Shown piece by piece: positions 1-64,000 of a stretch of 64,000 bases of DNA. A program made the position numbers and the translations under genes. The notes beneath the pieces were generated by a model, which saw only the letters and a list, made by a program, of their open reading frames with translations, had not been told where the DNA came from and did not search any database. Source of the DNA: Nitrospirota bacterium (GTDB lineage Bacteria; Nitrospirota; UBA9217); assembly GCA_963737155.1 (NCBI GenBank), contig CAVTRN010000002.1, positions 2,432,001 to 2,496,000 of the forward strand, written 5' to 3'. How positions within the stretch are numbered: the stretch's first letter is position 1; each line of letters begins with the position of its first letter.

Positions 1-611
1 ATCGAGTGCTCGAGATCCGCTCAGATGCCGGCCGCAATCTTTATCACGCCTGCACAGAGAAGCATAAAACCGTTTGAGTCCGTTGCGCAGTTGCAGGAAA
101 TGAACACACTGTCCGGAATCTACCTAGAATGCAAGCAGCGTACCGAATAATTTAACTTCTTTGTATACTCACTCTATGCCTATCAAGGCAAGACCAGAAA
201 TTCCTGCTGGATCAAAGACTACATTGACAGCTCGCAGCCTAGAAGACAGCAACTCGGGTATTTAAATCGGTTGAGAACTATGGATTCGACAACCACGGTA
301 AACTTTGGTCCAAAAAAAGGGCTGGTTGTCCTCACTTAAGAGCAAAAACAACAAGTCAGGGATACAATGGTGTGATGAACACATCGCGTGGTCCGGACTC
401 AGCCTGAAAATGGCGTCGCAGTCGCATCATGAAGCAGCACGTGGCCGATTTTTTAGCCAGCTTGGACTTGCACTAACGGGGTGAGCCAGAGACAGGGCTG
501 TTTGCTCGTTAAATACGGATCAACAACAACCAAGATTGGCAACCACGCTTCCATCGTCAAAAAGGGTATTGGCGCTGCCGTTAGAATCCTTTGCTTTAGC
601 CATGGGAGTGG

Positions 612-1070
612 TTAGCCTGCCTGCATCGCAACGGCCTTTACCATGTCTCGCTTACCGACAATTCCTACGACTTTGTTGTTTCTGAGGACCGGCAGAAGGT
701 GCACTTTCTTCTCAGACATGATCGTGGCGATGTCGACGAGCGATGTATCTTCCGCAATGGTGATGGCCTTGCGTGTGCAGATATCCTCCACTTTCGTTGC
801 GGTCAGCCGTCTTACCGCCTGTTCAAACTTCTTCGAGCTTTCGAGGTAGATAGCGGCATCGAGGAAACTGACAACCGTGGGAATGTGGAGGCGTTTGTTC
901 TGGCTGATGAGATCATTTTCCGTCACCATGCCATAGAGGTTGCCGGCTTCATCCAGAACGGGAACGCCGCTAATCTGGTTCTTCACCAACAGGGATGCGA
1001 GCTCTTCAACGGATGTAGCGGGTGCTACGGAGATCACATCTTTTGTCATGATGTCTTTTGCAGTAAGCAT
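612..1070 (-). CDS. CBS domain-containing protein
   Basis: Tandem CBS repeats (AKDIMTKDVISV...GVPVLD...GMVTENDL; LLPVL...VVGIVGKRDM); lies downstream of nnr. Confidence 0.9.
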   Translation of the reverse strand: MLTAKDIMTKDVISVAPATSVEELASLLVKNQISGVPVLDEAGNLYGMVTENDLISQNKRLHIPTVVSFLDAAIYLESSKKFEQAVRRLTATKVEDICTRKAITIAEDTSLVDIATIMSEKKVHLLPVLRNNKVVGIVGKRDMVKAVAMQAG

Positions 1071-1132
1071 TGAATCACCTCAAAAATTCGGCGTAACTGC
1101 CTATGAACAGAGCGGCTTCCGCCCTGTATTTT

Positions 1133-2704
1133 TCAAACATCTGCTGGAGCGGCATTTTCGCCGTTCCTCTGCATTTCTTGCATGGCTTGGGGAATTTTTT
1201 CTATAACGTCGCCTGCAATGAGCGATGCCTCACCCAATTCCCGAGCCGCGATATCGCCGGCCAAGCCGTGAAGATACACGCCGAGACAGGCTGCCTGCAC
1301 GGCTGACCGTCCCTGGGCGAGAAAACCGCCGATCATACCCGTGAGCACATCGCCAGTGCCTCCTGTGGCCATGCCCGGGTTTCCAGACGAGTTGATGAAA
1401 ATCTCGCCTTGGGGAGTTGCGATCACCGTCGCGGCACCTTTCAGAACAAGAACAACATTATAATCCTTTGCAAACCGGGCGGCAATGTTGATCCTGTCCT
1501 TTTGCACATCCGCTGCGGACAAGCTGAGCAACCGTCCCATTTCGCCGGGGTGGGGTGTGAGAATAACGGCAGCTTTCGCTTCCTTTAAAAGAGCCCTGTG
1601 CCCGACAAAGGCGTTCAGGCCATCCGCATCAATGACAAAAGGTATCCTCATGCGGGGAACAAGATTTCGTACGACTTGGGCTGACTCAAAATGAGTCGAA
1701 AGCCCGGGACCGATGGCGACAGCGCTCATTTTTTCCGCAGACCTGAGCAGTTCTTCCTCAGACGCGATGCCCAAGGTACCTTCCATACTTTCAGCAGCGG
1801 GAATGCACATGGCTTCAAAAATTTGGGACTGGATGATCGGGACAAGGCTGTTCGGCGTTGCAACGCTTACGAGTCCCGGACCTGTTCTGAGCGAACTCTT
1901 CGCCGCCATGACCGCGGCGCCGGCTTTGCCCGGGGAACCGGCGATGATCATGAGATGCCCGAAATCCCCTTTATGTGCGTCTGGTTTTCGCCGCGTGCTC
2001 GCCACCCTCGCGGTGGACCGATCCAGAATGCTTACCGACAGATTTTCTCTCTCCACAATCTCCAGGGGAATACCGATGTCTGCGACGCGAACCGTGCCGG
2101 CATGGTCTGCACCTGGATAGAGAACCAGACCTCGTTTGAGCAACGCCATGGTAACCGTGAGATCCGCCTTGATTGCCGTACCGAGTACAGCGCCTGTATC
2201 GGAATCAATGCCCGTGGGTATATCGACGGAGACCACCGGCTTGCCCGATGCATTTACCATGTTCACAGCCTGGGCATAGACGCCTTTCAAGGAAGAGGCA
2301 AGCCCTACGCCAAGCATGGCATCGACCAGGACATCGGACCACGAGATGAGCTGAGCAATGGATCGTGATGAAGCAGCTTGTTGAATCTCCACATCCATCT
2401 TGCGAAGAATGGAGAGGTTTATTTTCGCCTCACCGGTCACGGCGCTGAAGGGAGAAAGCAGGGCCACGCGCACCGGGACACCCCGAATGCGCATTCGACG
2501 GGCAAGTGCCAATCCGTCACCGCCGTTATTACCTTTGCCGCAGATGATTCCCGTCCGGACACCGGTGAGTCCATGAAAATATTTTTCCATCTCAGCCAGA
2601 ATGGCCGAGGCAGCGTTTTCCATCAGCACCGGCCCGGGAATCCCGAAGTCCTTAATTGCCCTGCGGTCGATATTTTTCATCTGTTGAGTGGTGACGATTT
2701 TCAT
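1133..2704 (-). CDS. nnr: Bifunctional NAD(P)H-hydrate epimerase/dehydratase (YjeF)
   Basis: YjeF_N motifs LMENA, CGKGNNGGDG, VDIPTG; carbohydrate-kinase-like motifs HKGDFG, VIDADGL, LTPHPGEM, GTGDVL. Confidence 0.95.
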   Translation of the reverse strand: MKIVTTQQMKNIDRRAIKDFGIPGPVLMENAASAILAEMEKYFHGLTGVRTGIICGKGNNGGDGLALARRMRIRGVPVRVALLSPFSAVTGEAKINLSILRKMDVEIQQAASSRSIAQLISWSDVLVDAMLGVGLASSLKGVYAQAVNMVNASGKPVVSVDIPTGIDSDTGAVLGTAIKADLTVTMALLKRGLVLYPGADHAGTVRVADIGIPLEIVERENLSVSILDRSTARVASTRRKPDAHKGDFGHLMIIAGSPGKAGAAVMAAKSSLRTGPGLVSVATPNSLVPIIQSQIFEAMCIPAAESMEGTLGIASEEELLRSAEKMSAVAIGPGLSTHFESAQVVRNLVPRMRIPFVIDADGLNAFVGHRALLKEAKAAVILTPHPGEMGRLLSLSAADVQKDRINIAARFAKDYNVVLVLKGAATVIATPQGEIFINSSGNPGMATGGTGDVLTGMIGGFLAQGRSAVQAACLGVYLHGLAGDIAARELGEASLIAGDVIEKIPQAMQEMQRNGENAAPADV

Positions 2705-2751
2705 GGGTTTACCTGTACTGGGTTCTGATTAAACGCCCCTTCCGCCCCTAA

Positions 2752-3156
2752 TCAGTGGTTTTCGCGGTTTGAATTCTGAGAACTACCAACGAGTACCACC
2801 TGTGCCACTGCATACCCCTCGTCATGAGAATAACTCAGGAGAACCTGTTTCACTCCTTTAAGATCCATAAGGTCTTTTACCCTGCCCGAGACGTTCACGA
2901 TCGGTCCGCCGCCCTCACCGTGCAGAATTTCCATATCCGTCCATTTTACACCGGCGCTCCACCCCGTGCCGATGGCTTTCAGGACCGCTTCTTTTGCTGC
3001 AAATCTGCCGGCATAGTGCTGGGCCGGGAATTTCTGCCGGGAGCAGTATTCTCGCTCGTTCTCCGTGAATACGCGCTCAAGAAAGCCGACACGTCCTTTC
3101 CCCGCCCGGTCGATACGGTCGATCTTTACCAGGTCAACTCCGATACCGATTATCAT
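2752..3156 (-). CDS. acpS: Holo-[acyl-carrier-protein] synthase
   Basis: GIGVDLV, RFAAKEAVLKAIGTG and SYSHD motifs; pdxJ-acpS-nnr synteny. Confidence 0.95.
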   Translation of the reverse strand: MIIGIGVDLVKIDRIDRAGKGRVGFLERVFTENEREYCSRQKFPAQHYAGRFAAKEAVLKAIGTGWSAGVKWTDMEILHGEGGGPIVNVSGRVKDLMDLKGVKQVLLSYSHDEGYAVAQVVLVGSSQNSNRENH

Positions 3157-3192
3157 GCTCCCCCCGTAATCAGCAATGCCAGGATTCGATAT

Positions 3193-3906
3193 TCAGACTA
3201 GCAGTTGTTTCATTTCACGCACTGCCCGGTCGATTCCCACAAGCGCAGCACGCGAGATAATGCTATGGCCAATATTCAACTCTTCCACTTCCGGGATGGC
3301 CATAATCCGCGCAACGTTGCTATAATTCAACCCATGCCCTGCGCCGACATGGAGCCCCAGGCTAGATGCAAGTTGTGCCGCTTCGGTAATCTTCGAGAAC
3401 TCCCGATTTTGCCCTTCTTTACCCCGCGCGTTTGCATAGGTTCCCGTATGGATTTCCACCCAATCGGCGCCGGCCTTCTTTGCTGCTGCAATCTGCTTCT
3501 CATCGGGGTCGACAAAAAGGCTGACAATAATGCCTGCTTCCCTGAGACGGCTGATATAGGATTTCATGAATTCGATCCGTGATGCTACCTCCAGACCACC
3601 TTCAGTCGTCAGCTCTTCCCGTTTTTCCGGCACCAGCGTCGAAAAGTCCGGTTTGATCTGCCGGGCAATGTGCTCCATCTCATCGGTTGCAGCCATTTCC
3701 ATGTTCAACTTGGTCTGAACGACTTCCCGCAGAATGCGCAGGTCCCTATCCTGAACATGTCTGCGGTCTTCTCGGAGATGCGCAATGATGCCCGATGCTC
3801 CGGCTAATTCGGCAAGCACTGCGGCTGCAATGGGATCAGGTTCCGTACCTTTCCTCGCCTGTCGTATTGTTGCAATATGATCAATATTCACCGACAACTT
3901 TGACAC
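3193..3906 (-). CDS. pdxJ: Pyridoxine 5'-phosphate synthase
   Basis: [40 protein letters not shown]; GTG start at 3906 follows GAGGAG. Confidence 0.96.
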
Positions 3907-4193
3907 TCGATCGCTCCTCGTCATACACATATATCATACGATGTTCTTTTTGATTTTATCATCTATCCGCCAAAATATCCAGAAAATTTGCGGCCAACAG
4001 CTCCCTAGGAATGGTCACGATCGCATCGACTATGACCGCAACAATGTGACTGTTACCTCAACCGAGCCAAAGCACAATGCTTTTCCTCCAGCGGCCCCGA
4101 TGGACTGATGAAATCGAAGCTTTATTCTGAGTTCATAGCAAGTGCGACTTCCAACTATAATTTTGAACTCATTAAGTTACACTTTGGACAGGA

Positions 4194-5090
4194 TCATCCT
4201 ACCCCCACCATTCTCTTTGCGGAGATAACTGTATTTTTGAGCAGAATAGCGATTGTTACCGGTCCGACTCCGCCAGGAACCGGCGTAATCATTGATACCT
4301 TTTTAGAGACTGCCTCGAAATCCACATCGCCAACGGTCAATCCGCCGGGCAGCACATTAATTCCAATATCAACAACGATTGCGCCGTCTTTCACCATGTC
4401 GGCTTTAATCAGACCTTGCTTTCCCGTAGCGGTGCATAGAATGTCCGCCTGCCTCGTTTCCGCGCCGAGGTCCTGTGTTTCGCGATGGCAGACGGTGACC
4501 GTAGCTTCCTTGGCCAGCATCATCATTGCCAGCGGCTTCCCCACTGCCAGGCTCTTGCCCACAATAACAACTTTCCTGCCCTTCGGATCGATGCCATAGT
4601 GTTCGAGCATCCGCATCACTCCATAGGGGGTGCAGGGAAGAAATGTGGGGCGCACCGTGAGATGGAAACCAGGTTCGAAGAGCTGCGTCGTGGACTCATC
4701 AGCCGAGAGCCGGCCTACGGATATGGCACCCTGCCCGTCCACGTCCTTTTCGGGCACAATGGCGTTCACGACTTTTCTTGTATCGATAGGACGAGGTAGC
4801 GGCATGAATACAAGAATGCCATTTACACGCTCATCATGATTCAGTGTCTTGATCAAGTTCAGAATCTCATTAACTGATGAAGATGACGGCAGCGAATAAT
4901 TGAATATATCGATCCCCGCTCGCACTGCCGCGCTCTGGATCGCCTGATAATACATATACGATGACTTTTCCTCACCTACCAGGACGAGAGCAAGACCTGC
5001 ACGTATCCCGTGTCTGGCAAGTCTGTCCGTTTCTTCCCGCACTGCAGCTACAATCTTTGAGAAAAGTTCTCCCCCCTTCATCCATTTCAT
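4194..5090 (-). CDS. folD: FolD-family methylenetetrahydrofolate dehydrogenase, divergent cyclohydrolase site
   Basis: KDVDG, PCTP, VTVCH, DIGIN, TPVPGGVGPVT motifs present; YxxxK and QLP motifs altered. Confidence 0.85.
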   Translation of the reverse strand: MKWMKGGELFSKIVAAVREETDRLARHGIRAGLALVLVGEEKSSYMYYQAIQSAAVRAGIDIFNYSLPSSSSVNEILNLIKTLNHDERVNGILVFMPLPRPIDTRKVVNAIVPEKDVDGQGAISVGRLSADESTTQLFEPGFHLTVRPTFLPCTPYGVMRMLEHYGIDPKGRKVVIVGKSLAVGKPLAMMMLAKEATVTVCHRETQDLGAETRQADILCTATGKQGLIKADMVKDGAIVVDIGINVLPGGLTVGDVDFEAVSKKVSMITPVPGGVGPVTIAILLKNTVISAKRMVGVG

Positions 5091-5428
5091 AGATCATCCT
5101 CCGCAATTGAATAATTTTATGTGAGATGGGAATTTCCCTCTCATCCTGTGACCTTCAATAGCTCCTGCTCAATACACTTTGGTTCGGGACACAGACGGAT
5201 ATTCAAGGAAGGAAACTTTGCAACCGGTTATAATTCCGGTGCCGAGCCCGCTGCATTCCGTATTTCTGCCTGCCCCATTTGCCCCCCGAGATTCGCTGCG
5301 ATATCCACTACGGTCGCCGTAATCGACGACATCACCAGAACAGGGATGATGATAAAATGCACAAGATATGCGTGGCTCATCCCCCTTGTATTTTATAATT
5401 CACAGCAAATGTAGCCGGTTTATTTCTA

Positions 5429-7039
5429 TCATTCCCGCAGACAGGCCGTATCTTTTCCCAGTGTGCTCGAGAAGTCTGCGATATAATGCCGTCTCTCCTC
5501 GTCATTCCATGAAAGCTCCCCTGCCGCAAGCCCCGCAATCTTTTCTATTTGCTTCGAGCCCCGCGAGCCTGTCGTGCCGAGGTGCATCCTGCGCAGGATG
5601 ATGTCAGACAGCGATCTGGCACCTTCTTCACGAATACTGAATAGAACCTGGGCATAGATGTCCCGGCTTTCCGGTGAGATCGTTTCTCCGAGAGCAGGAT
5701 CGGTTTTCACAAGTTCCAATAGCGAAACGGCACGAGCGCCATAAAAACCGATGAGATGGAGAACGAGTTCCTGCGGAACGCTATAGCGCGAGGTAATATC
5801 AGGAATAGCCTCACGCAAATATGTCCCATATTCCACAGGCAAACCACCGGCCAGTGGCTTCTGAGCGGTGATGCACTTTACTCTGTTTCCAAGGATTCTG
5901 CACGCTGCATCAACGACGTCCCTGGCCATATTGCGGTAGGTGGTGAGCTTTCCGCCGGCTATCGTGATAATCCTTCCCGATATTCCCTCCCTGATCACCC
6001 GGTGCTTGCGTGAAATCCTGGACTCCCGACCGCCGGCAAAAGCAAGCGGACGGATTCCCGCATAGGTGTAGAGGATCGTTTCGCGGCTAATGTTCAATCC
6101 CGGCAGGACACGCCTGCTCTCATTCAACAGATAATCAACATCCTCCTTTTCTGCATGGACTTCATCAATGTCTCCACCGAACCTCGTGTCAGTCGTCCCG
6201 ATGAGCGAATATGCTCCAAGAGGGATAATAAAAAACATCCGGTCGTCGCGTGACGTGACGAAAAGCGCCTGATCGGAGAGTTTCGGCATGACGAGATGGA
6301 TACCTTTCGTGGGATAGATTATTTTTTTATCGTTGATGTCCGCCTTCTCCCTCACAGTGTCTATCCACGGTCCGGCCGCGTTAATCAGAACTTTGGAACG
6401 GAAGGTTCTTACTTCCCTTGACAGCACATCTCGTGTCGTGACGATTACACCATCGCCCATGTCCTCTATCTTCTCTGCCCGAACGTAGTTCAGAAGTGTT
6501 GCGCCGGTTTCCCGCGCCGATACCACGTTTTCGATCACGAGCCGCTCGGGCATCCGAATCTGATGGTCATAAAAAACCGCGCTACCCCGGAGACCTTCCC
6601 GATTCAAACGCGGTTCAAAAACAAGAGTTTTATCGCGGCCCGATGTAAAATAATGGGGGATGTCTTTTTCATGGGACAGCAGATCATATAAATGGATCCC
6701 AATCGAGATCACGGCTTTGCCGTGAGGATCGCCCTGATAGATAGGGATCAGAATCGGCATTGGGTGGATGAGGTACGGCGCCTGCTCCCGGAGTATGGCC
6801 CGTTCACGGAGTGACTCAGACACGAGATCCACCTCGAAGTTGGCTAGGTATCTGAGACCGCCGTGGATCAGCCGCGTTGATTTAGAAGTAACCCCGGAAG
6901 CAAAATCGCCTTTTTCAAGAAGCAGGCAGGACAGGCCTCGGAGCGCGGCGTCACGTGCAACTCCTGCACCGGTAATGCCGCCTCCGATGACGATAAGGTC
7001 GAACAGGAAATTACTGTCAGGGAAGCAATTCAGGTTCAT
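5429..7039 (-). CDS. glpD: FAD-dependent glycerol-3-phosphate dehydrogenase/oxidase
   Basis: IGGGITGAG, SKSTRLIHGGLRYL, NAAGPW, YAGIRPL, GGKLTTYRNMA. Confidence 0.92.
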   Translation of the reverse strand: MNLNCFPDSNFLFDLIVIGGGITGAGVARDAALRGLSCLLLEKGDFASGVTSKSTRLIHGGLRYLANFEVDLVSESLRERAILREQAPYLIHPMPILIPIYQGDPHGKAVISIGIHLYDLLSHEKDIPHYFTSGRDKTLVFEPRLNREGLRGSAVFYDHQIRMPERLVIENVVSARETGATLLNYVRAEKIEDMGDGVIVTTRDVLSREVRTFRSKVLINAAGPWIDTVREKADINDKKIIYPTKGIHLVMPKLSDQALFVTSRDDRMFFIIPLGAYSLIGTTDTRFGGDIDEVHAEKEDVDYLLNESRRVLPGLNISRETILYTYAGIRPLAFAGGRESRISRKHRVIREGISGRIITIAGGKLTTYRNMARDVVDAACRILGNRVKCITAQKPLAGGLPVEYGTYLREAIPDITSRYSVPQELVLHLIGFYGARAVSLLELVKTDPALGETISPESRDIYAQVLFSIREEGARSLSDIILRRMHLGTTGSRGSKQIEKIAGLAAGELSWNDEERRHYIADFSSTLGKDTACLRE

Positions 7040-7147
7040 GTTGTATTACACCTATGCAAGCCTGGCAGATGAAATCCGAGACGATGCAGGCCGGAAAACT
7101 GATCTTGGCGGCTTCGGATGCCTACCGTTTCCTGCATGCCAGTGCTG

Positions 7148-7858
7148 TTAGTTCCCGGAAGAATATCGTAGCTTTTCTATCAGGCTTTTCAATTTCCCGG
7201 GCTTGTTGGAATAGATTCCGTCCACTTTACAAGAAATCATTTTTTTCATATCTTCTTCGTCATCCACAGTCCAGACATACACCTGAATCCCCTGCTCGTG
7301 ACAACTTTCGACAAGTTTCTCGCTAATGGTCATTTTCCTCAGACTGATTATCTTATAACCTCTTGCGCTGTATGAAAGGACATCGTGCGAATGGAAAACG
7401 TCGAAGATCATCGATGTTGGTAGCGCGGGCAAAACGCGACGCACGGCGAGGAGTTCACTCTCTTTGAAAGACGACACGAGCACATAGCCATGGTAATCGG
7501 AAGATGCGAGATATTTTGCGATTAACAATCCCGCACCATCACTCTTGATTTCCAGATTCAATCCCGCCTTGCCTGTGATGATATTGACCACATCGGCCAG
7601 CGTTGGAACATGCTCTCCGTTTTTCAGCTTGACTCGTGCAATCGCGTCGGAGGCGGATTTCTCGATGTCAATATTTTTTCCCGCCGTTCTTAGTGTGGTT
7701 TTATCGTGCATTACATAAAGCATGTTGTCGCGGCTTTTGCGGATATCGATCTCGATCATGTCAGCTGGATAGGAAAGCGCATGATGAATTGCTTCCATGG
7801 AATTTTCAAGGGCTGTGGATGGGTCACCGCGGTGAGCGATCACAAGAGGAAAGTTCAT
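7148..7858 (-). CDS. Glycerophosphodiester phosphodiesterase
   Basis: IAHRG...EN, IEIDI, VMHD, NLEIK, VWTVD motifs. Confidence 0.93.
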   Translation of the reverse strand: MNFPLVIAHRGDPSTALENSMEAIHHALSYPADMIEIDIRKSRDNMLYVMHDKTTLRTAGKNIDIEKSASDAIARVKLKNGEHVPTLADVVNIITGKAGLNLEIKSDGAGLLIAKYLASSDYHGYVLVSSFKESELLAVRRVLPALPTSMIFDVFHSHDVLSYSARGYKIISLRKMTISEKLVESCHEQGIQVYVWTVDDEEDMKKMISCKVDGIYSNKPGKLKSLIEKLRYSSGN

Positions 7859-7866
7859 TATTATTT

Positions 7867-7894
7867 ATTATACCCAAAAACACGAAAACCGCAA
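7867..7894 (-). promoter_or_regulatory. Putative sigma70 promoter, near-leaderless, of the GDPD gene
   Basis: TTGCGG-16bp-TATAAT ends 8 nt before the ATG; no Shine-Dalgarno. Confidence 0.5.
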
Positions 7895-7942
7895 CTGGAG
7901 GAACGTGGAAGGAAGGACTGGCATGCTGTGAAACGATACGCA

Positions 7943-8893
7943 CTATCCCGAGCCCGACATCTTTTTGACTATTTTTTCTTTGATGGATCTGATCTGGTCC
8001 ACTAGCTTTCTCTGCGGAATGCGGGCCCGATGGATTAACGCCCGAATTGTAATAAGCTTCTCCAGCGTGGCTGTCTCCCCCTGTTTGAACAGGTCCCGGG
8101 GCTTGCTGAAATCAGCCCAAAGCGTTTCGCCTACGGCAGGATGAATGACTACATCCGCATCCTTAGCCATAAGCTCGTTTAAATAAATTCGCGATACCGC
8201 ATCAGCACGAAGAATAATATCCAGCCCGGACTTTTCTTCAAAAGTGGCAACATCGTTTGACACATCCACGGCAATAACGATGTCCGCGCCCATATCCCGG
8301 CCGCAGAACACGGGAATACGTTCGACCCATCCTCCGTCCACAAGCAGCATGCCATTGTCATTTACCGGCGGGAAAATACCGGGGAGGGCGCAGCTTGCGC
8401 TTACTGCGGTACGCAGTCTACCTGTCGTGTACATGACACGCTTCCCGTTCCGGATGTCTGTTGCGACACAACTGAAAGGAATTCTGGTTTGTTCTATCGC
8501 GATATCGGGAATGAGCGGGTAGATGAGATCTTCATATTCCTTTTCTCCGATAAACGCCGGCTTCGTTGCCGTTACCCCCCAGAAATATCCCTTGCGGACC
8601 AGGGTCGACATGTCGCTGAAAAAGCCACGGTTGTTGTCAGGCTGTTCAAGTTTCCGGAGAAATTCAAGCCGAGTTTTTCGTGATCGGTAGCTGCGCAGAT
8701 ACTGTTCCACCCACTCCATCCAGTGGGAAGCATCGGGCTGCGATGCATACTGTGCACCGATTAGCGCGCCGAGGCTCGTGCCGGCGATCATGTGGACGGG
8801 GATTTTGGCGTCCTCCAGAACCTTGAGCACGCCCAGATGAGCAAGCCCCCTGGCCGCCCCTCCACCCAGTGCAAGACAAATCTTAGGTTCCAT
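7943..8893 (-). CDS. Patatin-like phospholipase
   Basis: GGGAARG glycine loop, GTSLG nucleophile elbow, DGG motif. Confidence 0.93.
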   Translation of the reverse strand: MEPKICLALGGGAARGLAHLGVLKVLEDAKIPVHMIAGTSLGALIGAQYASQPDASHWMEWVEQYLRSYRSRKTRLEFLRKLEQPDNNRGFFSDMSTLVRKGYFWGVTATKPAFIGEKEYEDLIYPLIPDIAIEQTRIPFSCVATDIRNGKRVMYTTGRLRTAVSASCALPGIFPPVNDNGMLLVDGGWVERIPVFCGRDMGADIVIAVDVSNDVATFEEKSGLDIILRADAVSRIYLNELMAKDADVVIHPAVGETLWADFSKPRDLFKQGETATLEKLITIRALIHRARIPQRKLVDQIRSIKEKIVKKMSGSG

Positions 8894-8964
8894 CAGATGT
8901 TCCTTATTCGGGGAAACGTGGTGTCACAATACATCATTCGGTCAAATAATAGCATCAGTCCCCA

Positions 8965-9025
8965 TCAGTGTAAAGCGTTTTCACTGAACAAATTCTTGAC
9001 AAGTAGACGTCCACCATGGTATGTT
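8965..9025 (+). promoter_or_regulatory. Promoter and palindromic operator candidate of the wHTH regulator
   Basis: Inverted repeat TCAGTGtAAAgcgTTTtCACTGA (8965-8987); TTGACA (8996-9001); TGnTATGTT (9017-9025) 6 nt before ATG 9032. Confidence 0.55.
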
Positions 9026-9031
9026 CACTAT

Positions 9032-9658
9032 ATGAACATTGAACGCCCCTCCCAAGCTGGAACTGACCAGTACCGCTCCTTGCAAATCCTCGACGAGCTT
9101 TCGGGCAACGATTCACTCACACAACGCGACCTAAGCAGTCGTCTCGGCATTGCCCTTGGCCTAGTCAATTCTTATATCAAAAACCTTGTAGCAAAAGGAT
9201 ATATCACGATCAAGACCATTCCTTCGAAGCGGTATGCCTATTATCTGACACCCAAAGGCTTTACCGAAAAAACTCACCTCACCTACCACCTGCTCCAGGA
9301 CTACACACGCATCTATCGCGAGGCGCGAGTAAACTTTAAATTATTGTTCCGTGACCTAGAGATTAAAGGTGCACAGAAAATTGTTTTTGCCGGAGCTGAC
9401 GAGGTTGCTGAAATCGCTTATATTACTTCACAGGAAACGGGCTTGAGACTTGTCGGCGTGCTGGATGATGAGAAAGCTGGTGAAAAGTTCTTTGGCATAG
9501 CCATCAAACCATTAAAAGATGCCTATGCTTTAGACTACGACATCATCGTAGTGACTTCCTATCTCAACAGAAAAACGATTTACCAGGAATTAATCGCCGC
9601 TAATGTGGAGAAGAAGAATATCCAAGTCATATTTTCGCGTAAAAATGATCACCTATGA
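9032..9658 (+). CDS. EPS-associated MarR-like winged-HTH regulator with C-terminal Rossmann-like domain
   Basis: TQRDLSSRLGIALGLVNSYIK...YYLTPKG.EK motif; first gene of the glycan locus; ATG at 9032 preferred over the longer ORF start. Confidence 0.85.
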   Translation: MNIERPSQAGTDQYRSLQILDELSGNDSLTQRDLSSRLGIALGLVNSYIKNLVAKGYITIKTIPSKRYAYYLTPKGFTEKTHLTYHLLQDYTRIYREARVNFKLLFRDLEIKGAQKIVFAGADEVAEIAYITSQETGLRLVGVLDDEKAGEKFFGIAIKPLKDAYALDYDIIVVTSYLNRKTIYQELIAANVEKKNIQVIFSRKNDHL

Positions 9659-9670
9659 TGCATCAATAAA

Positions 9671-10672
9671 TTGAGCGAACACAACTTGATGATGGGCAGT
9701 ACCGATTTAGGGATGGAGCAATTGGATTACACTAACCTCAAAGTATTCGTAGCCGGACATAAGGGGCTTGTAGGAAGCGCCTTGGTAAGGCGTTTGACAG
9801 CTTGCGGCTACCGGAACATCATCACCGCTGGCCGCGATGAGTTGGATCTCTTGAATCATTCGGCAGTGAACGATTTTTTTCGTTTAAAGCGGCCTGATAT
9901 TGTTTACCTTGCCGCAGCCAAGGTTGGAGGCATCTATTCAAATAATACCTATCCTGCGGACTTCATACTGGAAAATTTAAAAGTCCAAAATAACGTTATC
10001 GAGTTTGCCTGGCGATATGGTGTTCAGAAACTGCTATTTCTCGGCTCTAGCTGTGTTTACCCTAAGATGGCTCCGCAACCGATTAAAGAAGAATATTTGC
10101 TGACATCTTCACTCGAACCGACGAATGAACCTTATGCCATCGCAAAAATAGCAGGTATAAAACTGTGCGGCGCTTTGAATAGACAATATGGAACGAACTT
10201 TATCTCCGTGATGCCGACGAATTTGTATGGACCCAACGATAACTATCATCCGAAAAACGCTCATGTAATCCCGATGCTCTTACGGCGGTTTCATGAAGCA
10301 AAGATCAACGGACAGTCATCGGTAACAGTATGGGGAACAGGCATGCCCCGCCGCGAGTTCATGTATGTTGATGATATGGCTGAAGCATGCGTATTTCTCA
10401 TGGAAAATTTTTCTGATAAGGATATCGGCGAGTTGATAAATATCGGCACGGGAGAAGACTGCACGATCCGGGAACTGGCAGATTTTATAAAAAAGACCGT
10501 TGGATTCAGTGGTGAGATTAAATTTGACACTACCAAGCCGGACGGAACACCGCGCAAACTCATAGATGTTTCCCGACTGCACCTGTTGGGGTGGCGCCAT
10601 AAAATATCTCTGCAGGAAGGTCTTGCTAAAGCTTATGAAGATTTTTTCACAAACTCCTCCATCCTGAAATAG
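9671..10672 (+). CDS. fcl: GDP-L-fucose synthase
   Basis: [51 protein letters not shown]. Confidence 0.96.
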
Positions 10673-10699
10673 AAAAATTCAAGAGACCGTTCTCCATAG

Positions 10700-10995
10700 A
10701 TAGCTCCGAGAGCTTAAGGATGGCGGCAAGTCGGATATCGTTTTGATGACACGGAGGCTGTCGCGGAGATCGCCTTTATCTCCGTCTAGGAAGAAGACCT
10801 ATACCTGGCGGGATACTGGATAAAAGTCTTGAGTGCAAAAACTCATTCAAAATAAGGAAAGACTGGTGATCTTTTTTATACCAGAGATTACGACTGCATT
10901 CTTGAAATGTCCTTACGTAAAACGGCACAAATAGTACAAGGAGCTTCTGAAGTATGGCGCTTCAAAAAAGGCTAAACGCACGATTTTTCTCGGCT
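10700..10995 (+). pseudogene. Degraded paralog of the wHTH regulator C-terminal domain
   Basis: Frameshifted translation ELKDGGKSDIV/TEAVAEIAFISV*EEDLYLAG/ILD...DYDCIL.../YKELLKYGASKK..TIF aligns by eye with the C-terminal half of 9032-9658. Confidence 0.7.
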
Positions 10996-11046
10996 GATCC
11001 ATCTTGGCAACTCCCCATCAGCTTTCTGGAAATACGAGGCTAGTTT

Positions 11047-12561
11047 ATGACGCGTCTTCAGCTGAACCTTATCGCCAATTTTACGGGGCAGGGCTGGGCT
11101 ACCCTGATGGGGCTCGCATTTGTCCCTCTGTACATTAAATTTCTCGGGATCGGGGCTTATGGCTTGATCGGATTTTACGCCATGCTTCAGGCCTCCTTGC
11201 AGATACTGGATTTAGGTTTGAGTCAAACCATGAACCGCGAACTGGCCCGGTATTCCGTTTTAGCGGACAAGGCGGGCGAAGCACGCGATTTCGTTCGAAC
11301 ACTAGAAAGCAGCTATTGGGCGATAGGCATCATCATTGGCGCTGCAGTGTGCATAGCTTCGCCATTCATTGCAGAACATTGGATCAAAAGTGGAGATACC
11401 CCCGTAAAAACGGTCGAGCAGGCAGTGATGGCTATGGGTTTCTTGGCAGCCCTGCAATGGCCACTCAGCTTTTACGAAGGCGGGCTGCTCGGCCTCCAAA
11501 AGCAAGTACTGTACAACGGCATTAAAATCGTTATGACCACGCTCAGTGGCTTCGGCGCCGTTTTCATCTTGTGGAGAATATCTCCGACGATCACTGCATT
11601 TTTCAAATGGCAAATCGCTGTCAGTGCCCTTTATGTCACCTCGGTTACCCTGTTCCTTTGGCGCAATCTGCCGATGAGCGACCATTCCCCACGTTTTAGT
11701 GGCAAGATACTGAAAAACATTTGGCTCTTCGCCGCTGGAATTAGCGGCATTACACTCTCAGCCATCGTATTAACGCAGATGGACAAGATGATTCTGAGCA
11801 AGCTCCTCCCACTTGAAATGTTCGGGTATTATACACTAGCGGGTGTCGTGAGCAGTGTCATTCCGTTCTTGATTGTCGGTCCGGTTTTCAACACCCTGTT
11901 CCCCCGCTTCACGTCGCTGGTGGCAATAGATGACCTTTCGTCCTTGAGGCTACTGTACCATCAAAGTACCCAGCTCATGGCCACTCTGGTGTTGCCGGTT
12001 GCATGCGTTCTGGCGTTCTTCTCCTTCGACATCCTTCTTGTCTGGACCGGGTCTACCGCAACGGCGGGAGCTGTCGCTCCCATCGTTAGCGTTTTAGTGA
12101 TCGGCATGGCCCTTAATGCCCTTATGACTCTACCCTATGCGCTGCAGCTATCCCACGGATGGACGAGCATAGGCCTGCGCATCAATATATTCCTGATCGT
12201 TACGCTGGTGCCATTCATCTATTTCATGGCAACGCACTACGGTGCAGTGGGTGCGGCATTCGTATGGATAGCACTGAACGGCATATATATGCTTATCGGC
12301 GTTCCATTGACGCATCGACGTCTCCTACAGGGAGAGATGTGGCACTGGTTCGTCGAGGATATCGCTCCCCCTTTAGGTGCTGCTCTGGTCGTAACAGGGA
12401 TCGGACGATGGCTAATCGCGGACTTCCTGCCTCCCATGAAGATGATTATAAACCTGTCCGCAGTATTGTTGTGTGCCTTGATGGCAACGGCTCTGGTTGC
12501 ACGGCATATGAGAACATGGATACTCGTACAATTGGAGAAGGTGGGCTTGATTCGGATATAA
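11047..12561 (+). CDS. wzx: Wzx-type oligosaccharide flippase
   Basis: About 500 aa polytopic protein; LDLGL, QMDKMILSKLL, FGYYTLA motifs. Confidence 0.88.
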   Translation: MTRLQLNLIANFTGQGWATLMGLAFVPLYIKFLGIGAYGLIGFYAMLQASLQILDLGLSQTMNRELARYSVLADKAGEARDFVRTLESSYWAIGIIIGAAVCIASPFIAEHWIKSGDTPVKTVEQAVMAMGFLAALQWPLSFYEGGLLGLQKQVLYNGIKIVMTTLSGFGAVFILWRISPTITAFFKWQIAVSALYVTSVTLFLWRNLPMSDHSPRFSGKILKNIWLFAAGISGITLSAIVLTQMDKMILSKLLPLEMFGYYTLAGVVSSVIPFLIVGPVFNTLFPRFTSLVAIDDLSSLRLLYHQSTQLMATLVLPVACVLAFFSFDILLVWTGSTATAGAVAPIVSVLVIGMALNALMTLPYALQLSHGWTSIGLRINIFLIVTLVPFIYFMATHYGAVGAAFVWIALNGIYMLIGVPLTHRRLLQGEMWHWFVEDIAPPLGAALVVTGIGRWLIADFLPPMKMIINLSAVLLCALMATALVARHMRTWILVQLEKVGLIRI

Positions 12562-12958
12562 AATCATTATTACTTCAGCATTCCAAAGTTATATCTTGAC
12601 AGGTAGTTCCCCATACTCAAGTCAAACAATATGGAACCACCGTGGAAAGACTAAGCGTATTAAGTCACAGAATTTTATGCGACATTTCCGTCTCAAGTGA
12701 ACTTACCAAAGTAATTGATCTTGGCCGATAATATTCGCATCGTTTATTTGTTGAACGGACAAAGAAATACCATCCGTTTGGATACTGGTAAAACTGCTCC
12801 GTTTCGACCCGACGAATAATGAGCGCGTTTGCGGTCTGCTGCAGATTGAGCACGGTATTCCTCCGGGATTTTTGGATTCACCATAATGCTGATATCGTCC
12901 CGGAACGAATAATACTATACAAATATGGCTAAGGCGTATTCGACCAATAGGCTCATAT

Positions 12959-14872
12959 GTGGAGATTATCATGGAAGTAGATGCTAAAGTTGTATTGTTT
13001 GTGTCTCACAAAAAAACACAGTGCGGTGTTTATGAATTTGGGAAATCCATTACTGATGTGTTACAACATTCAAAGCGTTATCAATTCATACGGGTTGAAT
13101 GTTCGTCATTAGCCGATTTGCACGCTGCCATTGCTGAGAAGAGACCTGCCGCTATAATCTATAATTATATGCCAGCAGTATTGCCGTGGGTAGCAGAAAG
13201 TATTGGTCCTAACCTGTACAGGTCTAATATTGCATCTATTACGATTCCTCAAATTGGAATCATACATGAACTGACTCAAGATGTGGCTGATACAGCCATA
13301 AATTATAAATTAAAATATTTTTACAATAATAAATATGCTTTAGTCAATTCCTTGTTTGATTTTTATATAGCACCAGATCCTACGCTACTTTTGCTAAATC
13401 CTGTTGTCTATAAAACAGGGAGACTAATTCCAGCGTACAAGAATAATTTTCCGCTTTCATTAAAACCTGTAATTGGAAGTTTTGGTTTTGGGACTCCGAA
13501 TAAAGGATTTGAAAGAATTGTTCAATTAGTCCAGCAAGAATATGATGAAGCTGTTATACAGTTTAATATTCCTGCATCTGATTTTTGTGATAAGAATGGC
13601 GCTAATGCGAAATCTATTGCTGAAGAGTGCAAAGCACTAATATCAAAACCGGGCATTCAGTTAAACATTACTCACAATTTTTTCGATAACAAAGCCATGC
13701 TGGATTTTTTGGCGCAAAATACCGTTAACGTATTTTTGTATGAAGATAATAACAACCGGGGATTGTCAAGTGCGATAGATTACGCCATGGCAGTCCAAAG
13801 GCCCATTGCCGTTTCGGATAGCGTAATGTTCAGGCATTTATTCGATGTCGAACCGTCTATATGCATTGCTAGAAACAGTCTAAAAGCAATCACCCAAAAC
13901 GGTTTTGCTCCCCTGAGACAACATTATGATGAATGGAATGCAGATAATCTTTTATGGGAATACGAACGGATACTGGGTTCGATTTTTGTGAAACAAAAGA
14001 AACTCTCAAGACAAGATACAAGCATTATAAGGAGTTTACAATCAAAATGGCATGGGCTACTATCAAGGCCGATTAAAACATTTACCTGGTTGCGAAGCCC
14101 GATACAGGCAACTGAGGATGATTTAAAAAAGGATGTTTCAGCTCGATATCAACCAGTACTGATCCCCGTGGGTGTTCCTTTGAATCGTGTTCTCGATCAT
14201 AAAGCACGAGAATTATACAAACCTGCTAGTGATAAGCTGATGGATTTGGTTCCGAAAACGATGGCAAAAAAAATCAAAGAAGCCAACGTACAGCAAGCAT
14301 TTGTATTTGACACCGTCTATCGTTATATTTCTCTATATCAAAAACCAAAAGTGTTATGCGTGGGATGTTATGAGGATACTGCGTCTATGGGTTTGAAAAA
14401 AATGGGCTACTCAATTGAAGAGATAGACCCGATGATTAATTATTACTTGCAGGAGTATTTTACAAAACCGACAACAATTAAGAATTCTTATGATATTATA
14501 TTTTCCACTTCAGTAATTGAACACGATCCGGACGATGAGTCGTTTGTAACGTGCATTGCTGATTTGCTAGCCCCTGGCGGCGTAAGTGTGATTACTTGTG
14601 ATTATAAAGATGGTTGGAAACCGCACGAGCCAAAACCTGAAGGTAATGAGCGGTTTTATACAAAGGAAGATTTGCAGAACCGTTTATTGCCATTGATGAA
14701 GGGCTGTTATCTTGTAGATGAACCACAATGGAATTGTACAAGTCCTGATTTTAATTATTTGGGTAAGTATCAGTATACTTTTGCGACTTTTGTTCTTAAA
14801 AAAGTCATGACCACCGGCGTAGCCGGTGGCTCGGTTAAGCCCCGTAAGGGCAGCGTTAGTGGCCCCCCTTAA
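12959..14872 (+). CDS. Putative glycosyltransferase-like / class I SAM methyltransferase fusion
   Basis: N-half GT-B-like (CGVYEF, IGSFGF..NKG, SSAIDYAMAVQRPI); C-half VLCVGC, YDIIFSTSVIEH, LAPGG. Confidence 0.6.
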   Translation: MEIIMEVDAKVVLFVSHKKTQCGVYEFGKSITDVLQHSKRYQFIRVECSSLADLHAAIAEKRPAAIIYNYMPAVLPWVAESIGPNLYRSNIASITIPQIGIIHELTQDVADTAINYKLKYFYNNKYALVNSLFDFYIAPDPTLLLLNPVVYKTGRLIPAYKNNFPLSLKPVIGSFGFGTPNKGFERIVQLVQQEYDEAVIQFNIPASDFCDKNGANAKSIAEECKALISKPGIQLNITHNFFDNKAMLDFLAQNTVNVFLYEDNNNRGLSSAIDYAMAVQRPIAVSDSVMFRHLFDVEPSICIARNSLKAITQNGFAPLRQHYDEWNADNLLWEYERILGSIFVKQKKLSRQDTSIIRSLQSKWHGLLSRPIKTFTWLRSPIQATEDDLKKDVSARYQPVLIPVGVPLNRVLDHKARELYKPASDKLMDLVPKTMAKKIKEANVQQAFVFDTVYRYISLYQKPKVLCVGCYEDTASMGLKKMGYSIEEIDPMINYYLQEYFTKPTTIKNSYDIIFSTSVIEHDPDDESFVTCIADLLAPGGVSVITCDYKDGWKPHEPKPEGNERFYTKEDLQNRLLPLMKGCYLVDEPQWNCTSPDFNYLGKYQYTFATFVLKKVMTTGVAGGSVKPRKGSVSGPP

Positions 14873-14880
14873 GGGGGCAA
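14806..14880. mobile_element. IS200/IS605-like terminal hairpin remnant
   Basis: Hairpins CCACCGGC-gta-GCCGGTGG, GCCC-cgtaa-GGGC and GCCCCC-cttaa-GGGGGC; no transposase found. Confidence 0.6.
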
Positions 14881-15517
14881 TTTCTTTCTTCTTTATCAGA
14901 AGCGTCGCGATTACACACCGTGCCTTTTTGCAACATGATATATTTCCTTTTTTGCTGAAATGCTCGTGGCTATCATTACTATTACGACTCATATGTTCTT
15001 CTTGCGATTATTTGCGGTTACTGTTCGATATATCAAGCACAAATTTTCTTACATGACACAAGATGTAATTCAAACTTCGTGGTGTGAGTACACCGGGAAC
15101 GATATTTAGCAACTATACACAACACTCTACAGCCCGAATGCAACGCCTTGCATAAATGCATTCCTGTTGTAACGGCACCATACGTACGAGGGCATATCGT
15201 AGTCGGGGGCTTAGCTTGGGAATTACGGGAGCAGTACAGGCGAAGCTTATTTTCAGATAATCTAATAAAATCATCGGTTGGTGGAAAAGAACACTGATGA
15301 AAATACCTAATTTTCTGCTTGAATTTCTGAGATGGTCACTCCTTATCCTAAGTGTGCGTGCTTTAGGAATTAAGATCATCGGAATAGCGCGAAGTCTGAG
15401 AGAGTTGGTATCGATTGATATGTTGAGCATAAGCAGTTGTTCAGTTAATCACCAGTTTCAATAGAACCAAATTTTATTTTGCCGCCAATGCTTCATATGT
15501 TTTTTAGATAGGAGGAT

Positions 15518-16762
15518 TTGTTTGTGACTGCATATAAAGAAATCGATAAATGTCGCTTAAGCGGAAGCAAAAACTTGGTGCCTGTCCTCAATCTCGGGCA
15601 TCAGGTCTTAACAGGGGTATTCCCGAAAAGTATATCCGAACAAATCACAGCCGGTCCTCTTGAACTCGTATGGTGTCCAGACGGCGGTCTGCTGCAGTTG
15701 CGCCACTCCTATGACCCGGGTGAAATGTATGGCCAGAATTACGGCTACCGGTCTGGGCTGAATCAATCGATGGTCAACCACCTGACGGAAAAGGCCCGTT
15801 ACCTTGAACGACTGGCCGTACTAAAATCGGGGGACGTTGTGCTGGACATCGGCAGCAATGACGCAACTACACTGAAGGCATATTCGGTCAACGGGGTTAA
15901 ATTGCTCGGCATTGATCCCACGGGAAGGAAATTCGCCCAGTACTATACGGAAAATATAAAACTGGTTCCGGATTTCTTCTCGGCCGACGCCTATCGAAGC
16001 GTAGAATCGCATCCGGCGCGAATCGTTACTTCCATAGCGATGTTCTATGATCTTGACTCACCGGTAGAATTTGCAAAGCAAATAGAATCGATTCTCGCAG
16101 ACGACGGGATATGGCACTTTGAGCAAAGCTACATGCCCTCCATGCTGCGATTGAATGCTTACGATACGATATGCCATGAGCATCTGGAGTACTACTCACT
16201 CACCGTAGTAAAGTATATTCTTGAGAAAGCGGGACTGAAAATTGTAGACGTCGTGATGAACGCGATAAACGGAGGCAGTTTTGCCGTAACCGCCTCGAAG
16301 GCAGCTAATCGCACTATTGTTCAGAATTCCGCCGTCATCAACTGGTTGCTTGACCAGGAAGACAGAATGGGGCTAAATACTCCCCGCCCCTACCGCGATT
16401 TCGAAGAGCGTGTATTCCGCCATCGGGATGACCTCACTCGGCTTATTCGCGCTTTGAATGCAGATGGCAAAAAGATCCTCGGTTATGGCGCCTCAACAAA
16501 AGGAAATGTCGTTCTCCAGTTCTGCGGCTTGACTAAGAACGATATTCCTGCAATTGCAGAAGTCAATCAGGATAAATTCGACTGTTTCACGCCGGGCACC
16601 CATATTCCGATTATATCAGAACAGGAAGCACGGTCGATGAACCCTGATTACTTTCTAGTGCTTCCCTGGCACTTCAAGGATGGGATTCTTCGGCGTGAGA
16701 AAGAGTATTTGACGAACGGTGGGAAAATGATATTTCCATTCCCTGAAATTGAGATAGTGTAA
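15518..16762 (+). CDS. NDP-sugar C-methyltransferase (class I SAM)
   Basis: YGYRSG, LDIGSND, YDTICHEHLEYY, GYGASTKGN, TPGTHIPI, LVLPWHF motifs. Confidence 0.88.
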   Translation: MFVTAYKEIDKCRLSGSKNLVPVLNLGHQVLTGVFPKSISEQITAGPLELVWCPDGGLLQLRHSYDPGEMYGQNYGYRSGLNQSMVNHLTEKARYLERLAVLKSGDVVLDIGSNDATTLKAYSVNGVKLLGIDPTGRKFAQYYTENIKLVPDFFSADAYRSVESHPARIVTSIAMFYDLDSPVEFAKQIESILADDGIWHFEQSYMPSMLRLNAYDTICHEHLEYYSLTVVKYILEKAGLKIVDVVMNAINGGSFAVTASKAANRTIVQNSAVINWLLDQEDRMGLNTPRPYRDFEERVFRHRDDLTRLIRALNADGKKILGYGASTKGNVVLQFCGLTKNDIPAIAEVNQDKFDCFTPGTHIPIISEQEARSMNPDYFLVLPWHFKDGILRREKEYLTNGGKMIFPFPEIEIV

Positions 16763-16838
16763 CCTTAATCCAGACGAGTACCTGCTGTCTATGCACTTTT
16801 GAGACATCCCTATTTGAGAAGGGTGGAATATTGGCTCA

Positions 16839-17711
16839 ATGAAAGCGATAATTTTCGGCGCAAGTGGTCAAGACGGACATTACTTGATGGAGTTGTGCAA
16901 GCTAAGGCATATTGAGCCAATAGGTGTATCTCGTTCTGGTAACGGCATAAAAGGGGACGTGTCCATCTACAGGGAGGTCGAGCATTTAGTCAGTAAACAC
17001 AAACCTGCATACGTGTTTCATGTCGCGGCCAAATCAACAACGCGACACGAAGCGCTATTTGAAAACCATGAAACTATTTCTACTGGCACGCTTAACATCC
17101 TTGAGGCAGTAAATAAACATTGCCCTGAATCAAAAGTATTCCTAACCGGTAGTGGCGTTCAGTTTGTAAACATGGGGCTGCCAATATCCGAAACTAATGC
17201 CTTTGAAGCGAGCAGCCCCTACTCCGTTGCACGCATTCAATCGGTCTATGCAGGACGATACTATCGTACGCTCGGATTAAAAGTCTACATTGGTTACCTG
17301 TTTCATCATGAGAGTCCGCTCCGAAAACCGAACCATGTAAGCCAAATAATCGCACTTGCTGCACAGCGAATTGCAAAAGGTAGTAATGAGATTATTGAGT
17401 TAGGCGATATTTCCGTTGAAAAAGAATGGGCCTTTGCCGGGGACATTGCGAAGGGAATATTTACTTTGATCGAGCAAGACAGGATATTTGAAGCTACAAT
17501 CGGCACAGGTGAAGTATTTTCAATCGAAAATTGGCTTGAACAATGCTTCAGGCTTATCGGCAGGGATTGGCATAATCATGTTAAGCTGCGAGAGGATTTT
17601 TTTTCGGAATACAAGCGATTGTATTCAAACCCCCGCATCATTAATGAGCTTGGATGGTTTCCCTCCGTAAAGTTGCCTGAGCTTGCTGCAATGATGGTAA
17701 CTATATCATAG
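16839..17711 (+). CDS. GMD-family NAD(P)-dependent SDR, probable 4-ketoreductase
   Basis: GASGQDG, FHHESPLR, KEW.FAGD; catalytic motif reads YSVAR. Confidence 0.75.
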   Translation: MKAIIFGASGQDGHYLMELCKLRHIEPIGVSRSGNGIKGDVSIYREVEHLVSKHKPAYVFHVAAKSTTRHEALFENHETISTGTLNILEAVNKHCPESKVFLTGSGVQFVNMGLPISETNAFEASSPYSVARIQSVYAGRYYRTLGLKVYIGYLFHHESPLRKPNHVSQIIALAAQRIAKGSNEIIELGDISVEKEWAFAGDIAKGIFTLIEQDRIFEATIGTGEVFSIENWLEQCFRLIGRDWHNHVKLREDFFSEYKRLYSNPRIINELGWFPSVKLPELAAMMVTIS

Positions 17712-17878
17712 TTTTGGCATTGGCTACAAACTATTCATCAAACGATAAAAAATTCCCCTGGAGAACAGAGAGCCATAATCGTTTCTCGCTTATCAATTTT
17801 TTTAGTGACAAACAACACTGTCGTAATAGACCAAACTATGGGAAGTATCACTTCCCAACTCAGTGAGAGAAATATTTC

Positions 17879-18907
17879 ATGAATAAAATTCGACTTTCGA
17901 TCTGTATTCCAACTTATAATTTTGGTTTGTTCATCGGAAAAACCCTTAAAAGTATTACGGATCAGCCAAGTGATGAAATAGAAGTCGTAGTGCTTGACGG
18001 AGGATCTACTGACAATACAGAAGAAATAGTACTGCGCTTTCAGCAGATCTTCCCTCGCATTAATTATCGACGGCTAGATAAAAAGGGAGGAATCGATAAA
18101 GATTTATTCAGAACGGTCGCATTGGCGCGGGGAAATTATTGTTGGTTAATGTCAAGTGATGACGTCATCAAGGCAGGAGCCATCCAGAGAGTTCTTGATG
18201 AAATTAAGCTAGAACATGATATTTACCTGTGCAATAGAACCGAGTGCGATCGTAATTTGAGTCCAATTCGCGATCGCCATTGGCTATCAGAAGACATCGG
18301 AGACCATGTTTTCAAGTTTTCAACACAAGCGGGATTCATAGATTATTTTAACAAATCGCTATCTATCGGCGCCCTTTTCAGCTATATGAGTTCTATAATT
18401 GTCCGCCGTGATAAGTGGAACGAGATTAAGTATAATGAGATATTTACAGGTAGCAATTATGCTCATGTATTTATGTTATTTTCCATTTTACAAAAAAATG
18501 CTACACTCAAATACATAAAAGATTCTCTCATATTAAGTCGTGGTGATAATGACAGCTTTTCAAAAGAAGGGTTGTTTAAGCGGCGGATGCTTGATATCGA
18601 TGGTTATCTTCTCCTGTCATCTCATTTATTCCCCAACGAAGCTGTTAGTAACTCTTTTTTAGCTGTTATGCAGCGAGAACATGCGTGGTATGATTTTGCA
18701 GCTTTAAAAAGATTTTCTCCCGACAAAGCTACTTGGAATGATTTAGAACAAAAATTGATTAAGTATCGATATTCACGTGCAATATTACTTATGGTAAAGA
18801 TCACTACGTCTTCCCCGTATCTGTTATCTGCAGCTCGCTGTCTTTGGAGAAGAGGTGCGAGAATAGCTGCTCGAATAGGATTATTGAATCAAAATAAAAA
18901 AAACTAG
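17879..18907 (+). CDS. GT2 glycosyltransferase (RfbV-like)
   Basis: SICIPTYN, DGGSTD, WLMSSDD. Confidence 0.88.
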   Translation: MNKIRLSICIPTYNFGLFIGKTLKSITDQPSDEIEVVVLDGGSTDNTEEIVLRFQQIFPRINYRRLDKKGGIDKDLFRTVALARGNYCWLMSSDDVIKAGAIQRVLDEIKLEHDIYLCNRTECDRNLSPIRDRHWLSEDIGDHVFKFSTQAGFIDYFNKSLSIGALFSYMSSIIVRRDKWNEIKYNEIFTGSNYAHVFMLFSILQKNATLKYIKDSLILSRGDNDSFSKEGLFKRRMLDIDGYLLLSSHLFPNEAVSNSFLAVMQREHAWYDFAALKRFSPDKATWNDLEQKLIKYRYSRAILLMVKITTSSPYLLSAARCLWRRGARIAARIGLLNQNKKN

Positions 18908-18932
18908 TAATACATATGTGTTATCTACCACC

Positions 18933-19302
18933 CTAGTGATGTCCGGGATTTTCTCAGGCCTTGTTTAAACATCTTCGAGAACCCTATGGTCCTGCTTTGG
19001 GATGGCGGTAGAATCCACCAACAGAAAGAAGTCAAGCAATTGATTATCGGGCATTCGAGGCGCCAAAGCGAACGGTTCCCGGCAAATGCACCTGGTTCAA
19101 CCCTGCTGAGTATGTTTGGAATCAAACCGACCGCGCTCGCGCAAACAGCGAGCCGGAATAACTATCATCTATCAGTTGGTTATTACGAAGTTCTGTGCGT
19201 ACACTCTGCGGATCGATAAAGCTCCTTTGGTCTTGCATCTATACATTCAAGCTGACTTTTCGTACAAGATAACGGTTTCCATTATTAATGCAAATCTAAA
19301 TA
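18933..19302 (+). mobile_element. IS630-family transposase 3' remnant (pseudogene)
   Basis: VLLWDGGRIH...ERFPANAP/NPAEYVWNQTD.../LLWSCIY with frameshifts, ending in ...TTCCATTATTAATGCAAATCTAAATA. Confidence 0.75.
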
Positions 19303-19595
19303 ATATCAACCATGATATTATGATGTATAAATTGTCATGCGGCTATCTTTATTGCTCTTGGAAATACGTAAGAATGAAGACGTAAATAACGTTTGTTCAG
19401 GGTGATTATTCTATACGGTCCTATCGGGAAAAGAAAAGTTGTAGTCGCCAGTATTTATGCCAGATTCGAATATGTCTGTGGACGAATTCGTCCTTCAGAG
19501 CAACATCGAGTTATTGACCTTTTTTATCGATTTTCGCGGAGACAACGCTTGGCAGCCCACAATCACCAAGGTACATACCTTTTATGGCATCGTAG

Positions 19596-20588
<993 letters not shown>

Positions 20589-20638
20589 ATGACATTCCAG
20601 GGTTCGTAAATTTTAAAACACTAATAATGGTACTGTAA

Positions 20639-21862
20639 ATGAAAATTGCTGTGTGGCACAACTTACCAAGCGGCGGAGCTAAGCGTGCTCTCTATTATCA
20701 TACCCGAGGGCTCGCGCAGCGTGGTCATACTATCGAAGCATGGTGTCCTTCAACCGCTGACCAGACATATTTGCCTCTCAGCGGTCTGATAAGGGAACAT
20801 GTAAAACCGTTGCATTTAATGCACATTGCATCTGTTAAAAATACGTTCAAAAAAGCATGGTTAGCTTCCTTCCACATGTTTCATGATATTCAAGAACTAG
20901 ACAATCATTGCCGCCAGTGTGCTGAAGAAATAAACCATGAGGGCTTCGATATACTTTTTACATACAATAGTCTGCCCATTGCTGTTTCTTCGATCGCTAA
21001 ATATGTTAAAATACCGACATCTATCTATTTAAATGAGCCATTAAGAGGTCTTTATGAGGCAATTCCTCGTTTACCATGGATTGAGCCCGATACGGCAGAA
21101 TCACACTGGAAGCTACAATCCATGATTAAGCTTATCGAAGACCATTATCAATTGAAATATATCAGACGCGTGGCGAGAGAAGAATGGACAAATATCAGGT
21201 TATATGATTCGGTCTTGGCAAATTCTTTATTCAGCAGAGAAAGTATTTTGCGAGCATATGGTACAAACTCCCGTGTGTGCTATCTTGGCGTAGATTCCGA
21301 CCTTTTTATTAACCAGCACAAGCAAAAAAGCAATTTTGTCATTGGGGTCGGTTCCTTTAGCCCAGCGAAAAATATTGACTTCGTCATACGTTCTCTGGCG
21401 AAGGTTCGTTCACCGCGGCCTAGCTTGGTATGGGTCGGCAATTATTCCTTTCAAAACTACTTGGATGAGTTGAAACGACTCTCAATATCAATGAACGTTG
21501 ATTTTCAACCCATGGAAATGATTGACGATCACCAGCTCGTTGACCTTCTGAATAGTGCGATGGCGATGGTGTATGCACCTCGATTAGAGCCGTTCGGATT
21601 TGCACCATTAGAAGCAAATGCGTGTGGTTTATCAGTCATTGCCGTCGCAGAAGGTGGGATAAGAGAAACAATCATGGATGGTGTCAATGGTTTACTCGTA
21701 GACTACGATGAAGGTTCAATGGCTCATGCAATCGAACGAATTCGTGATGACAGTCATCTTGCTCGCTCTTTGGGAGAAAATGGCCACAAAATTGTTCTTG
21801 ATAAGTGGTCACTTTCTGCATCGATTGACAGAATCGAACATTGCCTGAAAATTTTAATTTAA
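20639..21862 (+). CDS. GT4 glycosyltransferase
   Basis: SGGA N-terminal motif; EPFGFAPLEANACG. Confidence 0.88.
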   Translation: MKIAVWHNLPSGGAKRALYYHTRGLAQRGHTIEAWCPSTADQTYLPLSGLIREHVKPLHLMHIASVKNTFKKAWLASFHMFHDIQELDNHCRQCAEEINHEGFDILFTYNSLPIAVSSIAKYVKIPTSIYLNEPLRGLYEAIPRLPWIEPDTAESHWKLQSMIKLIEDHYQLKYIRRVAREEWTNIRLYDSVLANSLFSRESILRAYGTNSRVCYLGVDSDLFINQHKQKSNFVIGVGSFSPAKNIDFVIRSLAKVRSPRPSLVWVGNYSFQNYLDELKRLSISMNVDFQPMEMIDDHQLVDLLNSAMAMVYAPRLEPFGFAPLEANACGLSVIAVAEGGIRETIMDGVNGLLVDYDEGSMAHAIERIRDDSHLARSLGENGHKIVLDKWSLSASIDRIEHCLKILI

Positions 21863-22165
21863 TCTTTAATCTGAATCCGACGCTAATCAGAAATATCCGT
21901 GATGTGTGATATGCACGAAATAATTTCATGAGGACGATATTGGTGCTTCAGATATCAACCTGCTATTTTTTATTCTCCATGTCAGTGCGAATCTCGAATG
22001 CAATGTGAGGTCGCAAGTCTGCGCGGAAAGAACAGTTTGAACCCCAATCGGTTGAAACGATAATACACTTTCCTGGAACTGACAGCCAACGTACAAAGGG
22101 CACAAAAGAGCGTGACTAGATATCATGCATATTTCAGCAGAGAGTAGACAGTCAAGAGGGACCTT

Positions 22166-23314
22166 TTGAAGAAGAAAACCATCGTCATAGATGCTATCAC
22201 ACTCTTATCCAGAGTCACCGGCATAGGGAAGTATACTCATGAAGTATCGAAACGACTTTTGCGGTCAAGCGACGATCTTGATATCACCTTTTATTATGGC
22301 TATTTCAGCAAGGATTTATACGAGCCTCAAGATGCGTCGTCAGGCAAGCTATCAAAAAATCTGATGAGTATCCTCGGTCAAAACTACGTTTTTAAAAATC
22401 TTGCGCAGGGGATCAAACTGTATTTGCTAAAATATCTTAGCGGTAAATATGACTTATACTGGGAACCAGCCATTGTCCCGCTCCAGCACATGAAAACCGG
22501 CAGTCTCGTCACGACTGTGCACGATTTCTCCTTTCATCATCACCCCGAATGGCTCGACAAGGAACTACGGGCCTATATCACTAACCATTTTTGGAGGAAT
22601 ATATCGCGGTCATCTCGAATTATCACGGGTTCACTTTATACAAAAAATGAGATTGTGAAATTTCTGCGATACGATCCGGCGGCAATAGACGTAATCTATC
22701 ATGGCGTAGACCATTCCATCTTTAGACCCTATGAAGAAGAAACCTTGCGCACCTTTGCTGCATCTCACACATTACCGGTGAAATATCTGCTCTTCGTGGG
22801 GAGCATTGAACCAAGAAAGAATCTCATAAATACCTTGCTTGCATATAATCAGCTTCCGAAAGAGTTCAAGAAAGAGTTTAAATTCGTACTAGCCGGGTTC
22901 AGCGGTTGGAACAATTCCGAAGTCATGGCACTTATCGAGAAAGAAAAGGAGAATATCACCTATCTCGGATATCTTACCGATTTCGAGCTTGCATGCTTAT
23001 ACAATCTGGCCAGCGTTCTTATCTACCCGTCCCTTTATGAGGGGTTCGGCCTCCCACCACTCGAAGCCATGGCCTGCGGGACGCCTGTGGTCGTTTCGCG
23101 AGTTGCTTCCCTGCCAGAAGTATGTGGGGATGCAGCGTTCTACATTAATCCCCACGATATTTCGAACATCACCGATGGTATGTACAATGTTGCAAACAAT
23201 GATGCCATGCGGAAATTGATGGCTCAGAAAGGTCTGGCCCGTGCTAGTGGATTCACTTGGGACGAATCAGCTCGGAAGCATTTATCGGTTTTTCATAATC
23301 TTTTGAACCGTTAA
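22166..23314 (+). CDS. GT4 glycosyltransferase (MtfB/WbpX-like)
   Basis: [35 protein letters not shown]. Confidence 0.92.
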
Positions 23315-23479
23315 TGTCGTCTTTTTACAAATCTCTGTTTTAATCCTTGCCGATAAAACGTGCTTCTATTCTCGACACTTTGTCTGTCCGCTCATGTCGG
23401 CGTTCACGAATTATTTCCGGAAAGACTAATTATCACTCAGGGATGTCTCTGAATACTCGTTAGCAAAGGAGTAAACAGC

Positions 23480-24754
23480 ATGTCGCTTTTTGATCATATA
23501 ATTCGCATCGGATGGAAAATCTTGTCGAGGCAGAAGAGACTCTCCGCACTTGTAAGTTCGATCTATGCGTCCGCCGCGTACCTCCTGTCATTACCCCCGT
23601 ACTATCGACTTCTGCGTCGATTCCAAAACGTACAAACACAGGCACCGAGACCCCGCGGTGTTAACATCGCCGGTTATTTAACCATGGAAAGCGGCGTTGG
23701 TGAAGCCGCCAGATCAATCGTCCGTGTGATGGATAAAACCGGCACTCCCTGTGCTCTCAATAATATCGAGGACCCGCTTTTCCGGAGCCGGAATGATACC
23801 TACCGACACCTATTCCGCCAAGATTCTCCCTACGGGATCAATATTCTTTGTTTCAATGCCGACCAGGTCCCTTCCCTGTCCAGACGATTGTCCCCCGATT
23901 GGTTCCCTGGAAAATACTCCATAGGCTACTGGGTTTGGGAGCTGGACACCTTCCCTAAAAGGTGGGATCCGTCATTTCGCTGCTTGCAGGAGGTATGGAC
24001 ACCCAGTTCATTCTGCACGAACGCTATCAAGACGCGGTCACCAGTACCGGTGATAACAATCCCTTATGCCGTCGATATTACCGCAATCGATTCTCTACGC
24101 ACAAGAGAATCGTTCGGTCTCCCTAAGGATGCTTATATCTTTCTCTTCATCTTTTCTCTTCAATCGGCCTTTGAACGGAAAAATCCTCTTGCAGTTATCA
24201 GGGCATTCAGCAAAGTGTTCAGCGGATTCGGCAAGAAAAAAGTGACATTGGTGCTTAAATTCAGCGGATCCGCTAGCCACCGGTGGGCATATGACGAGAT
24301 AGTGAAGGCAAGTGAAGGACTTCCAGTTATGATCATTGATTCATTTCTGGACAACAGCGCCCTGTATCGACTCATGCAGTTGGCGGACTGTTATGTTTCG
24401 CTCCACCGGTCAGAGGGGTTCGGCCTCACGATTGCCGAGTCCATGTTTTTGGGGAAACCATGCATCGCAACCGGCTATTCCGGCAATATGGAGTTCATGA
24501 CAACAAATACGAGCTACCCTGTTCGTTATACGATGAAGAAGATCGAGCAAAGCATTGGTCCATACAAGACAGGTGCATCCTGGGCCGAACCAGACCCATA
24601 TCATGCAGCTGAACTAATGCAATTCGTCTTCGACAACCCGGAAAAAGGGCGTGAAACCGGTGCACTCGCAGCACAGCATATAAGGGACTCATTCAGTCCT
24701 GAAGCACTCTCACGATTGGTTCAAAAAAGAATCAAGGAACTGCGGTATTTTTAA
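23480..24754 (+). CDS. GT4 glycosyltransferase
   Basis: SGVGEAAR, GYWVWEL, RKNPLAVI, SLHRSEGFGL..AESM, WAEPD. Confidence 0.88.
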   Translation: MSLFDHIIRIGWKILSRQKRLSALVSSIYASAAYLLSLPPYYRLLRRFQNVQTQAPRPRGVNIAGYLTMESGVGEAARSIVRVMDKTGTPCALNNIEDPLFRSRNDTYRHLFRQDSPYGINILCFNADQVPSLSRRLSPDWFPGKYSIGYWVWELDTFPKRWDPSFRCLQEVWTPSSFCTNAIKTRSPVPVITIPYAVDITAIDSLRTRESFGLPKDAYIFLFIFSLQSAFERKNPLAVIRAFSKVFSGFGKKKVTLVLKFSGSASHRWAYDEIVKASEGLPVMIIDSFLDNSALYRLMQLADCYVSLHRSEGFGLTIAESMFLGKPCIATGYSGNMEFMTTNTSYPVRYTMKKIEQSIGPYKTGASWAEPDPYHAAELMQFVFDNPEKGRETGALAAQHIRDSFSPEALSRLVQKRIKELRYF

Positions 24755-24908
24755 GGCAGGTGATCGTTAATTCAAGGGACGAGGGAGGCGCCCATCGCTG
24801 GATACCTACAGAGTCGATTATAGTTTCACAAATGGAATACTCCCTGATCGCACCAAACCAAAGCTATTTCGGCTCGCGGAGGTAGCAGCAATAAACCAGG
24901 CAACAGGT

Positions 24909-25943
24909 TCAGCGCATCACAGGCTTACTTTTCGAGGCAAACTCTTTACATTCCTGGTCCACCATCATTTTTACCACATCATGCATTTTATACTTCGCTT
25001 TCCATCCCAATTGTTTAAATGCCTTAGACGGGTCTCCCCTACCGACATTGATTTCAGAGGGGCGCAGGAGTGATGAATCTGAAATTACGTGATCTCGCCA
25101 AGAAAGTCCGACACAAAAAAAAGTCTGTTCCACAAATTCTTCGAGGGTCCGAGTTTCTCCTGTTGCAATCACAAAGTCATCAGCATGTTCTTGTTGAAGC
25201 ATGAGCCACATCGCAAGGACATAATCGGGTGCCCAGCCCCAATCGCGGGATATGGACATATTGCCGAGGTGCAGCTTCTCGTTGCTCCCCTGAGATATTC
25301 TGCATGCCGCAGATACGATTTTTTTCGTGACAAAGCGCTCGGGTCTTAGAGGGGATTCATGATTGAAAAGAATGCCGGAGCAGGCGAAGATGTTGTATGC
25401 TTCGCGATAATTCGCCGTTTCCCAGAAAGCGGCGGCCTTTGCCACGGCATAAGGACTTCTTGGGCGGAATGCCGTGGATTCATTGGCCGGGGCATCTCCT
25501 TCCATATTTCCAAAACATTCGCTGGATCCGGCATTATAACACTTGATCGGAAGGTCTATGAATCGGATTGCCTCCAGCAGGTTTAACATGCCGATGCTAA
25601 TACTCTCCAGAGTTTCTACCGGCTGTTGAAAGGAAAGCCCCACGGAACTCTGGCCCGCGAGATTATAGACTTCATCCGGCTTTGTTTTTACCAGTATCTG
25701 CAACACGCTCCGGAAGTCGCTTAACGCCATGGATTCGAGCTTCACCTTGTCCTGGATACCCAAAGCAGCAAGTCCGTGAAATGAGGCAATCTGGGCATCT
25801 CGAGAGGTCCCATAGACGTCATACCCTTTGTTCAAAAGAAGTTGCGCCAGATAGGCACCATCCTGACCTGAAATACCGCAAATAAGGGCTTTCTTTTTTT
25901 TATTCTTTACGCCTTCCATCATTTTTGCTTCCCCCGGTGGCAC
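24909..25943 (-). CDS. Second GMD-family enzyme (dehydratase or GDP-4-keto-6-deoxymannose reductase-like)
   Basis: GISGQDGAY, NLAGQSSVG, AGSSECFG, PRSPYAVAK, NHESPLRP, RDWGWAPDYV. Confidence 0.85.
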   Translation of the reverse strand: MPPGEAKMMEGVKNKKKKALICGISGQDGAYLAQLLLNKGYDVYGTSRDAQIASFHGLAALGIQDKVKLESMALSDFRSVLQILVKTKPDEVYNLAGQSSVGLSFQQPVETLESISIGMLNLLEAIRFIDLPIKCYNAGSSECFGNMEGDAPANESTAFRPRSPYAVAKAAAFWETANYREAYNIFACSGILFNHESPLRPERFVTKKIVSAACRISQGSNEKLHLGNMSISRDWGWAPDYVLAMWLMLQQEHADDFVIATGETRTLEEFVEQTFFCVGLSWRDHVISDSSLLRPSEINVGRGDPSKAFKQLGWKAKYKMHDVVKMMVDQECKEFASKSKPVMR

Positions 25944-25952
25944 TTATAGAGG

Positions 25953-27101
25953 CTATAATTTCAGGTTTGCTGCAAGAGCATCCCATTCAAAATCGACGGC
26001 AATGGTTCGCACCTGTTCTTTCATTCGCATCCGAAACGCCATATCATCTACCATTTTAATAATTGCCTGAACTATACCATCTCGATCATTAGGGGGGACA
26101 GTTATGCCCATCCCTTTTCTTTCTATAAGATCGGCCCAAGCGTCCCCTTTTGTTGCAATTATTGGCAATCCCGCCCATACGTAGTCCAGCATGCGTGTTC
26201 TGAAGGAGAAGCGCATTTCCAGACTGTCCTTATGAAGACTTATGCCGGCGTCCGCTTCCAAAAGATAATCGGCCCGTTGTTCATACTGTGTCCATTTTCT
26301 ATTAATAAAAACAGAAGTTTCAAGCAGTCCCAGTCTTTCTGCTTCCGCGATAAAACGGTCTGTGACAGCCATTTTTTGAGAATCAGGACTTGGAGGCATG
26401 AGTCCTGGAAAGTAAACTTTAATGTCGTCGCGCCTCTGTTTGATCTTCGCAAGGGCTTGCAAGAGCAACAACGGGTCGAACCAGTCCCAGATGCCGCCGC
26501 CCCATACCAGCAAAAAATCCGTATCCTTTATTTTAGTACCTCGAAGTACTGAATGCTTCTTGACCGGTTTAACGGCAGACAAGCCAAACGGCAAAACCAC
26601 AATCGTATCCAGCTTTGAAGTATAGCCGAGGATAGTCAACTGCCCTATCAGAAAATCCTTCTGCTTTTCATTGGCAACGAGAAATCCCTTGCCGAATCTC
26701 AGAATTATACGTTGACGGATTTTCCACAGAAGCAGCATTGCCCACTTCCATATTTTCCCGGAAAGGGTTGACGGTCTACGTTCAAGAAATTCAAAAATAA
26801 CGGGGTCATACTGATCGAAAATTATCTGTTTGCGAAGCGCGAGGGAAAGAAGAATAGCGACGGGACTGCCCGGCTGAATTACACAATCCGATCGGTAGAT
26901 CCAAGACAACAGATTTACAAGCGATGTCCTTCCCGTAAAGGTTAAACCTTCACTGGAGAAACCTTTTTCGAAGTACCGTGATAAAATGACCGCCTGATGT
27001 CCTTTCCGCTTCAAGGCGTGCGCCAACTCCCAGTAGCGGATACCGGGGCCGGCCATCGTCGTACCGATAACATCGTTGCAAATAAATATGAGTCTTTGCA
27101 T
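25953..27101 (-). CDS. GT4-like glycosyltransferase
   Basis: MAGPGIRYWE, WGGGIWDWFDP, FRTRMLDYVWAGLP. Confidence 0.8.
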   Translation of the reverse strand: MQRLIFICNDVIGTTMAGPGIRYWELAHALKRKGHQAVILSRYFEKGFSSEGLTFTGRTSLVNLLSWIYRSDCVIQPGSPVAILLSLALRKQIIFDQYDPVIFEFLERRPSTLSGKIWKWAMLLLWKIRQRIILRFGKGFLVANEKQKDFLIGQLTILGYTSKLDTIVVLPFGLSAVKPVKKHSVLRGTKIKDTDFLLVWGGGIWDWFDPLLLLQALAKIKQRRDDIKVYFPGLMPPSPDSQKMAVTDRFIAEAERLGLLETSVFINRKWTQYEQRADYLLEADAGISLHKDSLEMRFSFRTRMLDYVWAGLPIIATKGDAWADLIERKGMGITVPPNDRDGIVQAIIKMVDDMAFRMRMKEQVRTIAVDFEWDALAANLKL

Positions 27102-27113
27102 CCTGAGAAGTGA

Positions 27114-28310
27114 TTACGACGTCTGGGGAATAGTGGTTTTTGACTTAACGGCTTTTCTTATTTCAATCCAATCGAAGACGTCCTCGAGACCCACTACAAA
27201 AACAATGAAAATGCCTATGGATGGCAAATAAATCCGATGTTCAAAAATAACATCAAGAATCGGGACAAAGCTTTGTGTCGGCGACAGAGTAATATAAAAC
27301 CAGGCAAAACCAAAGGGGATCAGCGTCCATCTCTTCTTCACATAGAGCCAAATCGAAACAGCCACAACGCCAATATGCGCTATAAAAGAAAGCAATGTCG
27401 GAAAAGCAAACAAGCTCGTCGCTAAGGGAAATTCATAATCTAAGTTTTGATTTATGGGGAGTATAAGAAGCCTCATATAAGTCCACATGACGTTGAGTGA
27501 TGTCAGCAAATAGGTTAAGGGGGTGATGCCCTTCTGTCCTGAGATGCCGAAGCCGGCACCGTTCATTTGCGTCGTCGACATGTTGTAAATCAACACGCCC
27601 CAAGACAACGCTACAAGCGCATGCCAGCCCAAGCGAGAAAGTACCGGCTTGAATTTGCTGTTCGAAAGAAACAGAAAATCATAGAGAATCAACATTGCAG
27701 GCAACGTTACGGCCCATTCTTTAGACCCCATTGCGAGCGCCGCTGTGACAAAACTACCTATAATGAAGTAGAATTTCCCTGTCTTTGCCCCCTTGATAAA
27801 AAACAAAAAAGTGGCAAGATAAAAAAACGCCGCGATAAGCTCCGTGCGGCTAATGATATACGTTACAGCCTCAGTCTGAACAGGATGGAGTGCAAATAAA
27901 AGAGCGCCGACAAGAGCCATTCGACGTGACCTGTAGCTGTATTGATCGCTCAGAGCGGGCAATTCTAGAGTCCAGAGAATAAGTAAATATACAAAAATAC
28001 TGTTCACTATGTGGCAACTAATATTGAATATGTGCCATCCGATGACATTCTGACCGCTCAAAGCATAATTAAACAGCAGCGAAAGATTTATTATCGGCCT
28101 GGTTCCGTTAAAAGCGGCAATGAAATTGTCCCAGGTAAGTTGCTTAATGTTGATATTATCCACGATAGTGGGGTTATCATCAAAATGGAAGTCAGCCTTG
28201 AATGTGTTGGAATAAGCAATAAGGGTCATTACGGCAATAATACCAAATGCGATGAGATTGAAATGCTTTCCAAGCAGTACCTTGCTGATTTTATCTCTTA
28301 AAGCTTGCAT
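27114..28310 (-). CDS. TMTC-like GT-C membrane glycosyltransferase without TPR domain
   Basis: FHFDD loop, RP, HIFN...H, LFALHPVQTEAV.YI..R.E, SKE, EHRIYLPS; multiple TM segments. Confidence 0.72.
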   Translation of the reverse strand: MQALRDKISKVLLGKHFNLIAFGIIAVMTLIAYSNTFKADFHFDDNPTIVDNINIKQLTWDNFIAAFNGTRPIINLSLLFNYALSGQNVIGWHIFNISCHIVNSIFVYLLILWTLELPALSDQYSYRSRRMALVGALLFALHPVQTEAVTYIISRTELIAAFFYLATFLFFIKGAKTGKFYFIIGSFVTAALAMGSKEWAVTLPAMLILYDFLFLSNSKFKPVLSRLGWHALVALSWGVLIYNMSTTQMNGAGFGISGQKGITPLTYLLTSLNVMWTYMRLLILPINQNLDYEFPLATSLFAFPTLLSFIAHIGVVAVSIWLYVKKRWTLIPFGFAWFYITLSPTQSFVPILDVIFEHRIYLPSIGIFIVFVVGLEDVFDWIEIRKAVKSKTTIPQTS

Positions 28311-28396
28311 GATTGCTTTTGCTCCTTTGTAAATTTCAATACAACTTGTACTTTAACATGGTTTTGAAGGAAAGTAAACATTATTTTCCAGCACAA

Positions 28397-28777
28397 TCAA
28401 CCCTTTACGGTATTATTTGGAGCACTGTTGCCCAGGGATTCCTGTATCTGTTGGCGCAGTAGCGCCACCTCCTGCGCCAGTTGCTTGTTCTGTTCATACA
28501 GTCCGGAAATAACAACGGAAAAGTGAAGCGTAATGAGTAAGAGGAAAAGAAACGCAACCAGAAAAAGCAACGATGGCGGATAGAAGATACCGAGCAGATG
28601 TGAAACATATCCCAGAAGATCCCGCGACGATGAGAATATTAGCAGTACGCCCCCTGAAAGGAGCCACAAAAGCGAGTATTTTTCCTTAAGACTGCCCCTT
28701 CGGATAAGTTCCGCAACGATAAACAGCAACCCCCCACTCCCGACAATAGCTAGGATTTTTAATAAGTCCATCGGCAC
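28397..28777 (-). CDS. DUF2304 membrane protein (GacJ/Rv3632-like)
   Basis: LKEKYSLLW, LGIFYPP and C-terminal LAQEVALL; overlaps the GT2 stop. Confidence 0.85.
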   Translation of the reverse strand: MPMDLLKILAIVGSGGLLFIVAELIRRGSLKEKYSLLWLLSGGVLLIFSSSRDLLGYVSHLLGIFYPPSLLFLVAFLFLLLITLHFSVVISGLYEQNKQLAQEVALLRQQIQESLGNSAPNNTVKG

Positions 28778-29472
28778 TACCTCACTTTTTTCATGAGATC
28801 AATAAAAATTGCAATGAGTACCTTTGTCATGTAATATGCCGACCTTAGCGGAGTAATGGAGGATTTACCACCGGTCCGTTCCTGCATTGCAACGGGCACT
28901 TCAATCATACGCTTTTTTGCCTTATGGAGCAAGACAAGGGACTCCACCTCGGGATAGTCATCAGGGTAGTTCCGCGCAAAAAATTCTATGACACTCCGGT
29001 TCGCGGCCCGGAAACCGGAAGTACTGTCTGTAACAGACGTGCCCATGACCCGCGAAAGCACGAACGAAAAAATCCATATTCCAACCGATCTAAAAACAGG
29101 AGTTTTATATTCACTGGGCACTAGAAACCGGGATCCGATCACCATATCTGCCTCTTCAGCTTCAAGAGGACGCAGGAGTTTGATGATTTCCTTCCCCACA
29201 TGCTGGCCATCACCATCGAATTGCACAGCGATATCATAATTATTACGCAGCGCGTACAAATATCCTGATTGAACCGCTCCGCCGATGCCCAGATTAAACG
29301 GTAAATCCAGGACACTAATACCAAGTTCCCTCGCAATACGGGCCGTGTCATCTTTCGAACCGTCATTCACCACCAGCACGTGCGCCGAGGGGACGAACTC
29401 CCGCAGGTCACGGATTACGCCGGGAAGGCTCTTTTCTTCATTATATGCTGGAACAATAACAAGCACTTTCAT
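28777..29472 (-). CDS. DPM1-like GT2 (polyprenyl-phosphate sugar synthase, GacI/PpgS-like)
   Basis: VPAYNEE, NDGSKD, NLGIGGA, QFDGDGQH, DSTSGFRA. Confidence 0.87.
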   Translation of the reverse strand: MKVLVIVPAYNEEKSLPGVIRDLREFVPSAHVLVVNDGSKDDTARIARELGISVLDLPFNLGIGGAVQSGYLYALRNNYDIAVQFDGDGQHVGKEIIKLLRPLEAEEADMVIGSRFLVPSEYKTPVFRSVGIWIFSFVLSRVMGTSVTDSTSGFRAANRSVIEFFARNYPDDYPEVESLVLLHKAKKRMIEVPVAMQERTGGKSSITPLRSAYYMTKVLIAIFIDLMKKVR

Positions 29473-29600
29473 AAGATGAAAATAGCACGCACGCGATATT
29501 AATTTTTTAACAATTTATCAACTCGGCAAAAAATGATTTTTCTCATGGGCCTCTGTTCAGGAAAAGCGGAACCCCTTGACCGGCCTGACGCATCGGCTCG

Positions 29601-30626
29601 TTAATCTTTCAAGGCGACCTCACGGACCGATATACGGAATGTACAAAGCAACCGGTAAAAATCGATGCGGTTGAGCCGCCTCAACCGTGCTATCGCACGA
29701 CGTTGGGTAACGATATGTGGAAGCGCTGTGAACGCAGACCACCAAGCTTTCAGAAGGATTGCCATTGCCCTGAGAATGGAATGCTGCTCGGAAAACTTGC
29801 CGCTTGCGCCTTTGCCGGTGAAGGCACCGAGAAGATGAACAAGTAGCCGCACAAATGTAAGGACCGGGCTCAACAGAATCAATTCCAGAGGAAAATATTT
29901 GAGCAGAACCCATATTCTGTTCCGTTCGACCAGGAACGCTTTGAATGGTGAGTAAGCCGTCGATGAAGCCGAGTATTTATGATAAACCCTAGCCGAGGGG
30001 ACATATCGGCAACCCCATCCCGCAAGCCTGGCACGGAGTCCGATATCGACATCATCAGCATAAGCAAAAAATTCCTCGTCAAAAAGACCGATTTCGGTCA
30101 ACATTTCCCTACGGTAAAGGCCGGCGCAGCCGCTCGGGAAAAAGGCTTCACCAGGCTGGTCATACTGTCCCTGATCCTTTTCAAGCCTTCCCCTGCCTCT
30201 CCCCAAACCGTCCGGATAGAGGAGCAAGCCAACATTATCGAAGATCCCGGGGTTATCGTAGGAGAGTATTTTGCTTGCCCACATCCCGGTCGAGTGCGGA
30301 CTCGACTCTGCTTCGGACAGAAGATTCTCCAGCCAGGCGGGATCAGTTTTCGTGTCATTATTTAACAGGGCGATGTACTCACCCCGTGCAACCTTTATCC
30401 CGGCGTTATTGCCTCCCGCAAAACCCAGATTCTCAGGAAGCGAGACAAGTCTTACTGCGGGGTATTGTTCCCTAACATAGTCCGTAGATCCGTCTTGCGA
30501 CCCGTTATCGACCAGAATGATTTCAATTGCTCTCGCTGTTTGTGCCGCGAGTGAGTTCAGGCACTCCTCCAGCAGGCTTTTGCCATTCCAGTTAACGATA
30601 ATAACCGACACTATCGGTTGGACCAA
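29601..30626 (-). CDS. GT2 glycosyltransferase (rhamnosyltransferase-like)
   Basis: VIIVNWNG, DNGSQD, NLGFAGGNN, LLNNDT, FFAYADDVD; TTG start after GAAGGAG is inferred. Confidence 0.88.
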   Translation of the reverse strand: MVQPIVSVIIVNWNGKSLLEECLNSLAAQTARAIEIILVDNGSQDGSTDYVREQYPAVRLVSLPENLGFAGGNNAGIKVARGEYIALLNNDTKTDPAWLENLLSEAESSPHSTGMWASKILSYDNPGIFDNVGLLLYPDGLGRGRGRLEKDQGQYDQPGEAFFPSGCAGLYRREMLTEIGLFDEEFFAYADDVDIGLRARLAGWGCRYVPSARVYHKYSASSTAYSPFKAFLVERNRIWVLLKYFPLELILLSPVLTFVRLLVHLLGAFTGKGASGKFSEQHSILRAMAILLKAWWSAFTALPHIVTQRRAIARLRRLNRIDFYRLLCTFRISVREVALKD

Positions 30627-30828
30627 AAAGATACTCCTTCGGCTGCTCCTGCGGAATGACACGGCGAGAGCTATTTCACGCCTTTAATAATAATATATCC
30701 ATTATTAACAGTCAATGTATAGGGAATAATTCATCATTACAAGGTCGCGATTTGTGTGTATAGAAAATTTTGGGTAAAAAAGCTAGATTTTCGTTCCGGT
30801 ATCAAGAAGGATGAAAGTCTGTTCCAGG

Positions 30829-32724
30829 CTAAATATCCAGTTCTGCGAACTCTGCCCGTTCCTTGATAAATACAAACCGTGCCTTGGGGTCCTTACCCAT
30901 GAGCCGATCGAAGACATCGTCTGTCGCCTTATGGTCCACGACCTGGACTTTCATGAGAGAGCGGGTTTTCGGGTTCATCGTGGTTTCCTTGAGTGTCTCA
31001 GGATTCATTTCTCCCAGACCTTTAAACCGTCCAACCTCGAACTTCTTGCCGTTAAGTTTCGCGAGAATTTTTTCTTTTTCCATCTCATCCATGGCATATA
31101 AAACCTCTTTTCCAACCTCAATCTTGTAGAGCGGCGGCATGGCAAGATAAATGTGGCCGTGAGCAATTAATTCGGGTATGTAACGATAAATGAACGTCAG
31201 CAGCAGAACACTGATATGTGCGCCATCAACATCAGCATCGGTCATAAGGATTATGCGGCTGTACCGGAGTCTGGTAATGTCTAAATGGTCGCCTACGCCG
31301 CAGCCGAGTGTGGCAAGAAGGTTCTTGATTTCGTTGTTCGTCTGGATTTTCTCGAGTGATGCCACCTGCTCCACGTTCAGGATCTTGCCGCGAAGAGAAA
31401 GCACCGCCTGAGTCTTACGGTCGCGAGCCATCTTGGCCGAACCGCCTGCCGAGTCGCCTTCCACGATGAAAAGTTCCGTTTCCTCAACTTTATTAGAAGA
31501 GCAGTCCGCAAGTTTTCCTGGAAGATTGAGCTTCAGGGACGACAGTTTGCGGATCACGTTCTCCTTGGCTGCACGGGACGCCAGCCTTGCTTCGGCGGCC
31601 AAGAGGACCCGTTTCACTACCGCATCGGCCATCGTCGGGTTCGCAAGCAGGTACGCTTCACAGGCGTTCTTAACCGACCCTTCAATGGGCGATGAAATCT
31701 CGGGATTGTTCAGCTTTTCCTTTGTCTGCCCTTGGAACTGTGGATTTTTTATGAGTACGCTTACGATGCCGTACAGCCCCTCGTACACGTCTTCGGGCGC
31801 TATGGACTTGATGTTTTTGGGGATCAGGCCTTTACGTTCCGCGTAAGCGCGCACAGCTTTCGTGAGCCCTGACCTTACCGCAAGCTCGTGGGTCCCCCCG
31901 TCAGACGTGTTGATAGAATTCGCATAAGAGTGGATTTCCATATCCGTTGCAAGGGTCCAGTGAACTGCGCACTCGATTTTAAAATCATCTTCCTTTTCAA
32001 AATAGAATGGATCGGGATTCACGACCGTGGTACCCGATACGATGCGCTTGATATAATCCTGTATGCCGTTATCATATTTGAAAGTAACCGGCTTCTCGCC
32101 TTCGCGCAGGTTCTCGATCGTGATTCTGAGTCCCTTGTTCAGAAACGCCTTGCTCTCTGATACGGCGAGAATATCTTTATAATTGAAGCCTGTTTTCGAA
32201 AATATTTCAGGGTCCGGCCGAAAATAAATCTGGGTTCCGTGTGCCCGCGTCGGTTTGCCTTTTTTGAGACTGCCCTTTGTTTTACCCCGGCTGAACTCCT
32301 GGACCCACTCAAACCCGTCGCGCCATACCGTTGCGACAAAAACCTCGGACAGCGCGTTCACGACCGACGCACCTACGCCGTGCAGGCCGCCTGAGGATTT
32401 ATACACCGCATGGTCAAACTTGCCGCCGGCATGAAGCGTGCACAGAATCGTCTCGATCGCTGGCCGTTTCGTTTTCGGATGAGTATCCACAGGAATGCCG
32501 CGGCCGTTATCCACGACCGTCACCCCGCCATCCTTCTCGATCGTGAGTTTGATCTCCGTGCAATAGCCGTTCAAGGCCTCATCAACGGAGTTATCGAGTA
32601 CTTCCCACACAAGGTGGTGAAGGCCGCGTACGTCCGTGGAACCGATATACATGGCTGGACGTTTACGGACTGGCTCCAGACCTTCGAGAACGGTGATGTC
32701 TTTTGCAGTATAAGTAGCTGCCAA
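30829..32724 (-). CDS. Type IIA DNA topoisomerase subunit B (GyrB/ParE family)
   Basis: LEGLEPVRKRPAMYIG, EVLDNSVDE, DNGRGIP, GGLHGVG, EGDSAGG, LRGKILN, DADVDG, RFKGLGEM. Confidence 0.93.
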   Translation of the reverse strand: MAATYTAKDITVLEGLEPVRKRPAMYIGSTDVRGLHHLVWEVLDNSVDEALNGYCTEIKLTIEKDGGVTVVDNGRGIPVDTHPKTKRPAIETILCTLHAGGKFDHAVYKSSGGLHGVGASVVNALSEVFVATVWRDGFEWVQEFSRGKTKGSLKKGKPTRAHGTQIYFRPDPEIFSKTGFNYKDILAVSESKAFLNKGLRITIENLREGEKPVTFKYDNGIQDYIKRIVSGTTVVNPDPFYFEKEDDFKIECAVHWTLATDMEIHSYANSINTSDGGTHELAVRSGLTKAVRAYAERKGLIPKNIKSIAPEDVYEGLYGIVSVLIKNPQFQGQTKEKLNNPEISSPIEGSVKNACEAYLLANPTMADAVVKRVLLAAEARLASRAAKENVIRKLSSLKLNLPGKLADCSSNKVEETELFIVEGDSAGGSAKMARDRKTQAVLSLRGKILNVEQVASLEKIQTNNEIKNLLATLGCGVGDHLDITRLRYSRIILMTDADVDGAHISVLLLTFIYRYIPELIAHGHIYLAMPPLYKIEVGKEVLYAMDEMEKEKILAKLNGKKFEVGRFKGLGEMNPETLKETTMNPKTRSLMKVQVVDHKATDDVFDRLMGKDPKARFVFIKERAEFAELDI

Positions 32725-33010
32725 GTAAAAGCCTCCTTGTCAGATCGCAGATGTCAGACTATCGGAAAACAGATTAATTCGAAAGTCGCCAAGCAGTAAG
32801 CAATCTTCTGTTATCGTTCATCCTATTCCGCCATCAGACTCACCGCGGCAGATTATAAATCAGGCTGAGGGATAAAGCAATATGAAGTTTCGGGGAAGAG
32901 TCTCAAATGAAGGTGAGTGGAAGCAGACATTTTGAAAATAAAAATTTATCTTTGCGTCATTGTGGCTTCGTGTGTGGCTCGGCTTTCTGCGATTGCATTA
33001 TCTTTAGAGA

Positions 33011-33050
33011 CAAAAAAGGCCCCCCATCTACATGGAGGGCCTGGCCTTTG
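33011..33050 (-). terminator. Rho-independent terminator of the small lipoprotein gene
   Basis: GC-rich hairpin followed by a T-run on the minus strand. Confidence 0.55.
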
Positions 33051-33063
33051 TTCAGCCTGATCA

Positions 33064-33240
33064 TTAATGGGTCTCAGGCATTGCCGGAGCCGGAGCTGCT
33101 GTTGTGGTCATCGTCGAGGTTGGCGCTGCTGACATTGCAGGCTGTTCAGCCGGTTTCGGCTCCTCCTGCTTCTGACATCCCGCAAATGAGAAAGCCAGAG
33201 CAAATGCAAGAACCGCTATGATTACAGAGATCTTCTTCAT
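33064..33240 (-). CDS. Small lipoprotein with Ser/Thr/Pro/Ala-rich tail
   Basis: MKK + hydrophobic core + lipobox FAGC; strong SD GGAGGGGGTG; own terminator. Confidence 0.75.
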   Translation of the reverse strand: MKKISVIIAVLAFALAFSFAGCQKQEEPKPAEQPAMSAAPTSTMTTTAAPAPAMPETH

Positions 33241-33604
33241 AAATTCACCCCCTCCCTTTCCCGTCGTTAATAACTGCAACACGTTTACAGCAATATATAT
33301 GAATCGGATGAAAAACGCTTTGCAGCTTTGAGAACTTTAGATACATGACCCGATGTGGACTTGTTACCTGTAATGCTCTACCAAATTCTTCATTGAAACC
33401 TTCAAATTATATTACTTTTTTTTCAAAAAGCAAGTAAATTTAACGTTATATTATGAAATTGCGATTTATAAGCAAAAAATCAGAAATTGTAGTTATTCAA
33501 ACCTCGTTATTCGGTTTTGTGAAAATCCCTGCGGGCCCAACCTACGGAGATCTTCTGGTCATGAAGCACTTATTTCATGCGGACTTGGTAGAAAGAACCT
33601 TGAC

Positions 33605-34759
33605 CTATACGATTTCTTCCACCATCTTCCTGAAATGCCCGCAGTTTTCTACCAGGTCAGGACCGTGTTTAAACAGACCGCCGCCGATCAGGAAGATCAG
33701 GTCCTGTCCGTATGTTTCGAGCATCTCGGACACGCGGTCTAGGCTCATGCCGCCGCCGGGAGCGGGGAAAATGGATTTCAGGCTGCCCATGGGAAGAGCG
33801 GTTCCTCGCACGATATCGCTGCACTCCTTGCGGCTAAATGAGAATCGACCACCAAAATTTGGGAAAATCGTTGCGTCCGCACCCGCCAAGCGCGCCAACT
33901 GGCCGAAAATAACACCGTGGGAAATGCCGTTCCGGCTCGTGACAAAGCAACCCTGCAAAGCGGGGTGAGTAAATATCGGCAGCGCTATGCCGTCATCTTC
34001 GGCCAATTCTTTCATCAGATCCATACCTATTAATCCGGGGGCTGCCATAAGGCCGCCCGCTCCGGCACCCTTGGCAAATCTGGCCCTTTTCACTACTTCG
34101 CAGTGAGGAGCCGTGATATTCGCTATATAAATGGCATGGCTACCCGTTTCTCTGCCTGCCCGTTTGACAGCGGCGGCGCAGAGCTCGACTCGTTCCTCGA
34201 AGGGCGAACAGCTTTGATTGCTCAGACCGTGATCATCCTTGACGATGTCCATCCCCCCAAGGACGAAGCGATAGGCAAGGTCGGCAAGCTCCTGTGACGA
34301 AAGGCCCATAGGTTTGAGCGCTGTTGAGAGAATAGGCCTTCTTGGGATGTCCAGCAGCTGCCGGATTCCCTGACGGCCGAAGCGCGGCCCCTTGAATCCT
34401 CTGAGTAGCGCCTCTGGGAGGTCGAGATGTTCCACCCTAATGCCGGGCTTTATACTGCTATTCCCGAATACAACGTTCAGGAACTGGGTCAATTCGCCGG
34501 CAACGATCTCCACAGCATAGCTGATTATTGCGATAAAGCTTTCTTGATCAAACCGCTCAATGTGTTCAACACGGCCAAACACGTGGTCGCGAATGATGCC
34601 TTCCGGAACCTCATCTGCGGGAAATTCCACGGTCTGCTCGATGCAGATGGCCTCAGCCGCGGCACGAGATACTTTCTCGCTTCCGAAAAGACGGTAGGTG
34701 ACGAAGAATCGCTCACCGGAGAAACAGGATTGGGGAGTGCAGGTTTTTTGAATGATCAT
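33605..34759 (-). CDS. RuBisCO-like protein (form IV, KDDH type)
   Basis: ICIEQTVE, FGNSS, GPRFG, TALKPMG, GGMDIVKDDH, PAPGGG, LIGGG. Confidence 0.92.
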   Translation of the reverse strand: MIIQKTCTPQSCFSGERFFVTYRLFGSEKVSRAAAEAICIEQTVEFPADEVPEGIIRDHVFGRVEHIERFDQESFIAIISYAVEIVAGELTQFLNVVFGNSSIKPGIRVEHLDLPEALLRGFKGPRFGRQGIRQLLDIPRRPILSTALKPMGLSSQELADLAYRFVLGGMDIVKDDHGLSNQSCSPFEERVELCAAAVKRAGRETGSHAIYIANITAPHCEVVKRARFAKGAGAGGLMAAPGLIGMDLMKELAEDDGIALPIFTHPALQGCFVTSRNGISHGVIFGQLARLAGADATIFPNFGGRFSFSRKECSDIVRGTALPMGSLKSIFPAPGGGMSLDRVSEMLETYGQDLIFLIGGGLFKHGPDLVENCGHFRKMVEEIV

Positions 34760-34815
34760 CGAACAACTTGGTTAGACAAAATATACAATGTCTTTCATTG
34801 GGTAATGTTTTCTGT

Positions 34816-35001
34816 TTAAGTTCCAGAGGGGACATCATTCCATAGCCCGGCCACTTCCCTAGGATGTTCGGGTTTTTCAAGGGCGTAGACCTTCCTGATC
34901 GCCGCCCGCACTAGCTTTGAAATGGGAACTGTTATTCCCCTGCTTAAACGTTTCAGTACTTGAAATACATGGTCTTCTATATAGAGTTGTGTCCCTTTCA
35001 T
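34816..35001 (-). pseudogene. Ribbon-helix-helix (CopG/VapB-like) antitoxin remnant, no toxin partner
   Basis: MKGTQLYIED...ISKLVRAAI...AGLW pattern; upstream TTGACA and GTATG repeats. Confidence 0.6.
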
Positions 35002-35063
35002 GCAACACCCCTGCGCTCCTTGACTTTATGGATAACATACATCATACGCATTGTCAATGACCT

Positions 35064-37055
35064 TTACAAAGCTTCAGCCTTTGCCACGCTGTGGACCGCT
35101 GTTATGTAAGCTTTAGTAAGCTCCTCTTCGGTAATTTCGAATTTCTGTCCGACCATTGTTTCCACTTCACCGACAAGCGACAACGCGTCCATGCGGTGTT
35201 CCTTTAATAGATACTGTTTGCTCGCACCATGGCTGAAGGTGTCCCGCAGACCAATGCGGACGAGCTTCTTCGCAATGCCCGCTTCAGCCATCTTTTCCGC
35301 TATGATGGTCCCCAGACCACCAACGATGGTATGGTTTTCCATGGTGATAACCCCGAAACGGGATCGGCCGATCGCATCGATCACCGACGCATCCGTAAAT
35401 GGTTTCAAAGTCGAAATATGCATATGCTGAATCGAGAGGCCCTGATTTTTCAGGAGTGGTGTCGCCCTCATAGCTTCCTCCGTCATTATCCCCGAGGTTA
35501 GTATCACAACGTCGTCCCCTTCGGAAAGAACACGTGCTTCTCCCAGCTTCATCGGGCAATCGAAGAGCCGCGGGATTTCGCCCCGAAGCATCCGGACATA
35601 CACAGGGCCATGAATCCCCTTGGTGAGGTCAAGAACAGTCTCCACTTCGGTTGCATCGCCGCACTCCAGTACAGTCATATTCGGTAACGAACGCATGACA
35701 GCAATGTCCTCTATTGCCTGGTGGGTGGCCCCTCCGGGCGTGGTAATGCCTGGGAGAAAACCGATCATCCGGACCGGCAAATTGGAATAGGCAATGGACA
35801 TGGCAATCTGGTCATAGGCGCGGCGATAAATGAAGACTGCAAAAGTGTGTACAAAAGGTATAAACCCCTCGCGTGCAAGGCCGGCGGCGAAACTCAGCAT
35901 ATTCTGCTCAGCTATGCCCATGGACAGGAAGCGATCGGGATATGTCTCGCGAAACAGATCGATTTCAGTTGAACTCGTGAGGTCAGCTGAAAGAACGAGC
36001 ACTTCTGGCTTATCACCAGCCCATTTGACGAGATTTTTCGCATGAACACGAGTCACGATTATGGAGTCCGTTGCTGGCCGTTCCGGATATTTTTCTTTTT
36101 TCTCCATCGATGACACAACCGTGCCAGTAAGTTTCACATAGGCGTTAATATAGTTCTTCTTTTCGTTATCACTCGTGAAACGGACATAGTGCATCTTTGG
36201 CGCCCGAGTCTTCAGTATGTCGATTCCCCTTGCAGCATCTGTGTCAGCAAGCACCACAACCGGACGGCCGTCAGGTGTGAGTGCCCCGGTTTCGGCAATA
36301 CGCTTTATATCATGACCATTTATCCGGAATACCCTCGCACCAAAGGATTCAATCCTCTTGTCGAGCGGCTCGATATCCATTACATTGCACATTTTCCCAT
36401 CGCATTGGAACCCGTTGATATCCACATATATAATCATGTTGTCCAACATGTAATAGGACATGGCCTGGAGCGCCTCCCAGGTCTGGCCTATTTGAAACTC
36501 GCCGTCTGACATGAAGACGAACACTCTGCCCCGTTCGCCCTTTCTCTTTCTGGCCATGGCTATACCTGCTGCCTGACTGATTCCCTGGCCCAGGGAGCCG
36601 GTCATGGTTTCCATGCCCGGAGAATGCTCGGCACCGATCATCTCGACCGAACTTCCGTCCTTATTGAACTGCGAAAGCCCCTCCTCCGCCATGCGCCCCG
36701 TTTCTATTAATGTCGCGTAAAGAACAAGTGCATACTGGGCTGGAGAAAGAAAGAAGCGATCAAAATTTCCACCCGATCCATTGAAAGAGGCTCCAGTGAA
36801 GTAACCCGGATTATCGGGACCGGGCACGCCTGAAAAAGGTTGCGGAACGAGGGGGGTTTTCATTTTGCCGAGGTTCATAATCCGAACATAGAGGGTTGCC
36901 AGTATCTCAGCGGACGAACATGCTTGGGAAAGATACCCCCCGTTGTTCCTGATTGTATGTTCAAGCACACGCCTCCTGATACCGGCTGCAACACGTTGCA
37001 CTTCATCCTGCCACATCGTGGAATCATCTTTACCATGCTTTGATTTCATAACCAA
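35064..37055 (-). CDS. Fused two-domain transketolase-like ThDP enzyme with atypical active site
   Basis: TGSLGQG, SDGE...N ThDP motif, SADLTSST, GIAEQNM, RAYDQI, GGATHQ; N-terminal His motifs replaced. Confidence 0.88.
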   Translation of the reverse strand: MVMKSKHGKDDSTMWQDEVQRVAAGIRRRVLEHTIRNNGGYLSQACSSAEILATLYVRIMNLGKMKTPLVPQPFSGVPGPDNPGYFTGASFNGSGGNFDRFFLSPAQYALVLYATLIETGRMAEEGLSQFNKDGSSVEMIGAEHSPGMETMTGSLGQGISQAAGIAMARKRKGERGRVFVFMSDGEFQIGQTWEALQAMSYYMLDNMIIYVDINGFQCDGKMCNVMDIEPLDKRIESFGARVFRINGHDIKRIAETGALTPDGRPVVVLADTDAARGIDILKTRAPKMHYVRFTSDNEKKNYINAYVKLTGTVVSSMEKKEKYPERPATDSIIVTRVHAKNLVKWAGDKPEVLVLSADLTSSTEIDLFRETYPDRFLSMGIAEQNMLSFAAGLAREGFIPFVHTFAVFIYRRAYDQIAMSIAYSNLPVRMIGFLPGITTPGGATHQAIEDIAVMRSLPNMTVLECGDATEVETVLDLTKGIHGPVYVRMLRGEIPRLFDCPMKLGEARVLSEGDDVVILTSGIMTEEAMRATPLLKNQGLSIQHMHISTLKPFTDASVIDAIGRSRFGVITMENHTIVGGLGTIIAEKMAEAGIAKKLVRIGLRDTFSHGASKQYLLKEHRMDALSLVGEVETMVGQKFEITEEELTKAYITAVHSVAKAEAL

Positions 37056-37239
37056 CCCATCTTCTCCTCAGTTGTGTATATATATAATGAGTGACCAGTA
37101 TGGTTTCCTCACCGGCCTCCGACTCAAGCTATTATTCTGGCTTGACCGAATTGACTGCGAAACATAAAAAAGAAGGCCTCGCATGAACAATCGTTCGCTT
37201 ATCCTTTCATTACAGTAAATCGTTTGTTTAATGGCGTTG

Positions 37240-37268
37240 ATTATCACGCAAGGACTGTTAGGAGTCAA
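37240..37268 (-). promoter_or_regulatory. Putative sigma70 promoter for the transketolase-like/RLP genes
   Basis: TTGACT-17bp-GATAAT on the minus strand. Confidence 0.5.
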
Positions 37269-37295
37269 GACGAAATTAACTTACAGAAGCGGTGA

Positions 37296-37335
37296 TTGAC
37301 ATCCTCCCCGGATGTCCTAAATGACGAGTATTCTC
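37296..37335 (-). mobile_element. Degenerate IS200/IS605 right-end
   Basis: Minus strand reads GAGAATACTCGTCATTTAGGACATCCGGGGAGGATGTCAA, similar to the GGAATCCCC..TTTAG..GGGGAGGATGTCAA end. Confidence 0.6.
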
Positions 37336-37626
37336 GAATCAGGCTCTGCAGATTCTGTTAGCAGACGCAGCAGAGATATTTCCACATCCCAGGTTTATGG
37401 ACCGATGTAGCATATATAAAATAGTCTATACCGGACTGCTCGCAGCTTGAACGTTTGGTGTCAACTATTGACATCCAACCTTGGAATTCATGCTACAAAC
37501 GTGAATATTATATCGTTTAACAGGGCTAATTTCTGCAGGAAAGGATCGTTGGATAGATACTTAATTCCTAAGTCTGCGTGAAAGGCTTCCATTGGAATAA
37601 GTGGAGATATTACTGGATTCAGGAGA

Positions 37627-37675
37627 GGTCAAATCGTCATTCACTAAAATGATGATCACAATCGAAAATTTGACC
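37627..37675. repeat. Short inverted-repeat element (MITE/REP-like)
   Basis: GGTCAAAT...ATTTGACC terminal inverted repeat. Confidence 0.45.
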
Positions 37676-37795
37676 CCTACCTGCTGCACCCGGGAGGACG
37701 GGGCAATTTCACGCCTCTACGCTGATAAAAAAATACGGGAAGGTGTGAGGATATAAATTTTACTTCCCCTCTTTTCCCGTTTGATTCTTCACACG

Positions 37796-39355
37796 CTACG
37801 CTGCTTTTTTTAGATTTGCTTCCATTACTCCTAGCGTGTTCTCATCATAGTCCTCTTGCCGAGTCTCATCTGGTAAACGCTTTATACCCATTGCATCAAA
37901 AATCATAGTCAGAATTACCGAGATGATAAGATTCACTGCTAAAGCATATACCCCCGCATACGCTGGGATTGTCATGCTACCCAAATGGAGCGTATAGATT
38001 GCCGACTTAAAACCGGATGTAGCCACCATTGCTGTTCCGGTGATCATGCCCGCAAACCAGCCTACAAGCAATGCACGATGGTGCAGCCAGCGGGTAAAAA
38101 GACCGAAGATGATCGCTGGAAAGGTCTCCACGATCCAGATGCCTCCCAGCAGCTGAAGCACGATAGCGTACTGGAGCGGCAGGAAAATTACAAAGGCAAG
38201 CGCTCCGAGCTTCACGACCAGCGACACGAGTTTTGCCACCTTGGCCTCCTGTTTTTGCGTTATGTCCGGACGAATGTATTCACGATAGATGTTCCGCGTA
38301 AACAGGTTGGCCGCTGCAATGGACATGATAGCCGCGGGCACGAGTGCCCCGATCACGATAGCAGCAAAACAGAACCCCGTGAACCACGGCGGAAACATTT
38401 TAAGAAACAGTTGGGGAACCGCCTCGTTTGGCGTCGCGGGATGGATGCCAGCTGCAAGAGCCATCAGTCCAAGAAGAGCAATCAACCCGAGAAGAAATGT
38501 ATATGCAGGCAATAGAGCCGCATTACGCTTGATGACGTTGCCGCTAGACGAACTGAGTATGCCCGTAATGGTATGCGGATATACAAAAGCGGCCAGCGCT
38601 GAACCGAAAGCAAGCGTCGCATATGCGCTATAACCGGCGGCTGGGAGGATAAGATGACCTGCGGTCGCTTTTGCTGCAAGCGCCTTATCAGCCAGCCTGA
38701 ATACTTCTGCATACCCACCCAGCGCCGCTGGTATCATCGTTACTGCAGCGATGACCATAAGATAGATCATAGAATCTTTGACCACCGCTATGAGCGCTGG
38801 CGCACGCAGACCACTCGTGTATGTATATAATGCAAGTATCACAAATGCGATGATAAGCGGGAGATCATTCATCCATCCGGCGCCCATTACACCCAGTGCT
38901 TTAATTACGACCTGAATACCTACCAGTTGCAACGCTATGTACGGCATAGTCGCCAGTATTCCGGTAAATGTAACAGCCAGCGCCAAACCGGGCGAACCGT
39001 AGCGTCCGCGCACAAAATCAGCAGGCGTCACAAAGCCATGCTGTTTGGCCACAGCCCACAGGCGCGGCATGGTGAGATAAACAATGGGATAGACTATGAT
39101 TGTATACGGCAGAGCAAAGAAACCCATGGCGCCTAGACCGAAGACAAGCGCAGGGACTGCAATTACCGTATACGCCGTGTAGAAATCGCCCCCGACAATG
39201 AACCATGTTACAAGAGTCCCAAACCGCCGACCTGCAAGTCCCCACTCTTCAATGCGGTTGAGATCCCCTCGCCTCCATCTCGCAGCAACAAAGCCAAGTA
39301 TAGTTACCAACAGGAAGAAAAATACAAATACACCTAATTCAGTCCAGTTAACCAT
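37796..39355 (-). CDS. Sodium:solute symporter, MctP-type monocarboxylate permease
   Basis: EWGLAGRRFG, GGD.YTAYT, TMPYIALQL, SGLRAPA, ALVPAAIMSIAAANL; paired with DUF3311. Confidence 0.9.
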   Translation of the reverse strand: MVNWTELGVFVFFFLLVTILGFVAARWRRGDLNRIEEWGLAGRRFGTLVTWFIVGGDFYTAYTVIAVPALVFGLGAMGFFALPYTIIVYPIVYLTMPRLWAVAKQHGFVTPADFVRGRYGSPGLALAVTFTGILATMPYIALQLVGIQVVIKALGVMGAGWMNDLPLIIAFVILALYTYTSGLRAPALIAVVKDSMIYLMVIAAVTMIPAALGGYAEVFRLADKALAAKATAGHLILPAAGYSAYATLAFGSALAAFVYPHTITGILSSSSGNVIKRNAALLPAYTFLLGLIALLGLMALAAGIHPATPNEAVPQLFLKMFPPWFTGFCFAAIVIGALVPAAIMSIAAANLFTRNIYREYIRPDITQKQEAKVAKLVSLVVKLGALAFVIFLPLQYAIVLQLLGGIWIVETFPAIIFGLFTRWLHHRALLVGWFAGMITGTAMVATSGFKSAIYTLHLGSMTIPAYAGVYALAVNLIISVILTMIFDAMGIKRLPDETRQEDYDENTLGVMEANLKKAA

Positions 39356-39359
39356 GGCA

Positions 39360-39638
39360 TTACCTCCTTCGCGTTGCGAGGTAGACGATACCGGTCAGAA
39401 GTGCGCTCACAATCACCCACACAAACTGGTACCAGTAAAAGAATGGAAAACCAAACAATACCGGATCAGTCTTTGCGTACAGAGGAGGCCACAAAAGCCC
39501 GAGAAAAGGCACAAATAAAAGCCAATTCCACGCCTTCCTAGAAGCCTTTTTTTGTGGGTTTTCTTTTGTTAAATGAGCTATCGGCCGAATGTGAGATGCT
39601 TCCGGCACGATATTAAGATGCCTAAAGAACCGTACCAT
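39360..39638 (-). CDS. DUF3311 small membrane protein (MctS-like partner)
   Basis: PVLFGFPFFYWYQFVW motif; ATG at 39638 after AAGGAGG. Confidence 0.85.
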   Translation of the reverse strand: MVRFFRHLNIVPEASHIRPIAHLTKENPQKKASRKAWNWLLFVPFLGLLWPPLYAKTDPVLFGFPFFYWYQFVWVIVSALLTGIVYLATRRR

Positions 39639-40269
39639 GTTTACCTCCTTCATTCCGCAAGGCAAACACCGCAACTCTTCAAAGGCCGAATATTTCAAAT
39701 AAGGCTAAATTGGTTCGATTTTACGAATTACGCTTTCCGCTCTCACGGCATTGCCTTGTGAAAATTTATCTTCCTCTAATTATTATTATAGCTCATAAAC
39801 AGGATTTATATTGTCTTGTTTAGTCTCCGCTAATAAATAATAAAAATCTCACCTGGTAAATCGATCTTTCTAAAATCCCCCCATACGTAACTTCTCCCTG
39901 CCAGATCAAGCAGACACACATCAGATCTTTTAAACAATCTAGACAAAGCATATTATTATTATCATTATTTCTATCAGTACCGTTTTTTTATAGTAGAAGC
40001 ACCGACGCGCATTCCCTCAGAAGGGAGGCGCAAATCTATCAGTCCATCATTGGAACTGCCATTCATCCTTCGAAAGACTCAGAGTAAATGAGAAGCCTAT
40101 ACAATTTTGTTATTTTATCGATGAAAATAGGCGATATGGCCAATAGAAACTGGCAGTTTTTTAGCAGAATTAGGGTTGGAAAATCGTCATTAACCAACAA
40201 ATGCTCTTCTTTTCTAACCAGAATAACGTGATAGCACAAATAGGAAAACAAGCGAAAGATTGTCCAACT

Positions 40270-40677
40270 GAGCATTGCGCATAAGAGTGAGCGGCCCAGG
40301 GCTTGAGCTTTACGGTCAGACCCATAATATCGTGGATCTCCTTCGACAATTCATACCGGATGATAAATCGCCAATGTCCGATGAGGGTGATCAAGGAGTC
40401 TCAGAACCGCCTTGTTCAAACCGTGGTATATGTTCGAAATACGACCTGATCTTCCTCCATTTCGAATGTCTTCCGGGTGTCCGCGTCCTCAATCCGCCGG
40501 CAGAAAGGGAGATGCCGTACGTTTGAAGCAGCGCAAGTTTGTGGCTCTCCAGATAGATGGCCTTTTTACACTATCAAAAACGTAGTCAGTGCTAAACATG
40601 ACGAAAACAGACCCAACGCGGTTACATGCCTTAAATTTCGCGGACCGTAATAAATCCAATGGAGGCCGCGCTCCCAC
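40270..40677 (-). pseudogene. dTDP-4-dehydrorhamnose reductase (RmlD/RfbD) remnant
   Basis: Frameshifted motifs GPRNL/ACNRVG..VMFSTDYVFD/YLES..LLQTYGIS.SAG/YELSKEI..IMGL.VKLKP. Confidence 0.72.
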
Positions 40678-41244
40678 TCATTTCCCCTCCCACTTTTCGA
40701 AGAAACAAAATTCACGGACCGGCTTCCTCGCCGGACCATTCTTCTTTTCTTCAACTGGATAGCCGAGGGGAAAGAGGCCCACGATCCTGATTGTGGAGGG
40801 AATGCTCAGCAGGTTCTTCAGTTCATCCTCATCGTAGACACCTACGAACACGGTGCCCAAGCCCTGAGCCCGCGCAGCCAGCATCATGTTCTGAGCTGCA
40901 AGTCCAGCATCGACAAGATAGTAGTTCTGGTTCCAGAGCGAACCCGATTGTCCAGGATCGGCGCAGAGAACAATAACCACCGGCGCTTCTGTCAGGGCTT
41001 TCATAGAGGGGTTCGTTTTATAGCCTTTCATCGCAAAATATGATTCCACATACGACAGCGCACTGATCCTTTCCTTTGTCGCGTTGTCCTTAACAACTAC
41101 CAGACGCCAACACTGATAATTGGCCCACGATGGCGCCATGCGAACGGCTTCTAGCACTGCTTCAAGTTTTTCGTCCTCAACAGGCTTATTAGTAGCATAC
41201 TTACGGACGCTCCGCCGTGTTTTAATGGCTTCGAACAGGTCCAT
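40678..41244 (-). CDS. Nitroreductase family protein
   Basis: [35 protein letters not shown]. Confidence 0.92.
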
Positions 41245-41333
41245 AAATCCTCCTTTTCAGGCCTCTTTCCCGGGACTTGAAAGCAGCCACCAGTCGTGCA
41301 CAGCATCGAGAAGGTGAGACAAACAATTCTGCA

Positions 41334-42185
41334 TCAGACCTTCGTCTGCTCTGTGCTGTCGTTAATCAATTTTTCTTCGGTCACGGTACACTGTTTGTCG
41401 GTAAAGTATAATTTGCTGCCCCGCTTGTGGTGCGCGCTCAAACTGAAGGTTCCCCTTCTGCCGTCAATGATCATCAATTCGACTTCCGGAGACCGACCCA
41501 ATCCTGCATCCGAAAAGTCATCCAGCGTAATCTCTGCTGCTTCAGGACGAGCCGCAAACAAAGCTACCCCGCGGGAGCAGGCATCCTGGATCTCATGCTT
41601 CGCCTTCAGGTCAAAGAAACGCTGCCGGCAGGAGACGAATTGAGGAATAGCGATCGCGGCCAAGACGCCAAGAATGGCTATTACCACGATCGGAACCAGG
41701 ACAACAGCCACGTTGTTTACGCCTCCAGCACGGGCCACAGCAGCCGTACGCTCCACCTCGGAAGCGGGCAGACTCTTTGCTTCGATCAATTTTTTCTTGG
41801 CGTGCCGGTAATAGATATAATTCGCAGACATGCCGAAAGCAATCATGACAAGAAACCCCAGATAGGGCACACACCCGAGAAAAAGTACCAAGAACGCCCA
41901 TCCGTAAAGCTTTCGGTACAGGGTCCACCAGAAGCTGAAGAAGAAGGCGGGCCAATGCCACGTCGCCGAGAAGGAATCCTCGCCGTTCCGTGAAAACTTA
42001 CGGAATTTGACAAGATATTTCCCGGCATTCTTCCCCACGAATAGGGCAAGATCTGCTTCTCGGACAGCAGGCGATGCATAGGGGTTTTGTAAATCTGCCT
42101 GCGCCGAAGACAATTTTGCCCCGCAGAATCGGCAAAAAGTTTCTCCCGCGTTCACTTCCTTCCCGCACTGCCTGCAATAGGGCAT
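41334..42185 (-). CDS. Zinc-ribbon + DUF2628 membrane protein with C-terminal pilin-like domain
   Basis: CRQCG...FCRFCG; WHWPAFFF..W.LYRKLY; VIAILGVLAAIAIPQF. Confidence 0.75.
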   Translation of the reverse strand: MPYCRQCGKEVNAGETFCRFCGAKLSSAQADLQNPYASPAVREADLALFVGKNAGKYLVKFRKFSRNGEDSFSATWHWPAFFFSFWWTLYRKLYGWAFLVLFLGCVPYLGFLVMIAFGMSANYIYYRHAKKKLIEAKSLPASEVERTAAVARAGGVNNVAVVLVPIVVIAILGVLAAIAIPQFVSCRQRFFDLKAKHEIQDACSRGVALFAARPEAAEITLDDFSDAGLGRSPEVELMIIDGRRGTFSLSAHHKRGSKLYFTDKQCTVTEEKLINDSTEQTKV

Positions 42186-42768
42186 GAAAACTACTCCTTG
42201 TCTACAAAGTCAACAACCGCGAAAGCAATTTATAAAAAAAAAGAGACAATGTCAATTATTATTCGAGTATCATTTATTAAGAAATTGACACAAGAGATAC
42301 CATGAAGGTCAAGCCCAGATACTATAGATGGGTTGTTTCGCGGATGTCCTTATCAAGACTTTCGCGTGCTCCGCGCCAATACTATTGCGGCACCCGCGAA
42401 TGGGATTTCCCTCAAACTTTATTGTAGCATCTTTCTATCCTCCGGGTTGTCGTAAACGTTAAAGGATTTTATGCTCCTCGCGAGGACGATGAGTTCATGC
42501 TGGATTTAAGCCGTGCGCGAGAGGACGCCGTAACACCCTATGCCACTATAGATGCTGATCGCAAAGGTGACAGAGATGTTTAATATAATCTCTGGATTAA
42601 TAGTGAAGAATTCATTGATATAATACTAATGTAGTATATGCTTATTTGTAACTTATTGTTATAGTCCCAATTACTTTTCGTTCAATAGAGGACTCAATAA
42701 AGTAAATTTGCAATTGCAGCTAGCTTGCAGAGACTCCACCTTCTAAAGGGAAGAGAATGAGAAACCGC

Positions 42769-42899
42769 AGATTCATCATATGATAATCTTCCTCTAGAGA
42801 CAAACGAACGTTTGCAACGCGGAGAATCATTTTTATGATTCTGGACAGTTTAGCAAAACATGCGAATTCACTTGCATTTTAATTTTTTAATGGTATGCT
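42769..42899 (+). promoter_or_regulatory. Operator-like palindromes and promoter upstream of satP-acs
   Basis: AGAATCAT-TTTT-ATGATTCT (42823-42842), ATCATATGAT (42775-42784), TTGCAT-16bp-TATGCT with a TGn extension. Confidence 0.5.
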
Positions 42900-43030
42900 C
42901 ACGCAATATCACAGTGAAGTTCCGTCTCCCCCTCCTTGCAATATAATCGAATCTGTAAACTTATAGACCTTATGATATAATGATATCTACTCTGTCAATG
43001 CAACTACTCTACTAAAAAAGGAGAAAGAAC

Positions 43031-43609
43031 ATGAACGAGTTGAAATTGGGAAACCCTGCTGTTGTCGGTCTTGCTGGATTCGGTATGACGACGCTCACTT
43101 TGCAATGTCATAACCTCGGATGGTGCGGCTTAGCTCCTGTTATTTGGCTCGGACTCTGCTTTGGTGGCACCGCTCAGTTGATCGCTGGATTGCTGGAATT
43201 CAAAACTGGTAACAATTTCGGTTTTTGCGCTTTCACCGGATACGGGGCCTTCTGGATATCGCTCTGTCTAATGCTAATTTTCGGCACGAATGCGGACCTG
43301 GTAAAAAGCTATTCCGTCCTAAAGTTCACGGGAACCGACTTGGGCTATTATCTTGTGATGTGGACTATATTCACCGCTATCCTCTTCGTGATTTCCATGA
43401 AGCACCATACTGTTCTGGCTCTTCTATTCCTGACGCTTTTGCTCGGGTTTTTTGGTCTGGACCTCAAGGAACTAGCCGAGAACGCTTTTGCGGGGACCCT
43501 TGCCGCGTACGATCTGCTGGTCTGCGGTGCTCTAGCGTTATACCTGATGATGGTTACGGTTGCGGCCGAATCCGGGATAAAACTGCCTGTCGGAGCGCCA
43601 TGGAGCTAG
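43031..43609 (+). CDS. satP: Acetate uptake transporter (GPR1/FUN34/YaaH family)
   Basis: LGNPAVVGLAGFGMTT, GG.AQLIAG, YGAFW. Confidence 0.9.
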   Translation: MNELKLGNPAVVGLAGFGMTTLTLQCHNLGWCGLAPVIWLGLCFGGTAQLIAGLLEFKTGNNFGFCAFTGYGAFWISLCLMLIFGTNADLVKSYSVLKFTGTDLGYYLVMWTIFTAILFVISMKHHTVLALLFLTLLLGFFGLDLKELAENAFAGTLAAYDLLVCGALALYLMMVTVAAESGIKLPVGAPWS

Positions 43610-43854
43610 GAGTTTTCATCGAGATTAAGAAAGGTGACTTTATCTGCTTCGATCTTTAAAAGGGTGTTGAAGCTCTCGGGAGATAGCTCCGGAGAATCTT
43701 TGATTCTTATCGTTAATATTATTTATCGTATTCGCTCGCTCCGCTCACTCTAGAATTCACATGCCCTGGAGGCGGATGGCCGTCCTTTACATTCCATTGT
43801 TTATTGTGTATTCTTTAGTTGGAAGTAGAAAGGCTAATCAGGGAGGAGAAAAGA

Positions 43855-45831
43855 ATGGCAAATGAAAACATTGATGTTCTCTCGACGGAAAAACGGACGT
43901 TTCCTCCGTCTAAGGAATTCAGCCAGAAAGCTATTATCAAGAGCATGAAAGAGTATGAGCAGATCTATAAGAAGTCGATCGAGGACCCGGAGAAATTTTG
44001 GGCCGACATGGCCGAGAAAAATCTTACGTGGTATAAGAAGTGGGACAAAGTGCTCGAATACGATTTCATGAAACCTTCGATCAAATGGTTTTCCGGCGGG
44101 AAGTTGAATGCCTCGGTGAATTGCCTCGACCGTTTCATTCATACTCCTACGCGCAATAAGGCAGCGCTCATATGGGAGGCGGACAGCGGCGCATATAAGA
44201 CCTATACCTACCAGCAGCTCTATTGGGAGGTAAACCGTTTCGCCAATGTGCTTAAAAAGAAGGGGGTCAAGAAGGGAGATCGCGTTACAATCTATCTTCC
44301 GATGATACCCGAGCTATCGATCTCTATGCTGGCCTGCGCGCGCATCGGGGCGATTCACAGTGTGGTATTCGGCGGGTTCTCGTCCAATTCGCTCAGGGAT
44401 CGTATCCAGGATTGCCAGTCGACAATGGTCATTACAGCCGACGAAGGGCTTCGCGGTGGACGGTTTGTACCTTTGAAGGCCAATGCGGACGAGGCGCTCC
44501 TCGAGTGTCCAACGGTCAAGGACATGATCGTGATCCAGCGGGCGGGAACTGGCAAAGTAAACATGGAACCTAAGAGGGACTCGTGGTGGCACGATGAGCT
44601 TGCGGCGAAAGACATAAAAAACTTCTGCGAGCCAGAAAAAATGGATGCGGAGGACCCGCTTTTCATCCTTTACACTTCAGGCTCCACGGGCAAACCCAAG
44701 GGAGTGCTTCATACCACAGGCGGTTATCTTCTTTTCACGAACCTTACCTTCAAGTGGATCTTCGACTATCATGACGAAGACATTCACTTCTGCACGGCGG
44801 ACATCGGTTGGGTCACGGGCCATAGTTACATCCTCTATGGACCGCTCAGCGCTGGTGCTACATCACTTATGTTCGAAGGAATTCCAACCTATCCCGATCC
44901 AGGCAGGTTCTGGGACATCGTGGACAAACATCAGGTAAATATCTTCTACACGGCTCCCACGGCGATCCGCGCGCTCATGAAGGAAGGGGAGAGTTGGGTC
45001 AGCAAGCATGATTTATCATCTCTCCGCGTTCTAGGCACTGTAGGCGAGCCCATCAATCCCGAGGCTTGGATGTGGTATCACAAAAATATAGGCAAGGAAA
45101 AACTTCCTATAGTCGATACTTGGTGGCAGACCGAGACTGGCGGCATCCTGATTACGCCGCTTCCTGGCGCCATAACGACGAAACCAGGCTCGGCGACACG
45201 TCCGTTCCCAGGCGTCGTGCCAAAAGTCGTGAAGGAAGACGGTTCTACGGCAGGCGTGAATGAGGGCGGTTATCTCGTCATCGAAAAACCCTGGCCGGGC
45301 ATTCTCCGCGGAACCTATGGCGATCCCGAGAATAAGCGCATGAAGGAAGTATATTTTAGCAGGTTTGCGGGCAAATACTTCACAGGCGACGGTGCACGAG
45401 TAGATGAAGACGGTGACTACTGGCTCATGGGACGAGTGGACGATGTTATCAACGTGTCCGGTCACCGCCTCGGCACCGCGGAGGTTGAATCAGCGTTGGT
45501 AAGCCATGAGGCAGTTGCGGAGGCTGCGGTTGTTAGCTACCCGCACGACATCAAAGGCGAGGGCATCTATGTGTACGTAACTTTGAAAGAAGGCCATAAA
45601 CCTTCAGACGAGCTTAAGAAGATCCTGACAGGCCACGTTCGCTCCGTCATCGGTCCGATCGCCACGCCAGACAAACTCCAGTTCGCTCCCGGCCTGCCGA
45701 AGACAAGAAGCGGCAAGATCATGCGCCGTATTCTGCGCAAGATCGCCCACAACCAAGTGGAGGATATCGGCGACACATCAACACTTGCTGATCCAACAGT
45801 TGTGGAAAGCCTGGTGAAAGGCAGGGTATAG
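43855..45831 (+). CDS. acs: Acetyl-CoA synthetase (AMP-forming)
   Basis: [42 protein letters not shown]; ATG at 43855 after GGAGGAG. Confidence 0.97.
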
Positions 45832-45922
45832 TTAGAAAAAACAGGTATCACCTTCCGTGAACAGGTCGCTGACTGGTAAACCGGTGGCCTCTCTTTCGCG
45901 GGAATGGTTTTTTTCAATAGTT

Positions 45923-45966
45923 AAATGCCTCCTTGCGGCTTGTAGCTGCAAGGAGGCATTTTTTTG
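45923..45966 (+). terminator. Rho-independent terminator after acs
   Basis: AAATGCCTCCTTGC-loop-GCAAGGAGGCATTT followed by a T-run. Confidence 0.85.
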
Positions 45967-46195
45967 TTTTCCTATAATAGCATATATGTAATGGATGTGA
46001 ACTTCATAATCATATGCCCACTCATCCGGCATTCACACAGCGTATCCGGTTTTTGTTCATCGACTCGCGCATTTGTTCTACGGTTCTTTCAAGCGCCATC
46101 TCTCGATGACACCCTGGCGCTTTGCTGCCCCTTCACTTCTATCAGGTTGGGGAGAAGGCTTGCACTTCCAAGCTTTCAAACATACTCAGCGCACT

Positions 46196-46226
46196 AAAAA
46201 AGCCCTCACGGAAACCGTGAGGGCTT
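46196..46226 (-). terminator. Rho-independent terminator after the c7 cytochrome gene
   Basis: AAGCCCTCACGG-TTT-CCGTGAGGGCTT + T-run on the minus strand. Confidence 0.85.
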
Positions 46227-46245
46227 ACTATCGGATAATGACATC

Positions 46246-46569
46246 TTACTTCTGGTGGCATTTGCTGCAATTGGCCGCGTCTTTCACGGAGAAAGCCTTG
46301 GTCCCGTTGTGGCAAGCACCGCAGAACTTGCCTGCATTCATGTCATTCATTGTCATGACATCCGCGCCCTTCTTCATCTTGAAAAGGCCAGACGAATGAC
46401 AATCAGCGCACTTTAAACCCGCTTTAGCGTGGACTGTACCGCTAAACATAACCTTGCCAGCTCCACTGGGTTCAAATGTCAGCTCCTTGCCAGACGGTAC
46501 CGCGAATGCAGTCATTGCCATGATGAGGGAAATGACAACTACTAGCGCCAACATAAAACTTTTTTTCAT
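46246..46569 (-). CDS. Periplasmic c7-type triheme cytochrome c
   Basis: Sec signal; CADCH, CGACH, CSKCH; M..M.AGKFCGACHNG..AF signature. Confidence 0.9.
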   Translation of the reverse strand: MKKSFMLALVVVISLIMAMTAFAVPSGKELTFEPSGAGKVMFSGTVHAKAGLKCADCHSSGLFKMKKGADVMTMNDMNAGKFCGACHNGTKAFSVKDAANCSKCHQK

Positions 46570-46677
46570 TAGTATTTCACCTCCTTCCTTTGTAAGGTTC
46601 GTCAAACACTGATTCTCAGGTACGGACCGAAAAACTAACAGGTTTTTCGTTCTGCACCGCGCTCAAAACCCAAGGGT

Positions 46678-47691
46678 TTAAAGAAACGCCTTCGGACTAC
46701 GGTACTCGTGACAGGTAACGCATTCTTTCTTTGCTGAAGCTTCAGTAATCGTCCAGAGATGCGGCTTGTGGCAGTCCTTGCACTGCATGTCCATTTTAAG
46801 ATGCAGGTTGTGTTTGCCGACCTTCGCTATATCGTTGTGACACCGCAGGCAATCCTCGCTCGTGGGCTTCACTTTGCCCGGCGTATGCGGCTTATGACAC
46901 TCATAACAGTAGAACTGCATCGGTGACTTATCGCTATATTGGATCTTGATGGCCTTCTTAATGATCGTCGAGTCTGGCTGGAAGAAGCGCACATCCATCG
47001 TTCCGTCTGCAATCATTTGCTGCCGGATGCTATCATCACTGCTATGGCAGAAGAGGCATTTCTTCCTACCAGGCTTGATGTCCGTCGTGCGATCGGTATG
47101 ACAGTTGATGCAGGCAAGTCCTTCCATGCCTACGCCATGCACCAGTTTGCCCGGATGGCACTTCAGACAGAACTTTTCCGTAGGGAGGAAGTGGTGCAAT
47201 CCGCTCTTGTCCGCCTTGATCTCACCATGGCACTGGGTGCATTCGATCTGCTCCATATACACATGCTTGGCATGGAATATGGATTTGTTGATTTTTTCGC
47301 CCGGGCCCTGAGTATGGCATTCGTTACAAACCTTCTGACCTACGATAACCTTTCCATGTCGAGCAGGGACAGCGTTCGGCCTGTGGAGCACAAAACTGAT
47401 GAGCAGTTGGTTCTGTTCAGGGATAGTCAAATGATGGCATTGATGACAGCTGAGTGATTTGTGTTCGCTCCGTGACCAGCTATCGTATGCCGGCTGCATC
47501 AAGTGGCATCCAACGCAAAACTTCGGATTGTTCTGGGTGAAATCATAAAACTTATAAGCAACAAAACCGCCGCTGAATACAATAAAAAGGAGAAGCGCAG
47601 AAATAAGCATTTTCGCTTTCAGCGAAATAGGCTCCTTAATCCGCTCCATAAACCGTGCAACTTTACCCTTGAACCATTCCATCAACTTCAT
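46678..47691 (-). CDS. Membrane-anchored 11-heme cytochrome c with NapC/NirT-like N-terminus
   Basis: One N-terminal TM helix; P.FC..CH.M...Y.SW..S.H; 11 CxxCH counted. Confidence 0.88.
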   Translation of the reverse strand: MKLMEWFKGKVARFMERIKEPISLKAKMLISALLLFIVFSGGFVAYKFYDFTQNNPKFCVGCHLMQPAYDSWSRSEHKSLSCHQCHHLTIPEQNQLLISFVLHRPNAVPARHGKVIVGQKVCNECHTQGPGEKINKSIFHAKHVYMEQIECTQCHGEIKADKSGLHHFLPTEKFCLKCHPGKLVHGVGMEGLACINCHTDRTTDIKPGRKKCLFCHSSDDSIRQQMIADGTMDVRFFQPDSTIIKKAIKIQYSDKSPMQFYCYECHKPHTPGKVKPTSEDCLRCHNDIAKVGKHNLHLKMDMQCKDCHKPHLWTITEASAKKECVTCHEYRSPKAFL

Positions 47692-47746
47692 GTTCCCCCC
47701 CAACAAGCAAAATTATAACTTGAGTTTACCACATACTAAGCGTGCA

Positions 47747-47858
47747 TTTATAACATACCAAAAAGTTAATGTCAATACTTTATAGGAGTATTTAAGTAAA
47801 TATATTGCCATCGCATATGCCATATTGTCTTGACAATTTTTTTTGCTTTTGTTACCGT
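47747..47858. promoter_or_regulatory. Divergent promoters between the 11-heme cytochrome and Rieske genes
   Basis: Minus: TTGACA-17-TATAAA (47775-47747). Plus: TTGACA-17-TACCGT, overlapped by inverted repeat ATTGTC-TT-GACAAT (47824-47837). Confidence 0.55.
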
Positions 47859-47901
47859 GTGATAACATTATAAAAAAATTTAATATCCACGTGGAGGAAC
47901 G

Positions 47902-48315
47902 ATGAACAGGCGTAGATTCCTTAAAATGATTTTAGCCTTTCTCGGATCGGTCACTTTTCTTTCCTTTGCTTTTTCTTTCTTGAAATATCTCACATCAATT
48001 CCCGCCAGAACAACGGCCGCTAACAAACTCACTATTCGAAAGGACGCAATCGCCTCTGGAGACGCGATGAATGTCGTCTATCAGAATAATCCCGCCATCG
48101 TAATCAACCGTCCCGAGAAGGGATTCATTGCACTTTCACTCACTTGCACGCACCTTGGCTGTGTTGTCGAATTCATTAAAAGCAGGCAGATATTACTGTG
48201 TCCCTGTCACGCTGGGACGTACGATCTCGAGGGGAACGTCATGTCAGGACCGCCGCCGAAACCATTGACGGCTATTCCGCTGAAAATCGAAGGCGATTCA
48301 ATAATAATAGGGTGA
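47902..48315 (+). CDS. Rieske 2Fe-2S subunit of a bc-type complex
   Basis: Tat-like NRRRFLK; CTHLGC and CPCH boxes; GPPP.PL. Confidence 0.93.
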   Translation: MNRRRFLKMILAFLGSVTFLSFAFSFLKYLTSIPARTTAANKLTIRKDAIASGDAMNVVYQNNPAIVINRPEKGFIALSLTCTHLGCVVEFIKSRQILLCPCHAGTYDLEGNVMSGPPPKPLTAIPLKIEGDSIIIG

Positions 48316-48319
48316 GACA

Positions 48320-49411
48320 ATGTGGAAGAAAATAAGACAATGGCTTGATGTGCGAATCGGTCTGGATAATATCATCCAGACCCAGGTAATTGACTATCGC
48401 ATCCCGAAGAACACTAATATTTTGTATACGCTCGGTTTTCTCGCTGTCGTGGCTTATGGTATTCAAGCGTTGACCGGGATTCTGCTCCTTATTTACTACG
48501 TCCCCCACCCGGAACATGCATTCGGGAGCGTACAGGACATTATGACGAAAGTCCCCTACGGCTGGTTATTCAGGGAAATGCATGCTGTAGGCAGTAACCT
48601 CATGATCATGGTCGTAATGCTCCATATGGTGACCGTTTTTCTCATGGGAAATTACAAGCGGCCGAGGGAATTGACCTGGTTTGGCGGCGGGCTGATACTA
48701 ATCATTACCGTAATCTTCGGCCTGAGCGGATATTTACTTCCCTGGACCCAGCTGAGCTACTGGGCGACAACGGTTGTGACTTCAATGCCGACGGCATTTC
48801 CTGTCATCGGGGAACCTATCTCCCGGATTCTGAGGGGTGGAGATTATGTGACGGCGACAACGCTCAGCAGATTCTTCGCGCTTCATGTGGCGATCTTGCC
48901 TCCCATTTTCCTGGCCCTCATGGGGGTGCATTTGTTCCTGATCAACCGGATTGGCATTTCTGCCACTCCCTTCGGCAAAATTGATGAGGAAAAAAGACCG
49001 CTGACCGAATACAAAAGAAAAACCTATCCCGACGGGTATCCTTATTATCCGGCCTTTTTTAAGAAGCAGATGTACATGATGATGGCGTATTTCGCCATTA
49101 TGTTCTTCATCATCACATTTTTACCAACGCTCTTTTTCCCCGACGAAGCGAACATGCCGGCAGACCCGTTCCATACACCGCTGGCAATCAAACCTGCATG
49201 GTACCTGCTGGCACCCTATCAGCTCCTCAAGATGATCCCAAATAAATTTTTCGGGATTATGCTTCAACTGATCCTGGTCATCGTTTTTCTTTTATGGCCG
49301 TTCCTGGATATCCAAAAGGAAAAAAACGTCTTCAAGCGACCGGTTTTGAGGGGCGTTTTCCTGTTCCTGCTTATCACGTGGGTCGTACTCTTGTTCTGGG
49401 GGAGGACGTAA
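48320..49411 (+). CDS. Cytochrome b (b6 + subunit IV fused)
   Basis: GWLFREMH...LHM, GYLLPW.Q.SYWA, RFFALH...H, PAWY. Confidence 0.94.
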   Translation: MWKKIRQWLDVRIGLDNIIQTQVIDYRIPKNTNILYTLGFLAVVAYGIQALTGILLLIYYVPHPEHAFGSVQDIMTKVPYGWLFREMHAVGSNLMIMVVMLHMVTVFLMGNYKRPRELTWFGGGLILIITVIFGLSGYLLPWTQLSYWATTVVTSMPTAFPVIGEPISRILRGGDYVTATTLSRFFALHVAILPPIFLALMGVHLFLINRIGISATPFGKIDEEKRPLTEYKRKTYPDGYPYYPAFFKKQMYMMMAYFAIMFFIITFLPTLFFPDEANMPADPFHTPLAIKPAWYLLAPYQLLKMIPNKFFGIMLQLILVIVFLLWPFLDIQKEKNVFKRPVLRGVFLFLLITWVVLLFWGRT

Positions 49412-50244
49412 TGAGATACCGCATCCTTTGGGGAATTCTGCTGTTCATGCTTCCCTTGACCGTGCATGCGAACTACCAGCAGGAATTCGAGAACGAATTT
49501 CTTACAAAACCCTGGGTTGGTGTACAGGTTGAGCAGAATTTCTGTATATCCTGCCATTCCTCGGAACAAATGAAACCGGAATTCAGGTCTATTCCCGAAG
49601 AATGGCGGGCCAGTTGGCATGCCCAGAATAACGTATCCTGCGAGCACTGCCATGGAGGCGATTCAAAGGATGCGGCTATGGCTATGTCGCCTCAGCGGGG
49701 GTTCCTCGGCAGCCCACAGTATAAAGATGTCCCTGAATTTTGCGGTAAATGCCATATCGCCATCCTCACCAATTTTCTCGAAAGCGACCATGGGAAAGCG
49801 CTCAAGGCCGGTAAAAAGGCTCCTAATTGCGTGGTCTGCCACGGGTCCCACAACATCCAGAAGGCCAGCATTAATATCATCAGTGTCCAGCTCTGCACAA
49901 AATGCCATTCCTACGAACGGGCCAAGATTATGAAACAAGCGCTGTTCCTTACCGAGACGAAAATCGGAGAGCTTGGGAACAAGCTGGAGGAACTGAAGCA
50001 CGAAGGCATCTATCCGGAAGCCGATGAAAAGAGCCTGTTCAGCACACAAGCGGAATTCCGCGCGCTTTTCCATACCGTTGATGTCAACCTGGTGAAGAAC
50101 AGGACCGATGAATTTACGACCAAGCTGGATCAGATCGACAAAAACATCCAGGCTACTTACCGATCGCTGAAATTCAGAAAAAATTTCTCGGCATTTCTCA
50201 TGCTTTCCTTTGCGGGGATGGGTATCGTCCTCTTCCTGCTGTGA
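49411..50244 (+). CDS. Pentaheme cytochrome c with C-terminal membrane anchor
   Basis: Signal peptide, 5 CxxCH, C-terminal TM; TAATG overlap with cytochrome b. Confidence 0.88.
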   Translation: MRYRILWGILLFMLPLTVHANYQQEFENEFLTKPWVGVQVEQNFCISCHSSEQMKPEFRSIPEEWRASWHAQNNVSCEHCHGGDSKDAAMAMSPQRGFLGSPQYKDVPEFCGKCHIAILTNFLESDHGKALKAGKKAPNCVVCHGSHNIQKASINIISVQLCTKCHSYERAKIMKQALFLTETKIGELGNKLEELKHEGIYPEADEKSLFSTQAEFRALFHTVDVNLVKNRTDEFTTKLDQIDKNIQATYRSLKFRKNFSAFLMLSFAGMGIVLFLL

Positions 50245-50590
50245 CGTAATAAAAATGAGTAAGAAGTGGCCTTTATCCTCGCGGGGAATGCAACGGCAGC
50301 AGAGTAATGAAAATTATTTGGCTTTATTAGAACGTTTTTAGAAGCGCACGGAAGGCGGGATATGCGGGGCAACTATCCGGATAGACGGAAGACAACGGTT
50401 CTTGAACCATATTAAACCTCATACTGGATACATGATCCCCTGATCAGCTTCGCCTAACCTTGACTTTTCTTTCACAAACACTATCGGTTCTGGCCAAGCA
50501 CTTTCCCATTCGGAACAACAAGTGAGTTAGCTTTTCAGCCTGGCGCAAAACATGAAAAGGCTGTTCCCCGCTCCACTCCCAGATGGATCA

Positions 50591-51814
50591 TCAAGCTTTT
50601 CTATCAGTGGTCTCGAACCGTAGCTTTCCCGTATAGATAGGCACCGCAAACTTAAGCAGCAATGTGTACAGCAGAGCACCGGTTGCCCAGATTCCCATGG
50701 TAACAAGGATCTCCGACTTCGTGGGCGAATATTCATAAATTTCGCCCAGCGCATCAGGCACAAACCCCGGGACCACAAGTCCCATTCCCTTTTCGATGTA
50801 AACGCCCATAATAATGAGCATACAACCAATATTAAGCGTTGTGAAGTTTTCCCTGGTCTTCGGGAAGAGGAAAAGGAAGAATGCCGTGGTATTCATTATG
50901 GTTGCGGCCCACATCCAAGGTACGAGGCTTGTTTTCCCATGAAGGCCGATATACAGGTATTGGATTGAATAGCTGTCAACACCGCCGGAATAAAATTCCT
51001 TGAACGCTTCGGCACCCAGGAGGAACAGGTTAATGGCCATAGCATAGGCGATCAATTCCGCAATTTTGAAGATTGCCTTGTTGTCAATATCGACTTCGGA
51101 CCGCTTCCTAATGATTTGAAACAGGATCAGCATGATGGCCGGGCCTGAGCAGAACGCTGAAGCAAGAAACCGCGGGGCCAGGATGGAAGCATTCCAGAAT
51201 GGGCGGGCGGACAACCCATTATAGAGAAAAGCGGTCACTGTGTGAATGCTGACTGCCCATGGGATAGAGAGAATGATAAGCGGCCCGATCACGGCCATAC
51301 TATATTCCTTCCCGATCGAAAGACGGTAGAGAACGTAAAAGGCTATGATGCTGTTGATGGCAAGATAGCCGTTCAAGACAACCACATCCCAGGCAAGCAG
51401 CGACGCAGGAAAATGCATGGCGCCGATGAACGGCAAAATATGCCAGACTCGGAGAGGCTGGCCCATATCGACCATGATGAAGAGGATGCACATCGTGATC
51501 GCCGTAATAGCGAGCAGTTCCCCGAACAGCACAATTTCCTTGATTGGTTTGAAATTATAGAGATAGGCAGGAACTACCAGTAGTACGGCCGCGGCGGCAA
51601 CGCCGACTAGAAAGGTAAAATTTGATATGAACAGGCCCCATGATACCTGGTCCCTCATCGCCGTCGTGATCAGACCTCGATTTAGTTGGTCAAGGTAAGC
51701 ACTGAAACCCAAGATGATGAAAAAAGAAAGGAATGCGACCCACAGGTAGTAGGCGCTATTCCCGATGAAAATCTGACGCAAGGCGATAAAGAAGTTTCTA
51801 AGCATGCTTCTCAT
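50591..51814 (-). CDS. NrfD/PsrC-family membrane subunit (DsrP-like)
   Basis: SWGLFI.NFTFLVGVAA, VDMGQP, IPWAVSIHTVTAFL, APRFLASAF.SGPA. Confidence 0.88.
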   Translation of the reverse strand: MRSMLRNFFIALRQIFIGNSAYYLWVAFLSFFIILGFSAYLDQLNRGLITTAMRDQVSWGLFISNFTFLVGVAAAAVLLVVPAYLYNFKPIKEIVLFGELLAITAITMCILFIMVDMGQPLRVWHILPFIGAMHFPASLLAWDVVVLNGYLAINSIIAFYVLYRLSIGKEYSMAVIGPLIILSIPWAVSIHTVTAFLYNGLSARPFWNASILAPRFLASAFCSGPAIMLILFQIIRKRSEVDIDNKAIFKIAELIAYAMAINLFLLGAEAFKEFYSGGVDSYSIQYLYIGLHGKTSLVPWMWAATIMNTTAFFLFLFPKTRENFTTLNIGCMLIIMGVYIEKGMGLVVPGFVPDALGEIYEYSPTKSEILVTMGIWATGALLYTLLLKFAVPIYTGKLRFETTDRKA

Positions 51815-51825
51815 GAGCGAGCCTC

Positions 51826-52755
51826 CTACACTCCGTACGCGAAGAAATAGTAGAACTTGGGATTGGTGTTCAGGTCTTCCTTCAACCGGAACACTCTCTT
51901 GTGTTCTATGGCATACCGGATCTCACTGTCCGGGTCAAGCAGATTGCCAAACTTCCTCGCGCCCACAGGACAGGCCTCAACACAGGCCGGATAGCGACCA
52001 TTCCGTGTACGCTGGATGCAGAACGTGCATTTTTCCACCACTCCCTTATAGCGCGGGCGGTTCCCGAGATAGTGCGTCTGCGGGTTGATCTCATCACTCT
52101 TCCGGCCCGGCTCTGTCCAGTTGAAATGACGTGCCCCATAGGGACAGGCGGCCATGCAGTAACGGCACCCGATGCACCAGTTATAATCGACGACCACGAT
52201 CCCATCGGGCTCTTGCCATGTAGCCTGTGTCGGACAGGCTCGAACGCAGGGCGGGTTTTCGCACTGCTGGCACTGAACCGGCATGTAAAAATATTCCGGC
52301 TCGGGCACCAGCTCGGGGTTGTAGTATTTCTCCGAGTTTTCCAGGTCGACCCACTTCTCTCCCTTTTTGAACCTGAGGACCGATATCCAGTGAATCTGCG
52401 GGTCCTTGGACTGATTATTCTCATCCACGCAGGCGTACTCGCATCGCCTGCATCCGATGCACCGGGAGAGGTCGAGGCCGTATCCGAACAGAACACCGGG
52501 AAGCGCTTTTTCATTTCCGACTTTGATCGCTATTTTATATTTTTCCTCGTACTCCTGCTCCAACCGTCCGATGACCTGTTTGATCTCCGCATCGTTCATT
52601 TCCTTGAAGTGTTTCTGGAAAAAAGATTCCCAGAAAGACGCATCCGCTTTATGGAGCGGGACAGCTGTACCCGCCAGTCCGAGGGCGGCGCCTTTCAAAA
52701 AACTCCTGCGGTCAAGATGTATCCCGTCTCTTTTTTTTGTGATTTTTCGCATCAT
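51826..52755 (-). CDS. Tat-exported 4Fe-4S dicluster protein (NrfC/DsrO-like)
   Basis: DRRSFLK; CIGCRRC..AC, CQQC.NPPCV.ACP, CIGCRYC..ACP, CTFC...PACVEACP. Confidence 0.9.
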   Translation of the reverse strand: MMRKITKKRDGIHLDRRSFLKGAALGLAGTAVPLHKADASFWESFFQKHFKEMNDAEIKQVIGRLEQEYEEKYKIAIKVGNEKALPGVLFGYGLDLSRCIGCRRCEYACVDENNQSKDPQIHWISVLRFKKGEKWVDLENSEKYYNPELVPEPEYFYMPVQCQQCENPPCVRACPTQATWQEPDGIVVVDYNWCIGCRYCMAACPYGARHFNWTEPGRKSDEINPQTHYLGNRPRYKGVVEKCTFCIQRTRNGRYPACVEACPVGARKFGNLLDPDSEIRYAIEHKRVFRLKEDLNTNPKFYYFFAYGV

Positions 52756-52781
52756 TCGCCTCGTCGTGTTATTACACTTTA

Positions 52782-53303
52782 TCACCTTATATCCGTCGGC
52801 CTGACCGGTGGAGGTAGCGGCTTGATCGGTTTGAACCGTGGTCCATGCGGCCAATGGCAGTGCACACAGAGCCGGTATTGTTTCTCCCCGTTCCACATAC
52901 CAGTCCTCTTTCCGTGTAGACCGGCTTTCCACTCACGCAGAATCGTACCATGACATTGGCCGCAAAGAATATAGGATTCCTCAAAGCTGACCAGTTTGCC
53001 ATTTGCGAGCCGCAGCTTGTCACGGTTGTCGGGGTTGTGACAATCAAAACACCAGCCGCCCGGTATATGTTTCAGCGATTCCGCGATCTCCTGGTGCATT
53101 TCAAGCTTTCGCGGTTTTTTGTTTACAGGCATACCAGCGTGACATTGTGAACAAGGGAAGATACCTGGAGTAAAGGGAGGCGGCGGTACAAAGAATTTTT
53201 TCGGGATTTCTTGTTCTTCCGCGAGGAGGCTTGCTGAAGAAAGGACGAGCGCAAGGAATGCAATGAGACAAAAAAGCCAGCGAACTTTGCTTTGTTTTTC
53301 CAT
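52782..53303 (-). CDS. Tetraheme cytochrome c
   Basis: Signal peptide; CSQCH, CFDCH, CGQCH, CVHCH. Confidence 0.88.
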   Translation of the reverse strand: MEKQSKVRWLFCLIAFLALVLSSASLLAEEQEIPKKFFVPPPPFTPGIFPCSQCHAGMPVNKKPRKLEMHQEIAESLKHIPGGWCFDCHNPDNRDKLRLANGKLVSFEESYILCGQCHGTILREWKAGLHGKRTGMWNGEKQYRLCVHCHWPHGPRFKPIKPLPPPVRPTDIR

Positions 53304-53409
53304 CGTATCCCCTCATTTCTGGTTTGGGGCCAGCTCAATGCAATTTATTGTGCATTTATTGTAAGACACCTCGGGAGAGATTGCAAACTAAAATTTCAAT
53401 TTGACCGCG

Positions 53410-53446
53410 GTTCTCTCCCGGGCACTATTAACTCCCGGGAGAGAAC
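53410..53446. terminator. Strong hairpin between the two NrfD modules
   Basis: GTTCTCTCCCGGG-11nt-CCCGGGAGAGAAC; no clear U-tract on the minus strand. Confidence 0.5.
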
Positions 53447-53459
53447 GTTTAAGATTGTA

Positions 53460-54713
53460 TTAGTGTGCTTCTTTGTACTCGAACACCGGGAATATATGAC
53501 TGATTACGTAGAAAAGCACAAAGGGCATGACGAATATGCTGAGCGCTCCGGCAAGTCCTTCTTTGAATGTCTCCCAATCGTGAGGGATAATGGGAATATG
53601 ATAGTGCATGAACCCCGCGAAAGTCAGCGAAAATGCCTGGCCACCAATCACGACGTTCCACCGCATCATGAAGACTCCGAAGATTACGAGTATGACACCC
53701 AACAACGCTCTCCGTATGGTCAACCCGGGGAACAAGAATATGATGAGAGGTACGAGATTCCCAATGCCGTATTGCATAATAAATATGGACTTGAAATCCC
53801 GCTCGTAGATAACGCTTCGGAGAATATCCCATGATTTCAATGCGGTATAGCCCCGGAAGATTATGTCGAGGATTTCAAGACTAATGGCGGCTACCATGAA
53901 GGCCAGAAGATATTTCGCCGTCATCTGGATAACACTGATCTCAGCGCTCTGGAGCTGTTCCTGAGACGGGAGTCCGGCACGCGCGGCCGTCTTGCGCTTC
54001 GCAAGAAACTTGCGAATTTCCATTGTTATGATATACGTAAGCATACACAACGCGATCCCCGAAACAATCGCCGACATGATGAATATGACCGGCATGAGCG
54101 GCGTCATCCAGAGGGCGTTGGCTTTGACGGAGCCGAAAATGAATCCTGCATAACCATGAAGAAAGCAGGCGACAGGTATCCCGAGAGCGGCAAGAAACTT
54201 GATCGCTTTTTCGTCGCGATGCAGCGCTTCTTCGCTAACGTCGTAGACACCGAGCGTCAGCGAACAGAAAATCAGATATTGGAGCCATTCCACGATCGTC
54301 TTATCCTGCTTCTCACGGAGTTTGAGTGACACAGCAACAAAATGGCGGCGGTACAGGAACCAGAGTTCCGACGCCACGATGGCGCCGTAAGAAAAAAACA
54401 CAATACCGAAGGCAGCAATGGCGGATGTAAAATGCGGGGTCATGAAAATCTCCACCCCACGGAAGGGGAATTGCAGATGAAGCACAATCGGCATGGGCGC
54501 GGCAAAAAGCAGTGCAAAGGAAAACACGAGCGCAAAACGCGCCATATCCTTGAGCTTCTGGATGCCGAACACATGGTAGAGCGACGAAAGCACGAAGGCC
54601 CCTGCAACCAGACCTGTCATGAAGGGATACATCACGATCTGTATGCTCCAGTAGATATACTCATTCGGTAAAACAAATAACTCTTTTACGGTCCAAAGTT
54701 CTCCGTGTACCAT
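53460..54713 (-). CDS. NrfD/PsrC-family membrane subunit (second, distinct clade)
   Basis: WSIQIVMYPFMTGLVAGAF, LHGYAGFIFG, SAIVSG, MRWNVVIGGQ. Confidence 0.88.
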   Translation of the reverse strand: MVHGELWTVKELFVLPNEYIYWSIQIVMYPFMTGLVAGAFVLSSLYHVFGIQKLKDMARFALVFSFALLFAAPMPIVLHLQFPFRGVEIFMTPHFTSAIAAFGIVFFSYGAIVASELWFLYRRHFVAVSLKLREKQDKTIVEWLQYLIFCSLTLGVYDVSEEALHRDEKAIKFLAALGIPVACFLHGYAGFIFGSVKANALWMTPLMPVIFIMSAIVSGIALCMLTYIITMEIRKFLAKRKTAARAGLPSQEQLQSAEISVIQMTAKYLLAFMVAAISLEILDIIFRGYTALKSWDILRSVIYERDFKSIFIMQYGIGNLVPLIIFLFPGLTIRRALLGVILVIFGVFMMRWNVVIGGQAFSLTFAGFMHYHIPIIPHDWETFKEGLAGALSIFVMPFVLFYVISHIFPVFEYKEAH

Positions 54714-54715
54714 GG

Positions 54716-55504
54716 CTATCTGACCTCCTCATCCAGGCCGATATAATAGACCTGAGGTTTCGTGCCGTATTCACTCTTTAATACTCCCACCCGCTGTGTC
54801 CTGATGATCTGGGTCACCGGATCGTTGGGGTCTTTAATGTTCCCAATCTGACGCGCCCCGAAAGGACAAGCCTGCACACAGGCAGTTTTTAATCCTTTGG
54901 TAATCCGATGATAACAGAAATTGCATTTCTCCGCCGTATGATAGACAGGGTGGAAAAACCGGACACCGTATGGACACCCCATGATACAGTAACCGCAGCC
55001 GATGCACCACGTTCGGTCAACCATGACAACACCGTCAGGCGCCTGATAAGTCGCTCCAACAGGGCAAACCTGAACACAGGGGGGGTTCTCGCACTGATTG
55101 CAAAGCTTTGGCACGAAAAACGCCTTTTCAATGCCTTCACCGCTGATGTCTTTAAGGCCATCCTCCCCCTGATCAATCCTCGCTTCTGTAAAGCCGTCCC
55201 TGGCCGCCTTGGGGCTATCAGCGTAGAGCTTCCCCTTCTTGGTTAGGACATATCGCTCTACCCATGTTCTCGAAACATTCGCATCGTAGGGAACCTCGTT
55301 CTCCTGCTTGCATGCCTTGACACAGAATCCGCATCCGACGCATTTATAGGTATCCACTAGAAACGCCCAACGCACTGATGTCGTCTCGGCAGCTATCTCT
55401 GCGAACAGTTTTTTAGGGTCGACAATTTCCAGGGCTGCCAGCGGGATTGCTGCGCCCGCAATCCCCATCGCCGTTTTCTTAAAAAAGTCCCTTCGCGTGA
55501 TCAT
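54716..55504 (-). CDS. Tat-exported 4Fe-4S dicluster protein (NrfC-like)
   Basis: TRRDFFK; four 4Fe-4S Cys motifs. Confidence 0.9.
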   Translation of the reverse strand: MITRRDFFKKTAMGIAGAAIPLAALEIVDPKKLFAEIAAETTSVRWAFLVDTYKCVGCGFCVKACKQENEVPYDANVSRTWVERYVLTKKGKLYADSPKAARDGFTEARIDQGEDGLKDISGEGIEKAFFVPKLCNQCENPPCVQVCPVGATYQAPDGVVMVDRTWCIGCGYCIMGCPYGVRFFHPVYHTAEKCNFCYHRITKGLKTACVQACPFGARQIGNIKDPNDPVTQIIRTQRVGVLKSEYGTKPQVYYIGLDEEVR

Positions 55505-55971
55505 TTCAATCCCTCCATCGGGTTGTGCGGATTATGACAGTTGGAACATTCCATGCCGGGGTTGTGCTTATCCGGATCAATGCTTATGATGAGCGCACGA
55601 CCGCTCGAGGGATAAGGCAACGGATAATGGCATCGCAGGCATAATGCCCTGCTCTTGTCGATAGCTAGTTTCGGCGGATCCGAAGGATGATCTACAGCCG
55701 GTCCGTGGCAGTTTTCGCACTGGATTATCCTATGCGGGGTTTTGTTGATGCTATCGTATTTATCGGGATGACAATCCTTGCAGTATTCCTTGCCCTGATA
55801 TTTTACTTTGATCTTCTTCCAGTCTTCTTCATTCGAATGCCGGTGCCAGCTGTACATATAACCACGCTGACCGATCCCAAAATCCTTCGGGACGATAACC
55901 ATTCTGGCCAGCAGTATCAAAATGACGATACCGATCACTACGATCAGCGGTCTCAATACATGATTCTTCAT
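55501..55971 (-). CDS. Membrane-anchored tetraheme cytochrome c
   Basis: N-terminal TM; CKDCH, CENCH, CLRCH, CSNCH. Confidence 0.88.
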   Translation of the reverse strand: MKNHVLRPLIVVIGIVILILLARMVIVPKDFGIGQRGYMYSWHRHSNEEDWKKIKVKYQGKEYCKDCHPDKYDSINKTPHRIIQCENCHGPAVDHPSDPPKLAIDKSRALCLRCHYPLPYPSSGRALIISIDPDKHNPGMECSNCHNPHNPMEGLK

Positions 55972-56030
55972 AACCTTCCTCTCCTCTCCTGATTTCAATC
56001 CAGTTGACTTGCATCCACGAGATTTTTTTA

Positions 56031-56468
56031 CTATTCCTCCTTCTTAAGCGTATGCTGCATGAGCGTCACTCCTTCCCAAAGTATAGCCAAGAAGCAGAGC
56101 GACAGCCCTCCCACCAGGCCGAAAATATGAACCAATTGCCAACGGATGACGATAAAGAGTATGACGAAAATAACGGAAAGCTTTAGACCGCTGATGACTA
56201 GCGCGGCGACGCTAGAGAAACCCGGCGTTGCGCCTTTGCGAAGGTAGATTCTCTCCACAGAAATGGCCAGCCACCTGAAATTAAGCAAACCGAGAATTCC
56301 GCCACACAGGATACTGATGGGCAGGAACCACCACTGACTAGTATGTTGAATGAGATTGAATGCGGAGGCGACCATCGTGGCGCCGAACACAATAAAGGCG
56401 GTTTTAACACTCACCCCCTTTATTATTCCCGCTACGGCCTGTTGTCGTATCCTGGCCTCGTCAGTCAT
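56031..56468 (-). CDS. atpI: ATP synthase protein I
   Basis: Four TM segments, GG.LG.LNF.WL motif; overlaps atpZ. Confidence 0.72.
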   Translation of the reverse strand: MTDEARIRQQAVAGIIKGVSVKTAFIVFGATMVASAFNLIQHTSQWWFLPISILCGGILGLLNFRWLAISVERIYLRKGATPGFSSVAALVISGLKLSVIFVILFIVIRWQLVHIFGLVGGLSLCFLAILWEGVTLMQHTLKKEE

Positions 56469-56710
56469 GACTTCCTATCATCGTCCTTATCGAATAAATC
56501 CTGGCTTCGTTTGACATAAACGACCAGGTTTCGAAAACCTGCGATTATGCCCAGGAGAAGAAATATCGCGGTGAACCAGGGGGATGTGCCAAGCCATTTA
56601 TCAAGCGTGAGACCGATGAAGAGACCGATCACCGTGGCAAATACCAAGGCCAGCCCCACGGTACTCAACATGCCAAGCATACGAATGAGCCTACGGTCTT
56701 TTTCTTCCAT
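56465..56710 (-). CDS. atpZ: AtpZ/AtpI family protein (ATPase gene 1)
   Basis: IGLFIG..LDKWLGTSPW...LLLGIIAGF.N. Confidence 0.85.
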   Translation of the reverse strand: MEEKDRRLIRMLGMLSTVGLALVFATVIGLFIGLTLDKWLGTSPWFTAIFLLLGIIAGFRNLVVYVKRSQDLFDKDDDRKS

Positions 56711-56805
56711 GATTTTACTGCCGTTCAACTGGAGGAAGTTCAGAGAAAAACAAACATATTCTGTTAAGAGATTTGATTTCTCCGGGTCATCAACGGTTAT
56801 TGCTT

Positions 56806-58090
56806 TCATAACCCCTTAAAACTCTTCCTCGCTGCATCGATTGTCTTATCGATGTCAGCCTTGCTGTGGACCAGGGATATGAAAGCCGCCTCAAACTGGG
56901 AAGGCGCGAGGTTGACGCCGTTCTTGAGCATGGATAGAAAGAATTTGCCGAACCGCGTCGTGTCCGATGTCTTGGCGCTGGTGAAGTCCTTCACTTGTTT
57001 GTCGGTAAAGAACGCAGTGAACATAGACCCCACACGGTTAATCGTACACGGGATTCCCGCTTCCTGCGTTCCAGCCCTGAGTCCGTTTTCGAGATCGAGC
57101 GATTTTTTTTCGAGGGTTTTGTAGACACCGGGTTTCGCGAGCAGCTTTAACGTTTCGATTCCCGCGACCATAGCCAGCGGGTTACCCGACAGCGTCCCTG
57201 CCTGGTAGATGGGTCCGATAGGCGCGATCTTCTCCATGATCTCCCTTGTTCCACCATAAGCACCGACAGGCAACCCGCCGCCGATCACTTTGCCGAGGCA
57301 CGTAAGATCCGGTTTGATTTTATACCGTTGCTGCGCGCCGCCAAAGTCGACGCGAAAACCAGTCATCACTTCGTCGAAAATGAGGACGATGCCATATTGG
57401 TTACAGACCATGCGAAGCCCCGCCAGAAAACCCGGCTCGGGCGGTACGCATCCCATGTTGCCTGCTACAGGCTCAACTATAATGCACGCGATTCGCTCTC
57501 CTTCGCGGGAAGCGAGCTCCTTCACCGCACCCAGATCGTTATAGGCCACCGTAAGTGTATGTTTGGCTGAGATCCGCGGGCACACCGGGACTATCGGGAA
57601 GTCCGAACGTCGCCACACCGCTACCGGCCTTTACGAGCAGACTGTCACCATGTCCATGATAACATCCGTCAAACTTGAGAATCTTGTCCCTTGCCGTAAA
57701 ACCCCGCGCCGCACGAATGGCACTCATCGTTGCCTCTGTACCGGAACTGACCATCCGTACCAATTCGATGGAAGGGAAAGCTTTCTTGACCATCTTGGCA
57801 AGAGTAGTCTCAAGTTCCGTCGGAGCACCAAAGCTCGTTCCGCCAACAATAGCCTTTTTGAGGGCGGCAGTAACGACAGGATTAGCATGCCCCAGGATCA
57901 TAGGTCCCCAGGAAAGAACGTAATCAATATAGGCTTTGCCGTCGGCATCGTAGATCTTCGATCCCTTCGCCTTTTTTATGAAGAGCGGATCACCGCCAAC
58001 CGAGCGGAATGCCCGAACCGGGCTGTTCACACCGCCAGGGATGTGTTTTTTTGCCTCATCAAATAATTTTTTTGATCTCGGACCCGACAT
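56806..58090 (-). pseudogene. hemL: Glutamate-1-semialdehyde 2,1-aminomutase split by a +1 frameshift (real or sequencing error)
   Basis: N-part [23 protein letters not shown]; C-part [28 protein letters not shown]; removing base 57568 restores [15 protein letters not shown]. Confidence 0.9.
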
Positions 58091-58387
58091 GCACACTCCT
58101 TTTGCTGATCATCAATTTTTCGAATCGATATCCAGCCTCCCTAAAATATGAAAATCTGTCTTGAAAGTCAATGGAAAATCACAAGGAATGGGAGATAATT
58201 GCAGTTTAATATCATGTAACAACCAGAATTTGCATTTTATGGTCAAGACATCGTCAACTCTTTTGAATGGATGTCGTATAAGCTCTCAATGACTGGTATG
58301 AACACCGCCGGATATTTAATTTCCACCTTTTCATGGCACTATCGTATTAGGGGAAAACCCAGAACCTTCAGGGGCGGAAGAACAACA

Positions 58388-58885
58388 TCATCTCGTTTCG
58401 TTCATTTTAGCCAGCAAGAACGACACAACACCTTCAGCATCGTTGAGATCAAAGCAAGGGATACTCGCGTCATAGTGACGGTCGCTTACCAACGCCAAGA
58501 AAGAGGGATCGTCAAGAGCCAACGGACGAGTTCCCGAAACTCCGTAACGGAAAACCTCAATCCTGTTCTGCGCCTGGTGTTTGAAGCCTTCATGAAGAAT
58601 TATATCGGCATCCGCCATCCACTGTTCAAGCTCTTTTGGAGCGGGTTCCTGTTCGATTTTTTTCATGACAACCATTTGTTCGGGACCGACAAGAACTACT
58701 ATGCCGGCACCGGCTCGCTGAAAACGCCATGAGTCCTTGCCGGGCTTATCAAGATCGAAACCTGCCGACGCATGCTTCACGACAGCAACCCGTAATCCTT
58801 CTTTCCTCAGGATCAGGACAATTTTTTCTATCAGGGTTGTTTTGCCGCTGTTCGAACATGCAGCTACAAACGAGAAGATGTGCAT
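58388..58885 (-). CDS. mobB: Molybdopterin-guanine dinucleotide biosynthesis protein B
   Basis: SNSGKTT, VKH, D.PGKDS.RF..AGA, EGFK. Confidence 0.93.
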   Translation of the reverse strand: MHIFSFVAACSNSGKTTLIEKIVLILRKEGLRVAVVKHASAGFDLDKPGKDSWRFQRAGAGIVVLVGPEQMVVMKKIEQEPAPKELEQWMADADIILHEGFKHQAQNRIEVFRYGVSGTRPLALDDPSFLALVSDRHYDASIPCFDLNDAEGVVSFLLAKMNETR

Positions 58886-59091
58886 TCAAAAAGACCTTTT
58901 CCCTTGACGTTCAAAGATGCGAACAGAAGAGCGGGAAATGACCATCATGCCGCCAACCGGTTTGTCCGGATGAACGAATTGAAAATAACATCCGCTCTTG
59001 ACCAATTCATAACGGCCTCAGCTATCAACCTTACCGGCATTTTCCCGATTGCTCACCAGTCCCCTCCTCGCCAATTTATTTGCAGCACATC

Positions 59092-59895
59092 TTATGATTC
59101 CTCAGTCCCCGTTGACTTAGGTTTTTTCTTGCCGACAAGACGCGAAGCGAGAATGCCAAGCTCATAGAGCAGATAAATGGGTATGGAAAGAATCGTCTGA
59201 TTGAAAACGTCCGGCGTTGGACTCAGGATCGCGCCCAGTATGAACGCCCCAAGGAATGCGAACTTCCGGTATTTGGCCAGAGTGGTGGGGCTCACGATTC
59301 CCATCCGGCTGAGCAGAACGATAATGAGAGGTAATTCAAACACGATGCCGCTAGCCAGAAGAAACTTTAAAATGAAATCAATATAATCTTGGATCCGGAG
59401 AATGGCGACCAGATTCTCTGTTTTATAGGTAAGGAGGAAAGACACGGCGAAAGGCAGCATAACGAAATAACAGAAGAGTACACCGATGCCGAAAAAAAGG
59501 GATGAGAAAAAAATAAACAACGCGATATACTTTTTTTCTTTGACGTGCAGTCCCGGAGCGATGAATTTCCATACCTGAAACATGATGAAAGGGAACACCA
59601 GCATAAGGCCGGCAATAAGCCCTATCTTGAGGTGGGACCAGAAGGGCTCGACCAGCGTGGTATAGTGCAACTGCTGAGGGGATGCATTGGGCACGATCGA
59701 AACAAAGGGATAGGCAAGCTTAAACTCCATCTTCGAATTCAGCGGCCACATCAGAATTCGAAGGATATTCTCCGAATAATTAAAACAGATACCGAAACCA
59801 ACGCCAATCAGAATGAAGGAGCGGACGAGTCTCTTCCTGAGTTCCTCCAGGTGGCTCCAGAAGGGCATCCTCAGCTCTTCCTCAGGCACCGCCAT
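59092..59895 (-). CDS. tatC: Twin-arginine translocase subunit C
   Basis: [28 protein letters not shown]. Confidence 0.95.
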
Positions 59896-60199
59896 GAGTA
59901 TTCTCCTTTTTTCCCTTTTCCTTGTCCTGCTCCGCCGGTGCGGTTTCCGGCGCAGACGCCTGTTTGGTTTTGTCTTGAGTTATCTCCTGCCCTAATTTCT
60001 TTATTTCATCAAACTGGCTGGTCTTTTCCACTTCCTTCATCTCGGCCTTCATAGATTCCTGAAATTCCTCGGATGCCTTTTTGAATTCCGCGAGTGCGCG
60101 GCCGATGGACCGGCCGATTTCGGGAAGCTTTTTTGGTCCGAACACGATAAGGGCAATAACAAAAATGAGCAACAACTCAGGAAATCCCAGACCAAGCAT
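59882..60199 (-). CDS. Twin-arginine translocase TatA/TatB subunit
   Basis: [25 protein letters not shown]. Confidence 0.92.
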
Positions 60200-60339
60200 G
60201 GCGTTCTCCTCAGATTTGAAGGTGGAAAGTCTATTTAAAAAACTGGGACCGTCTAAATTCCTCTACGGTAAAGCGAGGTTTATCACGGTTGCCGGACCTC
60301 GCGCGCTCAACCTCCCATGTTTTGTCCCGCAAATTGGCA

Positions 60340-60629
60340 CTCAAGCTTTGTCCGGTTTGAGTTCAATTACGGGACTGTTGTCCTTGGGCTTGTTCTGCCG
60401 GATCACGTTTAGCTTAACTGTTTTTTCAATGCGCCAGCTCCGGGGATCGCCAAACAGAGACTGATACCGCACCTTCGATAACTTGTTGGGTCGAGATATT
60501 GACAACCGCGGGCCTCTCTTTTTTTACAAGAGGAGCGAAAGATTCCGGAGCAGCGGCCGCGCCTGGAGTAAGAGGTAAAAAACCTACCAGGTATACGATG
60601 GCAAAGAATATTTTGAGCGGCAATTCCAT
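60340..60629 (-). pseudogene. DegP/HtrA (Do family) protease N-terminal remnant
   Basis: Signal peptide then PESFAPLVKKERPAVVNIST, after which the frame breaks; no protease core. Confidence 0.68.
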
Positions 60630-60818
60630 AAACAATCTCCCGGCCGACGGTCTGCCACAACAGTCAATAGATATCACGCTGTCATAGGATAGTCAAGATA
60701 TTTCGTTGGGTTACGCTTTGCTGAAGCAGGGGAACCATGAACCGATGGCTGGAAGCGTCCGCGTGCTGGCGGCGAGAGAAAAGCGCTGGTCTATGCCGTA
60801 TGCTTGCTGCTCTAATCG

Positions 60819-61178
60819 TTACATCGAAACCCGAATGACCGTCTTCACATTACCCCGAACATTGAAATCACCCACTACTTCGAGTGCACGGGGTTTGAGG
60901 CTTTTCTTCAGCGCATCGAATATCAAGTTTGTCACTGCTTCATGTGATACGCTATGGTCACGAAAACTGTTCAAATATAGTTTCAGGCTCTTAAGCTCAA
61001 CTACCTTTTTGTCAGGAGTATAGGTGATTCTGATGGTCGCAAAATCCGGATAACCGGAGCGAGGGCAAAGACAGGTGAATTCCGGGTACGAAATATCAAT
61101 ATTGTAGTCTCTGTCGGGATTGGGATTGGGCCAGAGTTCGAATGACGTCTTCTTGATTGCCTTGGTTCCATATTTCAT
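60819..61178 (-). CDS. queF: NADPH-dependent preQ0 reductase (unimodular QueF)
   Basis: [28 protein letters not shown]. Confidence 0.95.
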
Positions 61179-61187
61179 TGTACGAAT

Positions 61188-61216
61188 ATTTTAACCTATT
61201 CCAACATAGCTGTAAA
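61188..61216 (-). promoter_or_regulatory. Putative promoter of queF (short leader)
   Basis: TTTACA-17bp-TAAAAT ends 9 nt before the ATG; no SD. Confidence 0.5.
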
Positions 61217-61345
61217 GATGATAATACGTCAGGAACTGTCACTTTACCAAACACTTAATACCAGCCCCTAAACCGTGGCAAACATCTCTACAGCATTTGT
61301 ATACAGAATCAGCGACGACTCCCAGCAGCATCGGGGGCTAATCCA

Positions 61346-61379
61346 GGAATCCTCGGCCTTCAAGGCTGGAGGTTCTCAA
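61346..61379 (+). mobile_element. Degenerate IS200/IS605 (TnpB-type) right-end
   Basis: GGAATCCTCGGCCTTCAAGGCTGGAGGTTCTCAA: hairpin ending in TCAA. Confidence 0.62.
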
Positions 61380-61413
61380 CATAATTCATTCCGGATATAG
61401 AGATTGTGCAGTT

Positions 61414-63618
61414 CTAGACCTGCCACATCGTGGCTTCAAAATCATCGGTCGGGACCTTGAACTGAATGTATCCGCGATAGGGCCATTTCTCGACCTCCGA
61501 TCCCGACCGCTCAACCGTCACAAAAATCTGAATCTCGTCGTTAGCCTTGGCGCCCAGCAGATTGAAGGGTATGGCAAGCTCGATAATATCATTGACTGCA
61601 ACAGTGTTTATCACGGCCGACGGTTCCCGATTTCCGTTCTCGCTTCGATATAAATCTGCGTTTACGCGACGTTCCTGCGGGACAATCCTGATTTCCACAT
61701 CAATTCCTTTTGGATTCAGAAAATTGATAAAAAACGTCAGGTCTTTCACCTTCTCATCCTTCAGACTTCCACTCGGGTCGAGACGGAAAAACATATTTTT
61801 TAGATCGAAACCGTAATAGAGGTGAGTTATTATGGACGCACCGCGATGCATGGCCCCGCCACCCTGGCTAACGTCATAAAAGCCGGCGGACAGCCATTCG
61901 AAATAATTCGTGACTTGGCCATCGATAGTCGGTGAAATAAATGCGGTGAGTTCTACGGTTGGGAGCGCCTGTCGGTCCCTGTGAAGAATGGAAATTTGAA
62001 GCTCGTCCGGGATGTCGAGACCTATAATCCGGTAAACATTCATGAGGTGGGTCCGGAACAGCAGATCGAACTCCTCGTCATTCTCGGAATAGTGGTCATC
62101 ACCATACCACCAGCACCAGTCGCTTCCCTCTGCGATGTAAATTTCCTCCCACGCCTTAGCCAGTTTTTCCGGATTGCCGTCGTGGGAAGTGAATTCTGAC
62201 AACGCAGCGCGTGTTTGTGATAGCAGGCTCCATGCGCGATTGTCCTCTTCATGACCGATCCAGACACGATAGTTCGCATTGATCCACGAGCCTGCATGAA
62301 GACGCTCGATGGACGCTTCTGCAGGATGTTCCCGCAGATACTCCCCGACCGTCACGCACTGGAGCCCCTGTTCGCCACTAAGACGTTCATAGAGGTATAG
62401 AAAAAAGTCTCGGCCATCATTCTGATAATATTCCCAGGCATTTTCACCGTCAAGAATGATTGATACCAGATGCGGTCCATTGGACATACCCCGCCTGACC
62501 CGGTGGAGCCGATCCACGAGGTCGTGTACCGCGTTCTTGTAATCCCATTTAGAATATACAAAACCGATAAGATCGGACAGCGTATGATCGCGAAATATGA
62601 CTGAAATGCGCTTGTCCCCTTTTCCGGCCAAGTACGGCTTGTATAATACCTCCGGGTTTTTCATCACGCCGTCGAAATCCCGTTCAATATGAATGCCGAG
62701 GGATCGGGCAAGAACTCCTTCGTCGCTGCCGATCCATTTAATGCCGGCGTCAGCCAGAAGGGGAACTAATTCTTCCGCCACCGACCCTTCCGAGGGCCAC
62801 ATGCCCAAGGGACGCGAACCAAAGAGTTTCTCGTGATACTCCATGGCGCGCTCGATCTGTATGCGCGCATCCTCGGGATGGGCAAAACGCTCTGCAGGAA
62901 GATGGATGTCCGGAACCGCGACTTTTGCGAGGTCCGTGTCAATCAATAACGGAAGAATAGGGTGATAGAACGGAGTCGTCGTCAGCTCTATCCTGCCGTA
63001 CTCCATCAGACGCCGGTACTCCGGAATGATAAGCGCCATGACTTCCCGCTGCTTTTGAACGAGAAGCAATTTTCCCTTCTCGCTGAAACCTGATCCTTGC
63101 TGAATCAGCTCTTGAAGAAACGGGTCCTTTTGCTTGAAGACCGGATCAAACCAGGTCAAATTGAACCAGACCTGAAGATCGAGATAATCCTGGTTCGTAA
63201 AATAGCGCGTCGCGTTCTTAAGATCATCGGGGGATACGCTATAGCCTCTGCGATCAAGCAGATGCCAATACCCGGGATAGGGCTTGATCATCGTATCCCA
63301 GTTTGCCATAAAAGAGTTCTTGAGCAGAAACAGTTTGTCTTCCTGGTTGAGATCCGCAGCAGGTTTGATCGTCAGGTCGAGGAACTTGTCGGTTGCTTTG
63401 TTTTCCACATAATCCCTGATCTGTTTGAGGAGCGAGGGGACGAGGTTGAACGTTTGGTGAATATCGGGAAAATCTGTCAGAAGCGCCGGCATATCGTAAT
63501 AATCCTTGATGCCGTGCAATCTCACCCAGGGTAGGATGTAGGACCCTGTTACATCATCTTTATAGTACGGCTGGTGCATGTGCCATACAAATGCTATGTA
63601 CAGAGGATAGTCGGACAT
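61414..63618 (-). CDS. Glycoside hydrolase family 57 (amylopullulanase-like)
   Basis: WHMHQP, LPWVRLH, HPILPLL, WPSEG, ILDGENAWEYY, AEGSDW.WW. Confidence 0.94.
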   Translation of the reverse strand: MSDYPLYIAFVWHMHQPYYKDDVTGSYILPWVRLHGIKDYYDMPALLTDFPDIHQTFNLVPSLLKQIRDYVENKATDKFLDLTIKPAADLNQEDKLFLLKNSFMANWDTMIKPYPGYWHLLDRRGYSVSPDDLKNATRYFTNQDYLDLQVWFNLTWFDPVFKQKDPFLQELIQQGSGFSEKGKLLLVQKQREVMALIIPEYRRLMEYGRIELTTTPFYHPILPLLIDTDLAKVAVPDIHLPAERFAHPEDARIQIERAMEYHEKLFGSRPLGMWPSEGSVAEELVPLLADAGIKWIGSDEGVLARSLGIHIERDFDGVMKNPEVLYKPYLAGKGDKRISVIFRDHTLSDLIGFVYSKWDYKNAVHDLVDRLHRVRRGMSNGPHLVSIILDGENAWEYYQNDGRDFFLYLYERLSGEQGLQCVTVGEYLREHPAEASIERLHAGSWINANYRVWIGHEEDNRAWSLLSQTRAALSEFTSHDGNPEKLAKAWEEIYIAEGSDWCWWYGDDHYSENDEEFDLLFRTHLMNVYRIIGLDIPDELQISILHRDRQALPTVELTAFISPTIDGQVTNYFEWLSAGFYDVSQGGGAMHRGASIITHLYYGFDLKNMFFRLDPSGSLKDEKVKDLTFFINFLNPKGIDVEIRIVPQERRVNADLYRSENGNREPSAVINTVAVNDIIELAIPFNLLGAKANDEIQIFVTVERSGSEVEKWPYRGYIQFKVPTDDFEATMWQV

Positions 63619-63749
63619 GTCGGTTTAGACAATTGGGGAAGCACGATGAGAAAAACACACAGCAGAAACCTCACCAAGGCAAAAGAAACTTCCTACACGA
63701 TGCTATTAGGGATGATTGAGAGTGCCGTCTTTTGCTTCCAGAAAGCCCC

Positions 63750-64000
63750 TCATGGTTCGTCATAATAGTACACTATCTCTCCTTGGCGTGCAAGCCCCAG
63801 TTTGTCTCGCGCCAGGATTTCAAGATAGTACGGATCTGTTTTCAAAGCATGGACATCCTTGAGAAGCCTTGCATTATCCAGTTTGAGCGTTGCAATTTCC
63901 TGAGTGAGGTAGTCATACCGCTCCTTCATTCGATAATATTTTATCACTCCCATTTCACCGAAAATGAAGGACACAAGGACGTAGAAGACAGCGACAACAG
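63750..64000 (-). CDS. Septum formation initiator FtsB/DivIC family (5' end outside window)
   Basis: TM segment, FG..G, coiled coil, D..Y.E..AR..LGL...GE. Confidence 0.85.
   Translation of the reverse strand, partial: VVAVFYVLVSFIFGEMGVIKYYRMKERYDYLTQEIATLKLDNARLLKDVHALKTDPYYLEILARDKLGLARQGEIVYYYDEP

What the first reader, a model, noticed from the sequence alone, without database searches (positions are those of the whole stretch)
33605..37055. RuBisCO-like protein paired with a re-engineered transketolase: candidate new salvage route for SAM by-products
Seen: co-oriented genes for a form IV RLP with a KDDH motif and a fused transketolase-like protein that keeps the ThDP motif. Its three N-terminal histidine motifs are altered: GHxG to GYLSQACS, SxGH to SPAQY, and GHP to EMIGAEH. 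Established: the KDDH-type RLP of Rhodospirillum rubrum isomerises 5-methylthio-ribulose-1-P to 1-methylthio-xylulose/ribulose-5-P, which a cupin normally processes. In canonical transketolase His66/His100 (E. coli numbering) bind the donor C1-OH and His26 helps set C3 stereochemistry. Inference: loss of these residues fits a donor with no C1-OH, such as 1-methylthio- or 1-deoxy-pentulose-5-P, i.e. the RLP product. No cupin is in the window. The pair could release glyceraldehyde-3-P and transfer a (methylthio)acetyl unit, giving a cupin-independent MTA/5'-deoxyadenosine salvage route. A branched-sugar catabolic role (apiose/hamamelose-like) is the alternative.
Basis: partly seen in the sequence, partly recalled or inferred. 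Interest (0 to 1): 0.85.

Follow-up and report, generated by a model that had tools for sequence, protein, structure and literature searches.

The report
RuBisCO-like protein with transketolase-like partner
A RuBisCO-like isomerase and a divergent transketolase-like enzyme form a gene pair kept together across many bacterial phyla, and it probably recycles the sugar by-products of S-adenosylmethionine by a route not yet described.

Summary
On the minus strand lie a 384-aa form IV RuBisCO-like protein (RLP) with a KDDH motif (33605-34759) and a fused 661-aa transketolase (TK)-like enzyme (35064-37049). The TK-like enzyme keeps its thiamine diphosphate (ThDP) site but lacks canonical TK substrate residues.

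Comparative genomics supports the salvage reading.
- The RLP lies downstream on the same strand in 44 of 80 related loci, within 400 nt in 38.
- 47 of 48 genomes carrying this TK type have the RLP.
- In a 301-genome sample of the phylum, 48 genomes have both genes, 2 only the TK and 5 only the RLP.
- Eight Bacillota or Spirochaetota loci hold one cluster of sugar ABC-transporter genes, MtnK, MtnA, TK-N, TK-C and RLP.
- The window's genome has MtnP and MtnA. It has no class II aldolase (so no MtnB or Ald2) and no Rru_A2000-type cupin.
- Two genomes of the same family lack the TK. There the RLP sits beside an Rru_A2000-like cupin and a sulfhydrylase, and these RLPs nest inside the TK-linked clade.

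The TK-like enzyme therefore appears to replace the cupin. The chemistry is untested. The histidine argument is weaker than stated, because most of the changes also occur in a sister TK family that has no RLP. Eight literature searches found no description of the pair.

The parts
33605..34759 (-). Form IV RuBisCO-like protein, 384 aa, with KDDH at residues 174-177. Predicted 5-methylthioribulose-1-P (and possibly 5-deoxyribulose-1-P) 1,3-isomerase.
   Evidence: ORF and translation. PF00016 E 3.9e-31. Below every NCBIfam cut-off for RuBisCO, MtnW and OiaX. Best solved relative is 3qfw at E 9.3e-71, ahead of MtnW-type chains. It is the only PF00016 gene in the genome.
34816..35001 (-). Small ORF of 61 aa with a ribbon-helix-helix domain, in the spacer between the two genes. 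Probably not part of the pathway.
   Evidence: Sequence read. PF12651 E 3.9e-5. No NCBIfam hit. In loci from other phyla the TK and RLP genes lie 0-100 nt apart with no such ORF.
35064..37049 (-). Fused TK-like ThDP enzyme, 661 aa from the ATG at 37049 (the listed ORF starts at a TTG at 37055). Predicted to cleave the RLP product at C2-C3.
   Evidence: PF00456, PF02779 and PF02780 match. The best NCBIfam TK model scores 371 bits against a cut-off of 488, and DXS 187 against 466. Identical 661-aa database protein P0003. Residue analysis.

Best explanation
The two genes encode consecutive steps of an oxygen-independent branch of 5'-methylthioadenosine (MTA) salvage, and probably also 5'-deoxyadenosine salvage.

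Upstream steps: MtnP (elsewhere in this genome; MtnK in some other genomes) and MtnA make 5-methylthioribulose-1-P.

RLP step: the RLP is of the Rhodospirillum rubrum 'DeepYkr' kind. It isomerises this compound to 1-methylthio-xylulose/ribulose-5-P. With the deoxy analogue the product would be 1-deoxyxylulose-5-P.

TK-like step: the TK-like ThDP enzyme stands where the cupin methylsulfurylase stands in R. rubrum. It attacks the C2 carbonyl, breaks the C2-C3 bond and releases glyceraldehyde-3-P. The C1-C2 fragment stays on ThDP and is then released or transferred.

What is shown: the gene pair, its conservation, its clustering with mtnK and mtnA, the lack of the aldolase and cupin alternatives in this genome, and the remodelled TK substrate pocket.

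What is inferred: the substrate of each enzyme, the order of the two steps, and the fate of the two-carbon fragment.
For: 1. Synteny. The RLP is on the same strand downstream of the TK-like gene in 44 of 80 related loci, and within 400 nt in 38. Record titles and the tree labels place these loci in Nitrospirota, Spirochaetota, Bacillota, Acidobacteriota, Chloroflexota, Elusimicrobiota, Planctomycetota, Myxococcota, Calditrichota, Synergistota and the NC10 group.

2. Genome co-occurrence. 47 of 48 genomes holding the type A TK have the RLP. In 301 genomes of the phylum, 48 have both, 2 only the TK, 5 only an RLP of at least 56% identity, and 246 neither.

3. Operons. Loci L038, L050, L058, L061, L062, L064 and L065 (and L059 by the map) place MtnK, MtnA, TK-N, TK-C and the RLP in one cluster, with sugar ABC-transporter genes alongside. 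MtnK scores 411 bits against a cut-off of 275, and MtnA 465 against 271.

4. This genome. MtnA (439 bits) and MtnP (327 bits) are present. There is no MtnK, no PF00596 class II aldolase and so no MtnB or Ald2, one RLP and no Rru_A2000-type cupin. The genome also has a genuine DXS (875 bits), two canonical TKs and a split TK, so the TK-like gene is an extra paralogue.

5. Partner swap. G117 and G269 belong to the same family and lack the type A TK. Their 56-57% identical RLP sits beside a cupin whose best solved match is 3jzv, 'Rru_A2000' (E 1.6e-41), and beside a sulfhydrylase-like gene. Passages read in PMC4958253 name Rru_A2000 as the methylthioxylulose-5-P sulfurylase and Rru_A1998 as the RLP isomerase. 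These RLPs nest within the TK-linked clade (SH-aLRT 95).

6. Cupin absence. A cupin of at least 50% identity to that one occurs in 2 of the 48 TK-carrying genomes.

7. Upstream genes in the 48 genomes. MtnA is over its cut-off in 46 of 48. MtnP matches in 37 of 48 at E <= 1e-30 (34 over the cut-off), and MtnK in 9 of 48. Together, 42 of 48 have one or the other.

8. Pocket. The ThDP-binding Asp and Asn, the cofactor Glu, and the residues aligned with TK Ser385 and Arg520 are kept. Those aligned with His26, His100, His461 and Asp469 are replaced.

9. Sulfur link. A cysteine synthase-like gene lies beside the pair in L008, L011 and L012. An O-acetylhomoserine sulfhydrylase gene lies nearby in L008 and L014.
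Against: - No biochemical or genetic test exists for either protein.
- No characterised RLP sequence could be placed in the tree. The tie to the R. rubrum enzyme rests on the best solved match 3qfw (its identity as R. palustris RLP1 is recalled, not shown by a call), the KDDH motif and the cupin-linked relatives.
- Most pocket changes also occur in type B TK-like enzymes. These are not RLP-linked and sit with a galactitol-type PTS, a zinc alcohol dehydrogenase and a class II aldolase-like gene. The changes are therefore not specific to the RLP partnership.
- His66 is kept in 7 of 42 type A rows.
- 38 of the 48 TK-carrying genomes have some class II aldolase. In G006, G009, G022, G035 and G036 one sits next to MtnP-MtnA. 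In L055, L061, L062 and L064 a class II aldolase-like gene follows the RLP. The role of the pair beside a DHAP-shunt-like route is unexplained.
- 6 of the 48 genomes show neither MtnP nor MtnK.
- L077 has MtnK-MtnA-ABC next to a type B-like TK, with no RLP in the 3 kb that follow.
- In this genome no O-acetylhomoserine sulfhydrylase passes its family cut-off.
Confidence: 0.6

Rival explanations
1. Same pathway position, different chemistry. The ThDP enzyme acts like a phosphoketolase. After C2-C3 cleavage of 1-methylthioxylulose-5-P, the enamine expels methanethiolate from C1. This gives acetyl-ThDP, which leaves as acetate, acetyl phosphate or acetyl-CoA. The net result is glyceraldehyde-3-P plus a C2 acid plus free methanethiol for methionine synthesis.
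For: - It would replace the cupin functionally, because the cupin's role is to free the methylthio group (passages in PMC5893883 and PMC4958253).
- Sulfhydrylase or cysteine synthase-like genes lie next to the pair in L008, L011, L012 and L014, and next to the cupin version in G117.
- The acid-base histidines that TK uses around C1-OH are replaced, while a new invariant His144 appears.
- The chemistry itself is my inference by analogy with phosphoketolase.
Against: - No acetate kinase or phosphotransacetylase gene appeared among the recurrent neighbour clusters I annotated.
- The same pocket is found in type B enzymes, whose context suggests an ordinary sugar or polyol.
- This genome has no sulfhydrylase over the family cut-off.
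Confidence: 0.2
2. The pair serves mainly carbon catabolism of imported 5-deoxypentoses (5-deoxyribose, methylthioribose), not sulfur salvage. The RLP makes 1-deoxyxylulose-5-P, and the TK-like enzyme splits it into glyceraldehyde-3-P and an acetaldehyde equivalent. This would parallel the growth-supporting DHAP shunt of E. coli.
For: - The Bacillota and Spirochaetota clusters carry a ribose-type ABC transporter. Some also carry a DeoR regulator, an RbsD/FucU mutarotase and, in L058, L059 and L062, DhaK.
- B12-radical SAM genes lie upstream in L001, L019 and L031.
- The abstract and listing of PMC10986504 describe growth on 5'-deoxynucleosides through the DHAP shunt.
Against: - In this genome and its Nitrospirota relatives no transporter or kinase accompanies the pair, and MtnP, not MtnK, is present. 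That fits internal recycling.
- The partner swap is with the sulfur-releasing cupin.
Confidence: 0.12
3. The pair belongs to a pathway unrelated to SAM by-products, such as catabolism of a branched or rare pentose. Alternatively, the two enzymes are co-regulated without acting in sequence.
For: - RLPs and transketolases each occur in apiose pathways (recalled from Carter et al. 2018, which I did not read here; PMC6302742 and PMC6389311 mention apiose RLPs).
- Type B TK-like enzymes sit in PTS and dehydrogenase clusters.
Against: - OiaX scores 77 bits against a cut-off of 700.
- The conserved neighbours are MtnK and MtnA.
- The swap with an Rru_A2000-type cupin.
- Near-universal MtnA in the TK-carrying genomes (46 of 48).
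Confidence: 0.05

Closest known systems
MTA-isoprenoid shunt of Rhodospirillum rubrum and Rhodopseudomonas palustris (MtnP, MtnA, DeepYkr RLP Rru_A1998, cupin methylsulfurylase Rru_A2000, O-acetylhomoserine sulfhydrylase)
   Same: MtnP and MtnA are present in the genome. The RLP carries KDDH and its best solved relative is 3qfw. The route would be oxygen-independent. Relatives within the same family still carry the cupin form of the operon.
   Different: There is no Rru_A2000-type cupin in this genome, and one in only 2 of 48 TK-carrying genomes. A ThDP enzyme occupies the neighbouring position. The expected carbon product is glyceraldehyde-3-P plus a C2 unit, not 1-deoxyxylulose-5-P.
DHAP shunt (MtnP or MtnK, MtnA, class II aldolase Ald2/DrdA)
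   Same: The first two steps are the same. The overall logic is the same: split the 5-substituted pentulose phosphate into a triose phosphate plus a C2 fragment. The Bacillota clusters have a similar layout with an ABC transporter and MtnK-MtnA (passages in PMC5893883).
   Different: There is no class II aldolase in this genome. Cleavage would follow an RLP isomerisation, use ThDP, and give glyceraldehyde-3-P rather than DHAP.
Canonical transketolase (EC 2.2.1.1), including split and short forms (C. hydrogenoformans 6yaj/6yak, human TKT)
   Same: Three-domain architecture, ThDP motif, cofactor Glu, and residues aligned with the phosphate-binding Ser and Arg.
   Different: Residues aligned with His26, His66, His100, His461 and Asp469 are replaced. 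The score is below the NCBIfam TK cut-offs. The genome has two canonical TKs and a split TK besides.
1-Deoxy-D-xylulose-5-phosphate synthase (DXS)
   Same: A ThDP enzyme handling a 1-deoxy-pentulose-5-P and glyceraldehyde-3-P. PF13292 matches weakly.
   Different: TIGR00204 scores 187 bits against a cut-off of 466. The genome's own DXS (875 bits) keeps the two N-terminal histidines that this protein lacks. The proposed direction is cleavage, not synthesis.

Membership tests
DeepYkr-type RLP (5-methylthioribulose-1-P 1,3-isomerase) | RuBisCO large-subunit catalytic domain that falls outside the carboxylase and MtnW equivalogs | tested here: met
   PF00016 E 3.9e-31. All RuBisCO, MtnW and OiaX NCBIfam models score below their cut-offs.
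DeepYkr-type RLP (5-methylthioribulose-1-P 1,3-isomerase) | Closer to characterised DeepYkr RLPs than to the YkrW or Photo clades | tested here: inconclusive
   The best solved match is 3qfw (242 bits), against 169 bits for 4nas, 147 for MtnW 2oek, 134 for R. palustris RLP2 2qyg and 131 for C. tepidum 1ykw. That 3qfw is R. palustris RLP1 is recalled, not shown by a call. No characterised sequence was in my tree. Three of the 120 listed homologues carry the JGI name 'S-methyl-5-thioribulose 1-phosphate isomerase'.
DeepYkr-type RLP (5-methylthioribulose-1-P 1,3-isomerase) | KDDH in place of the RuBisCO/MtnW KDDE metal-site motif | tested here: met
KDDH is at residues 174-177. The aligned 3qfw chain also reads KDDH, while the MtnW chain 2oek reads KDDE (alignments).
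DeepYkr-type RLP (5-methylthioribulose-1-P 1,3-isomerase) | Isomerase activity on 5-methylthioribulose-1-P | not testable with these tools
   Needs an enzyme assay.
MTA-isoprenoid shunt | Rru_A2000-type cupin methylsulfurylase in the genome | tested here: not met
   No match in G000 at E <= 1e-5 with the G117 cupin as query. That cupin itself matches 3jzv at E 1.6e-41. The three small cupins of G000 do not match 3jzv.
MTA-isoprenoid shunt | MtnP and MtnA supply the RLP substrate | tested here: met
   Both are over their family cut-offs in G000.
DHAP shunt | Class II aldolase (Ald2/DrdA) acting on the pentulose-1-P | tested here: not met
   No PF00596 match in the 100%-complete genome. The same search rings in 11 of 14 control genomes.
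Transketolase (EC 2.2.1.1) | ThDP-binding motif and cofactor-activating Glu | tested here: met
   D184 and N214 are invariant in 42 of 42 type A rows. IAEQNM is kept.
Transketolase (EC 2.2.1.1) | Substrate-channel residues His26, His66, His100, His461 and Asp469 (E. coli numbering, recalled) | tested here: not met
   The aligned residues are Tyr41, Gln107, Ile140, Leu and Gly, while the genome's own TKs keep the canonical residues. His261 (His289 here) is kept.
Transketolase (EC 2.2.1.1) | Score over a curated TK equivalog cut-off | tested here: not met
   The best model, NF004559, scores 371 bits against a cut-off of 488. The genome's own TKs score 902 and 885 bits.
DXS | Score over the TIGR00204 cut-off | tested here: not met
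   187 bits against a cut-off of 466. A genuine DXS lies elsewhere in the genome.
Apiose-pathway RLPs (OiaX type) | Score over the NF042437 cut-off | tested here: not met
   77 bits against a cut-off of 700, over residues 77-227 only.

The most novel reading that the evidence does not exclude
The TK-like protein founds a new ThDP enzyme activity, a '1-methylthioxylulose-5-phosphate lyase'. It would cleave the RLP product and, like a phosphoketolase, expel methanethiol from the ThDP-bound fragment. MTA would then be converted without oxygen, glutathione or a nitrogenase-like reductase into glyceraldehyde-3-P, an acetyl unit and methanethiol. The same pair would turn 5'-deoxyadenosine into central metabolites by way of 1-deoxyxylulose-5-P. 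This would be a third, widespread anaerobic exit from methylthioribulose-1-P, found in at least ten phyla.
Probability: 0.2. Interest if true: 0.85.

Novelty: new variant of a known kind. Interest (0 to 1): 0.75.

Why it matters
MTA and 5'-deoxyadenosine are unavoidable, inhibitory by-products of SAM chemistry. How strict anaerobes dispose of them is only partly known. The oxygen-independent exits described in the papers I read are the Ald2 aldolase and the RLP-cupin pair.

This finding points to a third exit, in which a ThDP enzyme takes the cupin's place. It occurs in Nitrospirota, Spirochaetota, Bacillota including gut species such as Hungatella hathewayi, Acidobacteriota, Planctomycetota and others.

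It gives a concrete candidate function to a conserved 'transketolase' paralogue and to an RLP clade that databases name as RuBisCO. It also offers a testable new reaction in the transketolase superfamily.

For genome annotation, these 'RuBisCO large chain' and 'transketolase' calls should not be read as signs of a Calvin cycle.

Tried and rejected
- Papers not held: Erb et al. 2012, Tabita et al. 2007 and Warlick et al. 2012. Their content is cited only through other papers or marked as recalled.
Figure S6 of PMC4958253 shows the neighbourhoods of cupin and RLP homologues (legend seen) and may bear on prior knowledge of RLP contexts. I could not see it.
- Literature. Eight full-text searches and term look-ups in PMC6302742, PMC10663253, PMC7895386, PMC6389311, PMC6079011, PMC10986504, PMC13474568, PMC12632272 and PMC4958253 found no paper linking a transketolase-like enzyme to an RLP or to methylthioribulose metabolism. 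Subscription journals are mostly outside that library.
- RNA evidence: no RNA holder was listed.
- The promoter and terminator scan of 33300-37900 found no more sites than its shuffles did. It is not informative.
- Own-genome O-acetylhomoserine sulfhydrylase: only a 403-aa Cys/Met PLP enzyme below the cut-off. This is inconclusive.
- The MctP-like symporter upstream (37796-39355; 757 bits) was considered as part of the unit. I rejected it because it is absent from the related loci.
- My naive ORF caller sometimes chose antisense ORFs (cluster c3) and reported 'noTK' for six loci. Those loci were re-read by tblastn.
- Structure prediction, fold search, complex prediction, the representative-library search and the ESM Atlas were not run. 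They return no residue-level superposition and would not settle the chemistry.
- Rows dropped. G098 and G117 were removed from the TK count, because their 38-39% identical hits read as canonical TK. Nine rows that started in the C-terminal half were left out of the N-terminal residue counts.

Full report
THE OBSERVATION

The RLP (33605-34759, 384 aa) matches the RuBisCO large-chain catalytic domain (PF00016, E 3.9e-31). It scores below the curated cut-offs of every NCBIfam model for RuBisCO forms, MtnW and the apiose decarboxylase OiaX. KDDH is at residues 174-177.

The TK-like protein (35064-37055 as listed) has all three transketolase domains in one chain. The identical database protein has 661 aa, so the ATG at 37049 is the likely start. 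Its best NCBIfam TK model scores 371 bits against a cut-off of 488, and DXS scores 187 against 466.

A 305-bp spacer separates the two genes. It holds a 61-aa ribbon-helix-helix ORF.

RESIDUES

I aligned the N- and C-terminal halves of 60-odd family members with this genome's own two canonical TKs, its split TK and its DXS. E. coli numbers below are recalled.

Kept:
- the ThDP-binding Asp184 and Asn214 (42 of 42 type A rows);
- His289, aligned with TK His261;
- the cofactor Glu in IAEQNM;
- the residues aligned with the phosphate-binding Ser385 and Arg520.

Replaced:
- His26 by Tyr41 (42 of 42 rows);
- His100 by Ile140 (42 of 42 rows), with a new invariant His144 four residues on;
- His461 by Leu and Asp469 by Gly, in FLPGITT-PGGATHQ;
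- His66 by Gln107 in 35 of 42 rows; seven rows keep His.

The alignment to human transketolase printed gives the same equivalences.

Two qualifications apply. First, the His66 change is not universal among the type A enzymes. Second, a sister family, which I call type B, shares the Tyr, Ile, Leu and Gly changes (17 of 18 and 18 of 18 rows at the first two sites) and has no RLP. Type B has 49-60% identity over its best aligned segment and is found in gut Clostridia and Erysipelotrichaceae.

THE PAIR IS A CONSERVED UNIT

A scan of one genome per species returned 80 loci. In 44 of them an RLP lies downstream on the same strand, and in 38 it lies within 400 nt. Outside Nitrospirota the TK is mostly split into two genes of about 305 and 335 aa.

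Whole-genome searches show the RLP in 47 of 48 genomes that carry the type A TK. The exception is a genome whose TK locus is cut off at the end of a contig.

I also searched a sample of 301 genomes of the window's phylum, not chosen by either gene:
- 50 genomes have the type A TK, after dropping two 38-39% hits that read as canonical TK;
- 53 have an RLP of at least 56% identity;
- 48 have both, 2 have only the TK, and 5 have only the RLP. Of the two TK-only genomes, one is 71% complete; the other is 93% complete but in about 550 contigs.
- A further 36 genomes have more distant RLPs (36-52% identity), and none of these has the TK.

These genomes are kin, so I attach no statistical test.

LINK TO SAM BY-PRODUCTS

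In L038, L050, L058, L061, L062, L064 and L065 one cluster holds MtnK, MtnA, TK-N, TK-C and the RLP. The same holds for L059 by the map. Ribose-type ABC-transporter genes sit alongside. Some of these clusters also carry a DeoR regulator, an RbsD/FucU mutarotase and, in three loci, DhaK. MtnK (411 bits against 275) and MtnA (465 against 271) are well over their cut-offs.

Across the 48 genomes:
- MtnA is over its cut-off in 46;
- MtnP matches in 37 at E <= 1e-30, with 34 over the cut-off;
- MtnK is present in 9;
- 42 have MtnP or MtnK.

The window's own genome (4.84 Mb, two contigs, 100% complete) has MtnA and MtnP elsewhere on the chromosome. It has no MtnK and no class II aldolase at all (the same search rings in 11 of 14 control genomes). 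It therefore has neither MtnB of the classical pathway nor Ald2 of the DHAP shunt. It has a single RLP. The RLP is thus the only recognisable consumer of the MtnA product in this organism.

THE TK-LIKE GENE AND THE CUPIN ARE ALTERNATIVE PARTNERS

Two genomes of the window's own family, G117 (one contig, 98% complete) and G269, have an RLP 56-57% identical to the window's but no type A TK. Their RLP is followed by:
- an alpha/beta hydrolase;
- a 146-aa cupin;
- a Cys/Met PLP enzyme most similar to O-acetylhomoserine sulfhydrylases;
- a CoA-binding protein.

The cupin's best solved match is 3jzv, 'uncharacterized protein Rru_A2000', at E 1.6e-41. Passages of PMC4958253 name Rru_A2000 as the cupin methylthioxylulose-5-P sulfurylase and Rru_A1998 as the DeepYkr RLP isomerase. 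Passages of PMC5893883 describe the same pair, adjacent in R. palustris, and the 3:1 xylulose:ribulose product mix.

With the G117 cupin as query, the window's genome gives no match. Only 2 of the 48 TK-carrying genomes give a match of at least 50% identity.

In a maximum-likelihood tree of 53 RLPs (quick search, midpoint root, no characterised sequences), the two cupin-linked RLPs nest inside the TK-linked clade. The enclosing 11-row group has SH-aLRT 95.

The simplest reading is one RLP function with two interchangeable downstream enzymes.

MECHANISM: WHAT IS SHOWN AND WHAT IS INFERRED

Shown: the gene facts above.

Inferred:
- The RLP makes 1-methylthio-xylulose/ribulose-5-P, or 1-deoxyxylulose-5-P from the deoxy analogue.
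- The ThDP enzyme cleaves C2-C3 and releases glyceraldehyde-3-P.

The retained phosphate-site Ser and Arg fit a 5-phosphate donor. The replacement of the histidines around the C1-OH by Tyr, Gln and Ile fits a non-hydroxyl C1 substituent. The type B family shows that this pocket is not unique to RLP partners.

The fate of the C2 fragment is open. For the last option, sulfhydrylase or cysteine-synthase genes beside the pair in spirochaete and Anaerolineae loci give weak support.

OBSERVATIONS THAT DO NOT FIT NEATLY

- 38 of the 48 genomes have some class II aldolase. In five of them it sits beside MtnP-MtnA.
- In L055, L061, L062 and L064 a class II aldolase-like gene directly follows the RLP.
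- L077 joins MtnK-MtnA-ABC to a type B-like TK without an RLP.
- The pair may therefore work beside a DHAP-shunt-like branch rather than only in place of it.

COMPARISON WITH KNOWN SYSTEMS, AND NOVELTY

The system works like the MTA-isoprenoid shunt up to the RLP step, and like the DHAP shunt in its outcome (a triose phosphate plus a C2 fragment). It fails a defining feature of each: it has no cupin and no aldolase. The ThDP enzyme is a member of the transketolase superfamily, but by residues and by curated scores it is neither a transketolase nor a DXS.

Eight full-text searches and term look-ups in nine papers, including a 2026 review that touches MTA salvage, found no description of this pair. 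Subscription journals and supplementary files could not be checked.

I rate it a new variant of a known kind. Confidence in the pathway-level reading is about 0.6.

Noticed in passing
window 34816-35001 (minus strand); L003, L004, L005, L034: In the window a ribbon-helix-helix ORF lies between the TK-like and RLP genes. In Nitrospirota relatives the two genes are 0.8-8 kb apart with variable small genes between them. In other phyla they are 0-100 nt apart. The spacer seems to collect insertions in this lineage.
   Followed up: partly
L025-L030, L039, L067-L071, L073-L079: A sister 'type B' split TK-like family (GGCY motif, His66 kept) occurs in gut Clostridia and Erysipelotrichaceae. In most of these loci it is followed by a class II aldolase or epimerase-like gene, in the position the RLP holds in type A. 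Many also have a zinc alcohol dehydrogenase, a SorC/DeoR-type regulator, and galactitol-type PTS IIA, IIC and HPr genes. Its function is unknown.
   Followed up: partly
L097, L098, L100, L103, L107, L109 (family f9 of the same phylum): A more distant RLP clade (36-52% identity) is followed by a B12-binding radical SAM protein of about 730 aa. An HD-domain protein and a peroxiredoxin are often nearby. No TK-like gene and no cupin is present. This may be another uncharacterised RLP partnership.
   Followed up: partly
L055, L061, L062, L064; L038: In Oscillospiraceae-type clusters a class II aldolase-like gene directly follows the RLP. In L038 a zinc alcohol dehydrogenase and a class II aldolase-like gene lie a few genes downstream. 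An aldolase branch and the RLP-TK branch may share one operon.
   Followed up: no
L077: A cluster of ABC transporter, MtnK, MtnA and FucU lies divergently next to a type B-like TK (43% and 58% identity to the N and C halves). No RLP is found in the 3 kb downstream.
   Followed up: no
G245:C15:1032370-1035521: In one genome of the same family, the adjacent TK-like and RLP genes both carry several in-frame stop codons (TK: 6 TGA and 2 TAG; RLP: 1 TGA and 1 TAG). This may be joint decay of the pair or an assembly fault.
   Followed up: no
L008, L011, L012, L014: Cysteine synthase-like and O-acetylhomoserine sulfhydrylase genes lie next to or near the TK-RLP pair in Spirochaetota and Anaerolineae loci.
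   Followed up: partly
window 25953-32724 and 37796-39698: Downstream of the pair lie gyrB (30829-32724), a run of glycosyltransferase genes and a DUF2304 gene (25953-30662). Upstream lie an MctP-type monocarboxylate symporter (37796-39355) and a 112-aa ORF. None of these recurs next to the pair in other genomes.
   Followed up: partly
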